From: a virus | Lineage: Duplodnaviria > Caudoviricetes | DNA: 60,795 nucleotides | Virus record (IMG/VR): IMGVR_UViG_3300038318_000336 | Span: 1-60,795 of that record | Strand: one strand, 5' to 3' | Shown: in pieces, positions 1-60,795 of the stretch | Position numbering within the stretch: position 1 is the first letter of the stretch | How the letters are laid out: every line of letters starts with the position of its first letter | Translations under genes and position numbers: made by a program | Notes under the pieces: generated by a model | Databases searched by the model: none | What the model was told of the DNA's origin: nothing | Seen by the model: the letters and a program-made list of their open reading frames with translations, nothing else

Positions 1-79
1 AGAAAGGGGGAGGGGGGAATAGGAGTCGTCAGCGAAAAAAGAAGCCGGTTTATAGAAGTAGATATCCGGACTATTAGAC

Positions 80-108
80 TTGACATAATTTAAAACACGA
101 TATAAAAT
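80..108 (+). promoter_or_regulatory. sigma-A/70-type promoter upstream of the late (terminase) operon
   Basis: TTGACA (80-85), 17-nt spacer, TAAAAT (103-108). Confidence 0.7.
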
Positions 109-150
109 TAAAGTAGCACTTTGTAACCCTAAATAGGGATGGAGAATATA

Positions 151-184
151 AAACCGTCTTTGCATTTTGCAGGGGCGGTTTTTT
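151..184 (+). terminator. intrinsic terminator/attenuator in the late leader
   Basis: AAACCGTCTTTGCA-TTT-TGCAGGGGCGGTTT stem (G-U pairs) followed by T-run. Confidence 0.7.
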
Positions 185-234
185 GTTATGCGTTTTTGAC
201 AGTTCACATAGTTTAAGGCAAAGAAGGTGGTGGT

Positions 235-1011
235 GTGGCTAGAAAATCTAAGTATGATTGGAATAAGATAAGAGAAGAATTTGAAAATACTGCGGCAACA
301 CTCAAAGAGCTTGCCGAAAAACATAACATTGCGCCTGGGACTGTGAGAAGTCGAAAGAGTCGGGAGGACTGGGAGAAAACGAAACAAAAAAAGAATATTG
401 CAACATTACAAAAAAAAGAAAAATCACCTCATGATAAGGAAAACAAGGAAAACAAGGAAAGAAAATTTTGCGGTGCCAAGGCGAAGCAGACTGGCCAGCC
501 TTGCCGCCGACCAGCCGGCTGGGGAACGACCCATCCGGGGACTGGAAGGTGCAAGCTTCACGGGGGCTGTTCTCCAGGGGTGAAAGGCAACAAGAACGCC
601 CGGACCCACGGCGCTTACGAAACAATAATTCGCGACCGTTTATCCAAAGAAGAACAGATGGTTTTTGACGCTATATCCGATGATTCCAACATGAGTCAAG
701 AAATTCGGATACTTCGATTTAAGTTACTGAGGCTCCTGGAACCAGTTGAGAAAGAAATGATAGTAGGAACCAAAGAAGGACCGACGGTAAAAACATTAAA
801 AGTAGATGAAATCACCAAAGCCTATGCCACTGAAAAACTGATTGATGGAATTCGCAAAATAATGAAAGATATCAAAGATACAGAAAGTACGGACAAAGAA
901 ACTATCACCGAACACTCCCGCCGAGTACAAGAAGTTTGGAAAGAACGATTGCAAAATAACAAAGGCAGTCAAAAAGGCAATGATGGCGATAGTGGTAGCG
1001 AAGGTGGGTGA
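235..1011 (+). CDS. terS: terminase small subunit
   Basis: N-terminal HTH (LKELAEKHNIAPGTVRSRKSREDW), CKLHGG and GNKNARTHG motifs, directly upstream of terL. Confidence 0.85.
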   Translation: MARKSKYDWNKIREEFENTAATLKELAEKHNIAPGTVRSRKSREDWEKTKQKKNIATLQKKEKSPHDKENKENKERKFCGAKAKQTGQPCRRPAGWGTTHPGTGRCKLHGGCSPGVKGNKNARTHGAYETIIRDRLSKEEQMVFDAISDDSNMSQEIRILRFKLLRLLEPVEKEMIVGTKEGPTVKTLKVDEITKAYATEKLIDGIRKIMKDIKDTESTDKETITEHSRRVQEVWKERLQNNKGSQKGNDGDSGSEGG

Positions 1012-1018
1012 ATAACCT

Positions 1019-2452
1019 ATGGCCAACATTACAATAGAACCAATCTTACTTAAACCCGAAGTAATCATCTATTACGCAGACAACATCATAGATTACGTCA
1101 AAGAAGTCATCGGTGTTACTCCAGACGACATCCAGGGAGATATCCTTCTTTCTGTTCAGAATAACATGAAAACAGCGGTCCGTTCCGGCCATGGGATCGG
1201 TAAATCTGCCTTAGAAGCTTGGGCAATTAAATGGTATATGTATAGCCGGCCTTTTCCGAAGATACCTTGCACCGCCCCAACCCAGCACCAGCTAAAAGAT
1301 ATCCTCTGGGCAGAGGTCAGCAAATGGAACCGGCAAGCAGCAGACCAACATCTTTTTCAATGGACTGCTGAATCATTCAAACACAAAGCCCATCCGGAAG
1401 AATGGTTCGCGGTGGCCAGGACGGCCAGCACCCCAGATGCACTCCAGGGCTTCCATGCTGACCATATTTTGTATGTGATTGACGAAGCTTCGGGGGTTAA
1501 GGATGAGATTTACCAGCCGGTACTTGGCGCTTTAACCTCTCATAATAGCAAGCTTTTAATGTGTGGGAACCCGACAAGAATCTCCGGGTTCTTTTTTGAT
1601 GCATTTAATAAAAATAGAGCAATATTTAATACTTTCAAAGTAGATGGGCGCGATTCTTCCCGAGTAAGCAAAGTGTTCATTCAGACTATCATCGACATGT
1701 TCGGGGAAGACAGCGACGTTTTCCGGATCCGGGTAGCAGGCGATTTTCCTAAATCAGAGCCAGATAGTTTCATTCCGCTGGACTGGGTGGAAAAAGCCAT
1801 CAGTAAAAAAACTATCACCCTAGAAGCTTTCAGCCCCAAAGTCCACCGTTTAGATATTGGTGTAGACGTAGCGCGATTTGGCGATGATGAATCTGTTATA
1901 GCTGCGGTAATCAATAAAAGGAAACAGATGCCATCAGAGATATACAATCACAACGACACCATGCAACTAACTGGCAGACTAACTCAAAAAGTAGAACGAT
2001 GTATTAACTTAGCTCAGCGAATACATGTAAAGATAGACTGCGATGGACTGGGTGTTGGGGTATACGATAGGTTCTGTGAAGTAATTCGCCAAAAACGTTG
2101 GCGGAATGTTTATGCTTATGAAGGCCACTTTGGAGGCCGGGGCGGAAAACTCAAAGAAGGCGACCCGGTTGAGTTTGAGAACTCCACGGGATTAATGTGG
2201 GGAACAATTCGAGAACAACTTAGAATCAGAAAAGAATCAATGACTAATGAAATCGAATTATGGAACGATCAGGAACAAATAGCGCAGCTGGCTAATAGAA
2301 AATACCGGGTTAATTCAGATGGCAAGATTGTGCTGGAACGTAAAGAGGAAATGAAGAAACGCGGCGTTAAGTCTCCTGATAGAGCAGATGCTCTGGTGTT
2401 GGCAATGTGGGATCCACCAAGCAACAGAATTGTCTCCCGGCCATTTGTATGA
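1019..2452 (+). CDS. terL: terminase large subunit
   Basis: Walker A SGHGIGKS, Walker B YVIDEASG, nuclease IGVDVARFGDD and SPDRADAL. Confidence 0.95.
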   Translation: MANITIEPILLKPEVIIYYADNIIDYVKEVIGVTPDDIQGDILLSVQNNMKTAVRSGHGIGKSALEAWAIKWYMYSRPFPKIPCTAPTQHQLKDILWAEVSKWNRQAADQHLFQWTAESFKHKAHPEEWFAVARTASTPDALQGFHADHILYVIDEASGVKDEIYQPVLGALTSHNSKLLMCGNPTRISGFFFDAFNKNRAIFNTFKVDGRDSSRVSKVFIQTIIDMFGEDSDVFRIRVAGDFPKSEPDSFIPLDWVEKAISKKTITLEAFSPKVHRLDIGVDVARFGDDESVIAAVINKRKQMPSEIYNHNDTMQLTGRLTQKVERCINLAQRIHVKIDCDGLGVGVYDRFCEVIRQKRWRNVYAYEGHFGGRGGKLKEGDPVEFENSTGLMWGTIREQLRIRKESMTNEIELWNDQEQIAQLANRKYRVNSDGKIVLERKEEMKKRGVKSPDRADALVLAMWDPPSNRIVSRPFV

Positions 2453-2582
2453 TGTATATACAACAATATTTCCTTTGGCTTCCTTAACCAATATATTGAG
2501 TTAATTAGTTAATAGTGGGCTAAAAGAGTGAATCAACAAAAAATAGTTTATAATCTTTTATTTTAAAAGAAGGTGTTTTAAA

Positions 2583-4139
2583 GTGTTTAAAAATCCAGAG
2601 CTTGAAGCAAACAAGCTTATAGCCAAAACCCTTAGGGAGTGGATTTGGAATCAAGACAACAAAGTTAGAATAGAAAACTATCAAGTGTATGAAGATTATT
2701 ATGACGGTGAACATGAAGTACACCTTCCGCCCAAATTGAAAGAAGCATTAGAAACTGATTTTAAAGTTATCTCCAATTATTGCAAGACCGTAGTAGATAA
2801 AGCTGTGGGGTATCTGTGTGGCCAACCGATAGGGATTGAAGTTGTCCCTGATACCTTTGGACTCTCAAAAGAAGAACTGAAAGAAATAAGAAAACGCGAA
2901 GAGCAGGCAGAACGATTGCTTTATAATGTTTATCGGAACAATCACTTTCTTAAGAAAAATATAGTAAAATTAATCCGGGTACAAGGCAAGAAAGGTGATG
3001 TCTTTGTTAAGTGTTATGTAGATGTCGATGAGAAAAACGACAAAAGCAAAGAAACTAAGTACCCGGAAGACAGGATTAAACTAAAAGTATTACGTCCGGA
3101 TATCGTTTATCCTAAATTTAAAGATGACGATTATGAGGAATACGATTATATAGCGATTGTCTTTGATAGGTTTGACGAAAACGGGCAAGTTTACAAATAC
3201 GCTCAAGTGTTTTGGGATGATGTTGTTAGAGAATATAAATCTGAGGGCAGCGGGAAAGAGTGGGAACAGATAGGGCCGGATAAGCCTAATGAAATTGGAA
3301 TGATTCCAATTGTGCATATTAAAAACAATGAAGATGACACTCCTTGGGGCCGGTCTGATATTGAAGATATAATAACCTTACAGGATGCTATAAATAAATC
3401 ATTAACTGACCTGATGTACAACGGGGATTTCCAAGCGTTCCAAAGGGTAATCATAACTGGACATGAAGCTACTCCGTTAACACCAGAGGAAGTGCGGGAC
3501 AATCAACAATACACCGGGCCGGGAAGCGTGATGAGCATTCCAGACCTAAACGCCAAGGTTTATAATATTGAGGCCGGCGATAGCTCCCAATTAATTAGTA
3601 TTATTAAAACTATTCGCCAGGAGATCAGCGCGAATGGACGTATTCCACAAATTGCGCTTAGCCAAGCGGATGGGGCAGGCGCAGCTTCCAGCTTAGCATT
3701 AAGGATTCATTACCAACCGCTAGACGAGAAATGTAACGAGAAAGCGACGTTGGCCGCGGATGGATTGCAGCAAATCAACAGAATTATCCTTGCTTATTAT
3801 AAAAAGCTAACGAAAGAAGATTATACCGACATGTACACCGAAGCCAGGTTTAGTAAGAGTATGCCGGTAGATAGACGGGAAGAAGCAATGATTCACGAGA
3901 CAGAAGATAAAAACCAATGGAAGAGTAAAGATACTATCAGAAACGAACGCGGAGTGGCCGACCCAGACGAAGAAAAAGAGAAGATTCGGCAGGAGATGGA
4001 AGAGTTTGGCCAAGGGCAGGATGTTTACGAGAACAGGATAGATAAAGAGTTAAAAGATTTGTTGGGTGGCGGGACTGGTACGGAGCAGGGAGACAAGGGC
4101 AGTAAAGACGATGGTGGCAAAGATGACAATTCTAATTGA
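2583..4139 (+). CDS. portal protein, SPP1 gp6-like
   Basis: YYDGEH, NYCKTVVDKAVGYLCG, GMIPIVHIKN, GRSDIE motifs; position after terL. Confidence 0.9.
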   Translation: MFKNPELEANKLIAKTLREWIWNQDNKVRIENYQVYEDYYDGEHEVHLPPKLKEALETDFKVISNYCKTVVDKAVGYLCGQPIGIEVVPDTFGLSKEELKEIRKREEQAERLLYNVYRNNHFLKKNIVKLIRVQGKKGDVFVKCYVDVDEKNDKSKETKYPEDRIKLKVLRPDIVYPKFKDDDYEEYDYIAIVFDRFDENGQVYKYAQVFWDDVVREYKSEGSGKEWEQIGPDKPNEIGMIPIVHIKNNEDDTPWGRSDIEDIITLQDAINKSLTDLMYNGDFQAFQRVIITGHEATPLTPEEVRDNQQYTGPGSVMSIPDLNAKVYNIEAGDSSQLISIIKTIRQEISANGRIPQIALSQADGAGAASSLALRIHYQPLDEKCNEKATLAADGLQQINRIILAYYKKLTKEDYTDMYTEARFSKSMPVDRREEAMIHETEDKNQWKSKDTIRNERGVADPDEEKEKIRQEMEEFGQGQDVYENRIDKELKDLLGGGTGTEQGDKGSKDDGGKDDNSN

Positions 4140-4332
4140 TTTCAAGAAATCAAAATGGCTCTGTGTTCATAGATGCAAAAAACGCACTACCGGCAGATAT
4201 GCTTTGGAGAATGCAGCCGCAATTGAAATAGAATTAGGGTTTTGCCTGGTTCTAATTTACTTTGGTCATTTCATTCATGACTGCGCTGAAATGAAGAGCC
4301 AGTTGGAAAAACAAGTGACAGGGCAGAGGTGA
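4123..4332 (+). CDS. small hypothetical protein
   Basis: ORF overlapping portal end and abutting next gene; start uncertain. Confidence 0.45.
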   Translation: MTILIDFKKSKWLCVHRCKKRTTGRYALENAAAIEIELGFCLVLIYFGHFIHDCAEMKSQLEKQVTGQR

Positions 4333-4336
4333 TTCC

Positions 4337-5305
4337 ATGGCCATCGATAAAAATCAACTTTATGCACGGATCCAAAAAGCCTTTCGTGGCAAATACCTTC
4401 AACTCCAAAAACAATTAGAAAGAGATTTTGACAAGATCGCTGATGAACTTGATAGAAAGATTCAACAATTAGTTTTCAAATATTCTAAGTCAGATGGGAC
4501 TCTTGATAGAAAATATATAGATGAGATTAACAGGGAAATTGACAGTATAGTTAATTGGTTTACAGAAAATAGTTCTAAATGGATAGATGAAAACCTTATT
4601 CGGAGTGCGGATTTGGCAATTGATAGCCAGGATGCAGCCGCACGGGTTTTTATCCAACAAGCAATTGATGAATATAGAGGGGTTGACCGGGCAGTGTTGG
4701 TTAAAGCAGCTAGCGACCCGGCAGCACCTTTTTTACTAAGAGTGCAGTTTGGTACAGGGTTACCCAATCATATCCGAAAAGCAGTTTGGCAAAAGAGATG
4801 GGTTGATGGATATGCTCTGAGTGATAGAATCTGGGAGCAGGATAGAGTTTTAAGACAGAATTTACATAGCATGATTGAACAGTGTATCAACGAAGGATTG
4901 TCGGCCGTGGACTTTAGCCGGGCAGTAGAAAAATACTTAAGGGAACCGGGCCCAGCTTGGACTACGGCGATAAAACCGAGCGTGACGGGACGAGGAAGCA
5001 TAAAATACAATGCTCTTAGATTGGCAAGAACAGAAACCCAAACAGCATATAGAACTTCACATGCACTAGGGGTGAAGAATAACGCTATAGTAAAAGGTAT
5101 AAGGTGGAATTTATCTGGGAGCCATCCGGAGTCTGACATATGTGATGAATGGGCCACTCAAGATTTGTACGGATTGGGGCCAGGAGTGTATCCCCCGGAG
5201 AGTTTGCCACCGGGACACCCAAATTGTTTGTGCTTTCTTACGGACGAACTCTATCAAGGGCAAGAGCTTATTGATAGATTAAAAGTGAAATATGGGACCT
5301 CTTAA
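4337..5305 (+). CDS. minor head morphogenesis protein (MuF/SPP1 gp7-like)
   Basis: LSDRIW, RLARTET, PPGHPNCLC motifs. Confidence 0.9.
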   Translation: MAIDKNQLYARIQKAFRGKYLQLQKQLERDFDKIADELDRKIQQLVFKYSKSDGTLDRKYIDEINREIDSIVNWFTENSSKWIDENLIRSADLAIDSQDAAARVFIQQAIDEYRGVDRAVLVKAASDPAAPFLLRVQFGTGLPNHIRKAVWQKRWVDGYALSDRIWEQDRVLRQNLHSMIEQCINEGLSAVDFSRAVEKYLREPGPAWTTAIKPSVTGRGSIKYNALRLARTETQTAYRTSHALGVKNNAIVKGIRWNLSGSHPESDICDEWATQDLYGLGPGVYPPESLPPGHPNCLCFLTDELYQGQELIDRLKVKYGTS

Positions 5306-5365
5306 AGTACCAAAACACCAATAAACTAACATACTCAAAATCAATAAGTTCCTTTTCCTTCCAAA

Positions 5366-5374
5366 TGGTATAAT
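5366..5374 (+). promoter_or_regulatory. extended -10 promoter for head-region moron cluster
   Basis: TGGTATAAT; same AAATGGTATAATA string at 27871-27883. Confidence 0.5.
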
Positions 5375-5415
5375 AACACTATAAGCTAATGCATTGTGTT
5401 GCCATGGGGGAAAAG

Positions 5416-5619
5416 ATGATAAATAAAGACCATAACTCAAACAATTCTAATAAACAACTAAATCCTTTACAATGTTTCTTTTGTGCTTTGTATCTTCGTT
5501 TGTCGGCATGTATAAGATTCCCTTTCGGCATACCTCCGGAATATATTGGCGGGTTGAAGAAATGTGACCGGTATCGGTCGAATAAGGGGGAGGATTATGC
5601 AGAGGATAAAAGGAGATGA
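5416..5619 (+). CDS. small Cys-containing hypothetical protein
   Basis: CFFC...CIRFPFGIP pattern, purine-rich RBS; start uncertain. Confidence 0.5.
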   Translation: MINKDHNSNNSNKQLNPLQCFFCALYLRLSACIRFPFGIPPEYIGGLKKCDRYRSNKGEDYAEDKRR

Positions 5620-5625
5620 CTTTTT

Positions 5626-5967
5626 ATGGAGAAAATAAAATATTTAAACAATCCTTTTGATACAGTTATACAGGCGACTAAAGAATTGTACCCTGGTTTG
5701 CGTGCCGACATACAGTTTGATGATCGGTTAAGGTATTTCAAATTTTTATTCATAAGAATCGGTCATTGCGGTGAAACGTGGTTCCCCGAAGATGGTTCGA
5801 CACCATTGATTAATGTTTCAACTAATATTCCGTTTCGGGGGATGATAGATGTTTTGGCACATGAATTGGCCTATGCTGCGGTCGGACATGGGAAGGGGCA
5901 TGGAGTAGAGTGGAGAGGGGCGTTCGAAGCAATCCATAAAAAGTATATGGAAATTCTTTTTAGATGA
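5626..5967 (+). CDS. SprT/zincin-like protein with degenerate HExxH (HELAY)
   Basis: VLAHELAYAAVGHGKGHGVEW. Confidence 0.6.
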   Translation: MEKIKYLNNPFDTVIQATKELYPGLRADIQFDDRLRYFKFLFIRIGHCGETWFPEDGSTPLINVSTNIPFRGMIDVLAHELAYAAVGHGKGHGVEWRGAFEAIHKKYMEILFR

Positions 5968-5986
5968 TAATGGGGGTGGATGGATA

Positions 5987-6457
5987 ATGGATAACATTAA
6001 TCCCGAGATTATTCAATATCTTGAGTTCAAAATCTCCGAGGTTATTAAATACCTTGAATTTGAACCAATAACAGACCCAGGACATGCTACGTTTAAGGCT
6101 GGGGATATTTTAAAACATGAAGACGGGCACTATGAATTAGTTGGAACAATCAACGAAAATGGAGGGTATACGGATGGGTTTGCCGAACCGAAATATAGAT
6201 ATAAAGAGATTGCCAAGAATGCTTTCAAACAATTAATACAGAGCATAGAAAAACCAGTAATATTAAAATGTTTTAGAAATCAAGTGTTTGGCAAAGCGAA
6301 ATATGAAAGTCTAGATAATGCGATGAGAGCAGCTTTCTGGCAAGTTGAAGACAACGAGGGGTGGCCTGATAGTATAACAGACGGCAATAAAACATATTTT
6401 CGCGACGATATGGAACGATATTGGGCAGAACGTAATTGGAGTTGGAGAGAGCACTAA
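5987..6457 (+). CDS. hypothetical protein
   Basis: 156-aa ORF with RBS. Confidence 0.7.
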   Translation: MDNINPEIIQYLEFKISEVIKYLEFEPITDPGHATFKAGDILKHEDGHYELVGTINENGGYTDGFAEPKYRYKEIAKNAFKQLIQSIEKPVILKCFRNQVFGKAKYESLDNAMRAAFWQVEDNEGWPDSITDGNKTYFRDDMERYWAERNWSWREH

Positions 6458-6568
6458 ATAGTTAAGGGGGTAAGCTTCTGTGAACGTTCCAAAAATAACC
6501 GTTCAATGGCACCGCGGGCGCGACGTTAAAAAAATGTCCCAAAACAGACTGTATTAACCATCCGGTTA

Positions 6569-6811
6569 ATGGCGGAAACGGGGAGCGTGGATATACACGT
6601 TAAATTAACGGAAGAAAATTACCAAGATTTATTTTATACTAAGTTTGGACTTAAGGCAGACTTGACTGAAACAGTTGAAGCTGAAATCGAATGGATTGAA
6701 CATTTCTTTACTGGGAAAACGGAACGTTGCAATGAACTATGTACTATCGGAATAACGAACGTGAATATCTCAGGGAAAGGTATTGTAATGGTGTGCCATA
6801 TAATTGACTAG
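6569..6811 (+). CDS. hypothetical protein
   Basis: 80-aa ORF followed by terminator. Confidence 0.5.
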   Translation: MAETGSVDIHVKLTEENYQDLFYTKFGLKADLTETVEAEIEWIEHFFTGKTERCNELCTIGITNVNISGKGIVMVCHIID

Positions 6812-6843
6812 CAATATTGAACAATATTTATAGAATATATTTC

Positions 6844-6866
6844 AACCGCCAAATCGGCGGTTTTTT
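6844..6866 (+). terminator. intrinsic terminator (ACCGCC/GGCGGT family)
   Basis: AACCGCC-AAATC-GGCGGTT + T-run. Confidence 0.75.
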
Positions 6867-7074
6867 AATGCCTAAAATTAAGGAAGGGGGGGGATAGCCG
6901 TGGAGGAAAAAGATAAAACCAGAGACATACTGGAAGTAAATGAGGATGAGTTGGTCGGGTACATCAGAAATTGTTGTTTCGGACGCGGACACAAACGACC
7001 TCTTAGCGGTCATAGATAACGAAAAAATTATTACAAGAAACGGGATCAAAGCGAGCAGAAATTAAAATGGAGGG

Positions 7075-7275
7075 ATGGGAATGTTGAATTGGCTGCGCGT
7101 ATCATACAAACTATTACGCTGCCGGTTTCGTTTAGTCCCTTCATTTTGCAAGGTATGTGGGCGGGATGTGCATGATTTTATTGCGCCGGGGGATGTCTGG
7201 CAGAAAGTAGAACCGCTCATAAAACGAGGAAACGTAGTTTGCTATGATTGTTTTTGCGAGTTGTGTCAAGAATAG
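7075..7275 (+). CDS. small Zn-finger-like protein
   Basis: CKVC...CYDC/CFC, GGAGG RBS. Confidence 0.6.
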   Translation: MGMLNWLRVSYKLLRCRFRLVPSFCKVCGRDVHDFIAPGDVWQKVEPLIKRGNVVCYDCFCELCQE

Positions 7276-7496
7276 GGGTAAAAACAGTGTGGACACTGAG
7301 GTAAGATTGCAGAAAACTAGTTATTGTCGCCAGGGGCGCAAAGGGACGCACAGTTTCACCTCCTGCTGAAGGCCGGTCAACGAGCTAATCGGAGATGATT
7401 TACAAGAGAGCTTTCACCCCGGGCCTCCCTGGTTGTTATTATTATAACCATTACTGAATACCAGGTATCAGTAAATTTTAATTATGGAGGGATGCA

Positions 7497-7658
7497 ATGA
7501 ATTACAACGATTTAATTAAACATAAAAGCCATAAAATCTCTGTCCAAGAAACTGAAGGAAGCTTTATGGCACAAATTTATTGTTATGATTGTGAAGAGGT
7601 TTTGACGGAACGAATTAACGACAAATATTGTGAAGACATTTCCAAAAAACATTTTTAA
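7497..7658 (+). CDS. small hypothetical protein (53 aa, below ORF-track cutoff)
   Basis: GGAGG RBS, MNYNDLIKHKSH...CYDCEE...KKHF-stop. Confidence 0.55.
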   Translation: MNYNDLIKHKSHKISVQETEGSFMAQIYCYDCEEVLTERINDKYCEDISKKHF

Positions 7659-7696
7659 AAAGATTGGGATAAAGGAGTGGGGGAGTTGAGGTAAAC

Positions 7697-7975
7697 ATGG
7701 TACGAATGGTACGGATTAAAAAGACCAAAACAATGATTGCAACGTTGATTAGCATTGGTCCGCCCGAGAGCAAAGCTGTCCGGTTTTTGCGAATGCAAAG
7801 CCAAAGCGGGAGTCTGAAGTATAGCGATCGATTGGAATTTATTGTACTGGGAGAAGATGGCCGTATTGAAGATGGGTTTCTAACTTCACAATCAATAGAG
7901 GAACCAAAAAAAGAAGGGCGGTTTATTACATTCAAAACAGAGAATTCGGAGTATAAATTTAGAGAGTTGTTTTGA
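7697..7975 (+). CDS. hypothetical protein
   Basis: GAGGT RBS, 92 aa. Confidence 0.6.
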   Translation: MVRMVRIKKTKTMIATLISIGPPESKAVRFLRMQSQSGSLKYSDRLEFIVLGEDGRIEDGFLTSQSIEEPKKEGRFITFKTENSEYKFRELF

Positions 7976-7995
7976 GGAAAGCAAGGGGGCTACGT

Positions 7996-8328
7996 ATGAA
8001 TATCATGAATATCCCAGATAAAATCAAAATCGGTCCCTACGAGGTCAAAGTAGAAATTATAGGCAACATTGCTATCGACAGGGAGCACGGAGGAGAATAT
8101 TGTCCAAGAGAGCTTAAAATTAGCCTAGACAGTGCATTGAAAAAGCGTCATGGAGAAATCTTCATGCACGAGGTTATTGAGGCAATAAATGACATTTATA
8201 ATCTTAGCATTGATCGCGACGACATGATGGTTTTAGGGATGGCGTTGTATCAGCTGTTTATAGATAACGTTGTCATATTGCACCAAGGTGGGTTAATTCG
8301 TTCAACCATGCCCGTAAACATTGGATGA
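7996..8328 (+). CDS. phage metallopeptidase-like protein (HEVIE)
   Basis: IPDKIKIGPYEVKV N-terminus and FMHEVIEAIN. Confidence 0.6.
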   Translation: MNIMNIPDKIKIGPYEVKVEIIGNIAIDREHGGEYCPRELKISLDSALKKRHGEIFMHEVIEAINDIYNLSIDRDDMMVLGMALYQLFIDNVVILHQGGLIRSTMPVNIG

Positions 8329-8403
8329 GAGAATAACTCCGCAGACTGTTCATACGTGCCACGACATTAAAGTTTTTAAGGGCCTGAGGGGAGGCGAGTT
8401 ATA

Positions 8404-8799
8404 ATGCCAAAAGTTTTCTTGGGTGGAACTTGCAACAATTCGCAATGGCGAGACAATTTAATTCTAACACTCAATATTGACTACTTTAACCCGGTTGTTG
8501 ATGATTGGACCCCAGAATGTCAACAACGAGAAGTTAAGGAAAGAGAAACCGCCGACTATGTTCTATACACTGTTACCAAAGAGATGGCTGGGGTTTATTC
8601 TATTGCAGAAGCAGTTGACGACAGTAACAAAAGACCGGAGAAAACTGTCTTTTGTGTACTTAAAGATGGGTTTGACGAGGGACAATTGCGTTCCCTGGAT
8701 GCAGTAGCCCAAATGGTTCAGAGAAACGGGGGCAAGGTTTTTGACAACCTAAAAGAGGTTGCTGAATATTTGAATAAAGCAGCTCTAGCCGCCAGCTAA
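8404..8799 (+). CDS. nucleoside 2-deoxyribosyltransferase-like protein
   Basis: KVFLGGTCN..WR, YFNPVVDDW, SIAEAVDDSNKRP pattern. Confidence 0.75.
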   Translation: MPKVFLGGTCNNSQWRDNLILTLNIDYFNPVVDDWTPECQQREVKERETADYVLYTVTKEMAGVYSIAEAVDDSNKRPEKTVFCVLKDGFDEGQLRSLDAVAQMVQRNGGKVFDNLKEVAEYLNKAALAAS

Positions 8800-8842
8800 G
8801 GCGGTTTAATTATGTCTAAATGCGATATAAGGAGGGATCGAC

Positions 8843-9052
8843 ATTTCTAAGAAAAATTACAAACCACCTACAGCAAAAGACCGCACGAATTTTAAAACTA
8901 AATTTGGAGGGAATCCCAGTTCTGTAGGTGTTGGGTTGATGAGAGATAATCAAGGGGTGTTTGTCCGAACTCATAGAGCGCGATCAAAAAGCTACCCGAG
9001 CGCAGACAAAATCCCTAAGAAGGTAGTTAAGTTTATCGAAAGCACAGGCTGA
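8843..9052 (+). CDS. 69-aa basic protein with ATT start (missed by ORF track)
   Basis: AAGGAGGG 6 nt upstream of ATT; open frame SKKNYKPP...THRARSKSYPSADKIPKKVVKFIESTG-stop. Confidence 0.55.
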   Translation: MSKKNYKPPTAKDRTNFKTKFGGNPSSVGVGLMRDNQGVFVRTHRARSKSYPSADKIPKKVVKFIESTG

Positions 9053-9144
9053 CTAAGTGAGAGAGGTTTTAAACAACTTGTCCGAACGTGCATGACGTAA
9101 AACTAACACAGTTTTATAACGAAAATGAAAGGAGGGAATGATCA

Positions 9145-9507
9145 ATGGAAAAGCTACAGCATGACCTATTAACTAACAAATACACCGAGGTCTGGCATGA
9201 AGAGCCGAAGGAAATGGAATACAATGCTCCGCATCATTTTCAGGTAAGACCAACCGGAAATTCATTAGAAATTTTATCAGAGGTGAATTTTCAAAAAGGT
9301 CCTATTAAGGAATGTGGGGTTAACGGGGTTTGCAACGAAGATTTAATTGCAATGGTGATTACTAGGCTTGAACATTTCCAGGAATCGGAGTTTGCTTGTA
9401 GAGAAAATTCTTTGGCTATTATGAAGCTAGAAGAAGCCTTATTGTGGTTAAGAAAAAGGACAATGGGGAGAGAGAAGAGAGGCGTGGAAGGCACTCATCA
9501 AAAATAA
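9145..9507 (+). CDS. tad1: Tad1-family anti-defence cyclic-nucleotide sponge
   Basis: FQKGPIKECGVNG..NEDLI..VITRLEHFQ.SEFACRENSLAIMKLEEALLWL..RT..R..RGVEGT matches the Tad1 signature as I recall it. Confidence 0.85.
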   Translation: MEKLQHDLLTNKYTEVWHEEPKEMEYNAPHHFQVRPTGNSLEILSEVNFQKGPIKECGVNGVCNEDLIAMVITRLEHFQESEFACRENSLAIMKLEEALLWLRKRTMGREKRGVEGTHQK

Positions 9508-9658
9508 ATATACCATGTCCAACACGCGTTCACGACGTTAAACTGAAACGCGGTTTTTTATGTTTACTTTACTGCCTAAATTGTCTTAAAAGCTGACGAG
9601 CTATAACCGGATAACAAAAACAATAAGCCTACCGGGCGTTAAACGGGAGGAATTATTT

Positions 9659-10387
9659 ATGGAAAAACTATTAAAAATCCTTAAAGCACTTGGGGTTGAT
9701 GTTGCTTCTGACGACATCAAAGCGAAACTGGAAGCCGACGATTTTAAAAAGGTGTTTACCGACAACTGGCCAAAAGAGGTAGACACTAAAGACCTTTTCA
9801 CCCAAGAACAGGTTAATGAAATCGTATCGAAAAGGCTAACCAGGGAACAAAAGGTTCATGAAGCTGAAATTGGCGAGCTTCAGGAGAAGATGAAGGGTTT
9901 ACTTGACCCCTCCAAAGTCAAGGAGTTCGAGGGGAAAATCGAAGAACTTGAAAAAGCCAGCAAAGCTAACCAGGCTAAACTCACAAAAGAATACGAACTG
10001 AAATTGGCTGCGACCAAAGCCGGTGTCAAGGATCCAGATTACTTTGATTTCTTGGCACAGAAAGACAGTCTTTACGACCGAATCAAGGTTAACGAGGACG
10101 GATCTTTGGTTGCTACAGACAAAGATGGTAACATCTTAGTCGAAGATGGTAAGAAGTTTGGCCCTGAAAAGCTGGTTGAAGAGCTCAAAGAAAGCAAGCC
10201 GGATTTATTCGGAGAAGTTAGAGGCCAACAGCAGCAACAACAACAAACACCTTGGGGACCTGGCCCAACTAATCCGGCGGGCGGGAAAAATACTCCGGAA
10301 GAAGGTTCTTTTGGAAAAGAGATGGCTAAAAGCGCTCAATCAGAGAAGAGCGCAATTGATCATCAGAAAAACTATTTTGGGGAGTGA
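9659..10387 (+). CDS. head scaffolding protein
   Basis: FTQEQVNEIVSKRL motif, coiled coil, KPDLF then low-complexity tail. Confidence 0.85.
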   Translation: MEKLLKILKALGVDVASDDIKAKLEADDFKKVFTDNWPKEVDTKDLFTQEQVNEIVSKRLTREQKVHEAEIGELQEKMKGLLDPSKVKEFEGKIEELEKASKANQAKLTKEYELKLAATKAGVKDPDYFDFLAQKDSLYDRIKVNEDGSLVATDKDGNILVEDGKKFGPEKLVEELKESKPDLFGEVRGQQQQQQQTPWGPGPTNPAGGKNTPEEGSFGKEMAKSAQSEKSAIDHQKNYFGE

Positions 10388-10394
10388 TTAAAAT

Positions 10395-10778
10395 ATGTCT
10401 AAGTTCGTAGAAACTACGTATGTCAACAAAAAAGATATTCTCAAATTTCCTGACCATTATGTGGCGATGACTGTTACGGTAGATGACACTGACATTGTGG
10501 CAGACGAAAACGGCAAGAAGATCGTTAAAGCTGGGACTGTTGTTGGCGGGAAAGCGTTGCCGGTAATGGCCAACCTGACGGAACCTGTAGTTGAGAAAAA
10601 TACACAGACCGTCGATGGCTCAGCGGCAGAAGGTGTCTTGCTGAATGATGTTGATGTCACTTATGGTCCAGCTGCAGCGGCAATGGTCATCCATGGGTTT
10701 ATTGCACTAGACAAATTGCCGGAAGCTCCTTGTGAAGAGGCCGTGACTGCTTTGAAACAGATTTTCTTCATTAAATAA
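10395..10778 (+). CDS. head decoration/cement protein
   Basis: GKKIVKAGT and GVLLNDVDVTYG motifs between scaffold and capsid genes. Confidence 0.75.
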   Translation: MSKFVETTYVNKKDILKFPDHYVAMTVTVDDTDIVADENGKKIVKAGTVVGGKALPVMANLTEPVVEKNTQTVDGSAAEGVLLNDVDVTYGPAAAAMVIHGFIALDKLPEAPCEEAVTALKQIFFIK

Positions 10779-10856
10779 TCAACCAGAATCAATTCAATCT
10801 GTTTCAGTTTGATAGTTTGATTTTATACTAAAAAGAACAAAGAAAGGTGAGATAAG

Positions 10857-11924
10857 ATGAAAAGCATTTACGATTATGTTAATGCTAACGAGATAGCGGC
10901 TTATTACGCAGAAAGTGCTTCTAATAAGATCCCATACTTAGGCGCTACTCTCTGGCCGGCTAAGAAGAAACTTGGTCTTGACTTAAGCTGGATCAAAGGC
11001 TCTAAAGGTTTGCCGGTCGCATTAAAACCTTCTACCTTTGATGCCAAAGCGACCGTCCGTGATCGGATTGGCTTCAAAAAGGTGGAAACCGAGATGCCGT
11101 TTTTCCGTGAGTCTATGAGGATTGGAGAAAAAGACAGGCAGGAAATCAACAAATTCCTTGGCAGCAAAAACATTGAGATGATTCGACCCATCTTTAATAA
11201 GATTTTCGACGATGCCGGAAACCTAGTGGATGGTGCGGAGGTTAACGCTGAAAGGATGAGAATGCAACTTCTCTCTACCGGGAAAATCCAGATCACTGCG
11301 GAGACCGATGGCGAGCGGGTGAATTATGACTATGATTACAATTTACCTGCAGACAACAAAGAAACCCTTACGGATACGGCTATGTGGTCGAATGTTGATA
11401 CCGCACAACCTATTAGTGATATTCAGCGGATTATGGATGATGTTGAGGAAAGGACTGGAGTTCGTCCTGACAAAGCAATTTGTTCCAGGAAGACATGGGG
11501 TTACTTGATGGGGAATAAATTCATTAAGCTTGACATGAATCCTTCTGGTGACACTAATAGGATTATTACTGACGGAATGGTGCGGCAGTATCTAAAAGAT
11601 AAGTTCGGAATCAGCGTAGCTATCTATAACAAAAAATACAGCCTTGATGTTCATGGTTCCTCTGCCTATCAGTTCTATCCGGATGATAAATTTACTTTCC
11701 TGCCTCCTGGCACCCTTGGGAATACTTGGTACGGGACTACTCCGGAAGAGTCTGATTTGACTACTGGCCAGAGCGCTGCTGACGTGAAAATTGTTAATAC
11801 TGGAGTTGCAATTACCACTTACAAAGAAGTTCATCCGGTAAACGTTGTTACGTTGGTATCGGCAATTCTGCTGCCTAGTTTCGAGTCTATTGACCAGACT
11901 TACATCCTAACCGTTGCCGCCTAA
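10857..11924 (+). CDS. major capsid protein (phage capsid E family)
   Basis: 355 aa; ERMRMQLLSTGKI, LGNTWYGTTPEE motifs. Confidence 0.9.
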   Translation: MKSIYDYVNANEIAAYYAESASNKIPYLGATLWPAKKKLGLDLSWIKGSKGLPVALKPSTFDAKATVRDRIGFKKVETEMPFFRESMRIGEKDRQEINKFLGSKNIEMIRPIFNKIFDDAGNLVDGAEVNAERMRMQLLSTGKIQITAETDGERVNYDYDYNLPADNKETLTDTAMWSNVDTAQPISDIQRIMDDVEERTGVRPDKAICSRKTWGYLMGNKFIKLDMNPSGDTNRIITDGMVRQYLKDKFGISVAIYNKKYSLDVHGSSAYQFYPDDKFTFLPPGTLGNTWYGTTPEESDLTTGQSAADVKIVNTGVAITTYKEVHPVNVVTLVSAILLPSFESIDQTYILTVAA

Positions 11925-11962
11925 AAGATAAACAAACAATAAGAAACAAATAATAAAAATAT

Positions 11963-11992
11963 AGAGGGGAGTCACTAGCCGACTTCCCTCTT
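11963..11992 (+). terminator. terminator after capsid gene
   Basis: AGAGGGGAGTC-ACTAGCC-GACTTCCCTCT hairpin. Confidence 0.65.
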
Positions 11993-12027
11993 CATGTTTC
12001 TTCTTTAATAAGAAAGGAGGATTTGTA

Positions 12028-12375
12028 ATGTTGGGTTATAGGATTAAACTTTCCCAAAAACTAACTAATGCCAAAGAAACCAAACCAGCGGGTAGCGTTA
12101 TTGTTATTCCGGGCGACCAATTAGAGTGGTATCGAAAGAACGATTTGGTGGCAGATGTTATAGAAGAAATCCCTGATTCTGAACCCCCGAAAGCTGACGG
12201 CGAATTAGCCGACGAATTAGAAAAACTCACAAAACAAGAGCTTGTCGATCGCGCTAAAGAACTAGGGCTTAGGCTTACTGGAGTGGATAGGCTTACCAAA
12301 AAAGAATTGATTGTAGTTATCGAAGAAGCTTTAATCGGGCAGGATGGAGAAGATTCGGGAGAGGGCGGGGAGTGA
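12028..12375 (+). CDS. Rho-N/HeH-like domain head accessory protein
   Basis: LEKLTKQELVDRAKELGL...LTKKELI. Confidence 0.65.
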   Translation: MLGYRIKLSQKLTNAKETKPAGSVIVIPGDQLEWYRKNDLVADVIEEIPDSEPPKADGELADELEKLTKQELVDRAKELGLRLTGVDRLTKKELIVVIEEALIGQDGEDSGEGGE

Positions 12376-12381
12376 TAACTC

Positions 12382-12654
12382 ATGGATGAGCTTGCCAAAC
12401 TTCGCCTCCTGATTTGGGACAAAGAATCCATCGTTTTTACCGACACGGACCTTCAAGAGTTTCTTGCAGACGCCGGTGGCAATATCTACAAGGCTGCAGC
12501 CCATTGTCTGAACAATGTCCGAGCAAACCCAGAGAGACTTCGGTCTTTTGCTGTCTTTACTTACGAAGACCTCGACAACGCAATCAAATATTACGAAAAG
12601 ATAGCGCGACAGGGAATCAAAACCTCTTCCATCCCATTAAAGAAGGTGTATTAA
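12382..12654 (+). CDS. head-tail adaptor
   Basis: LRLLIWDK...FTDTDLQEFL pattern; position. Confidence 0.7.
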   Translation: MDELAKLRLLIWDKESIVFTDTDLQEFLADAGGNIYKAAAHCLNNVRANPERLRSFAVFTYEDLDNAIKYYEKIARQGIKTSSIPLKKVY

Positions 12655-12655
12655 A

Positions 12656-13015
12656 GTGAGAACTCCAAAAACACCTGCTTCTGTAAATACCACAGTAAAA
12701 CGGTTAATCGAAGGACATTATGACGAGAATCATAACTGGGTTGATGCTTCAGAAAGAACAATAGCAACCATCATTAATGCTAATATTCTACCGAAGTCCG
12801 GACGAGAACGGGCGGCCACAGTCCAGACAACTTATGAAAGCGAATGGACCATGTGGGTAGGAACGGACAATATCACCTTTGAGGAAGGGTTTTCGGAGTT
12901 GGAACGTGGGGATATTGTAATTGCGGGACCCAGTGGAAAAGAGAAACGATACCGAATAGTGTTCCCGGGGTTCTATGGTTCAGCATATGGAGCGGCGCTC
13001 AAAGAGGAGCTTTAA
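12656..13015 (+). CDS. head closure/stopper protein
   Basis: size, beta-rich sequence and synteny. Confidence 0.65.
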   Translation: MRTPKTPASVNTTVKRLIEGHYDENHNWVDASERTIATIINANILPKSGRERAATVQTTYESEWTMWVGTDNITFEEGFSELERGDIVIAGPSGKEKRYRIVFPGFYGSAYGAALKEEL

Positions 13016-13034
13016 ACGGTGAGGGGTTGATACT

Positions 13035-13529
13035 TTGGACATCGATGTTAGGTTTGAAGGAATTGAAGAAGCGTTAAAAATGACGGCTAAGTTCGTGTCG
13101 GCTGAAGAGCGAGCGTTACAAGATGCACTAGAATATATTCTTCGAGCAATGATGAATTATGCCAAACAGTATGGCCCTTACACAGACCGAACAAGCAATT
13201 TAAGGAACTCTATTTCAGTAAACATGGATACCATGAGAGAATGGCCAGAAGACACTCCTTCCGAAACACTAAAAGCCCTTGTCCCTCAAAACGAAACGCC
13301 AGTTATAAGGATAGAGGGGGACGACTTTGTAGGCTGTCTTTCTGTGGGGATGTGTTATGGGGTGTTCGTGGAAACCAAAGGCTACTGGGTTATTACTGGG
13401 AGCATTGACTGGATGGAACCTATGATAGAAAGATATTTTGCCGGAAAGTTGGCAGTAGAAAAGCTTGACTTGGAACAAGCCGCTTCGGCAGCATATATTC
13501 GATATTATGAACGCAAAGGGGCACGGTAA
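13035..13529 (+). CDS. HK97 gp10-like neck/tail-completion protein
   Basis: DRTSNLRNSI and YGVFVE motifs. Confidence 0.75.
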   Translation: MDIDVRFEGIEEALKMTAKFVSAEERALQDALEYILRAMMNYAKQYGPYTDRTSNLRNSISVNMDTMREWPEDTPSETLKALVPQNETPVIRIEGDDFVGCLSVGMCYGVFVETKGYWVITGSIDWMEPMIERYFAGKLAVEKLDLEQAASAAYIRYYERKGAR

Positions 13530-13531
13530 AA

Positions 13532-13978
13532 ATGGATGTAAATAAAATCCTGACACCGGTGATGGTTCGGCTTCTTGATGACAAAAATATTCCTGGCGAG
13601 ACTACCCTTGCCGAACTGTTAAACAATACAGTTAACGTAATTAAAGGTCCCCGCAAACCCACAAATGCTACAAATCCTTGCTTTACTATCCATGTTCTTT
13701 CTGCCCCTCGTGACCCGTATTCAAAAAACCATAACGGCACTTTGCTAATAAACTTTTATTACGATAATTATCAGAGCGGGAATGCGGCCGTTGAAAAAAT
13801 GGGCCCAGTGGCCGATCGGGTGGTTTGTTTGTTTGATGATAAACCACTAAATATTGAAGGATATAACAATTACAATCTTGTGGTCCAGGAACCTCTTGGA
13901 CCACTTTTTGATCCAGAGTTTCCGGGTGAACATTATATGTCTATTCGGGTGAAATTTAGTATTGTGAAGCTTCGCTAA
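13532..13978 (+). CDS. tail terminator protein
   Basis: synteny immediately before major tail gene. Confidence 0.65.
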   Translation: MDVNKILTPVMVRLLDDKNIPGETTLAELLNNTVNVIKGPRKPTNATNPCFTIHVLSAPRDPYSKNHNGTLLINFYYDNYQSGNAAVEKMGPVADRVVCLFDDKPLNIEGYNNYNLVVQEPLGPLFDPEFPGEHYMSIRVKFSIVKLR

Positions 13979-14033
13979 TTTTGAGAGTGTGAGCTTCGCT
14001 AGATTGTTAGTTTAAAAGAAAGGGCGTGACAAA

Positions 14034-14585
14034 ATGAATGGATTAGAACCGATTGCCGTAGAAAAGGTAGACTTTGGGCCGTGCGCAACAAGGTTTAAAG
14101 AACAGTATTTGGGCAGGACAGAAGGCGACACTCAATTTAATTATTCTATAGAAACTTTTGTTCTCGAAACCGAGGAAGATGGCAAGGTAGATGAAATTGT
14201 TATTGATGATGCTTTGATTGTTACGATTCCACTACTTTACACTGATGTAGATACGCTTGCTACTATAATTCCTTGGGCGAAACTCGTGGCGGGCCTTAAT
14301 GAAGAAAAGAAATTAGTTGTCGGTAAAGCAGTAGGGAAGAGGCTTTCTGATTTTGCAGGAATCTTGAATCTTCACCCAATTAATAAGGGAGAAACGGATT
14401 TAAGCCGCGATCTTACTGTCCATAAATGTTATCCAAAACCAGGACCAATCAACTTTGCTTATTCTAGACAAGGAAAACGAATTGCTAACGTTCAATTTAT
14501 TGCTATGCCAGACCCAACGAAACCGGCGGACGAAAACTACTTTACGCTTGGAGATCCGTCTATCCAAGGCGATACTGGAATATAA
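14034..14585 (+). CDS. major tail tube protein
   Basis: FGPC...YLGRTEG motif, 183 aa, followed by terminator and chaperones. Confidence 0.8.
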   Translation: MNGLEPIAVEKVDFGPCATRFKEQYLGRTEGDTQFNYSIETFVLETEEDGKVDEIVIDDALIVTIPLLYTDVDTLATIIPWAKLVAGLNEEKKLVVGKAVGKRLSDFAGILNLHPINKGETDLSRDLTVHKCYPKPGPINFAYSRQGKRIANVQFIAMPDPTKPADENYFTLGDPSIQGDTGI

Positions 14586-14601
14586 ATAGATTAATCTTAA
14601 G

Positions 14602-14631
14602 AAAAGAGCCTCCTTATTGGGGGCTCTTTTT
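14602..14631 (+). terminator. terminator after major tail gene
   Basis: AAAAGAGCCTCC-TTATT-GGGGGCTCTTTTT. Confidence 0.8.
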
Positions 14632-14678
14632 GGTATTCATCGAAACTTTAAAAACAAAAACATAGGGAGGGACATGAG

Positions 14679-15170
14679 ATGAGCAAAGCACTACCGCGAA
14701 TCAAGGTAGTTGAAATAACGGTTTTAGACGAAGCCGGCCAGGAGCAAACTCAACAGATATATGTTAAAAAAGCTGGCTTAGGCAGATGGAAACAGATAAT
14801 CAACTCAATAAAGAAGCTTTTTAAACTGCTACCAGAGTTTCTGGAATCTCAAGGGATCGATGATTCTGAAGAATTTATTGAATCATTGTCTTACATGGAT
14901 ATGATTGCAATGATTCCGGACATTATGGATATGGCCGCTGATGAATTTATAAACCTTTTGGCGATGGGAACTGAACTAGAAGTAGACTTTTTAAAAGAAC
15001 ATGTCGGGATTGATGAAGCTGTTGACCTTGTGGAAGCGATTATCGAAGTCAACAACCTGTTAGGGGCCATAGAAAAAGGAAAAAACTTGATACCCCGGAC
15101 GGCGAATCCGGGGATTTCGAAGGCAACAGGAACAACAAAGAAACAGAGCAAACCCAGAACCAAGAAATAG
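14679..15170 (+). CDS. tail assembly chaperone (gpG-like)
   Basis: between tail tube and tape measure genes; slippery site near 3' end. Confidence 0.8.
   Translation: MSKALPRIKVVEITVLDEAGQEQTQQIYVKKAGLGRWKQIINSIKKLFKLLPEFLESQGIDDSEEFIESLSYMDMIAMIPDIMDMAADEFINLLAMGTELEVDFLKEHVGIDEAVDLVEAIIEVNNLLGAIEKGKNLIPRTANPGISKATGTTKKQSKPRTKK
15080..15113 (+). promoter_or_regulatory. programmed -1 ribosomal frameshift signal
   Basis: in-frame A AAA AAC heptamer (15080-15086), 6-nt spacer, hairpin CCCCGGA-CGGCGAA-TCCGGGG; -1 frame open to 15601. Confidence 0.85.
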
Positions 15171-15601
15171 ACGAAGACCAGGTTTTTGATGACCTGGTTT
15201 GGGAACTTGTTAGGTATACAAAGATGTCTAAAAACGAGGTATTGGAAGAGATTTATCCTGACGAAGTTTCAGATATTCTTAAAAAAGCTAGCATCGAACG
15301 TGCCCGGCAACGCGAAAAAGAGTTGACCGGGCATCTCTATACATTGATGGCCCCGGTAATGCCATGGCTAAAAGGGGAAGATGGATTGCAAGAAGAGTTA
15401 ATAGATGGTATTACAAGCGAATTAAAACAGATACACGAGTACTTGAGAGGAAAGGGACCCGAGGGCCAAAGGAAAAATGAAACTAGTGACCAGGACACCT
15501 TACAACAAAATAACCAACAGGAATCTCAGGAAGATTCTTTTGAACGACTTAAGAAACTGCAAAAAGTGATGGCTCAAACGCAGACCAGGAAGGCGAGGTG
15601 A
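15080..15601 (+). CDS. frameshifted C-terminal part of tail chaperone (gpT-like)
   Basis: -1 frame from the slippery site is stop-free and contains ORF 15224-15601. Confidence 0.8.
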   Translation, partial: KKLDTPDGESGDFEGNRNNKETEQTQNQEIDEDQVFDDLVWELVRYTKMSKNEVLEEIYPDEVSDILKKASIERARQREKELTGHLYTLMAPVMPWLKGEDGLQEELIDGITSELKQIHEYLRGKGPEGQRKNETSDQDTLQQNNQQESQEDSFERLKKLQKVMAQTQTRKAR

Positions 15602-15608
15602 GGGTGGC

Positions 15609-18600
15609 ATGACAGGACTCTCTTTAGGAAATATGCTGTATTACATCAAAGCAAAGAATACTGAATTTAAAAATGTAATGAAAGAAAATGAGGGACTTCT
15701 CCGGGATTCAAGTAAGAAATTTGAAGACCATAAAAGTACGCTGGTAAGTTGGGGTAAAAAGTGGGGTACGGTTGGTGCTTCGGTTATAACCACTATGGGA
15801 TTGCTAACTAAGAAATCAGTTAACATGAATAAAGAGATAGCAAACATTGGAACGCTTATTCCTGGCAATGTTAACAGATTAAAACAGCTTAAGCGTGAGG
15901 TTCAAGATACCGCTATCACCGTGGGAAAATCTACTACCGACCTAGCACGGGGAGCTTACCAATTAGTTTCCGCTTTTGGCGATACTGCGGACACAACCGA
16001 GAAGCTGACCATTAATGCCAAAGCCGCCAAAGCTGGATTGGCCGAGACTACCGATGCAATCAACCTTACATCAGCTGTTACGAAAGCTTATGGCGACATT
16101 TCTGCCGAAGCTACGCAAAAAGCTGCTGACCTTGCCTTTATCACCCTAAAACTAGGACAAACAACATTCCCAGAGCTGGCCCACTCGATAGGTATGGTGA
16201 CTCCTCTTGCGGCGCAGTTGAATATGGAACAAGAAGAAATGTGGAATTTGTTTGCCACGTTGACCGGAGTAACAGGAGATACGGCAAAAGTAGCAACCCA
16301 GTCAGCGGCTATCCTCCGAGCCTTCTTGAAACAAACAGATGCGATGTCTACCGCTATAGAAAAACTAGGTTATAATTCGGCTTCTGCATTATTAAGTGAC
16401 AAGGGTTTAGTGGGGGCGCTTAAAGCCGTGATAGCACAGACTGATGGGTCTGAAGAAGCCATAGCTAGTCTATTTGGTAGAGCTGAAGCTTTGACTGCTG
16501 TATTTTCGTTAACCGGAAGTCAAGCTGATACCTTTGCGCGGAAGCTAGAACAAGTTAAAAATTCCTCAGGAGCTTCAGATAAAGCTTTTAAAGAACAAAC
16601 TGACGGAATAAACAAGTTAGGATTCCAATGGGAACGAATGCAACAGAAATTAGCTGTGGGACTAGAGAGAATGGGCGATTTTGCAGCAGATGGGATTGGG
16701 GTATTGACTGATGGTATAGAAATTTTAGTTGATATAATCGGGAAGTTGGCAGATGGGTTTAACGCTTTGCCTGACCCAATAAGAAAAACGCTTTCTGTCG
16801 TAATTACTTTGACCGCGGCAGTACTAGCTTTAAATGTTGCTTTTGGTGTTCTGAAAAAGACCTTTAGCTTATTTGGAATGAGTGGCATAATAACATTCTT
16901 CACTAATCTTGTTAAAGCGTTGGTAGCAGCAAAAGCCGGTTCAGCAGCAGCAGCTTCCGCAGTGACGTTCCTTTCCGCTTCTTTTAAATCATTCCTGATT
17001 GGTGGAGTTGTACTTGCTGGGGTTGTAGCGATTGGCGCCGCACTCTATACCATTTACCAAAATGCTAAGCTAGCTAAAAAAGAGATTAGCGAAATATCTG
17101 ACCTCCAGGAAGCATTGGCCAAAAAGAAACAGATTGAAGAAGAACGCGACAGAATAAAGAGACAGTTAGAGAACAGGACAAAGTTAGAACAGATGGCCGC
17201 AGCTGGGGACCCTTATGCCAAAACTACCCTCGAAGGTGGGCGTATCGGTGGGGTAGCTGTAAAGGCTGCCGAAGATGTAGAGACCTTGAACAAGAAACTA
17301 GCAGACACCGAAGGCCAGCTAAATAAAATAGACAGCAAAATTAAAGAACTAAAAGGGGAAACTGGCGGCGGTGGTGGCGGCGGTGGGGATGATGACGGTG
17401 ATGGCGATGGTAGCGGCGGCGTTTTCAATCTTACTAAGTTTGTGACTGCGCTAGAAGCTGAACTTAACATGGTGGATAAGATAGCGGCGGCTTTTGATGA
17501 TACTTCTAATGTGGCAGCGGATAAGGCTAGCATACTCAAAAACGCAATTATAGAGCTGGTTCAAGAGGGAGTTGACCCTACCAATACCTCCATGGGGAAC
17601 CTGGTTGAGCTCTATAAAGAATATACTCAATCTGCGGAAGATGCTAAGAAAAAAACTTTTAATTTATACCAAGCGAAAAAAGACCTTTTCAAAGCCCTTG
17701 ATGCGATAGATGATAAATCCAAGGTTTTTGGTGATGAAATAGATGCTAATGGGGAAAGACTAGAACTTTTTAAAGATGTTATCCTTGATGCTTTGGCGAG
17801 CGGCATTGATCCGATGGATGAGTCAATACAAGACTTAATAGCTGAGTACAAAGCGTTAAAAAAAGAAATTGATAACACTATAAAATCAACTGATCTGTTA
17901 AAGCAAGCTCAATCAGAACTTACAGATTGGCAAAACAGGGAATTAAGCACACTAGAAGTTCTTGCCCAACAACTTGAAGCCCAAGCTGCATTAGATGAAC
18001 TAAACCGTGACAAGTTGCTCGAAATGGCCGATGCTATGCGTAAATTAGCCAAGGAACAAGATGAGGTTACTACTGCCGAAAAGAACAACAAGGAAGCTAC
18101 TGAACTTCTTAAACAGGCTCAAGAAGAATTGACTAAAATGACAGGAACAGCACTATCTTCTTGGGAAAAACTTGCCCAGAAGCTAGAGGAAATGGCAAGC
18201 AAAGACGGCGTTTTGCCAGAAGTGGCAGCACAACTTCGGGAAATGGCCAATCTGCTTAGAGGGGCTGGAGCAGAGGCAGACAAAACTAACTGGTTTGTGG
18301 ATATGTTTGTAGATATGGGTTACGAAATTGAAGATGCTCGAAGTATTTTCGAAAACTTTAAAGACAGTACGATCGATGGCTTTACAAACATCATTACTAA
18401 AGGCGAAAAAGTTGGCGATGTTTTTAAGCGTATCTTAGACTATTTGGCTGAAATGATTGTTAAAAAAGGTATTATTGAACCTTTTGTTGATTGGGTTTTG
18501 GGCGGTATTGGTTTAGGTTCAGCTCACGTTGGTGCCCTAGTAACCCCAGAAGGCCTTATTCGTGATCTGCCGCCATATCATACTGGAGGGACGGTTGGGG

Positions 18601-18863
18601 CAGTTCCTGGTTTGAATTCTGACGAACGAGTAATTAAAGTGCTTACAGGTGAAAGGATCCTTTCTCGTAGTCAGAACGAAAAGTTTGAAGCCGGAGAATA
18701 TGGAAAAACTGAAATAACAAATATTTTTGATATTAAAGCTGTTGACGCGGCTTCGTTCGTTCAGTTGGTACGGAGCAACCCCGAGGCCATTACTAGCGTG
18801 GTAGCCGGGGATATTGCAAGCGACGGGCATTTAAGACAAGTGATTAAACGATATACTAAATAA
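15609..18863 (+). CDS. tape measure protein (TP901 family)
   Basis: 1084 aa, Ala-rich helical, GQTTFPELA core, hydrophobic segment, C-terminal YHTGG. Confidence 0.95.
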   Translation: MTGLSLGNMLYYIKAKNTEFKNVMKENEGLLRDSSKKFEDHKSTLVSWGKKWGTVGASVITTMGLLTKKSVNMNKEIANIGTLIPGNVNRLKQLKREVQDTAITVGKSTTDLARGAYQLVSAFGDTADTTEKLTINAKAAKAGLAETTDAINLTSAVTKAYGDISAEATQKAADLAFITLKLGQTTFPELAHSIGMVTPLAAQLNMEQEEMWNLFATLTGVTGDTAKVATQSAAILRAFLKQTDAMSTAIEKLGYNSASALLSDKGLVGALKAVIAQTDGSEEAIASLFGRAEALTAVFSLTGSQADTFARKLEQVKNSSGASDKAFKEQTDGINKLGFQWERMQQKLAVGLERMGDFAADGIGVLTDGIEILVDIIGKLADGFNALPDPIRKTLSVVITLTAAVLALNVAFGVLKKTFSLFGMSGIITFFTNLVKALVAAKAGSAAAASAVTFLSASFKSFLIGGVVLAGVVAIGAALYTIYQNAKLAKKEISEISDLQEALAKKKQIEEERDRIKRQLENRTKLEQMAAAGDPYAKTTLEGGRIGGVAVKAAEDVETLNKKLADTEGQLNKIDSKIKELKGETGGGGGGGGDDDGDGDGSGGVFNLTKFVTALEAELNMVDKIAAAFDDTSNVAADKASILKNAIIELVQEGVDPTNTSMGNLVELYKEYTQSAEDAKKKTFNLYQAKKDLFKALDAIDDKSKVFGDEIDANGERLELFKDVILDALASGIDPMDESIQDLIAEYKALKKEIDNTIKSTDLLKQAQSELTDWQNRELSTLEVLAQQLEAQAALDELNRDKLLEMADAMRKLAKEQDEVTTAEKNNKEATELLKQAQEELTKMTGTALSSWEKLAQKLEEMASKDGVLPEVAAQLREMANLLRGAGAEADKTNWFVDMFVDMGYEIEDARSIFENFKDSTIDGFTNIITKGEKVGDVFKRILDYLAEMIVKKGIIEPFVDWVLGGIGLGSAHVGALVTPEGLIRDLPPYHTGGTVGAVPGLNSDERVIKVLTGERILSRSQNEKFEAGEYGKTEITNIFDIKAVDAASFVQLVRSNPEAITSVVAGDIASDGHLRQVIKRYTK

Positions 18864-18898
18864 TCAAATCAAAAGAACTGTTTATGGGAGTGATTATT

Positions 18899-19255
18899 AT
18901 GGCACTGCCCAAATTTACATGGAAAGCTAACAGAGCTTATCAAGATGGGATTGTCTTTAATACTTTAATATCTAAATTTGAGAGTGGCAAAGAACAGAGG
19001 CGGTCCAAAGGGCTGCCTCGACGTACTTTTAGGCTGTATTTTGAAAAAGAAAATATATCTAAGACTGAAGTTACAGAAATTTGGGATTTCTTTGTAGCAA
19101 GAAAAGGCCAGTTTGAAACATTTGAATGGGATTATTTACGTGATGATGGGGTAACCGAAACAGTAAAAGTTAGGTTTAATACTGATGCCCTTGAAAGGGA
19201 CGTTTTCATGAATCTCATTTATAAATTTGGGTTGCCGTTAATCGAGGTGATATAA
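18899..19255 (+). CDS. distal tail protein (lambda gpM/DUF2460-like)
   Basis: FESGKEQRRS..PRR.F, FFVARKGQFETF. Confidence 0.8.
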   Translation: MALPKFTWKANRAYQDGIVFNTLISKFESGKEQRRSKGLPRRTFRLYFEKENISKTEVTEIWDFFVARKGQFETFEWDYLRDDGVTETVKVRFNTDALERDVFMNLIYKFGLPLIEVI

Positions 19256-20104
19256 ATGCCGCGAACCCTGACTCCAGAATTGTTTGCTGAAAAAGAAAAA
19301 GAATTTAATTGCCCGGTAGAAATTTACCAGGTATATTTGGATGAACAGACATTATATTTTGCAATGTGCCCAAAAAACATTGAATTCTTTGATGAGCAGG
19401 GCAACTCAGCCACTTATTATGCAGCGGATCTTAGTCGTGCTGCTGTAAAAACAAACATAGAAACCAAAGTAGACCAGACAGAAGTTCAAATTAGCAATGT
19501 TAATCGTGAGATGTCGGCTTATATTGCAAATACCGATTTTCAAGGTCGCCGGTTGGTAATCTGGAAAGTGTTTCTTGGTTGTCTTGATGATCCAAATAAC
19601 TATGTTGTAATATTTGACGGTATCATGGACGAACCACGAGTAGATCAATATACTGTGGCCGTTACTGTTGTTTCGAAACTAGATACCCTTGACCGCGAAC
19701 TTCCGGGGCGAACATATGAAGTGCAATGTTCTTGGCCAAGCGGATTCGGAGGCGAAGAGTGCGGGAAGGTAATAGCACCAAAAAACGGGACGGTAGACAG
19801 CGTTTCTGTTGACAGGATGACAATCTATGATGCGGTGCTTACCGAGGTGGCTGGTTATTGGAAATTCGGGATGATAACAATTGGTAAGGAAAGCAGGGTA
19901 GTAACAGAGTCCGGGACTGGGTGTGTTAGAGTGGAATATCCATTTTATATTGAGGTGCCGGCAGGGACTGAATATATCTTGGAAGCCGGTTGTGATAAAG
20001 GGTTTGATACTGCTCATGGTTGCCAGTACTGGAATAATACAAATTATTATGGCGGGTTCTTGTCTATCCCGCGGATTAGGGATGTGAGAGAAGTTGCCAG
20101 GTGA
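19256..20104 (+). CDS. tail tip hub protein (gpL/DUF2163-BR0599-like)
   Basis: PGRTYEVQC.W...C, GCDK...C..WNN..YYGGF Fe-S-type Cys pattern. Confidence 0.85.
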   Translation: MPRTLTPELFAEKEKEFNCPVEIYQVYLDEQTLYFAMCPKNIEFFDEQGNSATYYAADLSRAAVKTNIETKVDQTEVQISNVNREMSAYIANTDFQGRRLVIWKVFLGCLDDPNNYVVIFDGIMDEPRVDQYTVAVTVVSKLDTLDRELPGRTYEVQCSWPSGFGGEECGKVIAPKNGTVDSVSVDRMTIYDAVLTEVAGYWKFGMITIGKESRVVTESGTGCVRVEYPFYIEVPAGTEYILEAGCDKGFDTAHGCQYWNNTNYYGGFLSIPRIRDVREVAR

Positions 20105-20516
20105 GATTAATGCCAGAAGGTATCTGGGCCTTCCGTTTAGGCATAATGGCAGAGATTTAAATGGGGTTGATTGTCTAGGTTTAATGCTTTTGATTTTAAA
20201 GGATGCAGGAATAGAACTTCCTAATGATGATGGCCAACCAATTAATCCGAAATGGTATAATACCGAACCAGAAAGATTTATTAAGGGGCTTGAACAATAT
20301 GGCCAGCGAATTAATATTACAGAACTACAACCACTTGATGTGGTCGTTTTTTGTTTTAAAGAAATACCGAGACACGCAGGAGTAATGATAAGTCGTAGCC
20401 ATTTTATCCACATTCGCGAGAATGATTGTTCGTCGGTAGTCCGGCTAAAAAGGTATAGCCGGTTTTTTTATGCGGCATACAGAATGACAGAGATAAAAAC
20501 GACACAAGGCAGGTGA
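20094..20516 (+). CDS. NlpC/P60 tail-tip peptidase (gpK-like)
   Basis: YLGLPF..NGRD.NGVDCLGL, HAGV, FIH. Confidence 0.9.
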   Translation: MPGEINARRYLGLPFRHNGRDLNGVDCLGLMLLILKDAGIELPNDDGQPINPKWYNTEPERFIKGLEQYGQRINITELQPLDVVVFCFKEIPRHAGVMISRSHFIHIRENDCSSVVRLKRYSRFFYAAYRMTEIKTTQGR

Positions 20517-20522
20517 GAAACT

Positions 20523-23219
20523 TTGAGTAGTGTAGCACAAGCAGCCGGAACTATTTTCGGGGGCCTTATTGGGTTTATTGTTGGCGGCCCTGCTGGAGCT
20601 GTCAAGGGTGCAGCTCTTGGGTACAGTTTGTTTGCACCTCGTTCAGGGTCAAGCCCTACATACTCATTTGGTTCTACCTACAATACTCGTAGCCATGAAC
20701 TTGCTGTGCCTGTGATTTACGGGCGTAACCGTGTAGCAGGCAATACAATATTCGAAAAGATATCAGGCGATAAAGATGAAAAAATAGCGTTGCAAATAGG
20801 TGTCTCTGAAGGCCCTATTAAATCAATTAATGAGATAAAGTGTAATGATATTGGGCTTATTGAGTTAGGGCTAGAGGTTGGAGGAATTTCTCATAGCGTT
20901 AAATTAGGAGAGAGGACTCAAACAGCAGATCCTATCAATGATCAAGGGCAAACCTTTCCTTACTTAGCTTACATTTCTGCTCAATTAACAGCAAATGAAT
21001 TTCTTTCAGGCAGCCCTACCATTACCTCCATCGTCGAAGGCAGAATAATAAAAGTATGGAACGGTAGCTCTTGGACAGAATCTTACAATAACAATCCCGC
21101 TTGGTGTATTCTTGATTTTCTTACCAACAACCGATATGGATTAGGCATTGATGAGCAGTTCATTGACCTGGACAGTTTTATTAACACAGCGGAGCATTGC
21201 AACGGTCTTGTCCCTGATGGCAATGGTGGTCAAGAAAAAAGGTTCCAGCTTGATTATGTGTTAGATGCCAAAAAATCTAGTTTAGACTATATAAAAGAAA
21301 TGCTGGCCACTTTTGCCGGGTTTCTCATATATTCTCAAGGAGAGATTCGCCTTAATACAGACGGGCCGGGGGCACCGACACAATACTTTGATATGGATAA
21401 TATCATTGAGAATTCTTTTTCTTATTCCAAAGCAAGCCGGAAAGACATATACAACCGAGTAAAAGTGCAATATATTGATCCGGATGAACATTGGGAGAAA
21501 ATTTTTGCTCAGTACAGTTTAGATAGTGATATTCGTAAAAATAGGATTAACGAGATAGAGATCCCGCTCTTAGGTATAAGCCGATTTTCTCAAGCCGGCA
21601 GAATGGCTAGATTCTACCAGAAGAAGTCCTGGTTTTGTAATACATTTTGCCAGTTTATGGTAGGCATAAATGATTTAGAGTGTGAAGCTGGAGATATTAT
21701 TGCTGTTACCCATGAAGCGCCGGGTTGGGTGGAGAAGGAATTCCGAGTATTAGAGATCCATGAATTAGAGAACGACGAAATGCGCCTGATTTGTCAGGAA
21801 TATAACATTGCAGTATATTCCGATGACGGAGTGGTACGGCAAATTAAAAAAGATACGGAATTACCAAATCCGTTTGCGTTCCCGGCCAGTGTTATGAATT
21901 TGTCTTTGATTGAACAGGCTAAAATTCTTGGCGACGGAACATGGGTGCCGGGAATTAAAGTAGCTTGGGACAAGCCGAACAATATTTTCTGGAGAGCGGG
22001 TCTTATCTATGTATCTAGCGATGAAGGCGCGACTTGGCATTTTATACAGCGGGTTGAAGGAACAGAATTTCTTATTGATAATTTGGCCCCGGGGACATAC
22101 AAGGTGCGGGTTGTCTCCGAAAACAACCACGGTATAAAACAGGATTTTAGCTTGGCGGCGACCGGACAGATCACTGTGGCTGGGAAGGATGTTGAACCCT
22201 CTGATGTCACCTGGGCAGATTGTTCTTTTATTGATAGGGTTATTTTGCGCTGGAATTCGGTACCGGATACAGATTTGGACGAGTACGAAGTTAGGTTTAA
22301 TGCCAATTTTGGCAGCGATGATGAGTTTTTGGTTTACCGGGGCAAAGGGTTGAGCTTTACGTTAGACAGGCCAGCGCAACGGCAATATACGTTTTATATG
22401 AAGGCAAAAGACCGATCGGGGAACTACAGTAAAAACGCGACGCCGAAAATTGTAGAGAATGCCGTTCCGTCTACTCCGCCCCAACCAATTATCACTGAGT
22501 TTTTCAGCTCACTTTGGATAGAAATACGGCCCGTTTCCGATAACGACATCCTCGGTTACAACCTATACATGACACCTTGCGACGCTCAAGGCAATCCGAA
22601 CGGCGACACGCAGGTAACAACGTACCCGACACCTCAGCGAATCACCTACCAGGCCGAGGTCAAAAGCTCATTCCTGGTTCAAGTGGCGGCATTCGACATA
22701 TTAGGCGAAGGGGAAAAGTGCGCTCCTGTCTTGGCCCGGACGCGGACCATTGATGAAGTGGCGGCTTTTGCGCAAAACGTAACATTCCCGAAGATTGTGG
22801 ATGAGTTGCCGGAATTACCGAGTGATGAATACCCGGCAGATAGCTTGGTGGTACTGTCTACAGACCATCAGCTCTACAGATCGACCGGCACAGAATGGGA
22901 CAACAGCGTCTCGACCGAACAATTAGTAGGCAAAATCACCGCTGGCATGATCGCCGCTGGGGCTATTGGTGCAGCAGAAATTGCGGCGCAGTCTTTGGTA
23001 GCTGATCATTTCGCGGCCGGGAGCATTGAGGCTTATGTGGCGGCGGTAAAAGAGGCTTTTATCGATAGCGCGAAAATTATTAGCATTGAGGCAGACAAAA
23101 TCAAAGTCGGCGGCAGTTCCGCCCCCATCCCCCTAGCCATCAGCCCAACCGACACACTATTTCGCTTTGACGGCTCCCTGCTCAGCACTCAAGGTTTAAA
23201 GCCTCTAGGAATGGAGTGA
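20523..23219 (+). CDS. central tail fibre/host-specificity protein (gpJ-like, FN3 domains)
   Basis: VPVIYGRNRVAGN, NNPAWCILDFLTNNRYGLG, FN3-like repeats, AGAIGAAEIAA coil. Confidence 0.9.
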   Translation: MSSVAQAAGTIFGGLIGFIVGGPAGAVKGAALGYSLFAPRSGSSPTYSFGSTYNTRSHELAVPVIYGRNRVAGNTIFEKISGDKDEKIALQIGVSEGPIKSINEIKCNDIGLIELGLEVGGISHSVKLGERTQTADPINDQGQTFPYLAYISAQLTANEFLSGSPTITSIVEGRIIKVWNGSSWTESYNNNPAWCILDFLTNNRYGLGIDEQFIDLDSFINTAEHCNGLVPDGNGGQEKRFQLDYVLDAKKSSLDYIKEMLATFAGFLIYSQGEIRLNTDGPGAPTQYFDMDNIIENSFSYSKASRKDIYNRVKVQYIDPDEHWEKIFAQYSLDSDIRKNRINEIEIPLLGISRFSQAGRMARFYQKKSWFCNTFCQFMVGINDLECEAGDIIAVTHEAPGWVEKEFRVLEIHELENDEMRLICQEYNIAVYSDDGVVRQIKKDTELPNPFAFPASVMNLSLIEQAKILGDGTWVPGIKVAWDKPNNIFWRAGLIYVSSDEGATWHFIQRVEGTEFLIDNLAPGTYKVRVVSENNHGIKQDFSLAATGQITVAGKDVEPSDVTWADCSFIDRVILRWNSVPDTDLDEYEVRFNANFGSDDEFLVYRGKGLSFTLDRPAQRQYTFYMKAKDRSGNYSKNATPKIVENAVPSTPPQPIITEFFSSLWIEIRPVSDNDILGYNLYMTPCDAQGNPNGDTQVTTYPTPQRITYQAEVKSSFLVQVAAFDILGEGEKCAPVLARTRTIDEVAAFAQNVTFPKIVDELPELPSDEYPADSLVVLSTDHQLYRSTGTEWDNSVSTEQLVGKITAGMIAAGAIGAAEIAAQSLVADHFAAGSIEAYVAAVKEAFIDSAKIISIEADKIKVGGSSAPIPLAISPTDTLFRFDGSLLSTQGLKPLGME

Positions 23220-23223
23220 TAAC

Positions 23224-24774
23224 ATGGCATTAGTACGAACAGATTACGGATTAATTTACAATGATGATGGCTCCCTTTGTGCTACCCTGCTTCCTGAAGG
23301 TGGGGTGGCGGTGGAAGAGGGGACGGAGAATCTAATTCCAGTAGCTAATCAGCTATTTAAATATGGAGTGGGCTGGTCTACATATATGGATTCTGCAGCA
23401 ATTGTTACACAAGATATTGTTGTGCCAGAATGGAGAACTAATAAAGCTACAAGGTTACAACTTAGTGGTGGAACTAACCGGATTAAATATTATGGAGTAG
23501 TTTCTACAGACACAGCCTACTTAGATAATAAAACTTTCGCGGTCCAAGTTTTAGTTAAAAACATAGGTCAAAAAACAGTAGAAGTTGGTGCTAATAGAGG
23601 GTTTATCACAGACAATGTTTTGCCTGGAGAAGTTAAAAAAGTAAAATTAATAGTACCCGCAATTGTCAGTGGAAGCCATTTACAGATCCAATTTAGAACA
23701 TTAGAGATAGAGGATTCATTAGACCTTATTGTATACCAACCAATGGCAGAGGAGGGGTCTTATTGCACCTCCTTCACCGAAGGCACTCGTCTCCCTGGGG
23801 CGTTACCTTATTCGACATCTGTCATAAGTGGCATGAATGAAATTGCAGTATTAATAAAGGCAAAAAGGCCAGTGCACTCACAAGCCATTAGCTATCTTTT
23901 TAGTGCTTCTACCGATCCGTTGCAAAGTCCATACGCAAATACATTTGTCCTGCGTACAACAGAACCCACTAATGGGTTATACTTTTGGACAGTAGATCCT
24001 TTGGGGGAAAATAGCGATCAGCTTGGTGTTAGAGATATATGGCTAGATGATGAAGACCACGATATTGTTGTTTATATGAATCACAATCCAGCTCCTGGTA
24101 GACATAAAAAAGAACTTTATTTTGATGGGGAATTAATAGGATATGCCGATCCTGCCTCGCTTCCGGATTTATCTGCGATAGACCATTTCAACATTGGAAC
24201 GTGGGGGAGTAAAACAATGTGGTGGGGCAGTCCCATTAAAATGTTTTGTATCAAACCCACTTGTACACTAGAACAGGTCAAAGCCTGGCACTCCCTGGAC
24301 GCCCCGTTTTTTGACCCGAGGGAGCAGATTGATGCTGGGGCGAGGCCTGTTAGCGTCCAAGGAACAGGCGGTTCTCTCACTATCAACAACCAAGGTGAAA
24401 AGTGGGTACGCGCAAGTGATGGTAAGGCTATGTACTTTTTCGATGTAAATAACGGCGATGCAGAGTATGCGGGGAGACTAGTGGCCGGAGATGGTAGGAT
24501 CGTGTCCGATGAAGATAGTTTAAGAACCTATGATAAGCCATATACGGACCCTACTGCTATAAAACAAGTAGAGATTGGGACAGATGGAGCATTAACATTC
24601 GGTGCTGGCGCTGGTCGAGCAGATGCGCAAGGCCTACTATTATATGACATTTCCGATCCTAACAACCCCAAAATTATGGTTAGACTTGTTGGCGAAACTG
24701 GTTCCGCAGATTTTGAGGGTATGGTAAAAGCTAAAACTCTAGTAATTCCGGTTGGCACGAATAGGTGGGGATAA
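23224..24774 (+). CDS. tail fibre/receptor-binding protein with CBM- and LamG-like domains
   Basis: VAVEEGTENL, QPMAEEGSYCTSF, LYFDGELIG..FNIG motifs. Confidence 0.75.
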   Translation: MALVRTDYGLIYNDDGSLCATLLPEGGVAVEEGTENLIPVANQLFKYGVGWSTYMDSAAIVTQDIVVPEWRTNKATRLQLSGGTNRIKYYGVVSTDTAYLDNKTFAVQVLVKNIGQKTVEVGANRGFITDNVLPGEVKKVKLIVPAIVSGSHLQIQFRTLEIEDSLDLIVYQPMAEEGSYCTSFTEGTRLPGALPYSTSVISGMNEIAVLIKAKRPVHSQAISYLFSASTDPLQSPYANTFVLRTTEPTNGLYFWTVDPLGENSDQLGVRDIWLDDEDHDIVVYMNHNPAPGRHKKELYFDGELIGYADPASLPDLSAIDHFNIGTWGSKTMWWGSPIKMFCIKPTCTLEQVKAWHSLDAPFFDPREQIDAGARPVSVQGTGGSLTINNQGEKWVRASDGKAMYFFDVNNGDAEYAGRLVAGDGRIVSDEDSLRTYDKPYTDPTAIKQVEIGTDGALTFGAGAGRADAQGLLLYDISDPNNPKIMVRLVGETGSADFEGMVKAKTLVIPVGTNRWG

Positions 24775-24775
24775 C

Positions 24776-25681
24776 ATGAGTGCATATTTCGAAGTAAAAG
24801 GAACTGATATTAAGTGGGAGTACAACGGAAAGTTATATAGTATTACAGGCAACGATGTGGGGGTAGTGGCTGGAAGCCCTGGGAGCATATGGGTAGAGGG
24901 AAATTATCTTGCATATATTGATGAGCTTAATCACAAAAGATTATATTATATTGATCCTACAGGGGTTTTCCCAACCGCTGCTATTCCGGGAGCAATTTTT
25001 GTTAACCAAAACGACAGCATGCTAAGGATAGTTAATTCCTCAAAGGAAGTTAGAATTACCAATCACTCTGATCACAGTGATACATCGGCAATAAATAAAA
25101 CAAAGTATAATGATAGCGATGCTCATAGTGACACTATTATAGTGGATATTCCTCATGCTGACGAAACATATTATAGTGATACTATACCTATTCATGATGA
25201 TTATTCGCCACCATATAGCAATCATTCAGATTATAGTGATACACCTTATTCTGATACACATTCAGATACACCTTACAAAGATTTACCAACATATACAGAT
25301 CACAGCAATTATACCGACCAGCATTATGATGATGTTTATACCGATTATTCTCAACATAACGATGTGGTTCATCATTTCGATGAAACATATACAGACCATA
25401 GTAATTATACTGATCAACATTATGATGATACATATACAGATCATCACAACACTCCTCATAGCGACACCCACAGTGATGCCGCTCATTCTGACAGTGGGGG
25501 GTACACAGATTATACAGATGGGATATATGCAAATTGGACTGATTCCTTGCCCGGCCCAGACCCCCATGCGGACAGAATTTATTCAGATCATTCCGATTGG
25601 GTAAATGAGTCTCATAGTGATTGGAGTGATTATTATAAAAGTGTACAACATTTAGATACTCCTAGAATTCAACAATTATAA
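24776..25681 (+). CDS. tail-module protein with ~40 [HYW]-x-[DN] tripeptide repeats; candidate radical SAM substrate
   Basis: ATG 1 nt after upstream stop, AGGTGGGG RBS; ~95-aa beta-rich N-domain then HSD/YSD/YTD/HAD/WSD array. Confidence 0.85.
   Translation: MSAYFEVKGTDIKWEYNGKLYSITGNDVGVVAGSPGSIWVEGNYLAYIDELNHKRLYYIDPTGVFPTAAIPGAIFVNQNDSMLRIVNSSKEVRITNHSDHSDTSAINKTKYNDSDAHSDTIIVDIPHADETYYSDTIPIHDDYSPPYSNHSDYSDTPYSDTHSDTPYKDLPTYTDHSNYTDQHYDDVYTDYSQHNDVVHHFDETYTDHSNYTDQHYDDTYTDHHNTPHSDTHSDAAHSDSGGYTDYTDGIYANWTDSLPGPDPHADRIYSDHSDWVNESHSDWSDYYKSVQHLDTPRIQQL
25289..25441 (+). repeat. 57-bp internal duplication (TYTDHSNYTDQHYDDxYTD x2)
   Basis: copies at 25289-25345 and 25385-25441; 7 synonymous codon differences and 1 non-synonymous. 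Confidence 0.9.
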
Positions 25682-25695
25682 GGAGGAAACGTGCA

Positions 25696-26997
25696 TTGAG
25701 TGTTTTGGTAAAACCTGAATTAAAATGTAATATGCAGTGTAAATATTGTTACGAACAAGATACGAGACACTGGCAAAGCGATATTGGCGTGGACGTAGAT
25801 AAGGCTATTAAACAAGCGGAAACAATTTATGAGTGCGAAGGAAGAGGAAACTCTATTTGTGCACATGGAGGCGAACCCTTGCTTTTACCTAAGACAGAAT
25901 TAGAAAAAATATTGCAACTAGCACATGAAAAAACAGGATACAGTTCAATACAAACAAACGGGACATTAATTGATGAGGATCATATTAAGATGTTTAAACA
26001 ATACAAGACTGGGGTAGGAATTAGTATTGACGGTAGATGGCCGCTAAATGAATACCGCTGGGCTGGTAGTGAGAAAAAAACAAAAGAAATGACAGAAAAA
26101 ACAATTGCAAATATATATAGACTTGTTAAGGAAGGGGTTGCCCCTGGATTAATTATAGTAATATCAAAAGCAAACGGAACAAAAGAACGATTACCGGTTC
26201 TTAAAGGCTTCTTACAGGAAATGTGTAATGTTGGGGTCGCTTCAATTCGCCTAAATTTAGCTATTTCAGACAAGTGTGGTCTTGCGCCAGAAGAAGCAAA
26301 AGAGACATACTTGGAGCTTTGCAAGTATACGCTAGAAGATTCGAAACGAGCATATCTTCCGTTTCGTGATATGGTAGATAATTTGCTTGGTTTAGGTATG
26401 GGGACGTGTGTTTTTACCAAATGTGATTTTTATCATACGGAAGCAGCGAGAGTTGTCCTTGGGGATGGATCGAGAACGTGTTGCCTGAAAACCGCAGGCA
26501 GCGATCGGCCTTTTATATGGGATTCTCAGTGTTCGGATATAAGATATCAAATTTTAGGCTCTATCCCAAGAGATGAAGGTGGATGTAGTGATTGCAGGTA
26601 TTGGCGGGTATGTTATGGATTTTGCCCATCGGAGACACCAGGAGGAGATTGGCGAAACCGGGCAATATATTGCGAAGCGTATTATGCTTGTTTCAAATAT
26701 ATAGAGAACCGATTAAAAGGGATATTGCCAAATGTGGTTTTGGTTCCGGGGGTTGAAGTTGAAGATGAACAAAAAGACTATCATGAACGCAAAGGGAATT
26801 GCTGGCACATTGAGCCTTTTAAATCGATGAGCCTATCTGCTGAGACAAGGAATCCGTCTACGTGGAAAGAAACGGCCAGACAAATGGTGTACCAAAATAA
26901 CAGCAAAGGCCTTCAATTCGAAAAATACAAACAGGCTATACCAGGTAAACCTGGATACTACCACGCAGACCATGCAGACCAAGGAGGGTGTAAATAA
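25696..26997 (+). CDS. radical SAM/SPASM domain protein (peptide-maturase type)
   Basis: CNMQCKYC, HGGEPLL, IQTNGTLI, GISIDG; SPASM Cys set CVFTKC...CC...CSDCRYWRVCYGFC...YC; AGGAGG RBS with TTG start. Confidence 0.95.
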   Translation: MSVLVKPELKCNMQCKYCYEQDTRHWQSDIGVDVDKAIKQAETIYECEGRGNSICAHGGEPLLLPKTELEKILQLAHEKTGYSSIQTNGTLIDEDHIKMFKQYKTGVGISIDGRWPLNEYRWAGSEKKTKEMTEKTIANIYRLVKEGVAPGLIIVISKANGTKERLPVLKGFLQEMCNVGVASIRLNLAISDKCGLAPEEAKETYLELCKYTLEDSKRAYLPFRDMVDNLLGLGMGTCVFTKCDFYHTEAARVVLGDGSRTCCLKTAGSDRPFIWDSQCSDIRYQILGSIPRDEGGCSDCRYWRVCYGFCPSETPGGDWRNRAIYCEAYYACFKYIENRLKGILPNVVLVPGVEVEDEQKDYHERKGNCWHIEPFKSMSLSAETRNPSTWKETARQMVYQNNSKGLQFEKYKQAIPGKPGYYHADHADQGGCK

Positions 26998-26998
26998 A

Positions 26999-27826
26999 AT
27001 GGAACTTACTCAGATGGCGGATTTGTTTCCTTTTACACGTGTTATTTATAATTCTCCAAAAGCACAGGAGATATGGGAACCAAAAATAAAAAGAGCTTCA
27101 TCCATTCACAACGAAGCAGAATTTGAAATGGTTAGGATGGGATATCGACGAGCTGCTACTCTGCATATTTCTCCATATGATTACGAGAAAAGTATAGAAA
27201 AAATCATCAGAAACGGATTGGCATGGCTGCCGATTCAACGAACAAAGAATTATAATGGTTTTTCTCATAAACATTTTCCGACAGACCCGGAAGATCCGGA
27301 TTCTTCTGTTTACGGGGTATTGGCTAAAACCATAGAAGATGCAGAAATGTTTCGAAATGCTTCACGTGGACAAGCAACAGATCATAATATAATAGGAGAG
27401 TTGCTTGGATTCCCTCAATGTTGTAGAGATTTCTTTGACACCGTTTGGATGGCCGGATATATTGATCCAATTTGGCAAGCAGCAGAAAAGACAGAAGGCG
27501 CTGAAAAATTATCTGATACCCATATAATATTAAAGAAAATATATCCTGAAGCAATGCAAGCTTTTAGATATATAGGGCCACGAATAACTTCCCATTTGTC
27601 TTGCTCTTTTACATGCGAAGAAAGCAAAAAGGAAGGCCAAAAGTGGATAGAGTGTATGGAAAAGTTTGATGCTGAAGGGTTGCAAGCTATGATGAATATA
27701 TTGACGTTGCCATTTAAATGGTCTGTAAAATGGGGAGTTGCCATTATCTCTACCCCGCATTTCCGGATAATAACAAATTCCATGGCAGCCAAAAAAGAGT
27801 ACATCATTGAGTATATACCACAATAA
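26999..27826 (+). CDS. DUF483-like Cys-motif protein, partner of the radical SAM gene
   Basis: IGELLGFPQCCRDFF and SHLSCSFTCEES motifs; ATG 1 nt after rSAM stop. Confidence 0.6.
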   Translation: MELTQMADLFPFTRVIYNSPKAQEIWEPKIKRASSIHNEAEFEMVRMGYRRAATLHISPYDYEKSIEKIIRNGLAWLPIQRTKNYNGFSHKHFPTDPEDPDSSVYGVLAKTIEDAEMFRNASRGQATDHNIIGELLGFPQCCRDFFDTVWMAGYIDPIWQAAEKTEGAEKLSDTHIILKKIYPEAMQAFRYIGPRITSHLSCSFTCEESKKEGQKWIECMEKFDAEGLQAMMNILTLPFKWSVKWGVAIISTPHFRIITNSMAAKKEYIIEYIPQ

Positions 27827-27873
27827 GTAAAAAGAGTATATAAAATAAAGTAATGTTGTTTTGTTAGTTAAAA

Positions 27874-27882
27874 TGGTATAAT
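27874..27882 (+). promoter_or_regulatory. extended -10 promoter of lipoprotein moron
   Basis: TGGTATAAT just upstream of AAAGGAGG RBS. Confidence 0.6.
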
Positions 27883-27905
27883 ATGTATAGAAAGGAGGAT
27901 GAAAA

Positions 27906-28724
27906 ATGAAATTAAAGAAAATATGGATTTTATTGTTGTGTTTAGTTGTTCTATTTAATTTTACGGCATGTAAAAGCAAGAAAAAAACCGGAGAAGGGAC
28001 ACTTCGTGTTGTCATCAATTGGGAAGAGTTTGCAACAATGAAAAGCGGACAAAAAACACTCACTAATTTAGTAGGATTTAGAGCTGGCGAGATTCCAGAA
28101 GACACAAGTATTGTAACTCATACTGGCGTTCGAGTGGTATATCCTGATGAAAACGCAGCTTATTCCCAAAGTGTAACGAGAGAGATTGCAGAAACACAAG
28201 GGATAATAACTTTGCAAATTCCTGCTACAACCAATGCGAAAATGTATGTTGTGGCAATTCATGGTTCGGAAACGGCTGAGAACAGAAGAGCTTTACAGTT
28301 AGGATATGTTGATGCTCTTACAATTCTAGAAGATAATATAACTACAATTACTATGTTTGATATTGATTGGACTACCGCAACATGGTACCCAGGAGAAGAT
28401 TATACAGAATATCAAAATGGATTAATTGCATCTAAAGAGATTAAAAGATTTATTTTCCCGATTTATGTTAGCGATCCGTTCCAAGTCGGGGAAGATGTTA
28501 CTCACGAACAAGCGATTATAAAAGTACTAGGAAGAAATAGTTGCCAGGAAAACATTAACGGCTGGAGACGATATGACATATCCCATGAAAATACTGCTAT
28601 TGGGGTAGAATATACTGGAACATATACTTTTCAGCCTTACCTTGGTTCGTTGTTTTTTAATTTACCTGAAGGTTTATATTTAATAGAACCTATTGTAGAT
28701 AGATACACGGTAACTTGGCAGTAA
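27906..28724 (+). CDS. lipoprotein moron
   Basis: MKLKK + hydrophobic stretch + lipobox-like FTAC; own promoter and terminator. Confidence 0.8.
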   Translation: MKLKKIWILLLCLVVLFNFTACKSKKKTGEGTLRVVINWEEFATMKSGQKTLTNLVGFRAGEIPEDTSIVTHTGVRVVYPDENAAYSQSVTREIAETQGIITLQIPATTNAKMYVVAIHGSETAENRRALQLGYVDALTILEDNITTITMFDIDWTTATWYPGEDYTEYQNGLIASKEIKRFIFPIYVSDPFQVGEDVTHEQAIIKVLGRNSCQENINGWRRYDISHENTAIGVEYTGTYTFQPYLGSLFFNLPEGLYLIEPIVDRYTVTWQ

Positions 28725-28749
28725 ATAGTAGAATACAGAACTCCCAACC

Positions 28750-28771
28750 AACCGCCTTCGGGCGGTTTTTT
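28750..28771 (+). terminator. intrinsic terminator
   Basis: AACCGCC-TTCG-GGCGGTT + T-run. Confidence 0.85.
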
Positions 28772-28800
28772 AATGCCCAAAAGAAAGGCGGTTGATAAAA

Positions 28801-29160
28801 ATGCCAGAAGACAAGATCCAAGAGAAAAGGTTCGATGATTTTAAGAATGAAATGTTCCGGGCCCTAGCCGACCTAAAAGAAACATTGGGCAGCCGGATAA
28901 GCGAACTGTCCGGCGAGGTCAAGGCGTATATGCAAATGTCCCAGCGGCAAGATCGGGAATTGGTGGAGTTGCGTGCTAAGAACGAAAACAACGAAGATGA
29001 CATCAGGGAAATTAAGCCGAAGCTGGAACAGGTCAAAGAACAAACTACAGAGCTCAAAACAGAGCTGGAAACCACGCAACGCAACTTTAAAACCGCCTTG
29101 ACGATTGTGAGTTTGGGATTATCACTTTTAACTCTGGTTTTGAGATTTTGGAAGGGGTGA
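28801..29160 (+). CDS. coiled-coil protein with C-terminal TM (XhlA/holin-accessory-like)
   Basis: coiled coil then single TM; first gene of lysis block. Confidence 0.65.
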   Translation: MPEDKIQEKRFDDFKNEMFRALADLKETLGSRISELSGEVKAYMQMSQRQDRELVELRAKNENNEDDIREIKPKLEQVKEQTTELKTELETTQRNFKTALTIVSLGLSLLTLVLRFWKG

Positions 29161-29164
29161 GATA

Positions 29165-29722
29165 ATGGCAGACTTTGAAAAAGCGGTACAGAAAACCTTG
29201 TCCCTGGAAGGCGGTTACGTCAACGACCCAGCCGACCCTGGCGGTGCCACGAAGTACGGGATCGCCGAAGCCACCGCCAGGGCTCATGGTTATATCGGTG
29301 ACATGCGGTTGCTAACGGTAGAAACGGCAAAAGCCATCTACAAAACAAGTTATTGGGACGTTGCTCGGCTTGACGAGGTAGAGAGCCAGCTCATAGCCGA
29401 AAACATCTTTGATTGTAATGTGAATTGCGGGGCGAAAATAGGTGGCAGATTATTACAGGAGTCTCTGAACCTCATTAACATCGACCCCGCCGGCCGACAA
29501 ATGTGGCCAGTCATTACGGTAGACGGCATTGTGGGAAACGGAACGCTTCAAACATTAAACCAAGCTCTCCGCTCAAGACGAGATATGGAGAGCTTAATTA
29601 TTGTGATGTTTAACTGTTTGCGGGCGAATCGGTATGTAAGCATTATAAAAAACAGGCCGGCTAGTAAGAAATTTATGATTGGTTGGCTAAAACATCGGGT
29701 TTGGTTGGAGGTGAGAACATGA
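29165..29722 (+). CDS. endolysin, glycoside hydrolase family 108
   Basis: EGGYVNDPADPGGATKYGI, VDGIVGNGTL, KFMIGWLKHRV. Confidence 0.92.
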   Translation: MADFEKAVQKTLSLEGGYVNDPADPGGATKYGIAEATARAHGYIGDMRLLTVETAKAIYKTSYWDVARLDEVESQLIAENIFDCNVNCGAKIGGRLLQESLNLINIDPAGRQMWPVITVDGIVGNGTLQTLNQALRSRRDMESLIIVMFNCLRANRYVSIIKNRPASKKFMIGWLKHRVWLEVRT

Positions 29723-29994
29723 GAACCGGAACCAAAATCTCTATCCTCCTGGTTATCTGGACGATGTTATTAGTCACATTCCTTGTAGTTGGTCTTGTCT
29801 GTCTCTCTATTGACCACCCAGACCTAAAAGAACTTTGGACGCAGGTAGCGCCAATCATCACTGCTCTTTTAGGGACTGGGGGATTGGGGTTTGGAATAAA
29901 CGAAGTAAGAAAAGCTGTAGAAAATAAAAGTTTTAACCTAAAAAATAAGCAAAAGGAAAATTTAGAAAGTGAAAATGAAACAGAAAAGCTATAA
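29719..29994 (+). CDS. holin candidate (2 TM)
   Basis: two hydrophobic helices, charged C-tail, overlaps endolysin stop. Confidence 0.65.
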   Translation: MRTGTKISILLVIWTMLLVTFLVVGLVCLSIDHPDLKELWTQVAPIITALLGTGGLGFGINEVRKAVENKSFNLKNKQKENLESENETEKL

Positions 29995-30556
29995 AATCAT
30001 TGTCGATTCAGGGGAAAGAGATATACCACAAGTATTGACCCCAATTTGCTCTGAAGTAGGATCCTTGGTTATTTCACATGAGGATGAAATTGCATATGAT
30101 ATAGCATGGCGAACAGAACAGAAACTAACCCAAAAGGGTTGTTTGTCTTTTCTTTCGCGAAACAGAGGAAAGCTTAGCACTATACAAAACCGTTGTGATT
30201 TTGCAAACAAGATGAAAGCCGATTTATTTGTTTCTATTTATATTAACAACACAAATGACCAGACAACAAGCGGGCTTCAGGTTTATTCTTGCCAAGGCTC
30301 AAGGCCAGGGGCAATGCTCCGGAATGCAATTTATGGCGAGGTCAGGCGATTGTTCCCGGACTGGGCAGACCAGGGGACTAAAGAAGCCGGGTTTTATGTT
30401 TTGCGGGGAACCGATATGCCGGCGGTTACCGTCGAGTGCGGGCGCCTATCTAATCCAGAAGAAAAGAAACTCTTAACCTTGCCAGAGATAAGAGAACGGT
30501 TTGCCGAGGGGATTGCAGCGGGGGTAGAATCGTATTTGGTGGCAATACAGGATTAA
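29969..30556 (+). CDS. Amidase_3-fold protein with Zn-binding His residues lost
   Basis: ADLFVSIYIN, FYVLRGTDMPAVTVECG; IIVDSGE where DxGH is expected. Confidence 0.75.
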   Translation: MKMKQKSYKIIVDSGERDIPQVLTPICSEVGSLVISHEDEIAYDIAWRTEQKLTQKGCLSFLSRNRGKLSTIQNRCDFANKMKADLFVSIYINNTNDQTTSGLQVYSCQGSRPGAMLRNAIYGEVRRLFPDWADQGTKEAGFYVLRGTDMPAVTVECGRLSNPEEKKLLTLPEIRERFAEGIAAGVESYLVAIQD

Positions 30557-30595
30557 AAATGTTTTCCATAAAGAAAAGGGGGAATTAGAATAAAA

Positions 30596-31360
30596 ATGAA
30601 ACCTAGAACCAATTTTACAGACCCGTTTAAAACCACCAAAACCATCTTCTGGGTGGTTGTTTTTATTTTAGCGGTGATTGGGATAGTGGTTACATGGAAA
30701 AGCTTTGGGCGGTGGATAACCTTATTTGGTGGCGGATTGTTGGGACTGTTTGGGGGCGCTGATTGGTTGGAACAAAAAGAGCAGGAACGAATCAAACAAC
30801 GTAACTTGGAAATTCGCGAAGATATTGAGAATCAAAACGAAATCCGAACTAAGCTTGACAGTGAGACAGAGGATTGGCGGGAGAAAGTTGATAAATTACG
30901 TCGAAACGGACTAGTGATTATAATACCATTATGCCTTGGTTTGTTCTTGACAATGCTTTTCTCTGCCGCGGTCTATGCTAAAACGGATAATGATATTCCA
31001 GAAACTTATGATGAATTGTTAGAAGAATATATTCTTGCATTGGAATACATCGATGAGGCGGGTCAGAAGATAGCAGGTTATCAGGCGTTAGACGACAGGC
31101 GGATTAAAACTATAGAAAAGCAAGCGGACAGAATAAACGAGTTAGAGCAAGAGGTTGACAGACTATCTCGCCCTACTTGGGGTGTGGTTAGCGGTCTTGA
31201 GGTTATTGATATGGCCGCCAGATGGAAGCTAGGTATAAGCAAACAATATAATGGCCACAAAAGCTTATTTGTTTATTCATGGTCTGCCGGGTTAGCTGGT
31301 GGTGGCAATAATGGATTAGGAATATTTAGCGAGGTAGAATTAAGATGGAAACCTCCTTGA
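30596..31360 (+). CDS. membrane protein, spanin-like candidate
   Basis: TM segments, two coiled coils, beta-rich C-terminus; last gene of lysis block. Confidence 0.55.
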   Translation: MKPRTNFTDPFKTTKTIFWVVVFILAVIGIVVTWKSFGRWITLFGGGLLGLFGGADWLEQKEQERIKQRNLEIREDIENQNEIRTKLDSETEDWREKVDKLRRNGLVIIIPLCLGLFLTMLFSAAVYAKTDNDIPETYDELLEEYILALEYIDEAGQKIAGYQALDDRRIKTIEKQADRINELEQEVDRLSRPTWGVVSGLEVIDMAARWKLGISKQYNGHKSLFVYSWSAGLAGGGNNGLGIFSEVELRWKPP

Positions 31361-31380
31361 GGGAGGAATGGCAAGGAATA

Positions 31381-31526
31381 TTGACGATAATAGATATTGA
31401 TAGTTAGAATTATTGAAATGAGGTAGAAAAATGACCGTGTTCCACCGTCATTTTTCTTCAGATTGAAATGGCGGCCCCGGCCACCTTCTCTTACTGCGTC
31501 GAGAAAGTGGCCGGGGCCCTAGTTTT
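31381..31526 (+). ncRNA. candidate small structured RNA with own promoter
   Basis: TTGACG-18-TAGAAT, hairpins 31425-31457 and 31473-31518, then T-run. Confidence 0.4.
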
Positions 31527-31659
31527 TAGAAGACAATTATAGCAAAGAAAAAGCCTGGAGTTAAACGTTCCTCCAGGCCATTAAGAGGCTGCGAGCAATA
31601 CTCACAACCCTCATCCCGAATTATTCTACCACAGATGGGCAGGTTTATTCAACCAGATT

Positions 31660-32010
31660 TTACTCAACCAGTTTATTTAAGCTGATAGCAAGCTTAGCAA
31701 GAATTAGCTGGTTGAGGCTGGTGCCCTCCTGGTCAGCTTCTTTAATCAGCGCCCGATGAAGAGACCGAGGAAGCCTGAGCGTAAACTTCCCATCTGACTC
31801 AGTAGTCACTGGTTGCATTTTTTCAAGTTCGTAGGCCATGTCTTGTATTTCTTCGAATTCTGGCGACTCTAAATACTCATTTCTTTCTTTCCGGTTTTTC
31901 GGCATAAACTTAGACCCCTGGTTAAAATACCGGTTGTGGAAGCAGACCCAGTCCATCCCTTCTTCAAAACTTTTTTTTGCATCCTCTAATATCCATCCGA
32001 ATTTGTCCAT
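31660..32010 (-). CDS. hicB: HicB-like antitoxin (C-terminal RHH)
   Basis: GKFTLRLPRSLHRALIKEADQEGTSLNQLI. Confidence 0.75.
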   Translation of the reverse strand: MDKFGWILEDAKKSFEEGMDWVCFHNRYFNQGSKFMPKNRKERNEYLESPEFEEIQDMAYELEKMQPVTTESDGKFTLRLPRSLHRALIKEADQEGTSLNQLILAKLAISLNKLVE

Positions 32011-32067
32011 TTGTCACCTTTTCTCCCTTCTTTTTTAGAGGGGGTGGGGAGAACCCCCTCTTTGGTT

Positions 32068-32385
32068 TTACTTTGTTTCTATAAATTTTACCTTGATTCT
32101 TTGCTGTTCGTAGTACATCGAGTATTGCTGTAGTTGTTTCCCTATCCGAGTTACAAGCTTCTTGATTTTCCAGGCGATTCTGGAGTTTGGAACTATTATT
32201 ATGTACCGTCTTGAGATGTCTTCAAACTCCTCCTCGCCCTCCATGTATCCGCCTTTCGTTAGTCCGTCTAGCGAATACCCTCCAGCGATTTTCATTACCG
32301 CCTTTTCGAAGCTTTTAAAAACTTGTGGGCTGACCTCCTTTCCGTCGTTGTAGGTAGTTGGGATGAGTGTTGTGATTTTTATCAC
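32068..32385 (-). CDS. hypothetical ferredoxin/PII-like fold protein upstream of hicB
   Basis: IPTTYNDG...GGYS...GGY...LQQYSMYY; AAGGAGG RBS. Confidence 0.7.
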   Translation of the reverse strand: MIKITTLIPTTYNDGKEVSPQVFKSFEKAVMKIAGGYSLDGLTKGGYMEGEEEFEDISRRYIIIVPNSRIAWKIKKLVTRIGKQLQQYSMYYEQQRIKVKFIETK

Positions 32386-32431
32386 TTTATAGCCTCCTTA
32401 TTTAGTTTTCAATGTCCTCCCCTTGATTAAT

Positions 32432-32460
32432 ATGATACCATATATGGTGCCATATGTCAA
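32432..32460 (-). promoter_or_regulatory. promoter with palindromic operator
   Basis: minus strand TTGACA-17-TATCAT with TG extension; imperfect palindrome ATGATACCA-TATA-TGGTGCCAT over spacer/-10. Confidence 0.75.
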
Positions 32461-32637
32461 GCGAAAACAATAAATAAACAAAATATAAAGAAAATAATAT
32501 ATATTGAAATAATGGGTAACCAACTTGATGAAATTCGATAAGTTCGTTTGACCATAACCGGTATACAATAACAATATAGATAATGTCTATATTATAGATA
32601 ATATCTGACGATTCCAGGACGGAAGGAGGTAAATATC

Positions 32638-32922
32638 ATGTTGTGTAGTGATTGTGTTGAAAAACTTTATTTCAATATTTACATTGAACATACTGATGCC
32701 ATAACAATCCTCAAAGCAATAAACAAAGCCGATCGACCACTTAACCAGAGCGAAATAGTTAGAAAGACAGGGTTAACCACATCTTTGGCCAGAGATACAC
32801 TTAATATTTTGTGGGGGGCAAAGCTTGTAAACGCTGAGACCAGGGGGAGGGCGACCTGTTATTCATTGTCGGATGACTTCAAGAAGTCGATGGTCTATCT
32901 GCGAGGTGACTTGTTGAAGTAA
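32638..32922 (+). CDS. winged-helix DNA-binding protein
   Basis: LNQSEIVRKTGLTTSLARDTLNILWGAKLV..ETRGRATCYSL. Confidence 0.8.
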   Translation: MLCSDCVEKLYFNIYIEHTDAITILKAINKADRPLNQSEIVRKTGLTTSLARDTLNILWGAKLVNAETRGRATCYSLSDDFKKSMVYLRGDLLK

Positions 32923-32962
32923 TTGGTACCGAAAAGAGTAAAAGGAAAGGAGAGAATGAGGA

Positions 32963-34198
32963 ATGAGTAAAGGGTGGAAACAATTTATAAACACCACTAT
33001 TCTTCTGATCTCAATAGGACTATCAACCTATATCTTTATTCAGATGACCAACGAAGTTTTGGTAAAATGGTTATTCTTTGCCCTGGTTGCTCTTTATGAG
33101 ATAATCATGCAGGGCGTTTTAGGGGCTTCGTTGTCACTCTTTAAGCGGTGCCGATGGAATAAATGGTGTATCTTCCCTGCAATCTTTTGTTTTCTGTTGT
33201 ATATAACCGCCTACGTTACTATCTACGCTGTCCCCACCGCTATGGGTGTTTTTCTGTTACATGCCGACAAGCAGGCTGTTACAGCGGAGGTCACAGAAAT
33301 AGAGTATGAAATACAAAAAAGGATACTGGACTTGGATTTAGACTCTATCGAAAACTATAACTTGCAAATGCGAGCGGAATCAAAAACCGGTTACGGGAGG
33401 CAGTCGGAAAAAGTCACAACAGAACAAAACAAACTACGCGAGAATTTAGAAAACCGACTTGCAATGTTTCTGGAAGTTTCGAAGGAGAAGGAGAAGTCTT
33501 CCGTCGATGTTTTTGAAAGTCTTAGTGACAGCCTAAAAACTATCAAAGAGATGTCCCCGAGAACAATAAAGTTTGTAATGTTCGCTACAGTCTTTTTTGG
33601 GATGTACTTGGGATTGATTATTACACATCAGGAAATGCCGGATTGGAGACAGAAATACAGAGAGGAAGGGCAGGAGGAGCAGGGTAAAGAAGTTGAGGGA
33701 AAAGAAAACAAAACTTCTGTTTTGAAAAGTTTCAAAGAAAGTTCTGCAAAAACTTCTACCAAAAAAACTTCTAAAAGTTCCAGAAAACTTCGTAACAAAA
33801 CTTCTCAAACTTCTCCCGAAAGTTTAGCAAAAACTTCTCAAAAAACTTCTGACAAAAGTTATCAGGAAGAAAAAAGTTTCCCGGAAAGTTCCGCCCAAAG
33901 TTCTCCCGAAAGTTTGACTCAAAAAGTATCTCTGGGGACAACACAGGAAAATATTAAAAAGTTCGCAACTGAGATGGAACGTTTTGTAGATGCTTCTATT
34001 CGTGACACTGGCATTCTGAATAGTGCAAGAAGAGTTAGCATGATGACTGGTATTCCAATTGATCGTTGCAATGAGTATCGGAAACAGCTAGACGAGATGG
34101 AAATTGGGGGAGTGTCGGTGGTTGAGACGACTCAGGGTGGGAGTCGGGCAAATTTCGAGAAAGAAGTTATATTAGAGAGGGTTAGGGAGGCAATTTAA
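32963..34198 (+). CDS. multi-TM membrane protein with coiled coil, S/K/T linker and C-terminal HTH-like domain
   Basis: four hydrophobic helices; KTS/ESS linker; SARRVSMMTGIPIDRCNEYRKQL. Confidence 0.75.
   Translation: MSKGWKQFINTTILLISIGLSTYIFIQMTNEVLVKWLFFALVALYEIIMQGVLGASLSLFKRCRWNKWCIFPAIFCFLLYITAYVTIYAVPTAMGVFLLHADKQAVTAEVTEIEYEIQKRILDLDLDSIENYNLQMRAESKTGYGRQSEKVTTEQNKLRENLENRLAMFLEVSKEKEKSSVDVFESLSDSLKTIKEMSPRTIKFVMFATVFFGMYLGLIITHQEMPDWRQKYREEGQEEQGKEVEGKENKTSVLKSFKESSAKTSTKKTSKSSRKLRNKTSQTSPESLAKTSQKTSDKSYQEEKSFPESSAQSSPESLTQKVSLGTTQENIKKFATEMERFVDASIRDTGILNSARRVSMMTGIPIDRCNEYRKQLDEMEIGGVSVVETTQGGSRANFEKEVILERVREAI
33711..33915. repeat. array of ~17 AAACTT/AAAGTT motifs
   Basis: 8 AAACTT and 9 AAAGTT counted; AACTT and AAGTT are reverse complements. 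Confidence 0.75.
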
Positions 34199-34261
34199 TG
34201 GAAATCTACGGCTTGCATAAGAGAAGCCAAAAGATAATCAGCAGCAAACTAGATTCTATTT

Positions 34262-34783
34262 TTAGTGAGTTTGTCTTAAACCATCCCATAATAACTTCAC
34301 TGAAGGATATTTTTCATAAACAGCTTCTTTGGCAGCATTAAATTCTTCCATCGACCAGGGAGCAAACGGCTTAATCTTTTCTATGTAGCTGGCAAAGACC
34401 GGCTTTAAACTATTTTTTATTCCAGTCTTCTTGCCATAATTCCCTTTCTCATCGACAAAGATTATTCTTAAGAAATCTTGGGTGACAAGGTCCCGAAAAA
34501 CAATTTCCCCACCATCTGGCTGATAATAATTCCACCATGATTCATACAGCATATCGATATCAGCGTTTGGCTGAAGAAGTACAGCAACCAGGAAGATTCC
34601 ATTATACTCCATAGCACCGGTGCGGAGCTCAAAAACAGGGTTGTATTTTAATCTTTTAATATATTTCGGTTCCTCTTTAATATAGAGAGCCGTTTCCATC
34701 GGGGCACCATCGAAGCTAGATCGGGCATAAATCATAGTTCCGGCCGGCTGGGTTAATAAATATTGAAGTGGGTCTATTAACAT
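34262..34783 (-). CDS. hypothetical protein
   Basis: GAGGTG RBS before ATG 34783. Confidence 0.7.
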   Translation of the reverse strand: MLIDPLQYLLTQPAGTMIYARSSFDGAPMETALYIKEEPKYIKRLKYNPVFELRTGAMEYNGIFLVAVLLQPNADIDMLYESWWNYYQPDGGEIVFRDLVTQDFLRIIFVDEKGNYGKKTGIKNSLKPVFASYIEKIKPFAPWSMEEFNAAKEAVYEKYPSVKLLWDGLRQTH

Positions 34784-34939
34784 GGATATCACCTCATTAA
34801 GAATAATTTTACAGCTTGATTTATTTATAGTTAGTTTTCGTTCTTTTAAAGGTTTTCCCTTTATTGTTTTGATGAAATATTATTCCTGAATAACCAAAAG
34901 ACCAGCTAAACTAGTTTTAATAAGTGTATTGTAAACATA

Positions 34940-34995
34940 TTGTTAACAAGTATAAACTATGTTGTGTTTCACAACAAAGTATAGTATACTATAAT
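34940..34995 (+). promoter_or_regulatory. promoter/operator cluster of the 35-49.7 kb operon
   Basis: TATAAT 34990-34995; palindromes TTGTTAACAA, TGTTGTG-TTT-CACAACA, TATAGTATACTATA. Confidence 0.65.
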
Positions 34996-35216
34996 CACAG
35001 CAAGAGAAAAACAGAGCGGGACACTGAAAAACGAATAGGTTGGGAGCCTCCCAATACAGGGGCTATATTGAAACCCGGGGAAGCCGGCATGAAGCGGGCC
35101 AAGGGCAACGATATAACCAAGATGCCACCAAGAGCCCACCTCCTAGTGGTGGTGGCGGTAACGTTCAACAGAACGGCTAACGGGCTAAAAAAAGAAAAAA
35201 GGACGGAGGGTTAAAA

Positions 35217-36149
35217 GTGAAAAGTACAACGAAACGGAATTTGATGGCCAGAGCACATAAGCTGGCGAGAACTATGGAAGGCGATTACCGGGCGAGGATG
35301 AGCTTGGCCCTCCGGGCAGTATGGAGGGAAGAGAAGATGGGGAAGGCAGAGGGAAAAACAAACAAGATAGTAGCAAAAACCATTTCGGAGGATTGCATTT
35401 ACCATAGTATCAGTTACTTAGCCGGCGACGATTGTGGTCCATTCGCCGGAAAACAACTTACCGAAGGACACCCGGTAACAGTCCAAGGGACAAACGCGGT
35501 AAGGTTTAAACAGAAACACAAAGGGCAACCAATTTATATTAAATATGAAAACCGTCCTGAGCTTGCGAAGTTGGTAGCCGAATACAAAGAGATTGATGCT
35601 CAAAAACAAGCAGAAAGAGAGATTGTGTGGGCGAAGAAAAGAGCAGAAGAGGAAGCTGCTGCAAAACCGCTGATTGAAGCCATGAACGCCAAAGCGGAAG
35701 AACTCCGAAGAAGCATCCCAGCGGACCACATTGAAGTACAGGCTGAGCAAATCGGCAGTTTCGACGGTTACCCCCAGATGGAGTACACCGTTGACGGATT
35801 CGAAATTGGCTGGGAAGATGTAAATGTTGTTGGTTGGGCAACAGCCACATGGCCGAATGCCTTGTCTCCGTTCCAGTCTATATGCATAGCTTCTATCAGC
35901 CGAGAAAAACTGGAAGAGCTAAAAGCGGCAAAAGTAGCCGCTGAAAAGAAAAAGGCCGAAGATAAACGAAAAGCTGAAGATGAGATTCTAGCGAAATTCA
36001 CAGAAGCTAAAGAAACCGGGAAGCCAGTATTGCTTCACAAGTGGATGGAAGATTGTTGTGACCCGAAGGAAGAGTGTAGCCTGGACGTTCATTATGAATA
36101 CGCAATGCCAGACGGGACCACGAAGCACGATTGGAACCATACCTGGTGA
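35217..36149 (+). CDS. hypothetical protein
   Basis: GGAGG RBS; N-terminal LMARAHKLAR..GDYRARMSLALR motif. Confidence 0.75.
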   Translation: MKSTTKRNLMARAHKLARTMEGDYRARMSLALRAVWREEKMGKAEGKTNKIVAKTISEDCIYHSISYLAGDDCGPFAGKQLTEGHPVTVQGTNAVRFKQKHKGQPIYIKYENRPELAKLVAEYKEIDAQKQAEREIVWAKKRAEEEAAAKPLIEAMNAKAEELRRSIPADHIEVQAEQIGSFDGYPQMEYTVDGFEIGWEDVNVVGWATATWPNALSPFQSICIASISREKLEELKAAKVAAEKKKAEDKRKAEDEILAKFTEAKETGKPVLLHKWMEDCCDPKEECSLDVHYEYAMPDGTTKHDWNHTW

Positions 36150-36156
36150 TAGCTAA

Positions 36157-36175
36157 GCCGGGAACCGACCCCGGC
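36157..36175 (+). repeat. intergenic ACCGA-loop hairpin, copy 1 of 3 (others 36584-36602, 40035-40053)
   Basis: GCCGGGAACCGACCCCGGC. Confidence 0.8.
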
Positions 36176-36198
36176 AATAAAATGAAGGGGGAAAAGAG

Positions 36199-36582
36199 AT
36201 GGAGGCAGACAGCGAGCGGATCAACAGACTATCTAACGTAGAAAGCCCAGTAACGCGAGAGGCTTACGAAAAGGCTTGCAAGATTGCAGGAGTCGAAATT
36301 TATTCCGATGAGCAAATCACGGGGGAAATTTCTTACGCTCTTAAATATGGTGAATTTAATCTCCCTGAGTACTCAGCTCAAACCATTATAAAATTTAACT
36401 TGGCGAGACTGAGAATGTACGTATTAGAGGATGAAAAAAAAAGAGCTCAGGAAAAAAAACAGAGACAAGAACCCAACTTTATAGCGTGTCCTAACTGCGG
36501 AGCTTTGACAACTAAAAACAATCTCATGTCAGCAAGTCTTGGGGTCGCGTGCCCCGCATGCTACGACGAGATGAGTAACTAA
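36199..36582 (+). CDS. hypothetical protein, C-terminal Zn ribbon
   Basis: CPNCG...CPAC. Confidence 0.75.
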   Translation: MEADSERINRLSNVESPVTREAYEKACKIAGVEIYSDEQITGEISYALKYGEFNLPEYSAQTIIKFNLARLRMYVLEDEKKRAQEKKQRQEPNFIACPNCGALTTKNNLMSASLGVACPACYDEMSN

Positions 36583-36628
36583 AGCCGGGAACCGATCCCG
36601 GCAAACAAAAAGCGAGGGGGAGTAAAAA

Positions 36629-37279
36629 GTGAAAAAGATAAAAATGTTTGAGGTTGAAAGGTGTGAATACGTAGACTTACTGGAAGAGGTTTTGACCGAG
36701 CTAGTGAAGAGGGCAGCAGAAGGAGGAATTCCTCACTGGAACGGTTATGACATCATCGAGAAAGCCAAAGCCGGAGGCCTTACAATATATACTCTCCGGT
36801 TGCATTTAGGCCCGATACAGAACCCGAGAAGCATAACTGCTTCCGTAACTATCCATTATCTTGCAGACCTACCTACTCCAAAAGTTTATGTTGAATGGGA
36901 CGGCGACAAAACGTTTAACTTGTTTCTGCAGAAGTTCTTCGTTAATAGGTATGGCGCGTCGCTGAAGGACATAGAAAGACTAGTCGATGTATTCGGCGCC
37001 AACAAAGTGGTCAGAGTTCTTGGGCACAACAAAACACTAGAAGAAGCTGCAAAAGAGTTAGTTTTGGGAGAACTTCAGGAATTAGGATGGGATGAAGACA
37101 CTTACGAGAATCTCTTTGATGAAAACGGATTCTTATTTGAAACTCACATTTATGGAAGGGCTGCTCTCTTCTGCGAGATGGATTTACCAGAAAGGCGCAA
37201 AAAGGAAGTAGAGGTTGTCTGTGACAAGGCCGGTTTCGAAGTCATCTGGGAAAAGTACGACCCGGCAAATTACATTTAG
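36629..37279 (+). CDS. hypothetical protein
   Basis: 216 aa, RBS. Confidence 0.7.
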   Translation: MKKIKMFEVERCEYVDLLEEVLTELVKRAAEGGIPHWNGYDIIEKAKAGGLTIYTLRLHLGPIQNPRSITASVTIHYLADLPTPKVYVEWDGDKTFNLFLQKFFVNRYGASLKDIERLVDVFGANKVVRVLGHNKTLEEAAKELVLGELQELGWDEDTYENLFDENGFLFETHIYGRAALFCEMDLPERRKKEVEVVCDKAGFEVIWEKYDPANYI

Positions 37280-37362
37280 GTTGGCGTAAAAATCGTGCGG
37301 GAGGGTTGTAGCCCTCCACCCTTTAGAAGGGAACCTAGAGAGAAGGAAAGGAGGGAGAGTTA

Positions 37363-37824
37363 ATGCATTGTTATGTTTGTATTTACAAGTGTCAAGATAT
37401 ACCGATATTCAAAATCGGAGACAATCTTGACACCGAAACAGCGAGTGAGATTAGCGAAGCGCTTAAATCGCCTTATTATCTCGTGGGTTTTCCCGAGGAA
37501 ACCGAAGAATTCTTTTCTTCCTTCTCTCCGACAGAAACAGGAATTTTCAAAATCGCCGAGTATGCTTTTATGATTCTTCATGACGACGGCGAAATAACAA
37601 TTATGAATCTAGATTCCGGGAGCACCGGCAATTCTAGAGGGCGATCTGCAGGGATAAAAAGTCTCCTGCGGGCATTCGAACAAGTTAAAAAACTTGCTGA
37701 ATCCCGAAGACTTTCTCAGCTATACTGCATTATAGCTGATGATGAGAGGGCGAGCTGCCGGCGAAGAGTATATGGGCGGGCAGGGTTTGCCCCTTGCGAA
37801 AGTAGATGGGTGTTAGATTTATGA
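37363..37824 (+). CDS. hypothetical protein (possible GNAT-like C-terminus)
   Basis: 153 aa; RRVYGRAGF resembles GNAT motif B. Confidence 0.55.
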   Translation: MHCYVCIYKCQDIPIFKIGDNLDTETASEISEALKSPYYLVGFPEETEEFFSSFSPTETGIFKIAEYAFMILHDDGEITIMNLDSGSTGNSRGRSAGIKSLLRAFEQVKKLAESRRLSQLYCIIADDERASCRRRVYGRAGFAPCESRWVLDL

Positions 37825-37845
37825 AAGGAAAGGAGGCTGGTAGCT

Positions 37846-39036
37846 GTGAGATATAGTATTCATCAGGATAACATGGAACGGTTGGAGAAAAAACTCAACC
37901 GTATTTACAACAAATGCAAAAAGTTTGGATGCGAATTCTCTTATCGCAGGGTTGGCGAGGATTTCAGAGAAATAGGAGATGAATCCGGACACACATATAC
38001 CGCAAAATTCATCCTAGTCGAAGCAGAGGGAAGGGCCATTATAAACGGATGGGGGTTCCTGGCCTCCATCGAGCACACCGAAAAAGGCAACATCGTTAAA
38101 TGTGTTGGCGAGACTGAAATTCCTGAAAAATACTATAACAGCGAACCTCTTTGCGAACACTGCAATTACAATCGGAACCGGAAAGACACTTACCTGGTCA
38201 TAAACGAAGAAACAGGCGAGATTAAGCAGGTTGGGAAGAGTTGCTTGAAAGATTTTACGGGCGGCCTGGACGCCGGGGCAGTAGCCCATTATATAAGTCT
38301 GTTTGACGAACTGATAGTTGGCGAAACTCCTCCTGGAGGCAGAGGAGAAAGGTATTATAGGATAGATGACTTTTTACGATATGCCGCTGAGACAGTAAGA
38401 TGCTTTGGATATGTTAGCCGGTCAGACGACCCACACGGAAACACTGCAGATAGAGCGTTTGAGTATTTCCTTGTTGAAAACCATGGCTACCTCCTTTCGG
38501 AACAAGTGAGGGAAGCGTTGCTTAAGGAGATGAAAACAGTGAACTTTAACGCTCACTCTGAAGATACGGACCGCAGGGTTGGAGAGGCTCTCTCTTGGGC
38601 CCTGGCTTTAGAACCAAACAACAATTACCAACGCAACCTTAAAACAGTATGCAGCCTTAAATATGTAACCTATAAAAACATGGGAATACTTACTTCCTTA
38701 TTCTCAGCTCATCATCGAGCATTAGAACGCCAGCAGGAGGAAACAGAAAGGCAGCGAGAAAAAGATGCGGAGAGAGCAAGATCAGAACACGTCGGGCAAG
38801 TTGGAGACAGAATTACTGTACAACCCCAATCGACTGAATGTCTAACCAGCTGGGAAACAGAGTGGGGAATCACCAGAGTTTACAAAATCATTGATATTAA
38901 CGGAAATGTTTACACTTGGAAAACCGGAAGCTTCATCGAAGAGGGTGTTAAGCACATTAAGGGCACGGTTAAGGAGCATAAGGAATATGACGGTATGAAG
39001 CAAACTGAGTTGACCAGGTGTAGGCTAAGTGGGTAA
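37846..39036 (+). CDS. phage protein with Zn site and C-terminal OB-fold-like domain
   Basis: CEHC..R.RKDTY...VGKSCLKDF; SEHVGQVGDRI...IKGTVKEHKEYDGMKQTELTR. Confidence 0.8.
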   Translation: MRYSIHQDNMERLEKKLNRIYNKCKKFGCEFSYRRVGEDFREIGDESGHTYTAKFILVEAEGRAIINGWGFLASIEHTEKGNIVKCVGETEIPEKYYNSEPLCEHCNYNRNRKDTYLVINEETGEIKQVGKSCLKDFTGGLDAGAVAHYISLFDELIVGETPPGGRGERYYRIDDFLRYAAETVRCFGYVSRSDDPHGNTADRAFEYFLVENHGYLLSEQVREALLKEMKTVNFNAHSEDTDRRVGEALSWALALEPNNNYQRNLKTVCSLKYVTYKNMGILTSLFSAHHRALERQQEETERQREKDAERARSEHVGQVGDRITVQPQSTECLTSWETEWGITRVYKIIDINGNVYTWKTGSFIEEGVKHIKGTVKEHKEYDGMKQTELTRCRLSG

Positions 39037-39079
39037 AGGGAATTTTGCTTGTTAAAACAAATTTTAAGGAGGAAGAGAA

Positions 39080-39334
39080 TTGTTGATAGAAGTGGGGCAA
39101 GAAGTTTATTATACCGGAGATATGGCTAACACACCCGGAACATTCGAGGTAACAGGGATTTCCGGAAGCGGGTTTTATATCCTAAAAGAGATTGATGGAG
39201 ACAGGGAGTTCACTCCATTTGAAATAGCAGATGAATATGATGGGACTTATTATTATCGTTTCGTAACTACGAAGGCATATGAGGATTACAGGGAACAGCA
39301 GGCATCAAACCTCAAACGGAGGTTTGGGAGTTAA
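39080..39334 (+). CDS. hypothetical protein
   Basis: AAGGAGG RBS; YYTGDMANTPG. Confidence 0.7.
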   Translation: MLIEVGQEVYYTGDMANTPGTFEVTGISGSGFYILKEIDGDREFTPFEIADEYDGTYYYRFVTTKAYEDYREQQASNLKRRFGS

Positions 39335-39378
39335 CGGGCAATTTGTTTCCTGAAGAAAAACAAGGATGGAGGAAAGTC

Positions 39379-39540
39379 ATGAAAAAGAAAGCTTTTGAAA
39401 AACTGGTTTTCATGGGGGCGACCCCGGGAGAGATCGTAAAAGAATTTGCTTGCTATGGCGACCTGGAAAAAGATATGTTAAAAACTATTATAGAGGATGA
39501 CTCTTTCGCGTTGCAGTTAGCGAAGGAATTGCAAAAATAA
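39379..39540 (+). CDS. small hypothetical protein
   Basis: GGAGG RBS. Confidence 0.55.
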   Translation: MKKKAFEKLVFMGATPGEIVKEFACYGDLEKDMLKTIIEDDSFALQLAKELQK

Positions 39541-39682
39541 AGAGAAGGAGATGCAGCTAAAATCAAGAGACATATGGAGGCTTAGCCGCCTCCCGTGACT
39601 GAGACAATACTCTCAAACCTGCTTTGCGGCGGTATGCCGAGGACTCAGCCTGCAGGTGTGGGGAGATATGCAAGGAGGAAAA

Positions 39683-40018
39683 ATGGTGCTGGTATTAACA
39701 TTAAAATCAGGCAACGTTCTGGTTGTTTCTCATGACGAGAATGACGGCACAATGCAAGAGCATAGAAAACAAATAGAGAAGGATTTTGCCGGCCGAGAGC
39801 GAGGCTTCCAAGTAAAGGTTTCTGATTGCGGGCAGGTTGGCGAACCTACGGAAAGGTTTAGCTCTATTTGCAACTGCCCCTTCGATTGTAATGGAGGGGT
39901 GGTTCTGGATATCGACGAGATTATTTTCGTAGATGAGGAAAACTTTAGCCGTCTGTCGCATTTAGGAGAGGAACACTACGCAGGAGGTTCCTCCTGGCGA
40001 AGCAAGGTAATAGAGTAG
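39683..40018 (+). CDS. hypothetical protein
   Basis: AAGGAGG RBS. Confidence 0.65.
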   Translation: MVLVLTLKSGNVLVVSHDENDGTMQEHRKQIEKDFAGRERGFQVKVSDCGQVGEPTERFSSICNCPFDCNGGVVLDIDEIIFVDEENFSRLSHLGEEHYAGGSSWRSKVIE

Positions 40019-40127
40019 CCGGTTTATCCAGCTCGCCCGGAACCGATCCGGGTACCCGCCCGAAAACTCCCCACCTCCAAGTGGTGGGCGGGGGATAACG
40101 CGAAGAGGGAGATTAAGGAGGATAAGT

Positions 40128-40640
40128 ATGTTTGAGAAAAGTTTAATTTTAAATGAAGTTCTTAAAAAGGAATACTCAACAATCGTCGACGCGTATGCTA
40201 GCATGCTGTATCAGATTTGCAACGATATTGAACCTTGGAACAATATTAATTGCGAATATGCGTTAATTGCGAAACAGAATGACCCTCTTATGATAAACGA
40301 AGTATTACATGAGCTGCACACAAAATATCCATCCTTAAGAAAGGACGCTATAAAGCGGATTAGTGATGAATTTGTTAATGAGGTCCGCGTTGCCTTTTAT
40401 GATTATCCTGTCCCTGATAGGGATTCTTCGCGGGCAAAGCCGGTCCCTGAGGCGGAGGAAATTTTGAACCGCTTCAGTGATGACATTGTATATAGGTACG
40501 GGATGACTTACTTCTGCGACCATACGGTAGAAGACTCCATCGAATTTACGATGATAATTATAGATTCGGTAGACCCAAGAACGACCGAACACATTCTTCG
40601 ACTCATAAAAGAAAAGTTTGGAGAGCGTGTGGTGGTATAA
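40128..40640 (+). CDS. hypothetical protein
   Basis: AAGGAGG RBS, 170 aa. Confidence 0.7.
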   Translation: MFEKSLILNEVLKKEYSTIVDAYASMLYQICNDIEPWNNINCEYALIAKQNDPLMINEVLHELHTKYPSLRKDAIKRISDEFVNEVRVAFYDYPVPDRDSSRAKPVPEAEEILNRFSDDIVYRYGMTYFCDHTVEDSIEFTMIIIDSVDPRTTEHILRLIKEKFGERVVV

Positions 40641-40657
40641 TCAGTCAGAGAAAAGAA

Positions 40658-40843
40658 ATGGAGGGAGAGCGGATGAAGAGTTATAGCGTGTTTTACACCC
40701 ATGAAACCTGCCCTCATCGTGAAGGGCAATGGTGCACTGCCATTCCTGGCGAGCATGAAATACATTGCCACTTATCTCCAGGAAAGGGGAAGTGCGAATT
40801 TACTCGGGCGATGCCCGAAAACAAGAAAAAGGAGGAAAGATAA
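40658..40843 (+). CDS. small Cys/His-rich protein
   Basis: fits the gap between neighbours. Confidence 0.5.
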   Translation: MEGERMKSYSVFYTHETCPHREGQWCTAIPGEHEIHCHLSPGKGKCEFTRAMPENKKKEER

Positions 40844-40844
40844 A

Positions 40845-41234
40845 ATGATTAAAAGGATTTATGTCATCATCAATGAGCAGCATGCATTGATGCCAGACCA
40901 GGAGAGGCTTCTCCGGAAGGAGTTCCCGGGTGCAGAAATCGAGAAGGTTCTTGTTCCCGCTGGGGGATGGACGCTGAAAGAAATCAGAGAGAAAAGCGAG
41001 GAGCTGTTTCTTCGCGCTAGAGACGGCAAGGGGGCCATTGTTATGGCATCCCCGATTCCGGCAATGGTCAAACTTCTTGCCGAGCGGAGTATGCTTCAAA
41101 GTATTCAGAATGAGAAGGAATACAAAGGCAATGCCGAGCTATACATCTTGCACAACGACCGCCGGGAGAAAAAAGAACTCCCGAACGGCAAAGTAATCAT
41201 GGTCATTGCCCAAACTGGATGGCAGTTGGTGTAG
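40845..41234 (+). CDS. hypothetical protein
   Basis: AGGAGG RBS; INEQHALMPDQ...HNDRREKKELPNG. Confidence 0.7.
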   Translation: MIKRIYVIINEQHALMPDQERLLRKEFPGAEIEKVLVPAGGWTLKEIREKSEELFLRARDGKGAIVMASPIPAMVKLLAERSMLQSIQNEKEYKGNAELYILHNDRREKKELPNGKVIMVIAQTGWQLV

Positions 41235-41325
41235 TTCTTTTGCAGAGCCGCCCCGCTTCGGCGGGGAATAATGCTCAGCCCCGGTGAAAAGGCCGGGGTT
41301 GGCTAAATCGAAGGAGGAAGGAAAA

Positions 41326-41745
41326 GTGAAAGGTAAATTCTTTGGCTACAATGAAACAGAACCCTGCCAACATTGTGGCGCTCCGAGAGTTATTGAGGAT
41401 TGGGACGACGATGCTTACGTTTCCCCAGGTATTTTACATCCAAAAATCCCCGCAAAATGTGAAATAACGCGTTTATATTGGGACAGAAAGGGTAACGGGG
41501 AGTTATATTGGGAGGCCCCGCAAATGCCTTGGGATGAAAGAGTCCTCAAAGATCCAGATGTCTGTCCGTTATGCGGTGGGAAAATTATTGAAAATGAAGA
41601 GATTGTCCGCATTCATGGCACCTACGGTAGAAGCCATACGGAAGAGAGGATAATTCGCCGTTGCGAAAACTCGCTTCCTACTCCAGCGTGGGTTGAAAAA
41701 GTAGAAGGCTGCCCCAAGTGCTGTGAAAGCTCGCATTGGGGGTAA
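41326..41745 (+). CDS. Zn-ribbon hypothetical protein
   Basis: CQHC, CPLC, CPKC; AAGGAGG RBS. Confidence 0.65.
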   Translation: MKGKFFGYNETEPCQHCGAPRVIEDWDDDAYVSPGILHPKIPAKCEITRLYWDRKGNGELYWEAPQMPWDERVLKDPDVCPLCGGKIIENEEIVRIHGTYGRSHTEERIIRRCENSLPTPAWVEKVEGCPKCCESSHWG

Positions 41746-41772
41746 GAGAAAAACAAAAAGGAGGAATTGATT

Positions 41773-42258
41773 ATGAAAACGAAAGTTACCACCATCACAG
41801 CCGGAAAAACCTTCTCGGGTCGAGAGATGCGCACGCTTTACGAAGCGGCAGGAAAAACTTTTACCCTCCCACCGTGGGACGCGGTGCAGAAAGCGATCGT
41901 CGGAGATGCCGACGACCTTAGGCGGTTCCTCATCGAGGAAAAAGAATCGCTTGCTAACACGCCTTTCTCGGGACCGACCGTCTGGATGCCGGTTTTGTGG
42001 GGAGCAGTCGAAATCCACACTGAAGGCGGTCTGCAGATGTGGGTTACCCCCGAACAGGTCGGTATTGACTTTACCCACGGATCCATCTTAGAAGCGGAGG
42101 AGATAATCGGTCGGATCTGGGCTGATGATCCGGGAGGCCGGCTGGACTACAGCAGGATGGCGGTTTTCTTTTTGCAGGAAGACGGGGATTCCGTGGTCAC
42201 CCTCGACGAGTACGTGGAACCAAGCACACCCGACCCTTGGACGGTATACTTGGGATGA
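41773..42258 (+). CDS. hypothetical protein
   Basis: AAGGAGG RBS. Confidence 0.65.
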   Translation: MKTKVTTITAGKTFSGREMRTLYEAAGKTFTLPPWDAVQKAIVGDADDLRRFLIEEKESLANTPFSGPTVWMPVLWGAVEIHTEGGLQMWVTPEQVGIDFTHGSILEAEEIIGRIWADDPGGRLDYSRMAVFFLQEDGDSVVTLDEYVEPSTPDPWTVYLG

Positions 42259-42259
42259 G

Positions 42260-42586
42260 ATGGAAGAAGAGATAGGGATTAAGAATATTAAACATATTCC
42301 CAACCGCGAAACGGGGGAAAAGGGGGCGTTTCCACAGTTTACCTACGAGGATGAACCTCAGATGATTGTCTCTCCATACGGGAAGATCTTCAACGATGGG
42401 GGAAACATTAAGGCTGTTTCAATAATTAACCCTTCTCCCGTTGAGGCGATTAGATTCTATGAACATATTTTAGACGTATTGCCCCAGGGGTTTGCCGGTG
42501 ATCTTGATAACGGGGTAAGCGTTCGCTACCTCATTAACGAGGCTGGCGACAAAGCATATGTTGCCATCACCGGATGCATGGATTAG
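42260..42586 (+). CDS. hypothetical protein
   Basis: ATG 1 nt after upstream stop. Confidence 0.55.
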   Translation: MEEEIGIKNIKHIPNRETGEKGAFPQFTYEDEPQMIVSPYGKIFNDGGNIKAVSIINPSPVEAIRFYEHILDVLPQGFAGDLDNGVSVRYLINEAGDKAYVAITGCMD

Positions 42587-42668
42587 CAGAGGGTTTGTAG
42601 CCCTATTCAGAGCGTTGAAATTTAACCAGCGTTTTAAGTAGGTTATAAAAACAAAAGTAGAAGGAGGG

Positions 42669-43070
42669 ATGAGAGTGCAGGGCATCGAGAAAATGTCTAA
42701 AGGGCTTTGTAATATACTAAACAGAATTATCGAAGAAAAAATTAACGAAATTTCAGTAGATGATTTAACAGCAATATATACCGATGCAAGGCAATTAACG
42801 GAACGCGATTATTATCGTTATTCTGAAAGTGGACCTATGAAACTAAATCTTCCAGAAGCTCTTATGGTAATTGGCTTTGGCTTTTTGCGGTCAAGGTTAA
42901 GCTATTTTGAGTATCTCTGTGCAAGCAAAGTTGCTAGTATGCGAATCATGTCTTTAAGTTTTATCTATGCGCTTAGCAACCATGGGATAATTGATGAAGA
43001 CGAAGAATTTGACCTTGAAAACCAAAGATTAAGGTTTAATTGCTGGCAAGAAAAAGACAATACGTATTAA
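42669..43070 (+). CDS. hypothetical protein
   Basis: AAGGAGG RBS. Confidence 0.6.
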   Translation: MRVQGIEKMSKGLCNILNRIIEEKINEISVDDLTAIYTDARQLTERDYYRYSESGPMKLNLPEALMVIGFGFLRSRLSYFEYLCASKVASMRIMSLSFIYALSNHGIIDEDEEFDLENQRLRFNCWQEKDNTY

Positions 43071-43095
43071 CAATTAATAAAAGGAGGTACTCCAA

Positions 43096-44268
43096 TTGGC
43101 GAAATATGATGTTACTTATTCTTGTGGTCATACAGACATAATTCAGCTTTATGGCAGCACCAAAGATCGAGAGTGGCGGCTGGCTTGTGAAGAAGAAAAG
43201 CTTTGCCCTGATTGTTGGAAGGCTAAACTAGAAGCCGACCGGCAGAAAAAGAACGAGGAGGCGGCCGAAGTCAACAAAGCGACTGGGTTACCTCCTTTGG
43301 AAGGTTCTGAAAAACAAGTCCCCTGGGCAGAGACGATTAGAAGGGATATCCTTGATATTCCGAACCGAAAAACAGATATTTGGGATCGCCCTTGGGAAGA
43401 TTGGTGCGAAAAGTTTAAACTTCCACCCGAGGATGCGGGGAAAGGGCTTGACTTAATTAAAAAGCATACATCGGCTTCCTGGTGGATTGATCATCGAGGC
43501 CTCAATAAGATGGATTTGATACAACTTATTAAAGAAGAGCTCAAAGCATTCGAAAAAGAATTGTCTCAACCACCGAAAGCTGTTATTGAAGAGGCCAAAG
43601 CCGAGGCCACAATATACCCAGAAAAGCCTGTTTCCGATTTAGTGGCCGAAATTAAGAATAAAACCAATACCATAGAAGTGTTTTACCCGGAACGAAACGA
43701 AACTTTTCGACAACTTGTCCGTTCACTTGGTTTTCGTTGGAACCAAGGATGGAGCCGGAAAGTAGGCCATCTTGATGGTTCTGTCGAGGATAGGGTAGCG
43801 GAAACTGGCAACAAACTTCTTGCTGCTGGATTCCCTGTCCGTATTTACGATGCAGAGCTTCGGCGCAAAGCTATTGCCGGAGAGTATGAAGAGGAACCGA
43901 AAAGATGGATCCTGGCTAGGGTTGAAGGAGAGTATGAGGGGTGGTTGGCTATTTCATGGTCGCGCGAAGGAAATAATTATTATAATGCTGCGCGGAAGAT
44001 TGCCGGCAGTAAATATAGTAGACCTAGTGTAGTTGTCCCGCCGGAAAACTTCATGGAGGTGCTGGATTTTGCTAAGATGTATAAGTTCAATATCTCCGAA
44101 AAAGCGCAAACGATTATCGACACGGCCAGAGAGCTGAAAGAGAAGGCACTTGTTACGGGAGTAAAGGTGCCCGAAAGTGTAAAACCTCCAAAACCAGGAG
44201 ACAAACCTCCTGTGCTGGAAGTGCCTGAAAAGGTTGGTGTGGCAGATGAACTTCGAGACGACGACTAA
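43096..44268 (+). CDS. hypothetical protein coupled to SNF2 helicase
   Basis: LPPLEGSEKQVPWAETIR and SASWWIDHR motifs; overlaps helicase start. Confidence 0.8.
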   Translation: MAKYDVTYSCGHTDIIQLYGSTKDREWRLACEEEKLCPDCWKAKLEADRQKKNEEAAEVNKATGLPPLEGSEKQVPWAETIRRDILDIPNRKTDIWDRPWEDWCEKFKLPPEDAGKGLDLIKKHTSASWWIDHRGLNKMDLIQLIKEELKAFEKELSQPPKAVIEEAKAEATIYPEKPVSDLVAEIKNKTNTIEVFYPERNETFRQLVRSLGFRWNQGWSRKVGHLDGSVEDRVAETGNKLLAAGFPVRIYDAELRRKAIAGEYEEEPKRWILARVEGEYEGWLAISWSREGNNYYNAARKIAGSKYSRPSVVVPPENFMEVLDFAKMYKFNISEKAQTIIDTARELKEKALVTGVKVPESVKPPKPGDKPPVLEVPEKVGVADELRDDD

Positions 44269-45649
44269 ACTAATGCCGCACCAGGTAGATGCCGTTAATA
44301 AACTTTTACAAACTCGTGTTGGCGCTTTGTTTATGGAAATGGGGACTGGGAAAACCAGAACGGTTATCGATCTGGTTCGCCGGCGCCAACACAAAATTGA
44401 CAAGGTGGTTTATTTTTGCCCGGTGTCACTCAAAGAGACTATCCGGCAGGAAGTCCTAAAACACACTACCCTAACCGAGAAAGACATTTATGCTTTCGAC
44501 CATAAAACCAATATGCGTAATATCCCCAAAGTTTATTGGTATATTGTCGGCATAGAATCTATGAGTTCAAGTACACGGACAATTTTGACAACAAATAACT
44601 TAATAACAGAAAATACCTATGTCTCCGTAGATGAATCTAGCTATATCAAAGGGCATAGGTCCCTCAGAACAATGCGTATTACTGCTCTTAGTGAGCGGGC
44701 GCGGTACCGCAATATTATGACTGGCACACCTCTTTCCCAGGGCGTAGTAGACTTATACGCCCAGATGAAGTTTTTATCTCCGAAGATTCTTGGCTATAAT
44801 TCATTTTATAGTTTTGCAGCAAATCACCTAGAATATAGCGAGAAGTTTCCTGGGATGATTGTCCGGGCCCATAACACAGAATATTTGGCGGCAAAGATTA
44901 AGCCATATACTTACCAGGTTACTAAGGAAGAATGCTTAGATTTACCGCCAAAATTGTATGAGACTAGGTGTTTCTGCATGACGCGGGAACAGCTTTATTG
45001 GTATGAACGGGTTAAAGATGATGTGCTGTCGGAATTGGCGATAGACGAATGGGATTCAGTCTCTATATTTAAGTTGTTTACTGCGCTCCAAGAAATAGTT
45101 TCCGGATTCCTTAACTGGAAAGGTAAATCCTACGAGTTTGAAAGTGAACGGCCGGGGGAAATAGTTGATGTAGTTCGCGATATACCAGAGAATGAGAAGA
45201 TAATCATTTTTTGTAAGTTCCAGTACGACATCGACACAATAAAAAAGGCTCTTAGTAAAGAATTCGGCAAGGATTCTGTAGTGACGTTTGATGGTAGGAT
45301 ACCCGAAAAGAAAAGGAATGTTGCCGTAGAACAATTTCGGAGAGAAGCTAGATTTTTAGTTGCTACGCAAGGAACCGGAGGCCATGGTTTTAACTGGCAG
45401 GACCTAGCGGCATATGTGATATTTTATAATAATGGTTTTAAGTATTCAGAACGGATGCAAGCAGAGGATAGAATCCATCGGCCGGGGCAGACGCGGAAAA
45501 CTACCTATATTGATCTTCATTGTATAGATAGCATAGATGACAGGATTGATAAAGCAATGACCAAGAAAGGGAATGCCGTTCGCGCTTTTAAATGTGAAAT
45601 GGACAGGGTGAAAAAGGATGGGATTCGGAATTTAATTAAGGCACTTTAA
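44246..45649 (+). CDS. SNF2-family superfamily-2 helicase
   Basis: MEMGTGKT, DESS, TGTP, QAEDRIHRPGQ. Confidence 0.92.
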   Translation: MNFETTTKLMPHQVDAVNKLLQTRVGALFMEMGTGKTRTVIDLVRRRQHKIDKVVYFCPVSLKETIRQEVLKHTTLTEKDIYAFDHKTNMRNIPKVYWYIVGIESMSSSTRTILTTNNLITENTYVSVDESSYIKGHRSLRTMRITALSERARYRNIMTGTPLSQGVVDLYAQMKFLSPKILGYNSFYSFAANHLEYSEKFPGMIVRAHNTEYLAAKIKPYTYQVTKEECLDLPPKLYETRCFCMTREQLYWYERVKDDVLSELAIDEWDSVSIFKLFTALQEIVSGFLNWKGKSYEFESERPGEIVDVVRDIPENEKIIIFCKFQYDIDTIKKALSKEFGKDSVVTFDGRIPEKKRNVAVEQFRREARFLVATQGTGGHGFNWQDLAAYVIFYNNGFKYSERMQAEDRIHRPGQTRKTTYIDLHCIDSIDDRIDKAMTKKGNAVRAFKCEMDRVKKDGIRNLIKAL

Positions 45650-45675
45650 TATAGAAGGGGAGGTGAAATGCTTAT

Positions 45676-45879
45676 ATGAAAGGTTTTGAAGAAGTCAAGG
45701 AAAAAGCCATGAAAACCAGAAAAGCTTTTCAGGCCGGAGAGATTTCTTACAAAGAAGCGAAAGAACAACTTGCCGATTTTAAAGAACTGTACAACCAAAA
45801 AGCTGAGGAGATCGGCGCAAAGTATAACGTGCAACCTAAAAGGTTTAAATTTAGTGATTTTCTTAAATTTAAAATTTGA
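45676..45879 (+). CDS. small hypothetical protein
   Basis: GGAGGTG RBS, 67 aa. Confidence 0.65.
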   Translation: MKGFEEVKEKAMKTRKAFQAGEISYKEAKEQLADFKELYNQKAEEIGAKYNVQPKRFKFSDFLKFKI

Positions 45880-45892
45880 AAGGTGATTTTAA

Positions 45893-46414
45893 ATGCAAAA
45901 ACTTACTTTCCCTTGTATGGGAGCCAAACTTGTCCCAACCTCAAAGGTACATGCGAATGATTATAACCCCAATCATGTAGCTAGGCCAGAAATGAAGCTG
46001 TTAGTACTTAGTATTGAACAGGATGGATTAACTCAACCCATTGTTACTTTCTACGATAAAAAGAAAGACGAATATATTGTGGTTGATGGTTTCCACCGCT
46101 ATACAATTATCAAAGATTACTTTAAAAGTGATGTTATTCCAGTAGTTGTTATAGACAAGCCAATTGGAGAACGTATGGCCTCTACCATTCGTCATAACCG
46201 GGCCAGGGGAGTTCACAGGGTAGTTGGAGAGGATTCAGCTACCGGGATGAACGATATTGTAGCTCAGTTACAGGAAAACGGATGGGATGATCTCCGGATA
46301 GCGGAAGAGCTGGGAATGACTCCGGAAGAGTTGTTGAGATTGAAACAGACAAAAGGTGTGGCACGAATGCTTAAGGCAAAAGATTACGCAAGTTCGTGGG
46401 AAGGAGGGTTTTAA
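45893..46414 (+). CDS. ibrB: ParB/Srx-like protein (IbrB family)
   Basis: ANDYNPN.VA..EM.LL..SI..DG.TQPIV, VVDGFHRY, STIRHNRARG. Confidence 0.85.
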   Translation: MQKLTFPCMGAKLVPTSKVHANDYNPNHVARPEMKLLVLSIEQDGLTQPIVTFYDKKKDEYIVVDGFHRYTIIKDYFKSDVIPVVVIDKPIGERMASTIRHNRARGVHRVVGEDSATGMNDIVAQLQENGWDDLRIAEELGMTPEELLRLKQTKGVARMLKAKDYASSWEGGF

Positions 46415-47013
46415 TGCTAATTTTAATTAGGGCTGTACAGGGAGAACGAGATGAATATATAGCATATTTACAGAAACATTTACCAGAGGGTGAATTTGTG
46501 TTTGATACTACTAGGAATGCAATGGATACATTTTTAACAGCGATGAAACGCGCAGGAACAAGACCTTGCGTTCATATGGAGGAAGATATCTATATTACAA
46601 AAAACTTCATAAAAAAGCTAGAATCAGCTATAAACGAACGTCCAAACGAAGTTATTCAGTTTTTTTCCATGCGCAAGGCTGACATTGAGGTTGGAAGTAG
46701 ATATGATTACGGGAGAAGCTTTATTGCTAATTTATGTGTTTATCTTCCAGCTGGATACTCAAAAGCCATCTACAATTATTATCCAGAATGGCCACGAAAA
46801 GAAGAACATCCTACCGGATCAGATTTGATGATTGCTGATTGGCTAAAAGAGCGCAAGGAAAAGTACTATATTCACGTCCCAAATTTAGTTCAGCACAGAA
46901 AATGTAAGTCGCTTGTAAATTCAAGGAGATCATGGTTTCGCCAGTCTTTGACCTTTACCGAAGGGATTGAATGCGAATGGCAACTTATCATTCCGCGCTC
47001 CATAAAGAGTTAG
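46414..47013 (+). CDS. GT-A fold glycosyltransferase-like protein
   Basis: VHMEEDI (DxD-like), SDLMI, PNLVQH; TAATG coupling to ibrB. Confidence 0.65.
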   Translation: MLILIRAVQGERDEYIAYLQKHLPEGEFVFDTTRNAMDTFLTAMKRAGTRPCVHMEEDIYITKNFIKKLESAINERPNEVIQFFSMRKADIEVGSRYDYGRSFIANLCVYLPAGYSKAIYNYYPEWPRKEEHPTGSDLMIADWLKERKEKYYIHVPNLVQHRKCKSLVNSRRSWFRQSLTFTEGIECEWQLIIPRSIKS

Positions 47014-47570
47014 ATATTCGGGGGGAATTAGATTACTACGAGGCTAACGGTTCAGTGGTGTTTCGTCATGATCTTACTTCCGAGATTCCCTCTTTATTTC
47101 ATAATGCAGATGCTATATATTCAGAGCCAGCATGGAGAGATGGATATGCGAAGTTTATTGAACGAGCTAACGCGGAAACTGATTCAAGCTATTTGGGGTA
47201 TCTTAATTACTTATCTAGCATTGAAAAAACCATCAACAAACTTACAATACCAGCTTATATCCTTATGGGCAAACACATGTTGAAATACATTCATCCAGAC
47301 CAAGTAAAGCCTATAAATCTCCATGGGAACGCTGTGTTAGGAGTGTGGGGAACAGACATTCCGCCCAAAAGCAATGCTCACGATGACGTGCTTAATTTTG
47401 TTGCCAATAACTATGGCTGTGTATTAGATTTTAGTTGCGGCTATGGGAATGTGGCCAAAGCAATGACCCAACGACATAAAAGGTTCGTTTGTTCTGATAT
47501 TAACCCTAAATGTGTTTATTATGTGGCCAAGACTTTTATGGGGTACAATGAAAAGGAGGCGGGGCTGTGA
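46971..47570 (+). CDS. SAM-dependent methyltransferase-like protein
   Basis: VLDFSCGYG...SDIN motif I; IYSEPAW resembles the DPPW catalytic motif. Confidence 0.7.
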   Translation: MRMATYHSALHKELDIRGELDYYEANGSVVFRHDLTSEIPSLFHNADAIYSEPAWRDGYAKFIERANAETDSSYLGYLNYLSSIEKTINKLTIPAYILMGKHMLKYIHPDQVKPINLHGNAVLGVWGTDIPPKSNAHDDVLNFVANNYGCVLDFSCGYGNVAKAMTQRHKRFVCSDINPKCVYYVAKTFMGYNEKEAGL

Positions 47571-48430
47571 CTGAGGGTAAAGTGTTTTTTACAAAGGGTA
47601 GCGCAACACCTCTCGTAAATTCTCTTTTGAGAAAGGTTAATCCGGATAAGTGCTTATGTGTCTATGCCGAAAAAAGCAGAGTGTTTAATAAAGATTTACT
47701 TAGCTTAACTAGTACCGGGGCTAAATTTGTGGAATTCGCCGATTACGGCAAAAATACAAAAGTAGCTTTAATAGATGATGACGAAGCTAGCATTATTGTT
47801 GTTGGACTCTCTGATATGATTAGACCTTCCAATCGGTGTGATATCCGGTTTGAGTATATGTACAATTTTGCGAAAGTCGGGTGCAAATACGTTATTGATC
47901 ATGTCCCTTTTTTGCAGGAGAAGTGGCGCACATGGTATCCGTATGGAGTTATTGACCCGGGAATTTTATTATATCCTCATTCCTATGCCATAGAATCTGC
48001 TTATCGTAATCACCAGGAAGAATTAGCGGAGGATGACCCGCTTGAAATGCCTTGGATTATCGAACGGATTACTCAATACACTGAGATAGATTATAAACAT
48101 TATTTTGATTTTAACGTGGCGTTTGAGGTGCATAAAACCACCGATGAGCAAAAACAAGGATATGAAAAGTTGAGGGAAAAATTATTTAGCTGCAGCACTA
48201 CTCCCACTCCTATTATCCGAGGGTTGTCAAAGTATTGCCAAACAATATTTCCAGAACGAACTCTTTTCATGAACTTGAAGAAGGTTTATAAGTGGGATGG
48301 GGATGTTGTTTTAAAGATGACTGATTTAAAAGTTGACTGGTATCTGCGAAGCGAGATTGAAAGAGTGGTGTCAGAAACCAATCAATTAACGGAGGGGTTA
48401 TATGATATATCTAGAAAAAAACGTTCTTGA
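47567..48430 (+). CDS. hypothetical protein (possibly degenerate helicase-like)
   Basis: 287 aa, overlaps both neighbours. Confidence 0.65.
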   Translation: MTEGKVFFTKGSATPLVNSLLRKVNPDKCLCVYAEKSRVFNKDLLSLTSTGAKFVEFADYGKNTKVALIDDDEASIIVVGLSDMIRPSNRCDIRFEYMYNFAKVGCKYVIDHVPFLQEKWRTWYPYGVIDPGILLYPHSYAIESAYRNHQEELAEDDPLEMPWIIERITQYTEIDYKHYFDFNVAFEVHKTTDEQKQGYEKLREKLFSCSTTPTPIIRGLSKYCQTIFPERTLFMNLKKVYKWDGDVVLKMTDLKVDWYLRSEIERVVSETNQLTEGLYDISRKKRS

Positions 48431-49487
48431 GGCTTCCAAAGAACGAATATCCATGGTTTTTGATGAATTCGAAAATATTTATGTATCTGTGTCTGGGGGA
48501 AAGGATAGCACTGTTTTATATCAATTGGCATTAAATGAAGCAGTAAAACGCGGCCGAAAAATCAATCTTTTCTTTTTGGACCAGGAAGTAGAATATGAAT
48601 CTACCATAAACTTAATGAGAACAATGATGAGTCACCCAAAGGTGAATCCTTTATGGTATCAAGTTCCCTTATACTTGACGAATGCTACGAGCTATAGCAA
48701 CGAGTTCTTATGCGCATGGGGAGAAGGAGAAGAGTGGATCCGTCCAAAAGAAGATATTAGCATTCATTCAATAGATGGCGATTATCCGAAACGATTCTAT
48801 CTATTTTTTGACTGGTTTGAGCAACAACAGCCAGAAGGAAGCGCTTTTCTGATAGGGATAAGAGCTGCGGAAAGTCTGAATCGCTTCCGAGCAGTAACTA
48901 GAAATCCAGGATATAAGGACATAAAATGGAGCACCAAAACAGCTAAAAAAAATTCGTTCAGGTTTCATTCTTTATATGACTGGGGGACAGGAGATATATG
49001 GAAATATATAGACGAACACGATGTTCCTTATAATACAATATACGATAAGATGTTTGCCAATAATTACAGCATCTACAACACTACTATGCGAGTGTCCAAT
49101 CTTGTCCACGAAAAGTCATATTCTTGTCTAACAGACCTCCAAGCACTGGAACCGGAAACCTACGAGAAAGTGGTAAAAAGGCTTCCTAGTACCCACTGCG
49201 CTGCTAAATATGCCAAAGAACCAACCATTTACTCTAGCGATAAGCGACCAGAAGCTTTTAAAACATGGAAAGAATATAGAGATTATTTGCTAGAAACTGC
49301 TCCTATTTCCAAGCAAAGGAAAGATAGGTTTGTTAAGAGATTTGATGGCCAGCCCCAGGACGAATATACGTATCGGCAGCAATGCAAACAGGTTTTAATT
49401 AATGACTGGGAAAACAACATTCCAATCAATATACGCAAAAGGAAGAAAGTGGCTGACAAACTAGCAAGATGGAGGGAAATATTATGA
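48402..49487 (+). CDS. ibrA: PAPS-reductase-like/DUF3440 protein (IbrA family)
   Basis: PP-loop SVSGGKDS, FLDQEVEY, GIRAAESLNR, LYDW...DIW, MRVS. Confidence 0.88.
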   Translation: MIYLEKNVLEASKERISMVFDEFENIYVSVSGGKDSTVLYQLALNEAVKRGRKINLFFLDQEVEYESTINLMRTMMSHPKVNPLWYQVPLYLTNATSYSNEFLCAWGEGEEWIRPKEDISIHSIDGDYPKRFYLFFDWFEQQQPEGSAFLIGIRAAESLNRFRAVTRNPGYKDIKWSTKTAKKNSFRFHSLYDWGTGDIWKYIDEHDVPYNTIYDKMFANNYSIYNTTMRVSNLVHEKSYSCLTDLQALEPETYEKVVKRLPSTHCAAKYAKEPTIYSSDKRPEAFKTWKEYRDYLLETAPISKQRKDRFVKRFDGQPQDEYTYRQQCKQVLINDWENNIPINIRKRKKVADKLARWREIL

Positions 49488-49693
49488 CAACCAGAAACAC
49501 CGACTCTCAACAAAAAGAACCAGAAACTCTTTATGGAATAACTGAATTTGCCAAAGAGCTTGGGTGGTCTCAGCAAAAGGCCCAGGTGTATTACCAACGA
49601 GGCAAATTCCCTGAACCGTTTGCTTTTGCCGGAAATAGGCCTTTTTGGAAGCCAGAGCAGGCCGAAAAGTACAAGGCAAACATGGAGGAATAA
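49484..49693 (+). CDS. small HTH (AlpA/excisionase-like) regulator
   Basis: LYGITEFAKELGWS...RGKFPEP...RPFW. Confidence 0.8.
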   Translation: MTTRNTDSQQKEPETLYGITEFAKELGWSQQKAQVYYQRGKFPEPFAFAGNRPFWKPEQAEKYKANMEE

Positions 49694-49715
49694 AAACAAT
49701 TACTAGAAAATAATG

Positions 49716-49742
49716 AGACCGGGGATTATCCCGGTCTTTTTT
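49716..49742 (+). terminator. terminator ending the 35-49.7 kb operon
   Basis: AGACCGGG-GATTAT-CCCGGTCT + T-run. Confidence 0.85.
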
Positions 49743-50037
49743 ATTTTGTGGGCCAGTAATCCGGTTAATGGAAACTCATTGAAAGTACATCTAATTATGA
49801 TATTCACCTATCATCCTTCGGTATTCTATCAATCTTTAATAAGTTCATTTTAGCTTTACCAGCATATCATTTAACTACAGTAAGACGAAACATTCTGCGA
49901 AGCATTTTGTGAAACATTCTTCGTACTGTTTATATGCCGAAACGCTTTGAAACAATAAAATGCAGTAAATACGTAGCTTTGACCAAGCTTGTTCTGGAAA
50001 TACAAGAGTAACGAAAAAAGGCGGGTGAGCTAAAAGG

Positions 50038-50622
50038 ATGAGAAGAGAGAGAAAGCAAAAAGGAAAACAGAATTTATTTATGGCATGGGTAGTGGTGGTT
50101 GTGTTGCTACTGGTTTTAATGGCTGAACCAGTAGCGGCTTCAAACAAAATAATCAAAACAGGGAATTTAATTATTAAAGGAATCTTTAAAAAACAATCAC
50201 AGAAAGCCGAAAAGCAGCGAAGAGTTGAAAGAGCAAAGCAGTACCAGAGGATTAGGAGAGATCGGCAAGATTGGCAAATTGATTGTTGTGAGCTGCTTAA
50301 AGAGAGAATCAGAAACCTGGAATTAACCATCGATGATATGAAGAAAATTAAGGATTTCATTGATTGGCGGTTGCCAGAGCAATCAATTTTCAAGCAACGA
50401 AAGAAGCCATGTTTCAAGAACATTACTCAGGAGATCGGCTATAAAATCATTTCCGACGAGCTGACTACATTCGATTATCAGCTTATATTTGAGAAAATTA
50501 AGGACCCCGATTATAGACCACACTGGGCGCTGAGTATATGGATTGCACTAGGTGATTATGGGAGAGAAACACTGCAGCCGGCAAAATATGCTGTGCCCAA
50601 TATGTTGCCAGCTGGCTTATAA
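50038..50622 (+). CDS. N-terminally anchored/secreted hypothetical protein
   Basis: basic N-terminus + hydrophobic helix + AEPVAAS. Confidence 0.65.
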   Translation: MRRERKQKGKQNLFMAWVVVVVLLLVLMAEPVAASNKIIKTGNLIIKGIFKKQSQKAEKQRRVERAKQYQRIRRDRQDWQIDCCELLKERIRNLELTIDDMKKIKDFIDWRLPEQSIFKQRKKPCFKNITQEIGYKIISDELTTFDYQLIFEKIKDPDYRPHWALSIWIALGDYGRETLQPAKYAVPNMLPAGL

Positions 50623-50631
50623 AGGGGGGGA

Positions 50632-51957
50632 GTGAGGATTTTAAAATTAAAAAACAATAAGCAGAAGGAAAAAGAAAACTTATGGCTACCTCCCGCCTTA
50701 ACATGGGTTTTCTCTTATATGGCAATTAATTGGACCGGTAGCTGGTGGTATATGTTAATTTTCCCGGCAGGGTTCTTGCCAATTATTTATAACGCTTTAA
50801 AGGCGCGCGAACCAGAAAAAATAAGCAATGTATTAAATGCTTCGGGGGTAAATAAAAAGATTGGTGAAGCGGTTATAGTGCCTCATAAAATTTGGGAACA
50901 AGAAACGGAAACAGGGTACCGGATGGGGTTGAGTGTTCCAATTGGATTATCTAGCAAGGAGTTTCAAAAGCGCGAACAGGTTATCAGTGAAACTTTAGGA
51001 GCAGATGTAAGGTTTTATTATGAAAGACCAGGCCAGGTTACGATGGAGGTAAATACAGAAAAGCTTGGGATTATGTATGGATATGTTCCCATGCAGTTTG
51101 ACCTGCCAACTACAATCCCCGCTGGGCATTCTACAACTGGATTTAAATCAATTTCATTCGGCGAAGGGATATCCTCTCTCTTGGTGGGTGCCCAGAGCAG
51201 GGCCGGGAAATCATCGTTTCTACGTCAAGGAATTACTAACACAATCATTACCACCGACCCCAAAATAATTAGGCTTCATCTAGGGGATCTAAAGTATGGT
51301 GCTGAATTTGGTATGTTTTCAGACTGCTTTCACGTTCAAAGTTATGCAGAAAGAATTACTCAAATTTCCGAAATGATATCCTGGCTAAGATACGAAGCTG
51401 AAAGGCGGTTTAAACTCTTCCGGAAAGTGGGAGTGTTTAAGGTTAATACTTATAATGAGATTGCAGATTCACCAATGCCGTATCATTTTCTAATTATTGA
51501 CGAGCTGGCGAGCTTGATTAGGGAAAAGGACATTTTGCACGATATGGTGGAGTTGTCGAGGCTGTCCGGTGCGGCTGGTATCTATTGCATATTCTCTACA
51601 CAGAATCCAACGGTAGATGTCGCACCAAGTCACTTAAAAGCGAATTGCCAGGCGAGAATGGCTTTCCGGGTGTCGTCGGGGGTAAATAGTATGGTGATAT
51701 TAGATAGGTATGGAGCAGAGGAAATAACGTGCCAGGGGCGGGCAATACTCAAGACCGATGATTTCTACGAGGTGCAGGTACCGTTTCTTAATGAAGCTCA
51801 GTGCAAAAAGCTAATTGAACCGTTCAAGTATAAAGACAAAGATTTAGAGTGTAAAACCACAGCAAAACAGGTGCCGGAAAAAGAACCCACCCATAAACCG
51901 GAGAAACATAAAGGAGTGATTTCCCTTGCTGACTGGCAGAGATTTAAGGATAGTTGA
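50632..51957 (+). CDS. FtsK/SpoIIIE-family ATPase
   Basis: N-terminal TMs, AQSRAGKS Walker A, DLK, IIDELA, STQNP. Confidence 0.9.
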   Translation: MRILKLKNNKQKEKENLWLPPALTWVFSYMAINWTGSWWYMLIFPAGFLPIIYNALKAREPEKISNVLNASGVNKKIGEAVIVPHKIWEQETETGYRMGLSVPIGLSSKEFQKREQVISETLGADVRFYYERPGQVTMEVNTEKLGIMYGYVPMQFDLPTTIPAGHSTTGFKSISFGEGISSLLVGAQSRAGKSSFLRQGITNTIITTDPKIIRLHLGDLKYGAEFGMFSDCFHVQSYAERITQISEMISWLRYEAERRFKLFRKVGVFKVNTYNEIADSPMPYHFLIIDELASLIREKDILHDMVELSRLSGAAGIYCIFSTQNPTVDVAPSHLKANCQARMAFRVSSGVNSMVILDRYGAEEITCQGRAILKTDDFYEVQVPFLNEAQCKKLIEPFKYKDKDLECKTTAKQVPEKEPTHKPEKHKGVISLADWQRFKDS

Positions 51958-52513
51958 GTCGATTAGGCGTTTTGGGGCGTTAGATACCAAGCAGATTACC
52001 GAAATGCATTTTGTAGAATTAAAACCAAACTCTGCCGCTGTCAAAGCTAGGGAGTGTATGAGAAGGATCCGGAAAGAAAAAGACTTAGGAATACAGTATG
52101 AGAAAAGCATGTATAGCGGAAGGCTAGTTTATTATACAAAGAAAGCACAGTTGAGGCACAAACGATTGGTAGCCGACTTCTATTTGCGGTTGCTTAGAGG
52201 TCCAGGAAGAGTGTTAGAATTTGAGACGGAATATACTCTGGGAGGTTCCTGCCGAGCCGATGCATTTGCCGCATATGAAGTGAAAGAACGAGTGAGGTTG
52301 TTTTGCCTAGAGGTTCATATTAGCAACAACAAGCTGGATTTAAGTAAATACGAGAAGGCTTGCTTGAGCCCAGAGTGGATATATCCAGCAATGCCGACAA
52401 TTGTTATAGTCAGTAACTGGAATCATAAATTAAAAAAGTTACAGGGTGGATTGAAAGCGATGCGACTGGGGATAGATTATGAGGGTTGGGAGAAGGCGCT
52501 AGAACTAAAGTAA
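51926..52513 (+). CDS. replication-relaxation family protein
   Basis: wHTH N-terminus then H...ADFY...RADA...FCLEV PD-(D/E)xK-like core; follows FtsK. Confidence 0.8.
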   Translation: MLTGRDLRIVESIRRFGALDTKQITEMHFVELKPNSAAVKARECMRRIRKEKDLGIQYEKSMYSGRLVYYTKKAQLRHKRLVADFYLRLLRGPGRVLEFETEYTLGGSCRADAFAAYEVKERVRLFCLEVHISNNKLDLSKYEKACLSPEWIYPAMPTIVIVSNWNHKLKKLQGGLKAMRLGIDYEGWEKALELK

Positions 52514-52517
52514 GAAC

Positions 52518-52552
52518 AAAAAGAGGATAGCAGTTTTTGCCATCCTCTTTTT
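52518..52552. terminator. bidirectional terminator
   Basis: AAAAAGAGGATAGCA-GTTTT-TGCCATCCTCTTTTT between convergent genes. Confidence 0.8.
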
Positions 52553-52568
52553 GTATTGCCACAACCAT

Positions 52569-54212
52569 TCATCTAATTTCATTAATAGCCATTTTAGCTC
52601 TGCGTTTTACTTCTTCTCTTGTCGTGGTCGTGGATAACGTTAGAATCCCTCCAGGTCCACCATCCTTATCCACGTCCGCCAGAACATTTTTGTTCTGGCG
52701 TTTTTTGTTGCCTCTATTGAGTTTGAACGGGATTTTAAAAATAACTTTAATTTTCTCTGGGTAGAGTATTACCTTGTCCACGTATAAATCAACTATTTTC
52801 CTGCAAGAATTTTGGTCCGCGCGATTTGCTAGCAATTGTTGGTTTTCTTCTAAGAATTTGGTTATGGTCTTTTTATTAAGAGGTGCTGAGCGGCTAGATT
52901 TAATTTCTAACAACCTATCCTCTAATTGTTGCTTCTCTTTAGCCAGCATATTCAAACGTGGCCCCGCTATACCTGCATCTATTTTCCCTGATTCTACAGC
53001 ATTAAAAAGCCTGTCTATCTTGGGAGCGATTTTAACAATGGTTTCTTTGATTTGTTGCGTTTCTTGATTGAGTGAAACATTGCACTCTTCATAAGATTTT
53101 ATAACCCTATCAGCAAGTGTAGATACATTCCCAGTAAACATGTTTTCAATAGCATCTAGAACATGGTTTTCCAAATATTCTTTTTTAATATCTTTATTAT
53201 CACAAGTCTTTTTTTGATTTTTCTTAGTACAATTGTACAGATTATATCTACTTTTTTTATTTCTGCCACCAACTCGGCTGTTCCCTGTATAGGCCCCTCC
53301 ACACTTGCCGCAAAAGGCTTTTCCAGTTAGGAGATAAATTAATCCAGTTTCTTTGCGTACCCTTCGAGCAATGTGTTTCCTTTTCTTCATAATTTCCAGT
53401 ACTTTGTTCCAAGTTTCCATATTAATTATAGCAGGTATGGCGTTCGGTTTCTTTATAACTTTCCCATTGGTAGATGCTGCGGAATACTTGCCGGCTACAT
53501 AGGTCCCGTTATATTTTTCGTTTTTAAGAATATCATGAATGCTGTTTTTGCCAAAGGTTTGTCCCCTTTTGGTCTTAAACCCGCGAGAGTTTAAAGTTCT
53601 AATAATTGTAGTGTAGCCCTCTCCGTCAGCGACCATTCGGAAAATTAGTTTTACAGCTTCAGCTTCTTTCTCATTAATAACGTAATCCCCGTTTTCTGTA
53701 ACATCGTAACCAAGAGGAGGAGTTCCGCCTCGATGTTTTCCTTCTATGGCGTTTTCTTTCATCCCTTTTCTAATTTCTTGAGAAAGGTTAGTGGAATAAT
53801 ATTCAGCCCAGCCGATTAAAAGTTTTTCTAATATGATCCCTTCTGGCCCATCAGGGATTTGCTGTCCGACATAAATAATTTTAATCCCTAATTTACGCAT
53901 GTTATATTTAAATCGTGCAATATCGTAATCGTTTCGTCCAAAGCGATCTAGTTTGTGAAAAAGAACTAAATCCGCTTTCACTTTTTTAGAAACAAGTTCA
54001 CTTAACATTCTTTCAAACTCTGGACGTTCTTCAGTGGCGAAAACAGAAGCTGATTTGGCATCATCTTGATAAGTTTTAACTATATCAATATTCTTTTCTT
54101 TTGCATATTCTTTAATCGCTCTAAATTGAGCAGTGATTGATTCTTCTTTCTGAGTATCACGAGAAAACCGGGCATAAGCTACGGCTGTTAGGCGTTGTGT
54201 TTCTTGTTTCAT
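52569..54212 (-). CDS. int: large serine recombinase (integrase)
   Basis: YARFS, HKLDRFGRN, GGTPPLGYD, Zn ribbon CGKCG..YNC..C, coiled coil. Confidence 0.95.
   Translation of the reverse strand: MKQETQRLTAVAYARFSRDTQKEESITAQFRAIKEYAKEKNIDIVKTYQDDAKSASVFATEERPEFERMLSELVSKKVKADLVLFHKLDRFGRNDYDIARFKYNMRKLGIKIIYVGQQIPDGPEGIILEKLLIGWAEYYSTNLSQEIRKGMKENAIEGKHRGGTPPLGYDVTENGDYVINEKEAEAVKLIFRMVADGEGYTTIIRTLNSRGFKTKRGQTFGKNSIHDILKNEKYNGTYVAGKYSAASTNGKVIKKPNAIPAIINMETWNKVLEIMKKRKHIARRVRKETGLIYLLTGKAFCGKCGGAYTGNSRVGGRNKKSRYNLYNCTKKNQKKTCDNKDIKKEYLENHVLDAIENMFTGNVSTLADRVIKSYEECNVSLNQETQQIKETIVKIAPKIDRLFNAVESGKIDAGIAGPRLNMLAKEKQQLEDRLLEIKSSRSAPLNKKTITKFLEENQQLLANRADQNSCRKIVDLYVDKVILYPEKIKVIFKIPFKLNRGNKKRQNKNVLADVDKDGGPGGILTLSTTTTREEVKRRAKMAINEIR
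52629..52674. other. putative attP site
   Basis: inverted arms CGTGGATAA/TTATCCACG around GAATCCCTCCAGGTCCACCA (tRNA 3'-end-like), inside integrase 3' end. Confidence 0.75.
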
Positions 54213-54236
54213 TTAAACAATTTAACCCCCTTTAAT

Positions 54237-54575
54237 TTATTTCAGTAAATTGTATTTTGGTTTTTTAAACTGCAAAACGGGAAGAATCTTGATTCCTCTC
54301 TGTTCAAAATCGCGTTGAAGATATGACAGACAACAAAAGTCCCGGGATAACCGACTGTAATCGTAAACATAAATAAAATTAGGGGCCAATTCGCCGGAGT
54401 TAATAATTCCAACCATTTTAGAAAATCCTACTCGCGTTCCAACATCGTGAAATTCTTCTATAATTTTCACTTTTTGTTTTTCCGCAAAACTATATATAGC
54501 TTGGAGTTGTCTGTAAATATTTTGGTCGGCCCTTTCTCGTGATGCTGTATAAGCATAAGCAGTGGCGGTTATCAC
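54237..54575 (-). CDS. stand-alone resolvase catalytic-domain homologue, likely inactive
   Basis: YVYDYSRLSRD kept but YAYTAS replaces YxRxS. Confidence 0.75.
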   Translation of the reverse strand: MITATAYAYTASRERADQNIYRQLQAIYSFAEKQKVKIIEEFHDVGTRVGFSKMVGIINSGELAPNFIYVYDYSRLSRDFCCLSYLQRDFEQRGIKILPVLQFKKPKYNLLK

Positions 54576-54590
54576 TTAAAACCACTCTCC

Positions 54591-55202
54591 TTAAAAATCA
54601 CCTTTTATTTGTTTTTGCGTTTCCTGAAATGCTTGTTGTTCCGTTTTTTCTTTTAACATTAATAAAGCTTTGTCTTGAATCAGGATAACTGGCCCATATT
54701 GGCTCTGGTATTTTTCTACCAGGAGAGTAATGATTTTCTCTCCTGAATTCCAGACAACAATTGGTTGGTCTTGCTTCAAAACTTTCGTAAAATCCGGATA
54801 CTTATATTCCTTAACTGGTTCCCCATAGAGCTCAATAAATAATGGTTTTATTCGCTTTAAAAGTATGTGTTTAATGGCCCCATCTACATCTAAAGCGGAA
54901 TAATAACGACTCCAAAGTTTTATTTCATACAACCTGTCTTGATAATATTGCAGAGAGACGTTTGTTTCACGAATATCTTCAAAAACTCCTTTAACGGTAA
55001 AATAACTAGCCGGGAAATCATTTGACTTGTTGATTTCCCCAGTATAATCAAGGTGTTTTACTTTTTCCAGTACTATTTCTTTTGTGTCTCCCAGACAAAG
55101 AGTTTTGTAGTCTCCTTTAATTTCCAAATAATCTGTAGCCATTGCAATTCTACACAAAAGAAATGTTGCTATAAATAAAACCAAGGCAAGCCGTTTCTTC
55201 AT
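54591..55202 (-). CDS. secreted/exported protein in immunity region
   Basis: MKKR + hydrophobic + AMA signal peptide. Confidence 0.75.
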   Translation of the reverse strand: MKKRLALVLFIATFLLCRIAMATDYLEIKGDYKTLCLGDTKEIVLEKVKHLDYTGEINKSNDFPASYFTVKGVFEDIRETNVSLQYYQDRLYEIKLWSRYYSALDVDGAIKHILLKRIKPLFIELYGEPVKEYKYPDFTKVLKQDQPIVVWNSGEKIITLLVEKYQSQYGPVILIQDKALLMLKEKTEQQAFQETQKQIKGDF

Positions 55203-55203
55203 C

Positions 55204-55635
55204 TCAAATTCTCCTTTCTTTTTTGAGCATTCTTAATCTGAATGTAACTATTTCCTCATCAACACAAAAATAATCTTTTAATTGCCATGTTTCCGTTAAT
55301 CCCTTTTTTATAGCATGCTCAATTTTAGTTTCCGGCATAAGATAGTTGGCTGCCCATTTCATGGCGCGATATTCTTCTTTAGAATACAAGAGTTTATCCG
55401 TATAATGAAAAAAGGTTTTTAGAACATTTTGCCCTACAGTAGTGAAATGGTGCCCAAGTTCTTCAGCAAACACTGTCCTAAGGTGGGCGCTATTACGCAA
55501 TAATGTATAAGACAGTCCAATGATTGAGCGTTTTCCAGGGACTGAATAATAAATAGCTTCTACTGGAGGTTCAAAGTTCCAATACTCAATGCCTACTCTG
55601 TTATCTTCAGCAAGCTTGATCATCTCAGCTGGCAT
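55204..55635 (-). CDS. immA: ImmA/IrrE-family metallopeptidase (antirepressor)
   Basis: FAEELGHHFT, EYRAMKWAANYLMP. Confidence 0.85.
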   Translation of the reverse strand: MPAEMIKLAEDNRVGIEYWNFEPPVEAIYYSVPGKRSIIGLSYTLLRNSAHLRTVFAEELGHHFTTVGQNVLKTFFHYTDKLLYSKEEYRAMKWAANYLMPETKIEHAIKKGLTETWQLKDYFCVDEEIVTFRLRMLKKERRI

Positions 55636-55774
55636 TAGACCCCTTCTTTCCTTTTTATGTCGAATATTATAGAAGTAAACAGATAAATAGATAGGTAAAA
55701 ATAAACCTGCTACATAGCTTAACTGGGAAGCGGCATAGCAGGTTCGTTTAAACTATCAAATCCTCCTCCTCTCT

Positions 55775-56152
55775 CTAGTCATCCAAATTATATTTTTTTC
55801 GCAGATAAACAATGAATTCTTCGACACTTTCGCGAGCTTTTGGAGGGAGGTCTGTAAGAAGGTCTTTTGTCTTGTGAGCGGCAATAATTTCTTGACTATA
55901 TTTTGTGTCATCTGTTTTGTAAGGATGTTTTTTTGTGGTTTCCCCTAAAAGGTACGCTTTAGATACATTTAGAGATTGAGCTAATCTTGACAATATTTCG
56001 AAATCCGGTTCCCTACAGCCACGCTCATATCCGGAAATAGCTTGACTGGTGACTTTAACCATTTTTGCTAAATATTCTTGTGTCCATTCTTTTTCTTCAC
56101 GAGCCATTTTTAAGCGTTGCGGAAACAGTTTATTATTATTTAATTCATTCAT
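55775..56152 (-). CDS. CI-like XRE repressor
   Basis: RLKMAREEKEWTQEYLA..VTSQAISGYERG.REPD. Confidence 0.9.
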   Translation of the reverse strand: MNELNNNKLFPQRLKMAREEKEWTQEYLAKMVKVTSQAISGYERGCREPDFEILSRLAQSLNVSKAYLLGETTKKHPYKTDDTKYSQEIIAAHKTKDLLTDLPPKARESVEEFIVYLRKKYNLDD

Positions 56153-56195
56153 GAGAAACCACCTTTCCGAGAAAAGTATAACATAATTAAGCAGG

Positions 56196-56262
56196 CTGTT
56201 GAGTATTTCTCAACAAAAAGTTTAAAAATTACTTGACATAAACGTTCTGTTGAGTATATAAT
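56196..56262. promoter_or_regulatory. lysis/lysogeny switch: operators and rightward promoter
   Basis: TGTTGAG-TATTT-CTCAACA; CTGTTGAGTAT repeated at 56196 and 56247; TTGACA(56233)-18-TATAAT(56257). Confidence 0.75.
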
Positions 56263-56313
56263 TAGTACGCAATAAACACTTTGTTTATTTAGTTTGGGAG
56301 GTGACACTAACCA

Positions 56314-56550
56314 ATGAAATCTATTTCTGGAAATATTTTTGACAACAACACCCTTTCTTATGGGCAAAAAATTAAAAAAATCAGAGAATTTAAGGGCTTG
56401 AAAGCGTATTATGTGGCAGGGAAGCTTGGGCTTTCTCGTGCCATGTATAGCAAAATAGAAAACGATCACACAGACATTACAGTTGCACGTCTTGAAGAGA
56501 TTGCAGCTGTCTTTGAGGTGCCTGTGTCTCTTTTTTTTCAAGGCAACTAA
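56314..56550 (+). CDS. Cro-like HTH protein
   Basis: XRE HTH divergent from repressor. Confidence 0.85.
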   Translation: MKSISGNIFDNNTLSYGQKIKKIREFKGLKAYYVAGKLGLSRAMYSKIENDHTDITVARLEEIAAVFEVPVSLFFQGN

Positions 56551-56622
56551 ACAAATCGTTTAATTATTTTTATTATAACTTGTCAGGCAACTAAACATCT
56601 ACAGGGAAATGGAGGAAACAAC

Positions 56623-56790
56623 ATGGTTCAGCTTGTTGAAGTTACTTTTCAAAGAGAAGGAACATCTCTTCAGCCAATAGGCGAACCAGAGATAATTGGG
56701 GTTTTGGATGAAGATGTTAGTTGGAAACCTTATTGTGAAGCTATTTTGAAAATCATGATTGAGGATGGTCTCATACCTAATCCCGCCTAA
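56623..56790 (+). CDS. 55-aa hypothetical protein (below ORF-track cutoff)
   Basis: GGAGG RBS; MVQLVEVTFQREG...IPNPA-stop. Confidence 0.6.
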   Translation: MVQLVEVTFQREGTSLQPIGEPEIIGVLDEDVSWKPYCEAILKIMIEDGLIPNPA

Positions 56791-57098
56791 TCTCGAAGAT
56801 AAAAAATGGTCCGAGATAAGATTATCCCGGACCTACAGCGAAAAGTGAGTGGCGAGTGAGTAGAAGTTTTTAGGTTCAGCGGGATGAGGTATCCCTTTTG
56901 AGGATTTTGTGAGAATTTCACGGAGCGTTGAGGCTTAAATTTATTCAATTTTTAAAGTTCATTTTAAGCAAAATTTATTTCTTAATACCAATATAAAACA
57001 TTAAACTTAGCAATTCCATACCTATTTACGCTATATAGTTTGCGCTATGTACTTTACACCATATGCTTAGTTTCAAGGATGGGAGGTGAAACGAACCA

Positions 57099-57377
57099 AT
57101 GAAACAGATAAAGCAGAAGAAAAATGGTCCGAAGCGAAGTTTCCGTAGCGTGAATGAAGCTATAAGATACGCGAGGAACGTAGCTGGCATGACTATGGAA
57201 GCGGCCGCTTGGGAGTTGGGGAACACATATTCTACCTTGTCAAAATATGAACGAGGCAAAACAGAAACTCCTCCCAGGATCATTAGAGATATGGCAAAAA
57301 TCTATAATACTCCATGGCTAACTTATGTGTATTTTGAATTGTATTTTCTCAACGATCCTGGAGAAACGGCCTCATAA
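57099..57377 (+). CDS. XRE HTH protein
   Basis: IRYARNVAGMTMEAAA...LSKYERG. Confidence 0.85.
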   Translation: MKQIKQKKNGPKRSFRSVNEAIRYARNVAGMTMEAAAWELGNTYSTLSKYERGKTETPPRIIRDMAKIYNTPWLTYVYFELYFLNDPGETAS

Positions 57378-57422
57378 AACCTATTCACACAGGGCTAAGG
57401 TTTTAAGAGAGGAGGTGCCAAT

Positions 57423-57959
57423 GTGAAAACATCAAGAAAAAAAGTCAGAAAACCTTTACCCCGAGGAAACTGGGACAATGTTTACGCCCGAGCAAGGTTA
57501 AAATCCGGTTTATCTCAGGAAGATGTCGTGGAAAAACTTTTTATCCCTATCAATAAGTTATCTGCTATTGAAAACTGGCGGATCACACCAGAACCGGAGC
57601 TGGTTATGGCGCTAGAAAATCTTTACGAAAAACCCTTACATAAAAGTTTTTGTCGGCAAGGTTGCATTATCGGACGTAAAACAAAAATGGTTCCGATTAA
57701 TTACAACCTTGAAAAAGCAATCCCTAGACTCTCAATGCAGTTACTGGAACTTCACACCATTGCCAACCAACTACCAGTTTACAAGGAAACAAAAGATGAT
57801 TTAACACCTGAAGAATGGAGGCTGTTTCTGGAGTATGCCAGGAAAGTCGATAAGGTTCAGCGTGATGTTGAAGTGCTAAATGCATATCTAGACCGGTTAA
57901 TTGAGGAAAAAGAAATAGCGGGAGATAAAAAAAGAGCCGCTTGCGCGGCCAAACGGTAA
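57423..57959 (+). CDS. XRE HTH phage regulator with C-terminal helical domain
   Basis: ARLKSGLSQEDV..L...LSAIEN; FCRQGCIIG. Confidence 0.8.
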   Translation: MKTSRKKVRKPLPRGNWDNVYARARLKSGLSQEDVVEKLFIPINKLSAIENWRITPEPELVMALENLYEKPLHKSFCRQGCIIGRKTKMVPINYNLEKAIPRLSMQLLELHTIANQLPVYKETKDDLTPEEWRLFLEYARKVDKVQRDVEVLNAYLDRLIEEKEIAGDKKRAACAAKR

Positions 57960-58047
57960 AGTATTTTGTTTTGCAATGGTATTGTACCATGTTTTGTTTG
58001 ATTGGTACATACCGAAAATTACTAAGTTAATTAGGGAGGTTTTGGCG

Positions 58048-58392
58048 GTGGGGAACAAGACTAGTAAAGAACAAAACAAAGAACAATTGGCCAACATTCT
58101 GGCTGAAATTGAAGAAAAAACTAGAGCGTTAATGTGTATACCAGGTGTCATTCGTTTTTCGTGTAGTAATTACAGCGAGACCCATGAATTACATATATCT
58201 GGCAGGGAATTCCCAAAATTGTTCTCGTTTGAAGAAGTCTCGTTCCGGAAACTTTCATGGCACGAACAAAGGGGCTTCAACTATGAGGTCTCAACCAAAA
58301 TCGGCAACGTCCAAATCTGTGGCGTTCTGACCGAACAAGAATATGAAAAATACTGTAACCAATCTCAGTCGGCCGATCAGGTTACTGCTTAA
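58048..58392 (+). CDS. hypothetical protein
   Basis: GGAGG RBS before GTG. Confidence 0.6.
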   Translation: MGNKTSKEQNKEQLANILAEIEEKTRALMCIPGVIRFSCSNYSETHELHISGREFPKLFSFEEVSFRKLSWHEQRGFNYEVSTKIGNVQICGVLTEQEYEKYCNQSQSADQVTA

Positions 58393-58513
58393 CCGGCCCG
58401 CCCCTATGTTGTGTAGGGGAGAGGAATCAGCGTGGAGGGTGCCGGTGGTCCAAAAAAGATTGCCCAATGAAGCGCACATAAAAAAACAATAAAAAACAAG
58501 GAGGTTAAGGATT

Positions 58514-58858
58514 ATGTCTGATTTTCAAGAAGGAATTGCTCAAATACTGCGTGAAAACAGCGACGAGATAAAAGCAAAAGTGAGTGAAGAACTTCAAAAA
58601 CGCGTGGTAGATTCTTTAAACTATAATGCCCGCGACCAAATCTCAAAAATAGTATCAGATTTTTTTGAGAACGAAATGGTTGATGATATTAAGGCGCTCT
58701 TAAACGAAGCAAAGCCAGCTATGCTTGAGGAATTAAAGAAAAGCATAATCGCCGTGTGTGGTGAACTTGCGAAAAACACAACCACAAGAGCACAAGTCAA
58801 TCTAGACAATAATTGGAAGCTTGAAAAAACGTTAAAGACTTTGTTGGACTTAAATTAG
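58514..58858 (+). CDS. hypothetical helical protein
   Basis: AAGGAGG RBS. Confidence 0.7.
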   Translation: MSDFQEGIAQILRENSDEIKAKVSEELQKRVVDSLNYNARDQISKIVSDFFENEMVDDIKALLNEAKPAMLEELKKSIIAVCGELAKNTTTRAQVNLDNNWKLEKTLKTLLDLN

Positions 58859-59118
58859 AAGCCACGCAAAAAACTATAACTCTGCCGCTCGTGACATATA
58901 ACATTTTCGATACCGGTGATATAGCTTTTGAAGCTGGTATCAAATAACCGGTGGCTGAGACCGGAATATAAAAGCCAAGCTTGACGGCGGTGGGGTTAAC
59001 TACTGGGGGAAACAAAGAGGGAACAACGTACCGTAATAGTCGGCAACGGAACAGATGTAACAACGCAGTTTCTCCCGGCACCAAAAACAAAAAAGGAAAA
59101 GTCTCAATAAAATTAAAT

Positions 59119-59217
59119 GCCGGGGTGGCGGAATGTAGACGCATAACGTGTAGTACGTAAATTTAATAGTGCGGTAAGATCCACACACTGCAGGTTCAAA
59201 TCCTGCCCCCGGCTCCA
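59119..59217 (+). tRNA. degenerate tRNA-Leu(TAG)-like element/pseudo-tRNA
   Basis: acceptor GCCGGGG/CCCCGGC, T-arm GCAGG-TTCAAAT-CCTGC, encoded CCA, Leu-type D-arm; anticodon arm imperfect. Confidence 0.7.
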
Positions 59218-59406
59218 AAGCACACACTGTCGGCGGGGCATGAAAAAAGCTAGTCCTCCGGGTTGTCCATAAGGCGCCAAAGTATACAGCTATAACCCGG
59301 CGATTCCCCGGACGTGGCAATATCTGAATAGGCAGGTTGCGCCAGGGTCAGGCTCCGACAGTTCCATATTAGCCCGAAAATTAAAAATTAAGAAAGGAGG
59401 GTCCGA

Positions 59407-59913
59407 ATGAATAGGTCTAGAGAGATCCTGAACGAATTGGGGGCGGCCGAACTTAAATATAAGCTTCTCTCACTTCCCGGCAAGATGGAAGAACAGAAAC
59501 AAAAAATCCGTCAACTTCGAGAGATTAGTACCGAGAAGGAGCAGGTCAGAGCTTTAAAAGAAGCGATGATTATGAGTGAAGTTGTTTCCGAAACCAATCC
59601 GAATACTGGAAAGCCTGCTTTTTCAAACGATACTGCAAGGAATACAGAAAAACTCCGTCGACTTGCGACTGACGTAGAGTATCAGCAAATAGCCAAGGAG
59701 GCTAAAGAGTCAGAAATGACGGTAAATGCTGCTCAGGATGAATTGGATGGACTTTACAACGAGTTCAAAGCAGCCCAATATGTATCCCAGTTAATTGGAG
59801 CGGAGGTTGCTCTTGTCGCTAATGTATTATTAAGCAACGTCATGGAGCCAGATGGGCAGCTAGGGCAGCAAGGGCAAAGCATTACAGGGTTCAAAAAGGC
59901 TCAAGCCTATTAG
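59407..59913 (+). CDS. coiled-coil hypothetical protein
   Basis: AAAGGAGG RBS; GKPAFSNDTAR motif. Confidence 0.75.
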   Translation: MNRSREILNELGAAELKYKLLSLPGKMEEQKQKIRQLREISTEKEQVRALKEAMIMSEVVSETNPNTGKPAFSNDTARNTEKLRRLATDVEYQQIAKEAKESEMTVNAAQDELDGLYNEFKAAQYVSQLIGAEVALVANVLLSNVMEPDGQLGQQGQSITGFKKAQAY

Positions 59914-59933
59914 AAATGAGGAGGTAAAGATTT

Positions 59934-60795
59934 ATGGAAAACAAAGTTGAAGGAACTGGAGCGTTGGATTTCACTCAATCCGCGCAACCAACAACACCTA
60001 ATACTAATGCAGTAGCTAACACAATTTTAACTCCAACCATTGACCTGCCAATTCTTACTCAAAAAGAAGAAGCTCTCTCGGTCATCCAGGAAAACCTGGC
60101 CGGCTTTGGTAAGCTTAAGTTCGACAAAATCCGGATGCCGGCTGGTGGAGGACTTACTTTTGAGGTGGCAGACGAGTCCGGGGCAGCAGTTCCGGTACAG
60201 GAGATCCGTGGAGTTATTATCGACCATTTCCCGTTCAAGGCTTGGTGGGAAAAGTCGTTCGAAGAAAAAACAGACGATGATGACAAAAGGCCGGATTGCT
60301 ACAGTGCAAACTGCGTTACCGGGACTGGGTGCCCAGAGAAAGGGATCCCTGCAGGGCAGCAGTGTTCAAATTGTAAGTATGGAGCATGGGGGAGCGATCG
60401 TCGCGGTGGCCGAGGGAAAGATTGCTCCGACAAAATTAGAATCCATATTCTTCGCGAAGGCGAAGTGTTCCCGGTGTTTATTGACCTGCCAGCTACCAGC
60501 CATAGCAACCTAAAAGATTACATTAAGCGGCTTACAAATCGGCTTAAACATTACTATGGCGTTGTAACCTCAATCAAACTGGAAAAAGACAAGAACGCTG
60601 CCGGAACTGTATTTTCTAAGGCTACTTTTGCCAAAGCTGCCGACCTTGCCCCAGCTGAAAAAGCTGCAATGAAACAGTATATCGACAGTATGAAAGATTC
60701 CATCCGCCAGATTGATGCAGAAACCATTGCCGCAGAGCCAGGAGACGTTTCTGGAAACAGAGGGCCAGACTTAAATAGTTTCGATTTTGGTCCGG
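59934..60795 (+). CDS. putative ssDNA-binding/recombination protein (truncated by window end)
   Basis: GAGGAGG RBS, open to end of window; FDKIRMPAGGGLTF, PDCYS, CSNCKYGAWGS..GKDC, LPATS, acidic tail. Confidence 0.65.
   Translation, partial: MENKVEGTGALDFTQSAQPTTPNTNAVANTILTPTIDLPILTQKEEALSVIQENLAGFGKLKFDKIRMPAGGGLTFEVADESGAAVPVQEIRGVIIDHFPFKAWWEKSFEEKTDDDDKRPDCYSANCVTGTGCPEKGIPAGQQCSNCKYGAWGSDRRGGRGKDCSDKIRIHILREGEVFPVFIDLPATSHSNLKDYIKRLTNRLKHYYGVVTSIKLEKDKNAAGTVFSKATFAKAADLAPAEKAAMKQYIDSMKDSIRQIDAETIAAEPGDVSGNRGPDLNSFDFGP

What the first reader, a model, noticed from the sequence alone, without database searches (positions are those of the whole stretch)
24776..27826. Phage tail-module cassette: aromatic-X-Asp repeat fibre + radical SAM/SPASM maturase + DUF483-like partner (candidate RiPP-style modification of a virion protein)
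Seen: three genes coupled to the last tail-fibre gene (gaps of 1, 14 and 1 nt), so probably co-expressed late. Gene 1 has a ~95-aa beta-rich N-domain and then ~200 aa in which I count about 34 non-overlapping [HYW]-x-D and about 6 [HYW]-x-N tripeptides (HSD, YSD, YTD, HAD, WTD, WSD...). Gene 2 has CxxxCxxC, GGE and a SPASM Cys set. Established: SPASM enzymes of the triceptide (three-residue cyclophane) class cross-link an aromatic side chain to the residue two positions downstream in aromatic-x-x motifs of repetitive precursors. Inference: the phage uses this chemistry on a structural fibre, with no protease or exporter nearby, giving a multiply cross-linked, rigid or protease-resistant and possibly metal-binding appendage. 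I know of no described rSAM-cyclised virion protein.
Basis: partly seen in the sequence, partly recalled or inferred. Interest (0 to 1): 0.96.

Follow-up and report, generated by a model that had tools for sequence, protein, structure and literature searches.

The report
Phage fibre-tip repeat protein with radical-SAM maturase
Right after its tail-fibre gene this phage encodes a protein carrying about 40 aromatic-x-Asp triplets, a radical SAM enzyme of the peptide cross-linking kind and a metal-binding partner of unknown fold, a trio that recurs in many phages and suggests that a part of the virus particle is chemically modified, which no experiment has yet shown.

Summary
Genes 24776-25681, 25696-26997 and 26999-27826 follow the fibre gene with gaps of 1, 14 and 1 nt. 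Gene 1 has 34 [HYW]-x-D triplets in residues 96-301; shuffles give 9.0 +/- 2.3.

The enzyme-substrate link is strongly supported by comparison. An Omega-x-D-rich ORF sits directly upstream of the rSAM in 19 of 19 checkable loci and in 43 of 45 further IMG/VR loci. The DUF483-like gene accompanies the enzyme in most loci, and the two are fused in some proteins. Of 117 family enzymes with a SPASM motif, 41 carry HxD motifs in their own tails.

Virion association is supported indirectly. One relative has the array inside a J-like tail fibre. The gene upstream of gene-1-type proteins ends in a conserved motif.

The chemistry (aromatic-to-C-beta cyclophanes) is inferred only. The enzyme forms its own clade beside anSME and cyclophane synthases and meets no curated family cut-off.

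A 2024 Thermus-phage paper noted the trio and guessed DNA modification. This scan has reported the same module on other DNA (21 notes, at least 19 genomes).

Verdict: real, a new variant of a known kind, of high interest, and testable in the cultured phages Cumys and phiMa.

The parts
20523..23219 (+). J-like central tail fibre / host-specificity protein (context: start of the distal tail block)
   Evidence: Pfam Phage-tail_3 E 7.6e-15. phrog_31 'central tail fiber J' E 3.8e-90.
23224..24774 (+). Distal fibre protein (516 aa) directly upstream of gene 1
   Evidence: phrog_38142 E 3.3e-16 and a weak match to NCBIfam GTA_spike_fiber. tblastn matches to fibre ORFs in L012 and L027.
24607..24771 (+). 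Conserved C-terminal module of the fibre (about the last 55 aa, ending ...hhhPVGTxRW), found wherever a gene-1-type protein follows
   Evidence: The same ending is seen in L005, L007, L012, L027, L028, L029, L030, L033, L036 and L039 and in Cumys_14. It is absent upstream of L020 and L038.
24776..25681 (+). Gene 1: 301-aa Omega-x-Asp repeat protein, the probable substrate
24776..25069 (+). Gene 1 N-terminal beta-hairpin domain (residues 1-98)
   Evidence: AlphaFold2 pLDDT about 90, all-beta. It is conserved in phage and archaeal relatives (A5). No PDB fold match at E <= 0.001.
25064..25657 (+). Gene 1 repeat array (residues 97-294): 34 [HYW]-x-D and 6 [HYW]-x-N, predicted disordered
   Evidence: Of the 34 invariant columns in this part of A1, 29 are H, Y, W or D.
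25649..25678 (+). Conserved C-terminal end motif H-x-D-x-P followed by 4-8 residues
   Evidence: Present at the end of all 17 rows of A5 and of Cumys_13. The model gives a short strand at residues 297-299 with pLDDT about 60.
25696..26997 (+). Gene 2: radical SAM/SPASM enzyme (433 aa) belonging to its own clade
25726..25749 (+). CxxxCxxC radical SAM cluster motif (C11, C15, C18)
   Evidence: Read from the sequence. Invariant in A4.
26407..26673 (+). SPASM-type cysteine set (C238...C326, including CxxCx5Cx3C)
   Evidence: Eight Cys invariant in 37 members. The CxxCx5Cx3C motif is present in 117 of 120 listed homologues.
26962..26979 (+). HAD-HAD in the enzyme's own post-SPASM tail
   Evidence: Kept in the 4 closest homologues and doubled in a fifth. 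41 of 117 family enzymes have at least 2 such motifs in their tails.
26999..27826 (+). Gene 3: DUF483-like partner (275 aa) with conserved CC...H-x2-C-x3-C

Best explanation
The three genes form a protein-maturation module built into the distal tail block of a siphovirus-like phage.

Substrate: gene 1 has a folded N-terminal beta-hairpin domain and a disordered tail of about 200 aa carrying about 40 aromatic(H/Y/W)-x-Asp/Asn triplets.

Enzymes: the radical SAM/SPASM enzyme (gene 2), working with the metal-binding DUF483-like protein (gene 3), modifies these triplets one after another.

Most likely chemistry (inferred): 5'-deoxyadenosyl radical abstracts the C-beta hydrogen of the Asp/Asn at position 3, and that carbon is coupled to the aromatic ring at position 1. 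This would give a string of three-residue cyclophanes, as triceptide synthases do, and would turn a floppy acidic tail into a stiff, protease-resistant, possibly metal-binding appendage.

Location (inferred): the N-domain most likely docks the product onto the conserved C-terminal module of the fibre encoded just upstream, so the modified protein would sit at the fibre tip of the virion.

What is shown and what is not: the gene linkage, the motif constraint, the enzyme class and the fusions are shown here by comparison. The reaction, the role of gene 3 and the presence of the protein in virions are inferred.
For: 1. Motif constraint. There are 34 motifs against 9.0 +/- 2.3 in shuffles. In 27 repeat proteins from phages, bacteria and archaea the z-score is 5.5-17.4. 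The residue at +2 of H/Y/W is D in 1067 and N in 173 of 1617 cases, while position 2 varies freely.

2. Synteny around gene 3. Thirty-one loci were fetched with gene 3. In 27 of them an rSAM homologue lies directly 5' of gene 3; the other 4 have less than 400 nt upstream. In 19 of the 19 loci with at least 250 nt upstream of the enzyme, the ORF directly upstream is Omega-x-D rich, with 10-104 motifs.

3. Synteny around the enzyme. Forty-five further IMG/VR loci were fetched with the enzyme. A rich ORF is present in 43 and gene 3 in 40. The 2 loci without a rich ORF start less than 1.4 kb before the enzyme.

4. Controls. Among 56 genome loci with other rSAM families, 1 had a rich ORF and 1 had a weak gene-3 match. 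Among 35 viral loci with more distant rSAMs, gene 3 was found in 0.

5. Fusions. rSAM-gene3 fusions (P0184, P0267) and an rSAM-gene3-methyltransferase fusion (P0246) exist.

6. Enzyme tails. 41 of 117 enzymes carry at least 2 motifs in their tails, at a density of 0.020 against 0.0029 in the core.

7. Enzyme class. All 37 members scanned hit DynA, anSME, AmcB and YhhB best. The best PDB matches are anSME 4k36 (1.5e-28) and the triceptide synthase ChlB 9gm3 (6e-19). Triceptide enzymes cross-link Omega1 to C-beta of X3, including His motifs (PMC11499958, whole text part 1 read).

8. Virion link in relatives. In L140 a 1186-aa J-like tail fibre (phrog_5616 6e-57, phrog_31 4e-47) holds 26 motifs in residues 700-900 of one open frame. 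It ends in the same fibre motif and is followed by a gene-1-type ORF. In L159 a 'virion structural protein' match carries a C-terminal array.

9. Position in phage genomes. Tail or fibre genes precede the cassette in the window, L007, L027, L028 and phage Cumys. Lysis genes follow it.

10. Role of the N-domain. It is absent from the cellular substrates that still have the enzyme pair, so it is not needed for recognition. It co-occurs with the fibre C-terminal motif in 12 of 14 cases.

11. Transcription. No terminator-like site with at least 5 G-C pairs lies between 20441-20462 and 28750-28767 on the + strand.
Against: - No chemistry was tested; nothing here shows any mass change.
- The enzyme reaches no curated cyclophane-synthase cut-off (best 99.9 bits against 450). 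The full-length PDB match is to anSME, an oxidase rather than a cross-linker.
- I saw no characterised triceptide enzyme with Asp at position 3. The motifs read were HAA, HNR, HTK and YDR.
- Gene 1 has no PHROG, Pfam or NCBIfam match and no fold relative among solved structures, so its structural role is positional inference.
- The region between tail and lysis genes is a common site for cargo genes (established knowledge).
- In L016 the cassette follows a DNA helicase, not a tail gene.
- 8 of 24 cellular loci of the same enzyme family showed no dense HxD ORF at my threshold.
- Gene 3 is often fused to methyltransferases, so the family may perform other or additional chemistry.
Confidence: 0.6

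Rival explanations
1. Same substrate, different chemistry. The enzyme pair modifies the Omega-x-Asp triplets without making aromatic-to-C-beta rings. Possibilities include a His N-to-C-beta link of the dynobactin type, epimerisation, oxidation or hydroxylation at C-beta of Asp as anSME does on Ser/Cys, decarboxylation, or a two-step reaction in which gene 3 performs the second step.
For: - DynA is the best NCBIfam match and anSME is the only full-length PDB match.
- The family forms its own clade apart from every labelled row.
- Gene 3 has conserved metal ligands and is fused to methyltransferases in relatives.
- Asp at position 3 is not among the triceptide motifs I read.
Against: - The pattern of tolerance fits the triceptide logic: any of H, Y, W (and F in relatives) at position 1, free choice at position 2, and D or N at position 3.
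- An anSME-type oxidation of position 2 is unlikely, because position 2 is Ser or Thr in only 428 of the 1067 motifs counted.
Confidence: 0.24
2. Cargo (moron) reading. The cassette makes a modified protein that is not part of the particle, for example a metal-binding or antibacterial product released at lysis or made by the lysogen. It lies after the fibre gene only because that is a permissive insertion site.
For: - It lies between tail and lysis genes.
- The same enzyme pair serves secreted-type cellular proteins: a Tat-like signal in L043 and L056, and beta/gamma-crystallin and matrixin domains.
- In L016 no tail gene is adjacent.
- The window's own gene 1 has no virion-family match.
Against: - There is a 1-nt gap to the fibre gene and no promoter or terminator need between them.
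- Gene 1 has no signal peptide visible in its sequence.
- The N-domain co-occurs with a conserved fibre C-terminus in 12 of 14 cases.
- The array lies inside a J-like fibre polypeptide in L140.
- A separate promoter-like site and a strong terminator frame the next gene (lipoprotein), not this cassette.
Confidence: 0.11
3. The rSAM and the DUF483 protein modify DNA or a nucleotide, as guessed for the Thermus phage 'rSAM module'. The repeat protein would then be an unrelated neighbour.
For: The authors of bioRxiv 10.1101/2024.08.14.607894 (passages read) note homologues near deazapurine DNA-modification genes in some cyanobacteria, and they proposed this function.
Against: - The nearest families are all protein or peptide maturases with SPASM domains.
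- The repeat ORF accompanies the enzyme in 19 of 19 and 43 of 45 loci.
- The enzymes themselves end in the same motif.
Confidence: 0.03
4. The His/Asp-rich tail is only a disordered metal-binding or assembly-chaperone segment, needs no modification, and the adjacency to the enzyme carries no meaning.
For: His/Asp-rich disordered tails bind metals (established knowledge). Genes after fibre genes often encode assembly chaperones (established knowledge). The model shows disorder.
Against: - The linkage is conserved down to 26-30% enzyme identity, and fusions exist.
- A strict +2 register rather than mere composition is maintained.
Confidence: 0.02

Closest known systems
Triceptide (three-residue cyclophane) systems: rSAM/SPASM synthases such as YhhB (HNR), HaaB (HAA), HtkB (HTK), ChlB (YDR), XyeB and GrrM/OscB
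   Same: - An rSAM with SPASM cysteines encoded next to a substrate that repeats Omega1-X2-X3 triplets.
- His, Tyr and Trp are all accepted at position 1.
- These are among the nearest HMM matches: YhhB 2e-24, AmcB 1e-23, GrrM 1.4e-15, XyeB 4e-14, and ChlB 6e-19 in the PDB.
   Different: - The enzyme falls below every curated cut-off and forms its own clade.
- The substrate is a 200-1200-aa protein with 20-130 motifs and a folded domain, not a short leader-core peptide.
- Position 3 is almost always Asp or Asn.
- There is an obligatory DUF483-like partner and no protease or exporter.
- The module sits in a phage tail block.
- The product is unknown.
'rSAM module' of Thermus phages Cumys and phiMa (bioRxiv 10.1101/2024.08.14.607894, also PMC11437467)
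   Same: - The same three genes in the same order after tail genes: Cumys_13, Cumys_12 and Cumys_11.
- Cumys_13 has 60 [HYW]-x-D motifs and the same N-terminal hairpin repeats.
- Gene 3 is 37% identical.
   Different: The authors did not describe the repeat and proposed DNA modification (passages read). Those are myovirus-like phages of an aerobic thermophile, and the enzyme lies in a different sub-clade.
Anaerobic sulfatase-maturating enzyme (anSME)
   Same: It is the only full-length structural relative by sequence (4k36, profile positions 2-348, E 1.5e-28). Both are SPASM enzymes with two auxiliary clusters that act on C-beta of a protein side chain.
   Different: The score is 80.7 bits against a cut-off of 349. 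The 12 true anSMEs form a separate clade (SH-aLRT 99). There is no sulfatase and no Cys/Ser-x-Pro/Ala-x-Arg target nearby.
Dynobactin maturase DynA
   Same: It is the best NCBIfam match for the window's enzyme and is matched by all 37 members. From recall, not checked here: it makes a Trp-to-Asn C-beta link and a His N-to-Tyr C-beta link across three residues.
   Different: The score is 99.9 bits against a cut-off of 450, and the match covers only residues 4-236. DynA acts on a short antibiotic precursor with an exporter context (recalled).
His-Xaa-Ser system (HxsA repeat protein with HxsB/HxsC rSAM enzymes)
   Same: A His-x-small-residue repeat protein encoded beside rSAM/SPASM enzymes.
   Different: HxsB scores only E 2.7e-12 and matches 5 of 37 members. 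There is one rSAM rather than two, no HxsD, a different third residue, and a DUF483 partner.
Proteins encoded directly after phage fibre genes (Tfa-type chaperones, T4 gp38-type tip adhesins); recalled, not tested
   Same: Position directly after the distal fibre gene, and an N-terminal part that could dock on the fibre end.
   Different: No sequence or fold similarity was found. None of these is known to need an rSAM enzyme.

Membership tests
Radical SAM superfamily | CxxxCxxC cluster motif and a SAM-binding core | tested here: met
   Pfam PF04055 E 6.6e-15, 56.1 bits against a cut-off of 29.5. C11, C15 and C18 plus GGE are read in the sequence.
SPASM-domain rSAM enzymes | C-terminal seven- or eight-Cys set including CxxCx5Cx3C for two auxiliary clusters | tested here: met
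   Eight Cys are invariant in 37 members. The motif is found in 117 of 120 homologues. The profile aligns to anSME through its SPASM domain. Pfam's SPASM model itself gave no hit at E <= 0.01.
Triceptide synthases (3-CyFE) | Sequence membership in a characterised or curated family (XyeB, GrrM/OscB, YhhB, FxsB, AmcB) | tested here: not met
   The best scores are 86.1 bits (YhhB, cut-off 445) and 83.9 bits (AmcB, cut-off 425). The matches cover only the N-terminal 160-190 residues.
Triceptide synthases (3-CyFE) | Adjacent substrate with repeated Omega1-X2-X3 motifs | tested here: met
Triceptide synthases (3-CyFE) | Product has an aromatic-to-C-beta cross-link (-2 Da per motif) | not testable with these tools
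   This needs co-expression followed by MS/MS and NMR.
anSME | Score above the TIGR03942 cut-off and placement in the clade of true anSMEs | tested here: not met
   80.7 bits against 349.45. The enzyme lies outside the 12-row anSME clade.
DUF483 (PF04467) | Score above the Pfam gathering threshold | tested here: not met
   16.5 bits against 25. It is a distant relative: 3 of 33 homologues carry the family, fused relatives reach 27.7 bits, and Atlas clusters carry it in 16-40% of members.
Phage 'rSAM module' (Cumys/phiMa type) | The trio of repeat protein, rSAM and DUF483-like gene, co-oriented, after tail genes | tested here: met
Virion structural protein | Match to a known virion family, or detection in particles | tested here: inconclusive
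   Gene 1 itself has no family match. Relatives carry the array inside a J-like fibre (L140) and inside a 'virion structural protein' (L159). No proteomics is available.
His-Xaa-Ser system | HxsB/HxsC pair, HxsD, and an HxS repeat | tested here: not met
   HxsB scores E 2.7e-12, 46 bits against a cut-off of 370. There is no second rSAM in 20000-32000.

The most novel reading that the evidence does not exclude
Phages enzymatically rebuild a part of their own particle. A dedicated radical SAM enzyme, with a metal-binding partner of a fold not yet solved, would install tens of carbon-carbon (or carbon-nitrogen) side-chain rings along a disordered His/Tyr/Trp-x-Asp tail at the fibre tip. The result would be a new kind of cross-linked biomaterial used for host contact.

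On the tree rooted on anSME, the 19 cellular versions form one clade nested among viral rows. The system may therefore have arisen in viruses and been borrowed by cells for secreted proteins.
Probability: 0.42. Interest if true: 0.93.

Novelty: new variant of a known kind. Interest (0 to 1): 0.85.

Why it matters
All known radical SAM peptide cross-linking serves small secreted natural products. Here the same enzyme class appears tied to a full-size structural protein of a virus particle, with up to 130 target triplets per protein in relatives.

If confirmed, this would be:
- the first enzyme-installed carbon-carbon cross-linking of a virion protein;
- a new substrate logic for SPASM enzymes (Asp at position 3, protein-sized substrates, no leader, no protease);
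- a first function for the large DUF483-like family (2375 cluster representatives at E <= 0.001).

It would also give phage biology a new way of stiffening or protecting a receptor-binding appendage.

The question is directly testable, because the same trio exists in cultured phages of a harmless laboratory host (Thermus thermophilus HB8: Cumys, phiMa).

Tried and rejected
- Complex prediction of the fibre C-terminal 81 residues with the gene-1 N-domain (collected): no verdict (score 0.11, mark 0.32). It is not used as evidence either way.

- Fold searches:
  - The gene-3 model (pLDDT 92.7) had no PDB match at E <= 0.001; the best was 2guk at E 0.22.
  - The gene-1 model had no PDB match at E <= 0.001.
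  - In BFVD the gene-1 model had one significant match, to an unnamed 342-aa viral protein.
  - A profile search of gene 3 against PDB sequences found nothing below E 0.26.

- ESM Atlas: for the gene-1 N-domain it gave only leads (scores <= 0.90, TM < 0.5) to viral hypothetical proteins, some carrying PTL_trimer. I did not rely on these.

- PADLOC: only generic viperin-type rSAM matches for gene 2, and nothing for genes 1 and 3. A defence reading was dropped.

- Gene-1 alignment against IMG/VR: no relative found by pattern. The single-protein rSAM scan found one distant locus only. Alignments of gene 3 and of the enzyme then worked.

- Sequencing runs: no RNA holder was listed.

- Catalytic His cluster in gene 3: I considered this (H56, H90, H92, H129) and dropped it, because those columns are not conserved across 151 sequences.

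- Reference panel for the tree: I had no named triceptide, ranthipeptide or HxsB sequences. Only anSMEs could be labelled by curated cut-offs, so the tree does not settle which characterised family is sister.

- Tree rows dropped: rows with less than 280 aligned residues or a query start after residue 15, and 5 duplicates (110 reduced to 105). All rows were cut to their first 420 residues.

- Papers:
  - PMC11499958: part 1 of 3 of the whole text was read.
  - bioRxiv 10.1101/2024.08.14.607894: passages only.
  - All other papers: search listings only.
  - The JACS triceptide-landscape paper is recalled and was not seen.
  - Supplementary files were not consulted. The triceptide similarity-network lists and Figure 3B and the S figures of the Thermus paper may already contain members of this clade.

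Full report
**What is there**

The window is an IMG/VR virus record of 60,795 bases. On the + strand a tail block runs from a tape-measure-sized ORF through four further ORFs (18884-20516) to:
- a J-like central fibre, 20523-23219 (phrog_31 E 3.8e-90);
- a 516-aa distal fibre, 23224-24774;
- the three genes of the finding.

After these come a lipoprotein gene, two endolysins (GH108 and amidase_3) and membrane proteins.

The gaps are 1, 14 and 1 nt. No terminator-like site with at least 5 G-C pairs lies on the + strand between 20441-20462 and 28750-28767. Co-expression with the fibre genes is therefore plausible, though not shown.

**Gene 1**

- 34 non-overlapping [HYW]-x-D and 6 [HYW]-x-N in residues 96-301;
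- 5000 shuffles give a mean of 9.0, an sd of 2.3 and a maximum of 19.

The register is what matters, not the composition. 36 of 49 aromatic residues have Asp at +2, and 36 of 40 Asp have an aromatic residue at -2. The repeat is kept at the protein level. TRF sees only one 39-bp array. Two 19-codon units differ at 9 codons, 7 of them silently.

The large protein database returned only five homologues of similar length (37-69% identity). In their alignment, 29 of the 34 invariant columns beyond residue 96 are H, Y, W or D.

AlphaFold2 with 17 rows gives a confident all-beta N-domain (residues 1-98, pLDDT about 90). The whole repeat region is predicted disordered (pLDDT about 36). Neither the PDB nor Pfam, NCBIfam or PHROGs gives a relative.

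**Gene 2**

It is a radical SAM enzyme (Pfam E 6.6e-15). It has CxxxCxxC, GGE and eight C-terminal Cys that are invariant in 37 homologues.

- Nearest NCBIfam models: DynA (1.8e-28), YhhB, AmcB and anSME, all far below their cut-offs. The same four are matched by all 37 members scanned.
- PDB: the family profile matches anSME over its full length (1.5e-28). It matches the triceptide synthase ChlB over the N-terminal half (6e-19).
- Tree of 105 rows: the 85 rows that come with the repeat or gene-3 neighbours form one clade (SH-aLRT 96). The 12 rows that pass the anSME cut-off form another (99). Eight unclassified rSAMs fall outside on long branches.

So this is a family of its own in the anSME/cyclophane-synthase neighbourhood. 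It is not a member of a described one.

**Gene 3**

The Pfam DUF483 match is weak (E 0.0089). The family, however, is large: 2375 cluster representatives at E <= 0.001 and 771 at E <= 1e-30.

The model is confident (pLDDT 92.7) yet has no solved fold relative at E <= 0.001.

Across 151 sequences the conserved core is C141-C142 ... H199-x2-C202-x3-C206. Each of these residues is kept in 81-95% of sequences. This looks like a Zn or Fe-S site (inference).

Of ten long relatives scanned:
- three have an rSAM domain fused in front of it;
- five have a class-I methyltransferase domain behind it (one of them has both);
- one carries a glycosyltransferase domain;
- one has a LAGLIDADG insertion.

The fusions tie gene 3 to the enzyme functionally. 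Its own role is open: substrate delivery, redox partner or second-step enzyme.

**The linkage**

*Loci fetched with gene 3.* I fetched 24 metagenome and 7 IMG/VR loci.
- An rSAM homologue lies directly 5' of gene 3 in 27 of the 31. The other four have less than 400 nt upstream.
- Of the 21 loci that contain the enzyme's start, two have less than 200 nt upstream.
- In all other 19, the ORF directly upstream carries 10-104 [HYW]-x-D motifs.

*Viral loci fetched with the enzyme.* With the enzyme alignment I fetched 80 IMG/VR loci.
- 45 are family-level matches (E <= 1e-41). Of these, 43 have a motif-dense ORF and 40 have gene 3.
- The two without a dense ORF begin shortly before the enzyme. They have sister loci in which the order is repeat, gene 3, spacer gene, enzyme.
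- Among the other 35, more distant rSAM loci, gene 3 was found in none. A dense ORF was found in 7, three of which look like a further variant of the system.

*Cellular genomes.* In GTDB genomes the same enzyme family (24 loci, 32-37% identity) occurs in Cyanobacteriota, Bacillota, Acidobacteriota, Planctomycetota, Myxococcota, Chloroflexota, a nanohaloarchaeon and a haloarchaeal plasmid.
- Gene 3 is detected next to it in 19 of 24.
- A dense HxD ORF is present in 16 of 24.
- 56 loci of other rSAM families gave one dense ORF and one weak gene-3 match.

*Pooled motif statistics.* Over 27 repeat proteins every z-score is between 5.5 and 17.4.
- Position 1 is H in 759 cases, Y in 203 and W in 105.
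- Position 2 is free.
- The residue at +2 of any H/Y/W is D in 1067 and N in 173 of 1617 cases.

**An independent tie**

The enzymes themselves end in the motif. The window's enzyme ends in HAD-HAD. Its four closest homologues keep this and a fifth doubles it. Members at 38-42% identity end in strings of H-G-D.

Of 117 homologues with a recognisable SPASM motif, 41 have at least two motifs in the post-SPASM tail. The density is 0.020 per residue there against 0.0029 in the core.

This could be a self-substrate, a pseudo-substrate or a docking element. I cannot tell which.

**Is it a virion part?**

Direct evidence is lacking. Indirect evidence is of four kinds.

1. Position. Tail or fibre genes precede the cassette in the window, L007, L027, L028 and the cultured Thermus phage Cumys. 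In Cumys the order is baseplate genes, tail collar fibre, Cumys_14, Cumys_13 (60 motifs), rSAM, DUF483. Lysis genes follow.

2. A conserved fibre ending. The protein encoded directly upstream of every gene-1-type protein but two ends in the same short module...FKG-x-VEA-x2-hhh-P-V-G-T/S-D-K/R-W. This holds for the window, L005, L007, L012, L027, L028, L029, L030, L033, the two archaeal loci L036 and L039, and Cumys_14.

3. The N-domain is not needed for recognition. The N-terminal hairpin domain of gene 1 is missing from the cellular substrates that still have the enzyme pair. It is therefore not needed by the enzymes and is free to serve attachment.

4. Fusion in relatives. In L140, one open frame of 1186 aa matches tail-fibre families (phrog_5616 6e-57, phrog_31 4e-47). 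It carries 26 motifs between residues 700 and 900, ends in the fibre module, and is followed by a gene-1-type ORF. In L159 a protein with a 'virion structural protein' match ends in an array of 35 motifs.

Against this:
- in L016 the neighbour is a helicase;
- cellular arrays hang on secreted-type proteins (Tat-like signals; crystallin and matrixin domains);
- the slot between tail and lysis genes often holds cargo (established knowledge).

**How it most likely works**

Shown by comparison:
- one enzyme family, one partner family and one motif travel together;
- the motif tolerates any aromatic residue at position 1 and anything at position 2, but almost only Asp or Asn at position 3.

Established: triceptide synthases cross-link the ring of Omega1 to C-beta of X3, also on His motifs (PMC11499958).

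Inferred: the enzyme abstracts the C-beta hydrogen of Asp/Asn and couples it to the ring two residues upstream, repeating this along the disordered tail. Gene 3 binds a metal and assists. The product, docked by its N-domain on the fibre end, is a rigid, protease-resistant and possibly metal-binding tip.

My odds:
- the repeat protein is the substrate: about 0.85;
- it is virion-associated: about 0.65;
- cyclophane chemistry: about 0.45.

**What is known already**

Searches for triceptide with phage, radical SAM with tail fiber and cyclophane, radical SAM with prophage, RiPP and tail, and HxD with radical SAM and cyclophane found no description of this system.

A search for DUF483 led to a 2024 preprint on Thermus phages. 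It notes an 'rSAM module' of an rSAM, a DUF483 protein and an unknown protein in Cumys, phiMa and prophages. It reports the DUF483 fusions from InterPro and suggests an unknown DNA modification. It reports no virion proteomics for these phages.

The library lacks many subscription papers, and supplements were closed, so a mention elsewhere cannot be excluded.

Earlier notes of this scan describe the same module on other DNA (21 notes, at least 19 genomes) with the same reading. They are not independent evidence.

**Verdict**

It is plausible but unproven as to chemistry and virion location.

I file it as a new variant of a known kind: SPASM rSAM maturation extended to a phage structural-module protein, with a new partner family. 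It is of high interest because it is both surprising and directly testable in cultured phages.

Noticed in passing
window 27906-28724 (+), terminator-like hairpin 28750-28767: A lipoprotein-like gene (signal peptide ending in Cys) follows the cassette after a 79-nt spacer with an extended -10-like TGGTATAAT, and is closed by the strongest terminator-like hairpin of the region. Homologues follow gene 3 in L003 and L004 (54-56% identity), and one lies on the opposite strand in L027. It has no family match. It may be a moron or a superinfection-exclusion gene.
   Followed up: partly
window 29165-29722 and 29969-30556 (+): Two different endolysins lie in one lysis block: GH108 with PG_binding_3, and amidase_3. 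Small membrane-protein ORFs lie between and around them.
   Followed up: no
window 24607-24771 and the fibre ORF ends in L005, L007, L012, L027-L030, L033, L036, L039, and L114 (Cumys_14): A conserved C-terminal ending of fibre proteins (...FKG.VEA..hhhPVGT/SDK/RW) is shared by bacterial phages, two archaeal elements and a Thermus phage. It always lies just before a gene-1-type protein.
   Followed up: partly
L025 241-483 and 1552-2076; protein P0162: The gene-3 family hosts insertions. In L025 the match is split by about 1 kb. In P0162 a LAGLIDADG domain sits inside the protein, which looks intein-like or like a homing endonuclease.
   Followed up: no
tree (L034-L057 against viral rows): With the root on anSME, the 19 bacterial enzymes form one clade (SH-aLRT 99) nested among viral rows, and the two archaeal rows branch near the base. 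The direction of transfer was not tested.
   Followed up: partly
L019, L023, L031, L032 (ORFs directly upstream of the rSAM): This is a Cys-containing variant of the substrate, without the hairpin N-domain and with many F/W/H-x-N triplets. It is preceded by small coiled-coil-like ORFs and by a large protein with DDITLKWN-type repeats. Its enzymes form a separate sub-clade.
   Followed up: no
L043 8757-9179 and L056 8250-8519: Cellular HxD peptides with a twin-arginine-like signal (RRDLL.., RKALL..) in front of the motif array. This would fit modification in the cytoplasm before export.
   Followed up: no
L115 (Thermus phage phiLo, 178 kb): The rSAM and a longer DUF483-like protein annotated as a methyltransferase lie beside IS605-type transposase fragments. 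No motif-rich ORF is present among the six neighbouring ORFs translated. The substrate may lie elsewhere in that genome.
   Followed up: partly

Follow-up and report, generated by a model that had tools for sequence, protein, structure and literature searches.

Introduction

The triceptide synthases HaaB, YhhB and HtkB are known to act on three-residue motifs that contain His, and HAA, HNR and HTK units are, in the accessible part of the report, proven substrates that give links between the C2 of histidine and a C-beta (PMC11499958). A protein with His-containing repeats is found in the HXS anti-phage system, in which, according to the portion of the source available to us, HxsA, with His-Xaa-Ser repeats, is matured by the radical SAM (rSAM) enzymes HxsB and HxsC (PMC13128918). 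An rSAM gene is also part of a three-gene association noted in Thermus phages in a preprint whose accessible part suggests an unknown DNA modification (bioRxiv 10.1101/2024.08.14.607894). The terms 'HxD' and 'histidine' are absent from the available text of that preprint, which is the only report on HxD-repeat, phage rSAM or tail-fibre cyclophane systems that we found in the literature searched; work on the triceptide landscape may list related precursors.

Here we analyse a stretch of 60,795 nucleotides of DNA from a virus of the Caudoviricetes (IMG/VR record IMGVR_UViG_3300038318_000336; hereafter, the window). The original prediction, made from the DNA itself, was that an rSAM enzyme encoded in the window ends in its own putative substrate motif, HADHAD, the same type of unit that is repeated in the protein encoded just upstream.

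Results

A three-gene cassette in a phage tail module

The enzyme is encoded by the second gene of a conserved cassette, located in tail modules, whose order is HxD/YxD-repeat protein, rSAM enzyme and DUF483-like protein. In the window, the cassette and the genes that precede it are:

20523..23219, + strand: central tail fibre J-like protein, 898 aa (PHROG phrog_31 'central tail fiber J', E 3.8e-90)
23224..24774, + strand: fibre-like protein, 516 aa, immediately 5' of the cassette (PHROG phrog_38142, unknown function, E 3.3e-16)
24752..25681, + strand: His/Tyr-x-Asp repeat protein, the presumed substrate (likely true start, ATG 24776)
25696..26997, + strand: radical SAM/SPASM protein maturase, 433 aa (Pfam Radical_SAM, 56.1 bits, cut-off 29.5)
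26999..27826, + strand: DUF483-like partner, 275 aa, third gene of the cassette (Pfam DUF483, E 0.0089, below the cut-off)

The central tail fibre J-like gene marks this region as a phage tail module, and the 516-aa protein also shows a weak match, below the cut-off, to the NCBIfam 'phage head spike fiber domain' (E 2.6e-4). The repeat protein has a globular N-terminal part that contains a GSPGSIWVEGNYLAYID unit; beyond it come about 38 [HYWF]-x-D units, which reach a density of up to 14 per 60 aa and include HSDHSD, HSDYSD, YTDYTD, YSDHSD and HSDWSD. No Pfam, NCBIfam or PHROG family matched this protein; its N-terminal part matches the equivalent ORF at 31 other loci. An HxD-dense ORF is present at 68/81 loci of the enzyme family, and in 49 of them it lies directly upstream of the rSAM gene. 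Many lineages have the repeat protein while their enzyme lacks a tail.

DUF483-like homologues, which align from the Met encoded by the ATG at 26999, occur at 70/80 family loci, mostly directly 3' of the rSAM gene. Residues C141, C142, D156, C202 and C206 are invariant, and the AlphaFold2 model of the window protein has a pLDDT of 96.2. Foldseek gave no PDB match to this model at E <= 0.001, and the best VIA-align match was 2guk, a protein of unknown function (Z 6.5), with NleE at Z 4.5. None of the DUF483-like homologues carries three or more HxD units.

An anSME/ChlB-like maturase with a disordered C-terminal extension

Judged from its alignment and predicted fold, the enzyme is a radical SAM-SPASM protein maturase of the anSME/ChlB-like kind, in a clade carried mostly by phages. 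The following features were located within or next to its gene:

25726..25749, + strand: CxxxCxxC radical SAM cluster motif (C11, C15, C18), invariant columns in 94 aligned sequences
26407..26673, + strand: SPASM-type auxiliary-cluster cysteines C238, C243, C263, C297, C300, C306, C310 and C326, all eight invariant in 94 sequences
26830..26937, + strand: predicted-disordered, poorly conserved linker, residues 379-414 (from pLDDT and clade identity)
26938..26982, + strand: conserved tail block IPGKPGYYHADHADQ, residues 415-429 (identity 0.87 in 5 clade members)
26981..26988, + strand: Shine-Dalgarno sequence AAGGAGGG of the downstream gene (direct reading of the DNA)

The TTG start codon aligns with the Met of the homologues, and the match to PF04055 (56.1 bits against a cut-off of 29.5), together with the invariant C11/C15/C18, places the protein in the radical SAM superfamily. 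The eight invariant cysteines between residues 238 and 326 and the full-length Foldseek matches are those of an anSME-like SPASM maturase; the assignment of the SPASM domain rests on the cysteine pattern and the fold because no Pfam SPASM model matched. The best NCBIfam models are of cyclophane-forming or anSME types, all under their cut-offs: the cut-offs of the triceptide synthase (3-CyFE) equivalogs are not reached (YhhB, 86.2 bits against 445), and the scores for AmcB (84 against 425), GrrM/OscB (57.2 against 310), XyeB (52.1 against 450) and FxsB (50.8 against 370) are likewise too low. A precursor of the kind expected for a 3-CyFE, rich in aromatic-X-X motifs, is present in the form of the upstream ORF with its 38 [HYWF]-x-D units.

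The AlphaFold2 model, built on an alignment of 94 sequences, has a mean pLDDT of 84.3, and its best Foldseek matches are anSME (4k37) and ChlB (9gm3/9gmc), with E about 1e-14. The last confident helix comprises residues 326-343; across residues 379-433 the pLDDT is below 50, and the tail is modelled as disordered and undocked. Prediction of a complex of the core (residues 1-378) with the tail (residues 379-433), SAM and three 4Fe-4S clusters gave ipSAE values of 0.02 and 0.17 in an uncontrolled calculation, the mark being 0.32, and counts neither for nor against binding. Because the tail is disordered and sits on a long linker, the model suggests that it would be sterically free to reach the active site.

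The extension was predicted to be about 90 aa long, and it runs from about residue 346 to residue 433, about 88 aa. The translation of 25696-26997 ends in ...IPGKPGYYHADHADQGGCK, its final stretch reading ...AIPGKPGYYHADHADQGGCK before the stop. The HADHAD-bearing end had been placed precisely: positions 26953-26997 code for GYYHADHADQGGCK and the stop, the codon of G420 beginning at 26953, HADHAD corresponding to residues 423-428 (26962-26979) and the stop, TAA, occupying 26995-26997. The Shine-Dalgarno sequence AAGGAGGG overlaps the last tail codons (Q-G-G), 10 nt before the ATG at 26999.

Conservation of the tail across the family

The enzyme contains 9 His and 23 Asp among its 433 residues; at this composition, a tandem H.DH.D at any position in it would be expected by chance ~5e-4 times. 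A six-frame scan of the whole window found only 9 tandem [HYWF]xD[HYWF]xD matches, five of them in the upstream repeat ORF and one in the tail. The presence of the tail is not due to chance, and its conservation among the homologues puts it far beyond chance.

An HxD tail is kept in 4/4 close homologues of the window enzyme and is found in 10/13 aligned homologues. At least two H-x-D units follow the SPASM domain in 78/163 unique complete family members, among them 38 of the 46 viral ones, and the tandem H.DH.D recurs in 49 of the 163. Over the same 163 homologues, the density of H.D per 100 aa is 3.05 in tails and 0.14 in cores, and such a tail is carried by 56/115 representatives that parse as complete in an independent set, clustered at 50% identity. 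In the five members of the window's clade, identity reaches 0.87 in the tail block, as compared with 0.74 in the catalytic core and 0.40 in the linker (residues 386-414). The core H[GA]DH[TAGW]D is shared by clades that are only ~30% identical in the enzyme core, and in several clades the HxD units are followed by further conserved motifs, GIPATxLxExPxW and ETGRYxxEFxxKYG among them. None of the 76 more distant rSAM ORFs recovered in the same scans has two or more HxD in its last 80 aa. In the viral scan, a single protein used as query returned one weak locus; the query built from an alignment succeeded.

On the alignments, HADHAD is thus best described as the version, in this enzyme, of a family-wide His-x-Asp tail at the C-terminus, and the pattern of conservation indicates that this tail is family-specific and under purifying selection. 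The original prediction had proposed aligning homologues and had named a tail absent from the close ones among the results that would speak against it; the alignment gave the opposite result, since the tail is present in 4/4 of them and in 78/163 members of the family. The tail is kept across many related phage enzymes, and therefore appears to be a real functional element. There is also strong support for the further proposal, that the tail is independent evidence tying the enzyme to the upstream repeat: an HxD-dense ORF is present at 68/81 loci, 78/163 members have tails and the 76 more distant rSAM ORFs have none.

Composition, gain and loss of the tail

The units of tail and partner repeat alike have a strict Asp as their third residue, and their spacing (5/4/3 residues) is the same. 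The first residue of tail units is nearly always His (335 H, 11 Y, 7 W and 3 F), and stays so even beside a Tyr-rich partner repeat, as in the window. Gly occupies the middle position (X2) in 58% of 335 tail units, as opposed to 15% of 1922 repeat units, and the use of Tyr in the tail does not covary with its use in the partner repeat (Mann-Whitney p = 0.84, 8 against 33 loci). Thus, the view that the tail is the very aromatic-x-D unit of the upstream protein holds for the Asp register and the spacing, but not for the His-only first position and the Gly-biased middle, and the tail is not a simple copy.

We also considered whether the tail is a recent DNA copy of the adjoining repeat gene and rejected this origin, as there is no excess of DNA identity: only at 2/41 loci does the longest exact match to the locus' own repeat gene exceed those to all 67 unrelated ones, and in the window the longest exact match shared by tail and repeat gene is 8 nt, a length reached by 23/67 controls.

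The tail is missing from 85/163 family members, and on a tree built from the enzyme core alone its state changes 13 times, with at least seven of these changes forced by well-supported branches. In one soil clade, whose members are 46-59% identical, 15/75 enzymes have a tail, and an HxD-dense ORF is still found with 29 of the 60 that have none. Tails range in length from 2 to 24 units. The longest are those of two proteins in which the rSAM enzyme is followed by 18 (P0216) and 24 (P0251) HxD units, many of them in tandem HxDHxD, and in another protein (P0005) the whole PGKPGY-HxD-[HY]xD unit is duplicated. A word-index search for longer fusions returned only rSAM-DUF483-methyltransferase and intein-bearing forms, P0216 and P0251 having come from an exhaustive search; a metagenome scan with P0251 as query yielded only relatives at 46-59% identity, and no long HxD array among them.

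Discussion

By analogy with the triceptide synthases, the enzyme most likely staples the many His/Tyr-x-Asp units of the upstream protein. The cross-link would run from the aromatic ring to the C-beta of Asp, a chemistry that we propose because triceptide synthases join an aromatic ring, including the C2 of His, to the C-beta of the third residue. The original prediction offered three possible roles for the tail: a self-modified tail, an autoinhibitory pseudo-substrate and a tag for co-assembly with the fibre. For the tail, we favour, at a little under an even chance, a role as a built-in substrate or pseudo-substrate of such a triceptide-type, His/Tyr-to-Asp cross-linking enzyme. Joined to the enzyme by some 40-70 residues of disordered linker, the tail would be bound as a copy of the recognition unit by the active site of the same or of a neighbouring enzyme molecule, where it would probably be cross-linked itself; it might also fill the radical site when the repeat protein is absent, with a regulatory effect. 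The lengths of the tails appear to form a continuum from short tails to full cis arrays, which we count in favour of a substrate in cis, together with the conservation and family specificity of the tail, the Asp register and spacing that it shares with the repeat, the type of enzyme, the disordered linker and the lack of recent DNA copying from the repeat gene. Counted against a substrate role are the AlphaFold2 model, which leaves the tail undocked, a composition unlike that of the repeats, and the dispensability of the tail (85/163 members are without it). A broader proposal, in which phages turn RiPP-type radical chemistry on a structural tail-module protein, put dozens of His/Tyr-to-Asp staples on each of its chains, and the maturase's own cross-linked pseudo-substrate gates the radical site in cis, seems to us somewhat unlikely when taken as a whole.

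Alternatively, the tail may remain unprocessed and serve as a tether or docking tag, either holding the HxD array in a like-with-like, possibly metal-bridged, manner or docking the DUF483-like partner; in both cases the local concentration would rise, and dozens of units could be modified processively. A DUF483-like gene accompanies 49/52 tail-bearing loci, and two of the three exceptions have no room for it on the contig; in the soil clade, the figure is 14/15. Moreover, a DUF483 domain is fused behind the rSAM enzyme at the usual position of the tail in two proteins (P0124 and L011), and in a third (P0227) the tail sits between the rSAM and a methyltransferase domain. The conserved motifs past the HxD units also suggest an interaction region, and the composition of the tail is its own, unlike that of the substrate. 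However, the DUF483-like gene is also found at 21/28 tail-less loci, and at 48/60 of those in the soil clade, and therefore the partner does not need the tail. We regard a tethering role as unlikely.

Some metallo-enzyme accessory proteins store metal in His-rich tails. A tail of the form (P)HGD...HxDHxD could likewise bind divalent Fe, Zn or Ni, whether to load the clusters or for stability, and its likeness to the repeat would then reflect no more than a metal-binding His/Asp make-up common to the two. Both residues are classical metal ligands, two of each being offered by HxDHxD within six residues, and the tails are uniform, rich in HGD and often preceded by Pro, whatever the composition of the partner repeat. 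Against metal binding, the tail is confined to the rSAM family that neighbours an HxD-repeat protein (0/76 other rSAM/SPASM ORFs), about half of the family functions without it, and the strict H-x-D register and the 5/4/3 spacing match those of the partner repeats, which would not be expected of a generic metal-binding tail; we consider this role quite unlikely. Lastly, a functionless by-product of recombination or slippage in the adjacent repetitive gene, which would suit the lability of the tail (at least 7 and up to 13 gains or losses, and a patchy distribution, 15/75, among relatives 46-59% identical) and its variable length (2 to 24 units), is very unlikely given a tail block more conserved than the catalytic core in the window's clade (0.87 against 0.74), the recurrence of the H[GA]DH[TAGW]D core in clades ~30% identical in their cores, the lack of excess DNA identity with the repeat gene and a composition unlike that of the repeats.

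If the tail is a built-in substrate or pseudo-substrate and the upstream protein is stapled, a large and mostly viral family of enzymes (295 clusters at 50% identity, E <= 1e-30) would perform peptide-natural-product chemistry on phage tail-module proteins, and triceptide-type cross-linking would extend from small secreted peptides to virion-associated proteins. The enzyme would add a new example of enzyme-substrate fusion or pseudo-substrate control among radical SAM enzymes; the DUF483-linked 'rSAM modules' would gain a function. On the broader proposal, it would be the first rSAM maturase to end in its own substrate, and the radical SAM counterpart of the borosin and BURP autocatalytic enzymes, and the DNA modification suggested for the modules of Thermus phages would be overturned. 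Direct bench tests are feasible because the cassette occurs in cultured phages of Thermus thermophilus (Cumys, phiMa and phiLo).

Comparison with known systems

The rSAM module of the Thermus phages Cumys and phiMa is the same cassette as that of the window, with all three genes in the same order (bioRxiv 10.1101/2024.08.14.607894). In Cumys, the HxD-repeat protein (Cumys_13), the rSAM enzyme, which ends in EHGDYTDHGDAPHGDHWDG (Cumys_12), and the DUF483 protein (Cumys_11) come after the baseplate and tail collar fibre genes; the Cumys enzyme is 37.6% identical to the window enzyme over 80% of the query, and phiLo_142 ends in HGDHNDHGDHTD. The repeat protein and the enzyme tail point, on sequence grounds, to modification of a protein rather than of DNA by these modules.

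The HXS system, as described in the accessible part of its report, is similar in that an rSAM enzyme matures a protein with repeats of His-x-small residue in a setting of phage-host biology (PMC13128918). The window enzyme scores 46.2 bits with the HxsB model, for which the cut-off is 370, and so falls outside HXS. In contrast to HXS, the window cassette has one rSAM enzyme instead of two, no HxsD, and a DUF483-like third gene, and it is encoded by the phage and not by the host; its repeats carry Asp instead of Ser and number dozens, not five.

anSME, which acts on whole proteins and needs no leader peptide, is the solved structure closest in fold to the window enzyme (4k37, E 1.8e-14, TM 0.72 on the target), but with the anSME model the enzyme reaches 80.7 bits, the cut-off being 349, and its neighbour is an HxD-repeat protein, with no sulfatase nearby.

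The borosin N-methyltransferases, such as OphMA, and the plant BURP-domain cyclases, in the accounts of them available to us, are also enzymes that carry their own substrate motif, with fused and split forms. As to a self-modifying fusion of this kind, what the window family offers is the sequence prerequisite only, a motif on a disordered C-terminal tail, with long arrays in P0216 and P0251. The window family is unrelated to these enzymes in class and chemistry, is not expected to release a product derived from its tail, and has, alongside the short tail, a large presumed substrate protein encoded separately.

The triceptide synthases (HaaB, YhhB, HtkB, ChlB, XyeB and OscB/GrrM) share with the window enzyme an rSAM domain that starts near residue 10, without an RRE at the N-terminus, and a SPASM domain; they are among its best NCBIfam and PDB matches, and both have a partner with many aromatic-x-x units. 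The window enzyme lies far below all the equivalog cut-offs, its class being assigned here from sequence. Unlike the short leader-core peptides modified by triceptide synthases, the presumed substrate of the window family is a phage tail-module protein of 200-1400 aa; its motif is strictly x-x-Asp, the enzyme bears the motif at its own C-terminus, and a DUF483-like protein is encoded by a conserved third gene.

The C-terminal tail of the enzyme

The tail of the radical SAM (rSAM)/SPASM enzyme, that is, the HxD units that follow its SPASM domain, is real, is under purifying selection and is specific to one rSAM family, the partner of which is an HxD-repeat protein. It is not obligatory, and its signature is distinctive.

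Features of the window
24752..25681, + strand: repeat protein ORF, probable true start ATG 24776
25696..26997, + strand: enzyme ORF, 433 aa, C-terminus ...AIPGKPGYYHADHADQGGCK
26953-26997, + strand: tail segment singled out in the original prediction, encoding GYYHADHADQGGCK and the stop codon
26962-26979, + strand: HADHAD, enzyme residues 423-428
26999..27826, + strand: DUF483-like gene, with a homologue in 70/80 family loci, in most cases immediately following the rSAM gene

The coordinates of the tail segment proved exact, its translation being GYYHADHADQGGCK plus stop with HADHAD inside, and the tandem HSDHSD and YTDYTD with which the original prediction compared it are both read in ORF 24752..25681. 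That upstream protein, the presumed substrate, has 38 [HYWF]-x-D units, including HSDHSD, HSDYSD, YTDYTD, YSDHSD and HSDWSD. The enzyme's own composition predicts about 5e-4 tandem H.DH.D per protein, and tandem aromatic-x-D pairs number only 9 in a six-frame translation of the whole window, 5 of them in the upstream ORF and 1 in the enzyme tail. The last residues of the enzyme, QGG, overlap the Shine-Dalgarno sequence AAGGAGGG of the downstream gene, which may be why QGG is conserved in the window's clade; the overlap cannot account for HADHAD, which is also found in clades whose gene junctions differ. Starting at an in-frame ATG (26972) within the HADHAD codons, the downstream gene could be 9 codons longer (window 26962-27001); homologues of that gene, however, align from Met 26999, and its strong Shine-Dalgarno lies 10 nt upstream, in the enzyme's last codons.

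Distribution of the tail

A word-index search returned 163 homologues of the enzyme, 13 of which were aligned with the window protein. The C-terminal H-x-D tail for which such an alignment had been proposed as a check is present in 4/4 close homologues (63-77% identity), which end PGKPG[YH][YF]HADHAD, and in 6 more distant ones (~37-40% identity), whose C-termini are HGD-type repeats, for example HGDRPHGDRPHGDHGD; 3 of the 13 are without it. Measured against the window protein, identity among the five members of its clade is 0.74 in the catalytic core, 0.40 in the linker (residues 386-414) and 0.87 in block 415-429 (IPGKPGYYHADHADQ).

Alignment-based scans yielded 80 loci from genomes and 80 from viruses; an ORF at blastp E <= 1e-20 is present in 82 loci. 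Pooling locus ORFs with database proteins and removing identical or incomplete entries left 163 unique complete members, in which H.D density per 100 aa is 0.14 in the cores versus 3.05 after the SPASM domain. At least two HxD are found in the tail of 78 of these (viral, 38/46; cellular genome contigs, 2/10; protein database, 37/106; plus the window), and a tandem H.DH.D in 49; the recurrent tail core is (P)HGD...H[GA]DH[TAGW]D, as in HGDHTD, PHADHTD and HGDHWD. In an exhaustive phmmer search over 1.84 billion representatives, 295 clusters reached E <= 1e-30; 115 of the top 150 are complete when parsed, and 56 of these have at least two HxD within 150 aa after SPASM, 30 with the tandem. The same loci also hold 76 unique rSAM ORFs of greater distance (E > 1e-35); taken as a control, not one of these has at least two HxD in its last 80 residues. 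The tail is present in cultured Thermus phages as well: the rSAM of Cumys has the C-terminus EHGDYTDHGDAPHGDHWDG and that of phiLo the terminal region ...HGDHNDHGDHTD...

On a core-only tree tail presence is clustered and takes 13 changes to explain, of which well-supported branches force at least 7; all 5 members of the window's clade bear the tail, and most members of one large clade, chiefly cellular, lack it. In 80 metagenome loci from one soil bacterial clade the tail occurs in 15/75 complete enzymes, and a separate HxD ORF accompanies 11/15 tail-bearing and 29/60 tail-less ones. Some tails are far longer: database protein P0251 has 24 HxD units fused to the rSAM, and P0216 (567 aa) has 18 fused units followed by two predicted hydrophobic/membrane helices, so that it would be a membrane-anchored fusion of enzyme and HxD array. 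P0005 has the entire tail unit duplicated. Inteins occur in several homologues: precomputed Pfam annotation gives intein and LAGLIDADG families for P0125 and P0126, and P0142, P0156, P0236, P0256 and P0157 have a long insert within or just after the CxxxCxxC radical SAM motif.

The enzyme and its cassette

The enzyme's Pfam matches are Fer4_12 and Radical_SAM, the latter at 56.1 bits against a cut-off of 29.5. The top NCBIfam models, DynA, YhhB, AmcB, anSME, GrrM/OscB, XyeB and FxsB, represent peptide maturases that form cyclophanes, and the sulfatase maturase; none comes near its cut-off, which places the enzyme outside every curated equivalog. C11, C15 and C18 and eight further Cys (residues 238-326) are invariant in a 94-sequence alignment. 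The AlphaFold2 model (mean pLDDT 84.3) is confident up to about residue 378, and the tail is predicted to be disordered (pLDDT below 50, residues 379-433). Foldseek's best hits over the full length are to anSME (4k37, E 1.8e-14) and to ChlB, a triceptide synthase (9gm3/9gmc, E 3.5e-14), the same two that phmmer finds among PDB sequences. Family models, invariant Cys and fold matches therefore identify an anSME/triceptide-type rSAM/SPASM protein or peptide maturase.

A same-strand ORF dense in H-x-D units (up to 16 per 60 aa, period mostly 5 residues) is present in 68/81 family loci: 49 have it directly upstream, 17 at a greater distance upstream and 2 downstream. In 31 loci its N-terminal part shares homology with that of the repeat protein in the window. 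This part (window 24776-25090, +; L163:4961-5260, Cumys_13, the repeat protein of Cumys) carries units that follow the pattern G-x-PGS-x-W-[IV]-[ED]-G-x-x-L-x-Y-[IL]-D; Cumys_13 has three and the window a single clear copy, and each ends in an aromatic-x-Asp triplet. PGKPG likewise precedes the enzyme tail in the window's clade. In the soil clade (L165-L244, e.g. L165, L166, L172) the order is often rSAM, DUF483-methyltransferase, HxD-repeat protein; 14 loci have the repeat ORF downstream and 26 have it upstream, which shows that cassette order is not fixed. The pair of HxD-repeat protein and rSAM also occurs in a nanohaloarchaeal MAG, a Halomicrococcus plasmid and a Halorubellus genome (L005, L007, L012), where the enzymes have long acidic C-termini with at most one clear HxD.

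The DUF483-like gene has a weak DUF483 score, and longer homologues add weak class-I methyltransferase matches; rSAM-DUF483 fusions exist, some also with the methyltransferase (L011, P0124). In its product (also L104:9161-10450 and L109:3704-5173) C141, C142, D156, C202 and C206 are invariant and H199 nearly so, with a GFPxCC motif. Its AlphaFold2 model (pLDDT 96.2) has no clear fold match in the PDB, the top hit being 2guk, of unknown function (Z 6.5), with NleE at Z 4.5. The window cassette comes after genes for a homologue of central tail fibre J and for a fibre-like protein, that of Cumys after baseplate and tail collar fibre genes. A lysis-type block lies downstream (window 29165-30556, +, including ORF 29969-30556); a homologue of its 185-aa protein adjoins the cassette in L086 (E 1e-30).

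Discussion

Tail units and repeats have in common a strict Asp at position 3 and 5/4/3 spacing. Tail units are almost purely His, and their middle residue is Gly in 58% of 335 units, versus S 21%, T 19% and G 15% in 1922 repeat units. Tyr use in tails does not correspond to that in partner repeats (p = 0.84). At only 2/41 loci does tail DNA match the adjoining locus's repeat gene exactly over a longer stretch than it matches unrelated repeat genes; the window tail shares 8 nt with its own, a length that 23/67 controls reach. The distinct Gly-rich composition and the absence of covariation make it less likely that the tail is merely one more substrate; a tag, a metal site and a specialised mimic would fit both features about equally well. 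Substrate-like readings are favoured by the exact register and by the long fused arrays. We lean, tentatively, towards a tail that the active site would bind as a cis substrate or pseudo-substrate. We consider it unlikely that the tail tethers the enzyme to the repeat array or docks the DUF483-like partner; metal binding seems less likely still, and a neutral remnant is the least probable.

The nearest known counterparts are triceptide synthases and anSME, the host HXS defence system, and enzymes fused to their own core peptides. Borosins and BURP cyclases are of the last kind, and the likeness of our enzyme to them is in concept only. A literature search, covering the main text of openly available papers, found no description of HxD-repeat proteins, their rSAM link or the enzyme tail. 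The accessible portion of a Thermus phage preprint notes this three-gene cassette as an 'rSAM module', for which DNA modification was guessed, with no mention there of repeats or histidine (bioRxiv 10.1101/2024.08.14.607894). In the host HXS defence system, His-x-Ser repeats are matured by two rSAM enzymes (PMC13128918); the cassette falls outside HXS. Triceptide synthases, according to the accessible sections of PMC11499958, act on an aromatic-X-X motif, linking ring to C-beta, with the His motifs HAA, HNR and HTK. The enzyme has the fold and logic of triceptide synthases and anSME but does not qualify as a member of either group, and by analogy with what those sections report we infer that it would staple the His/Tyr-x-Asp units of the upstream protein.
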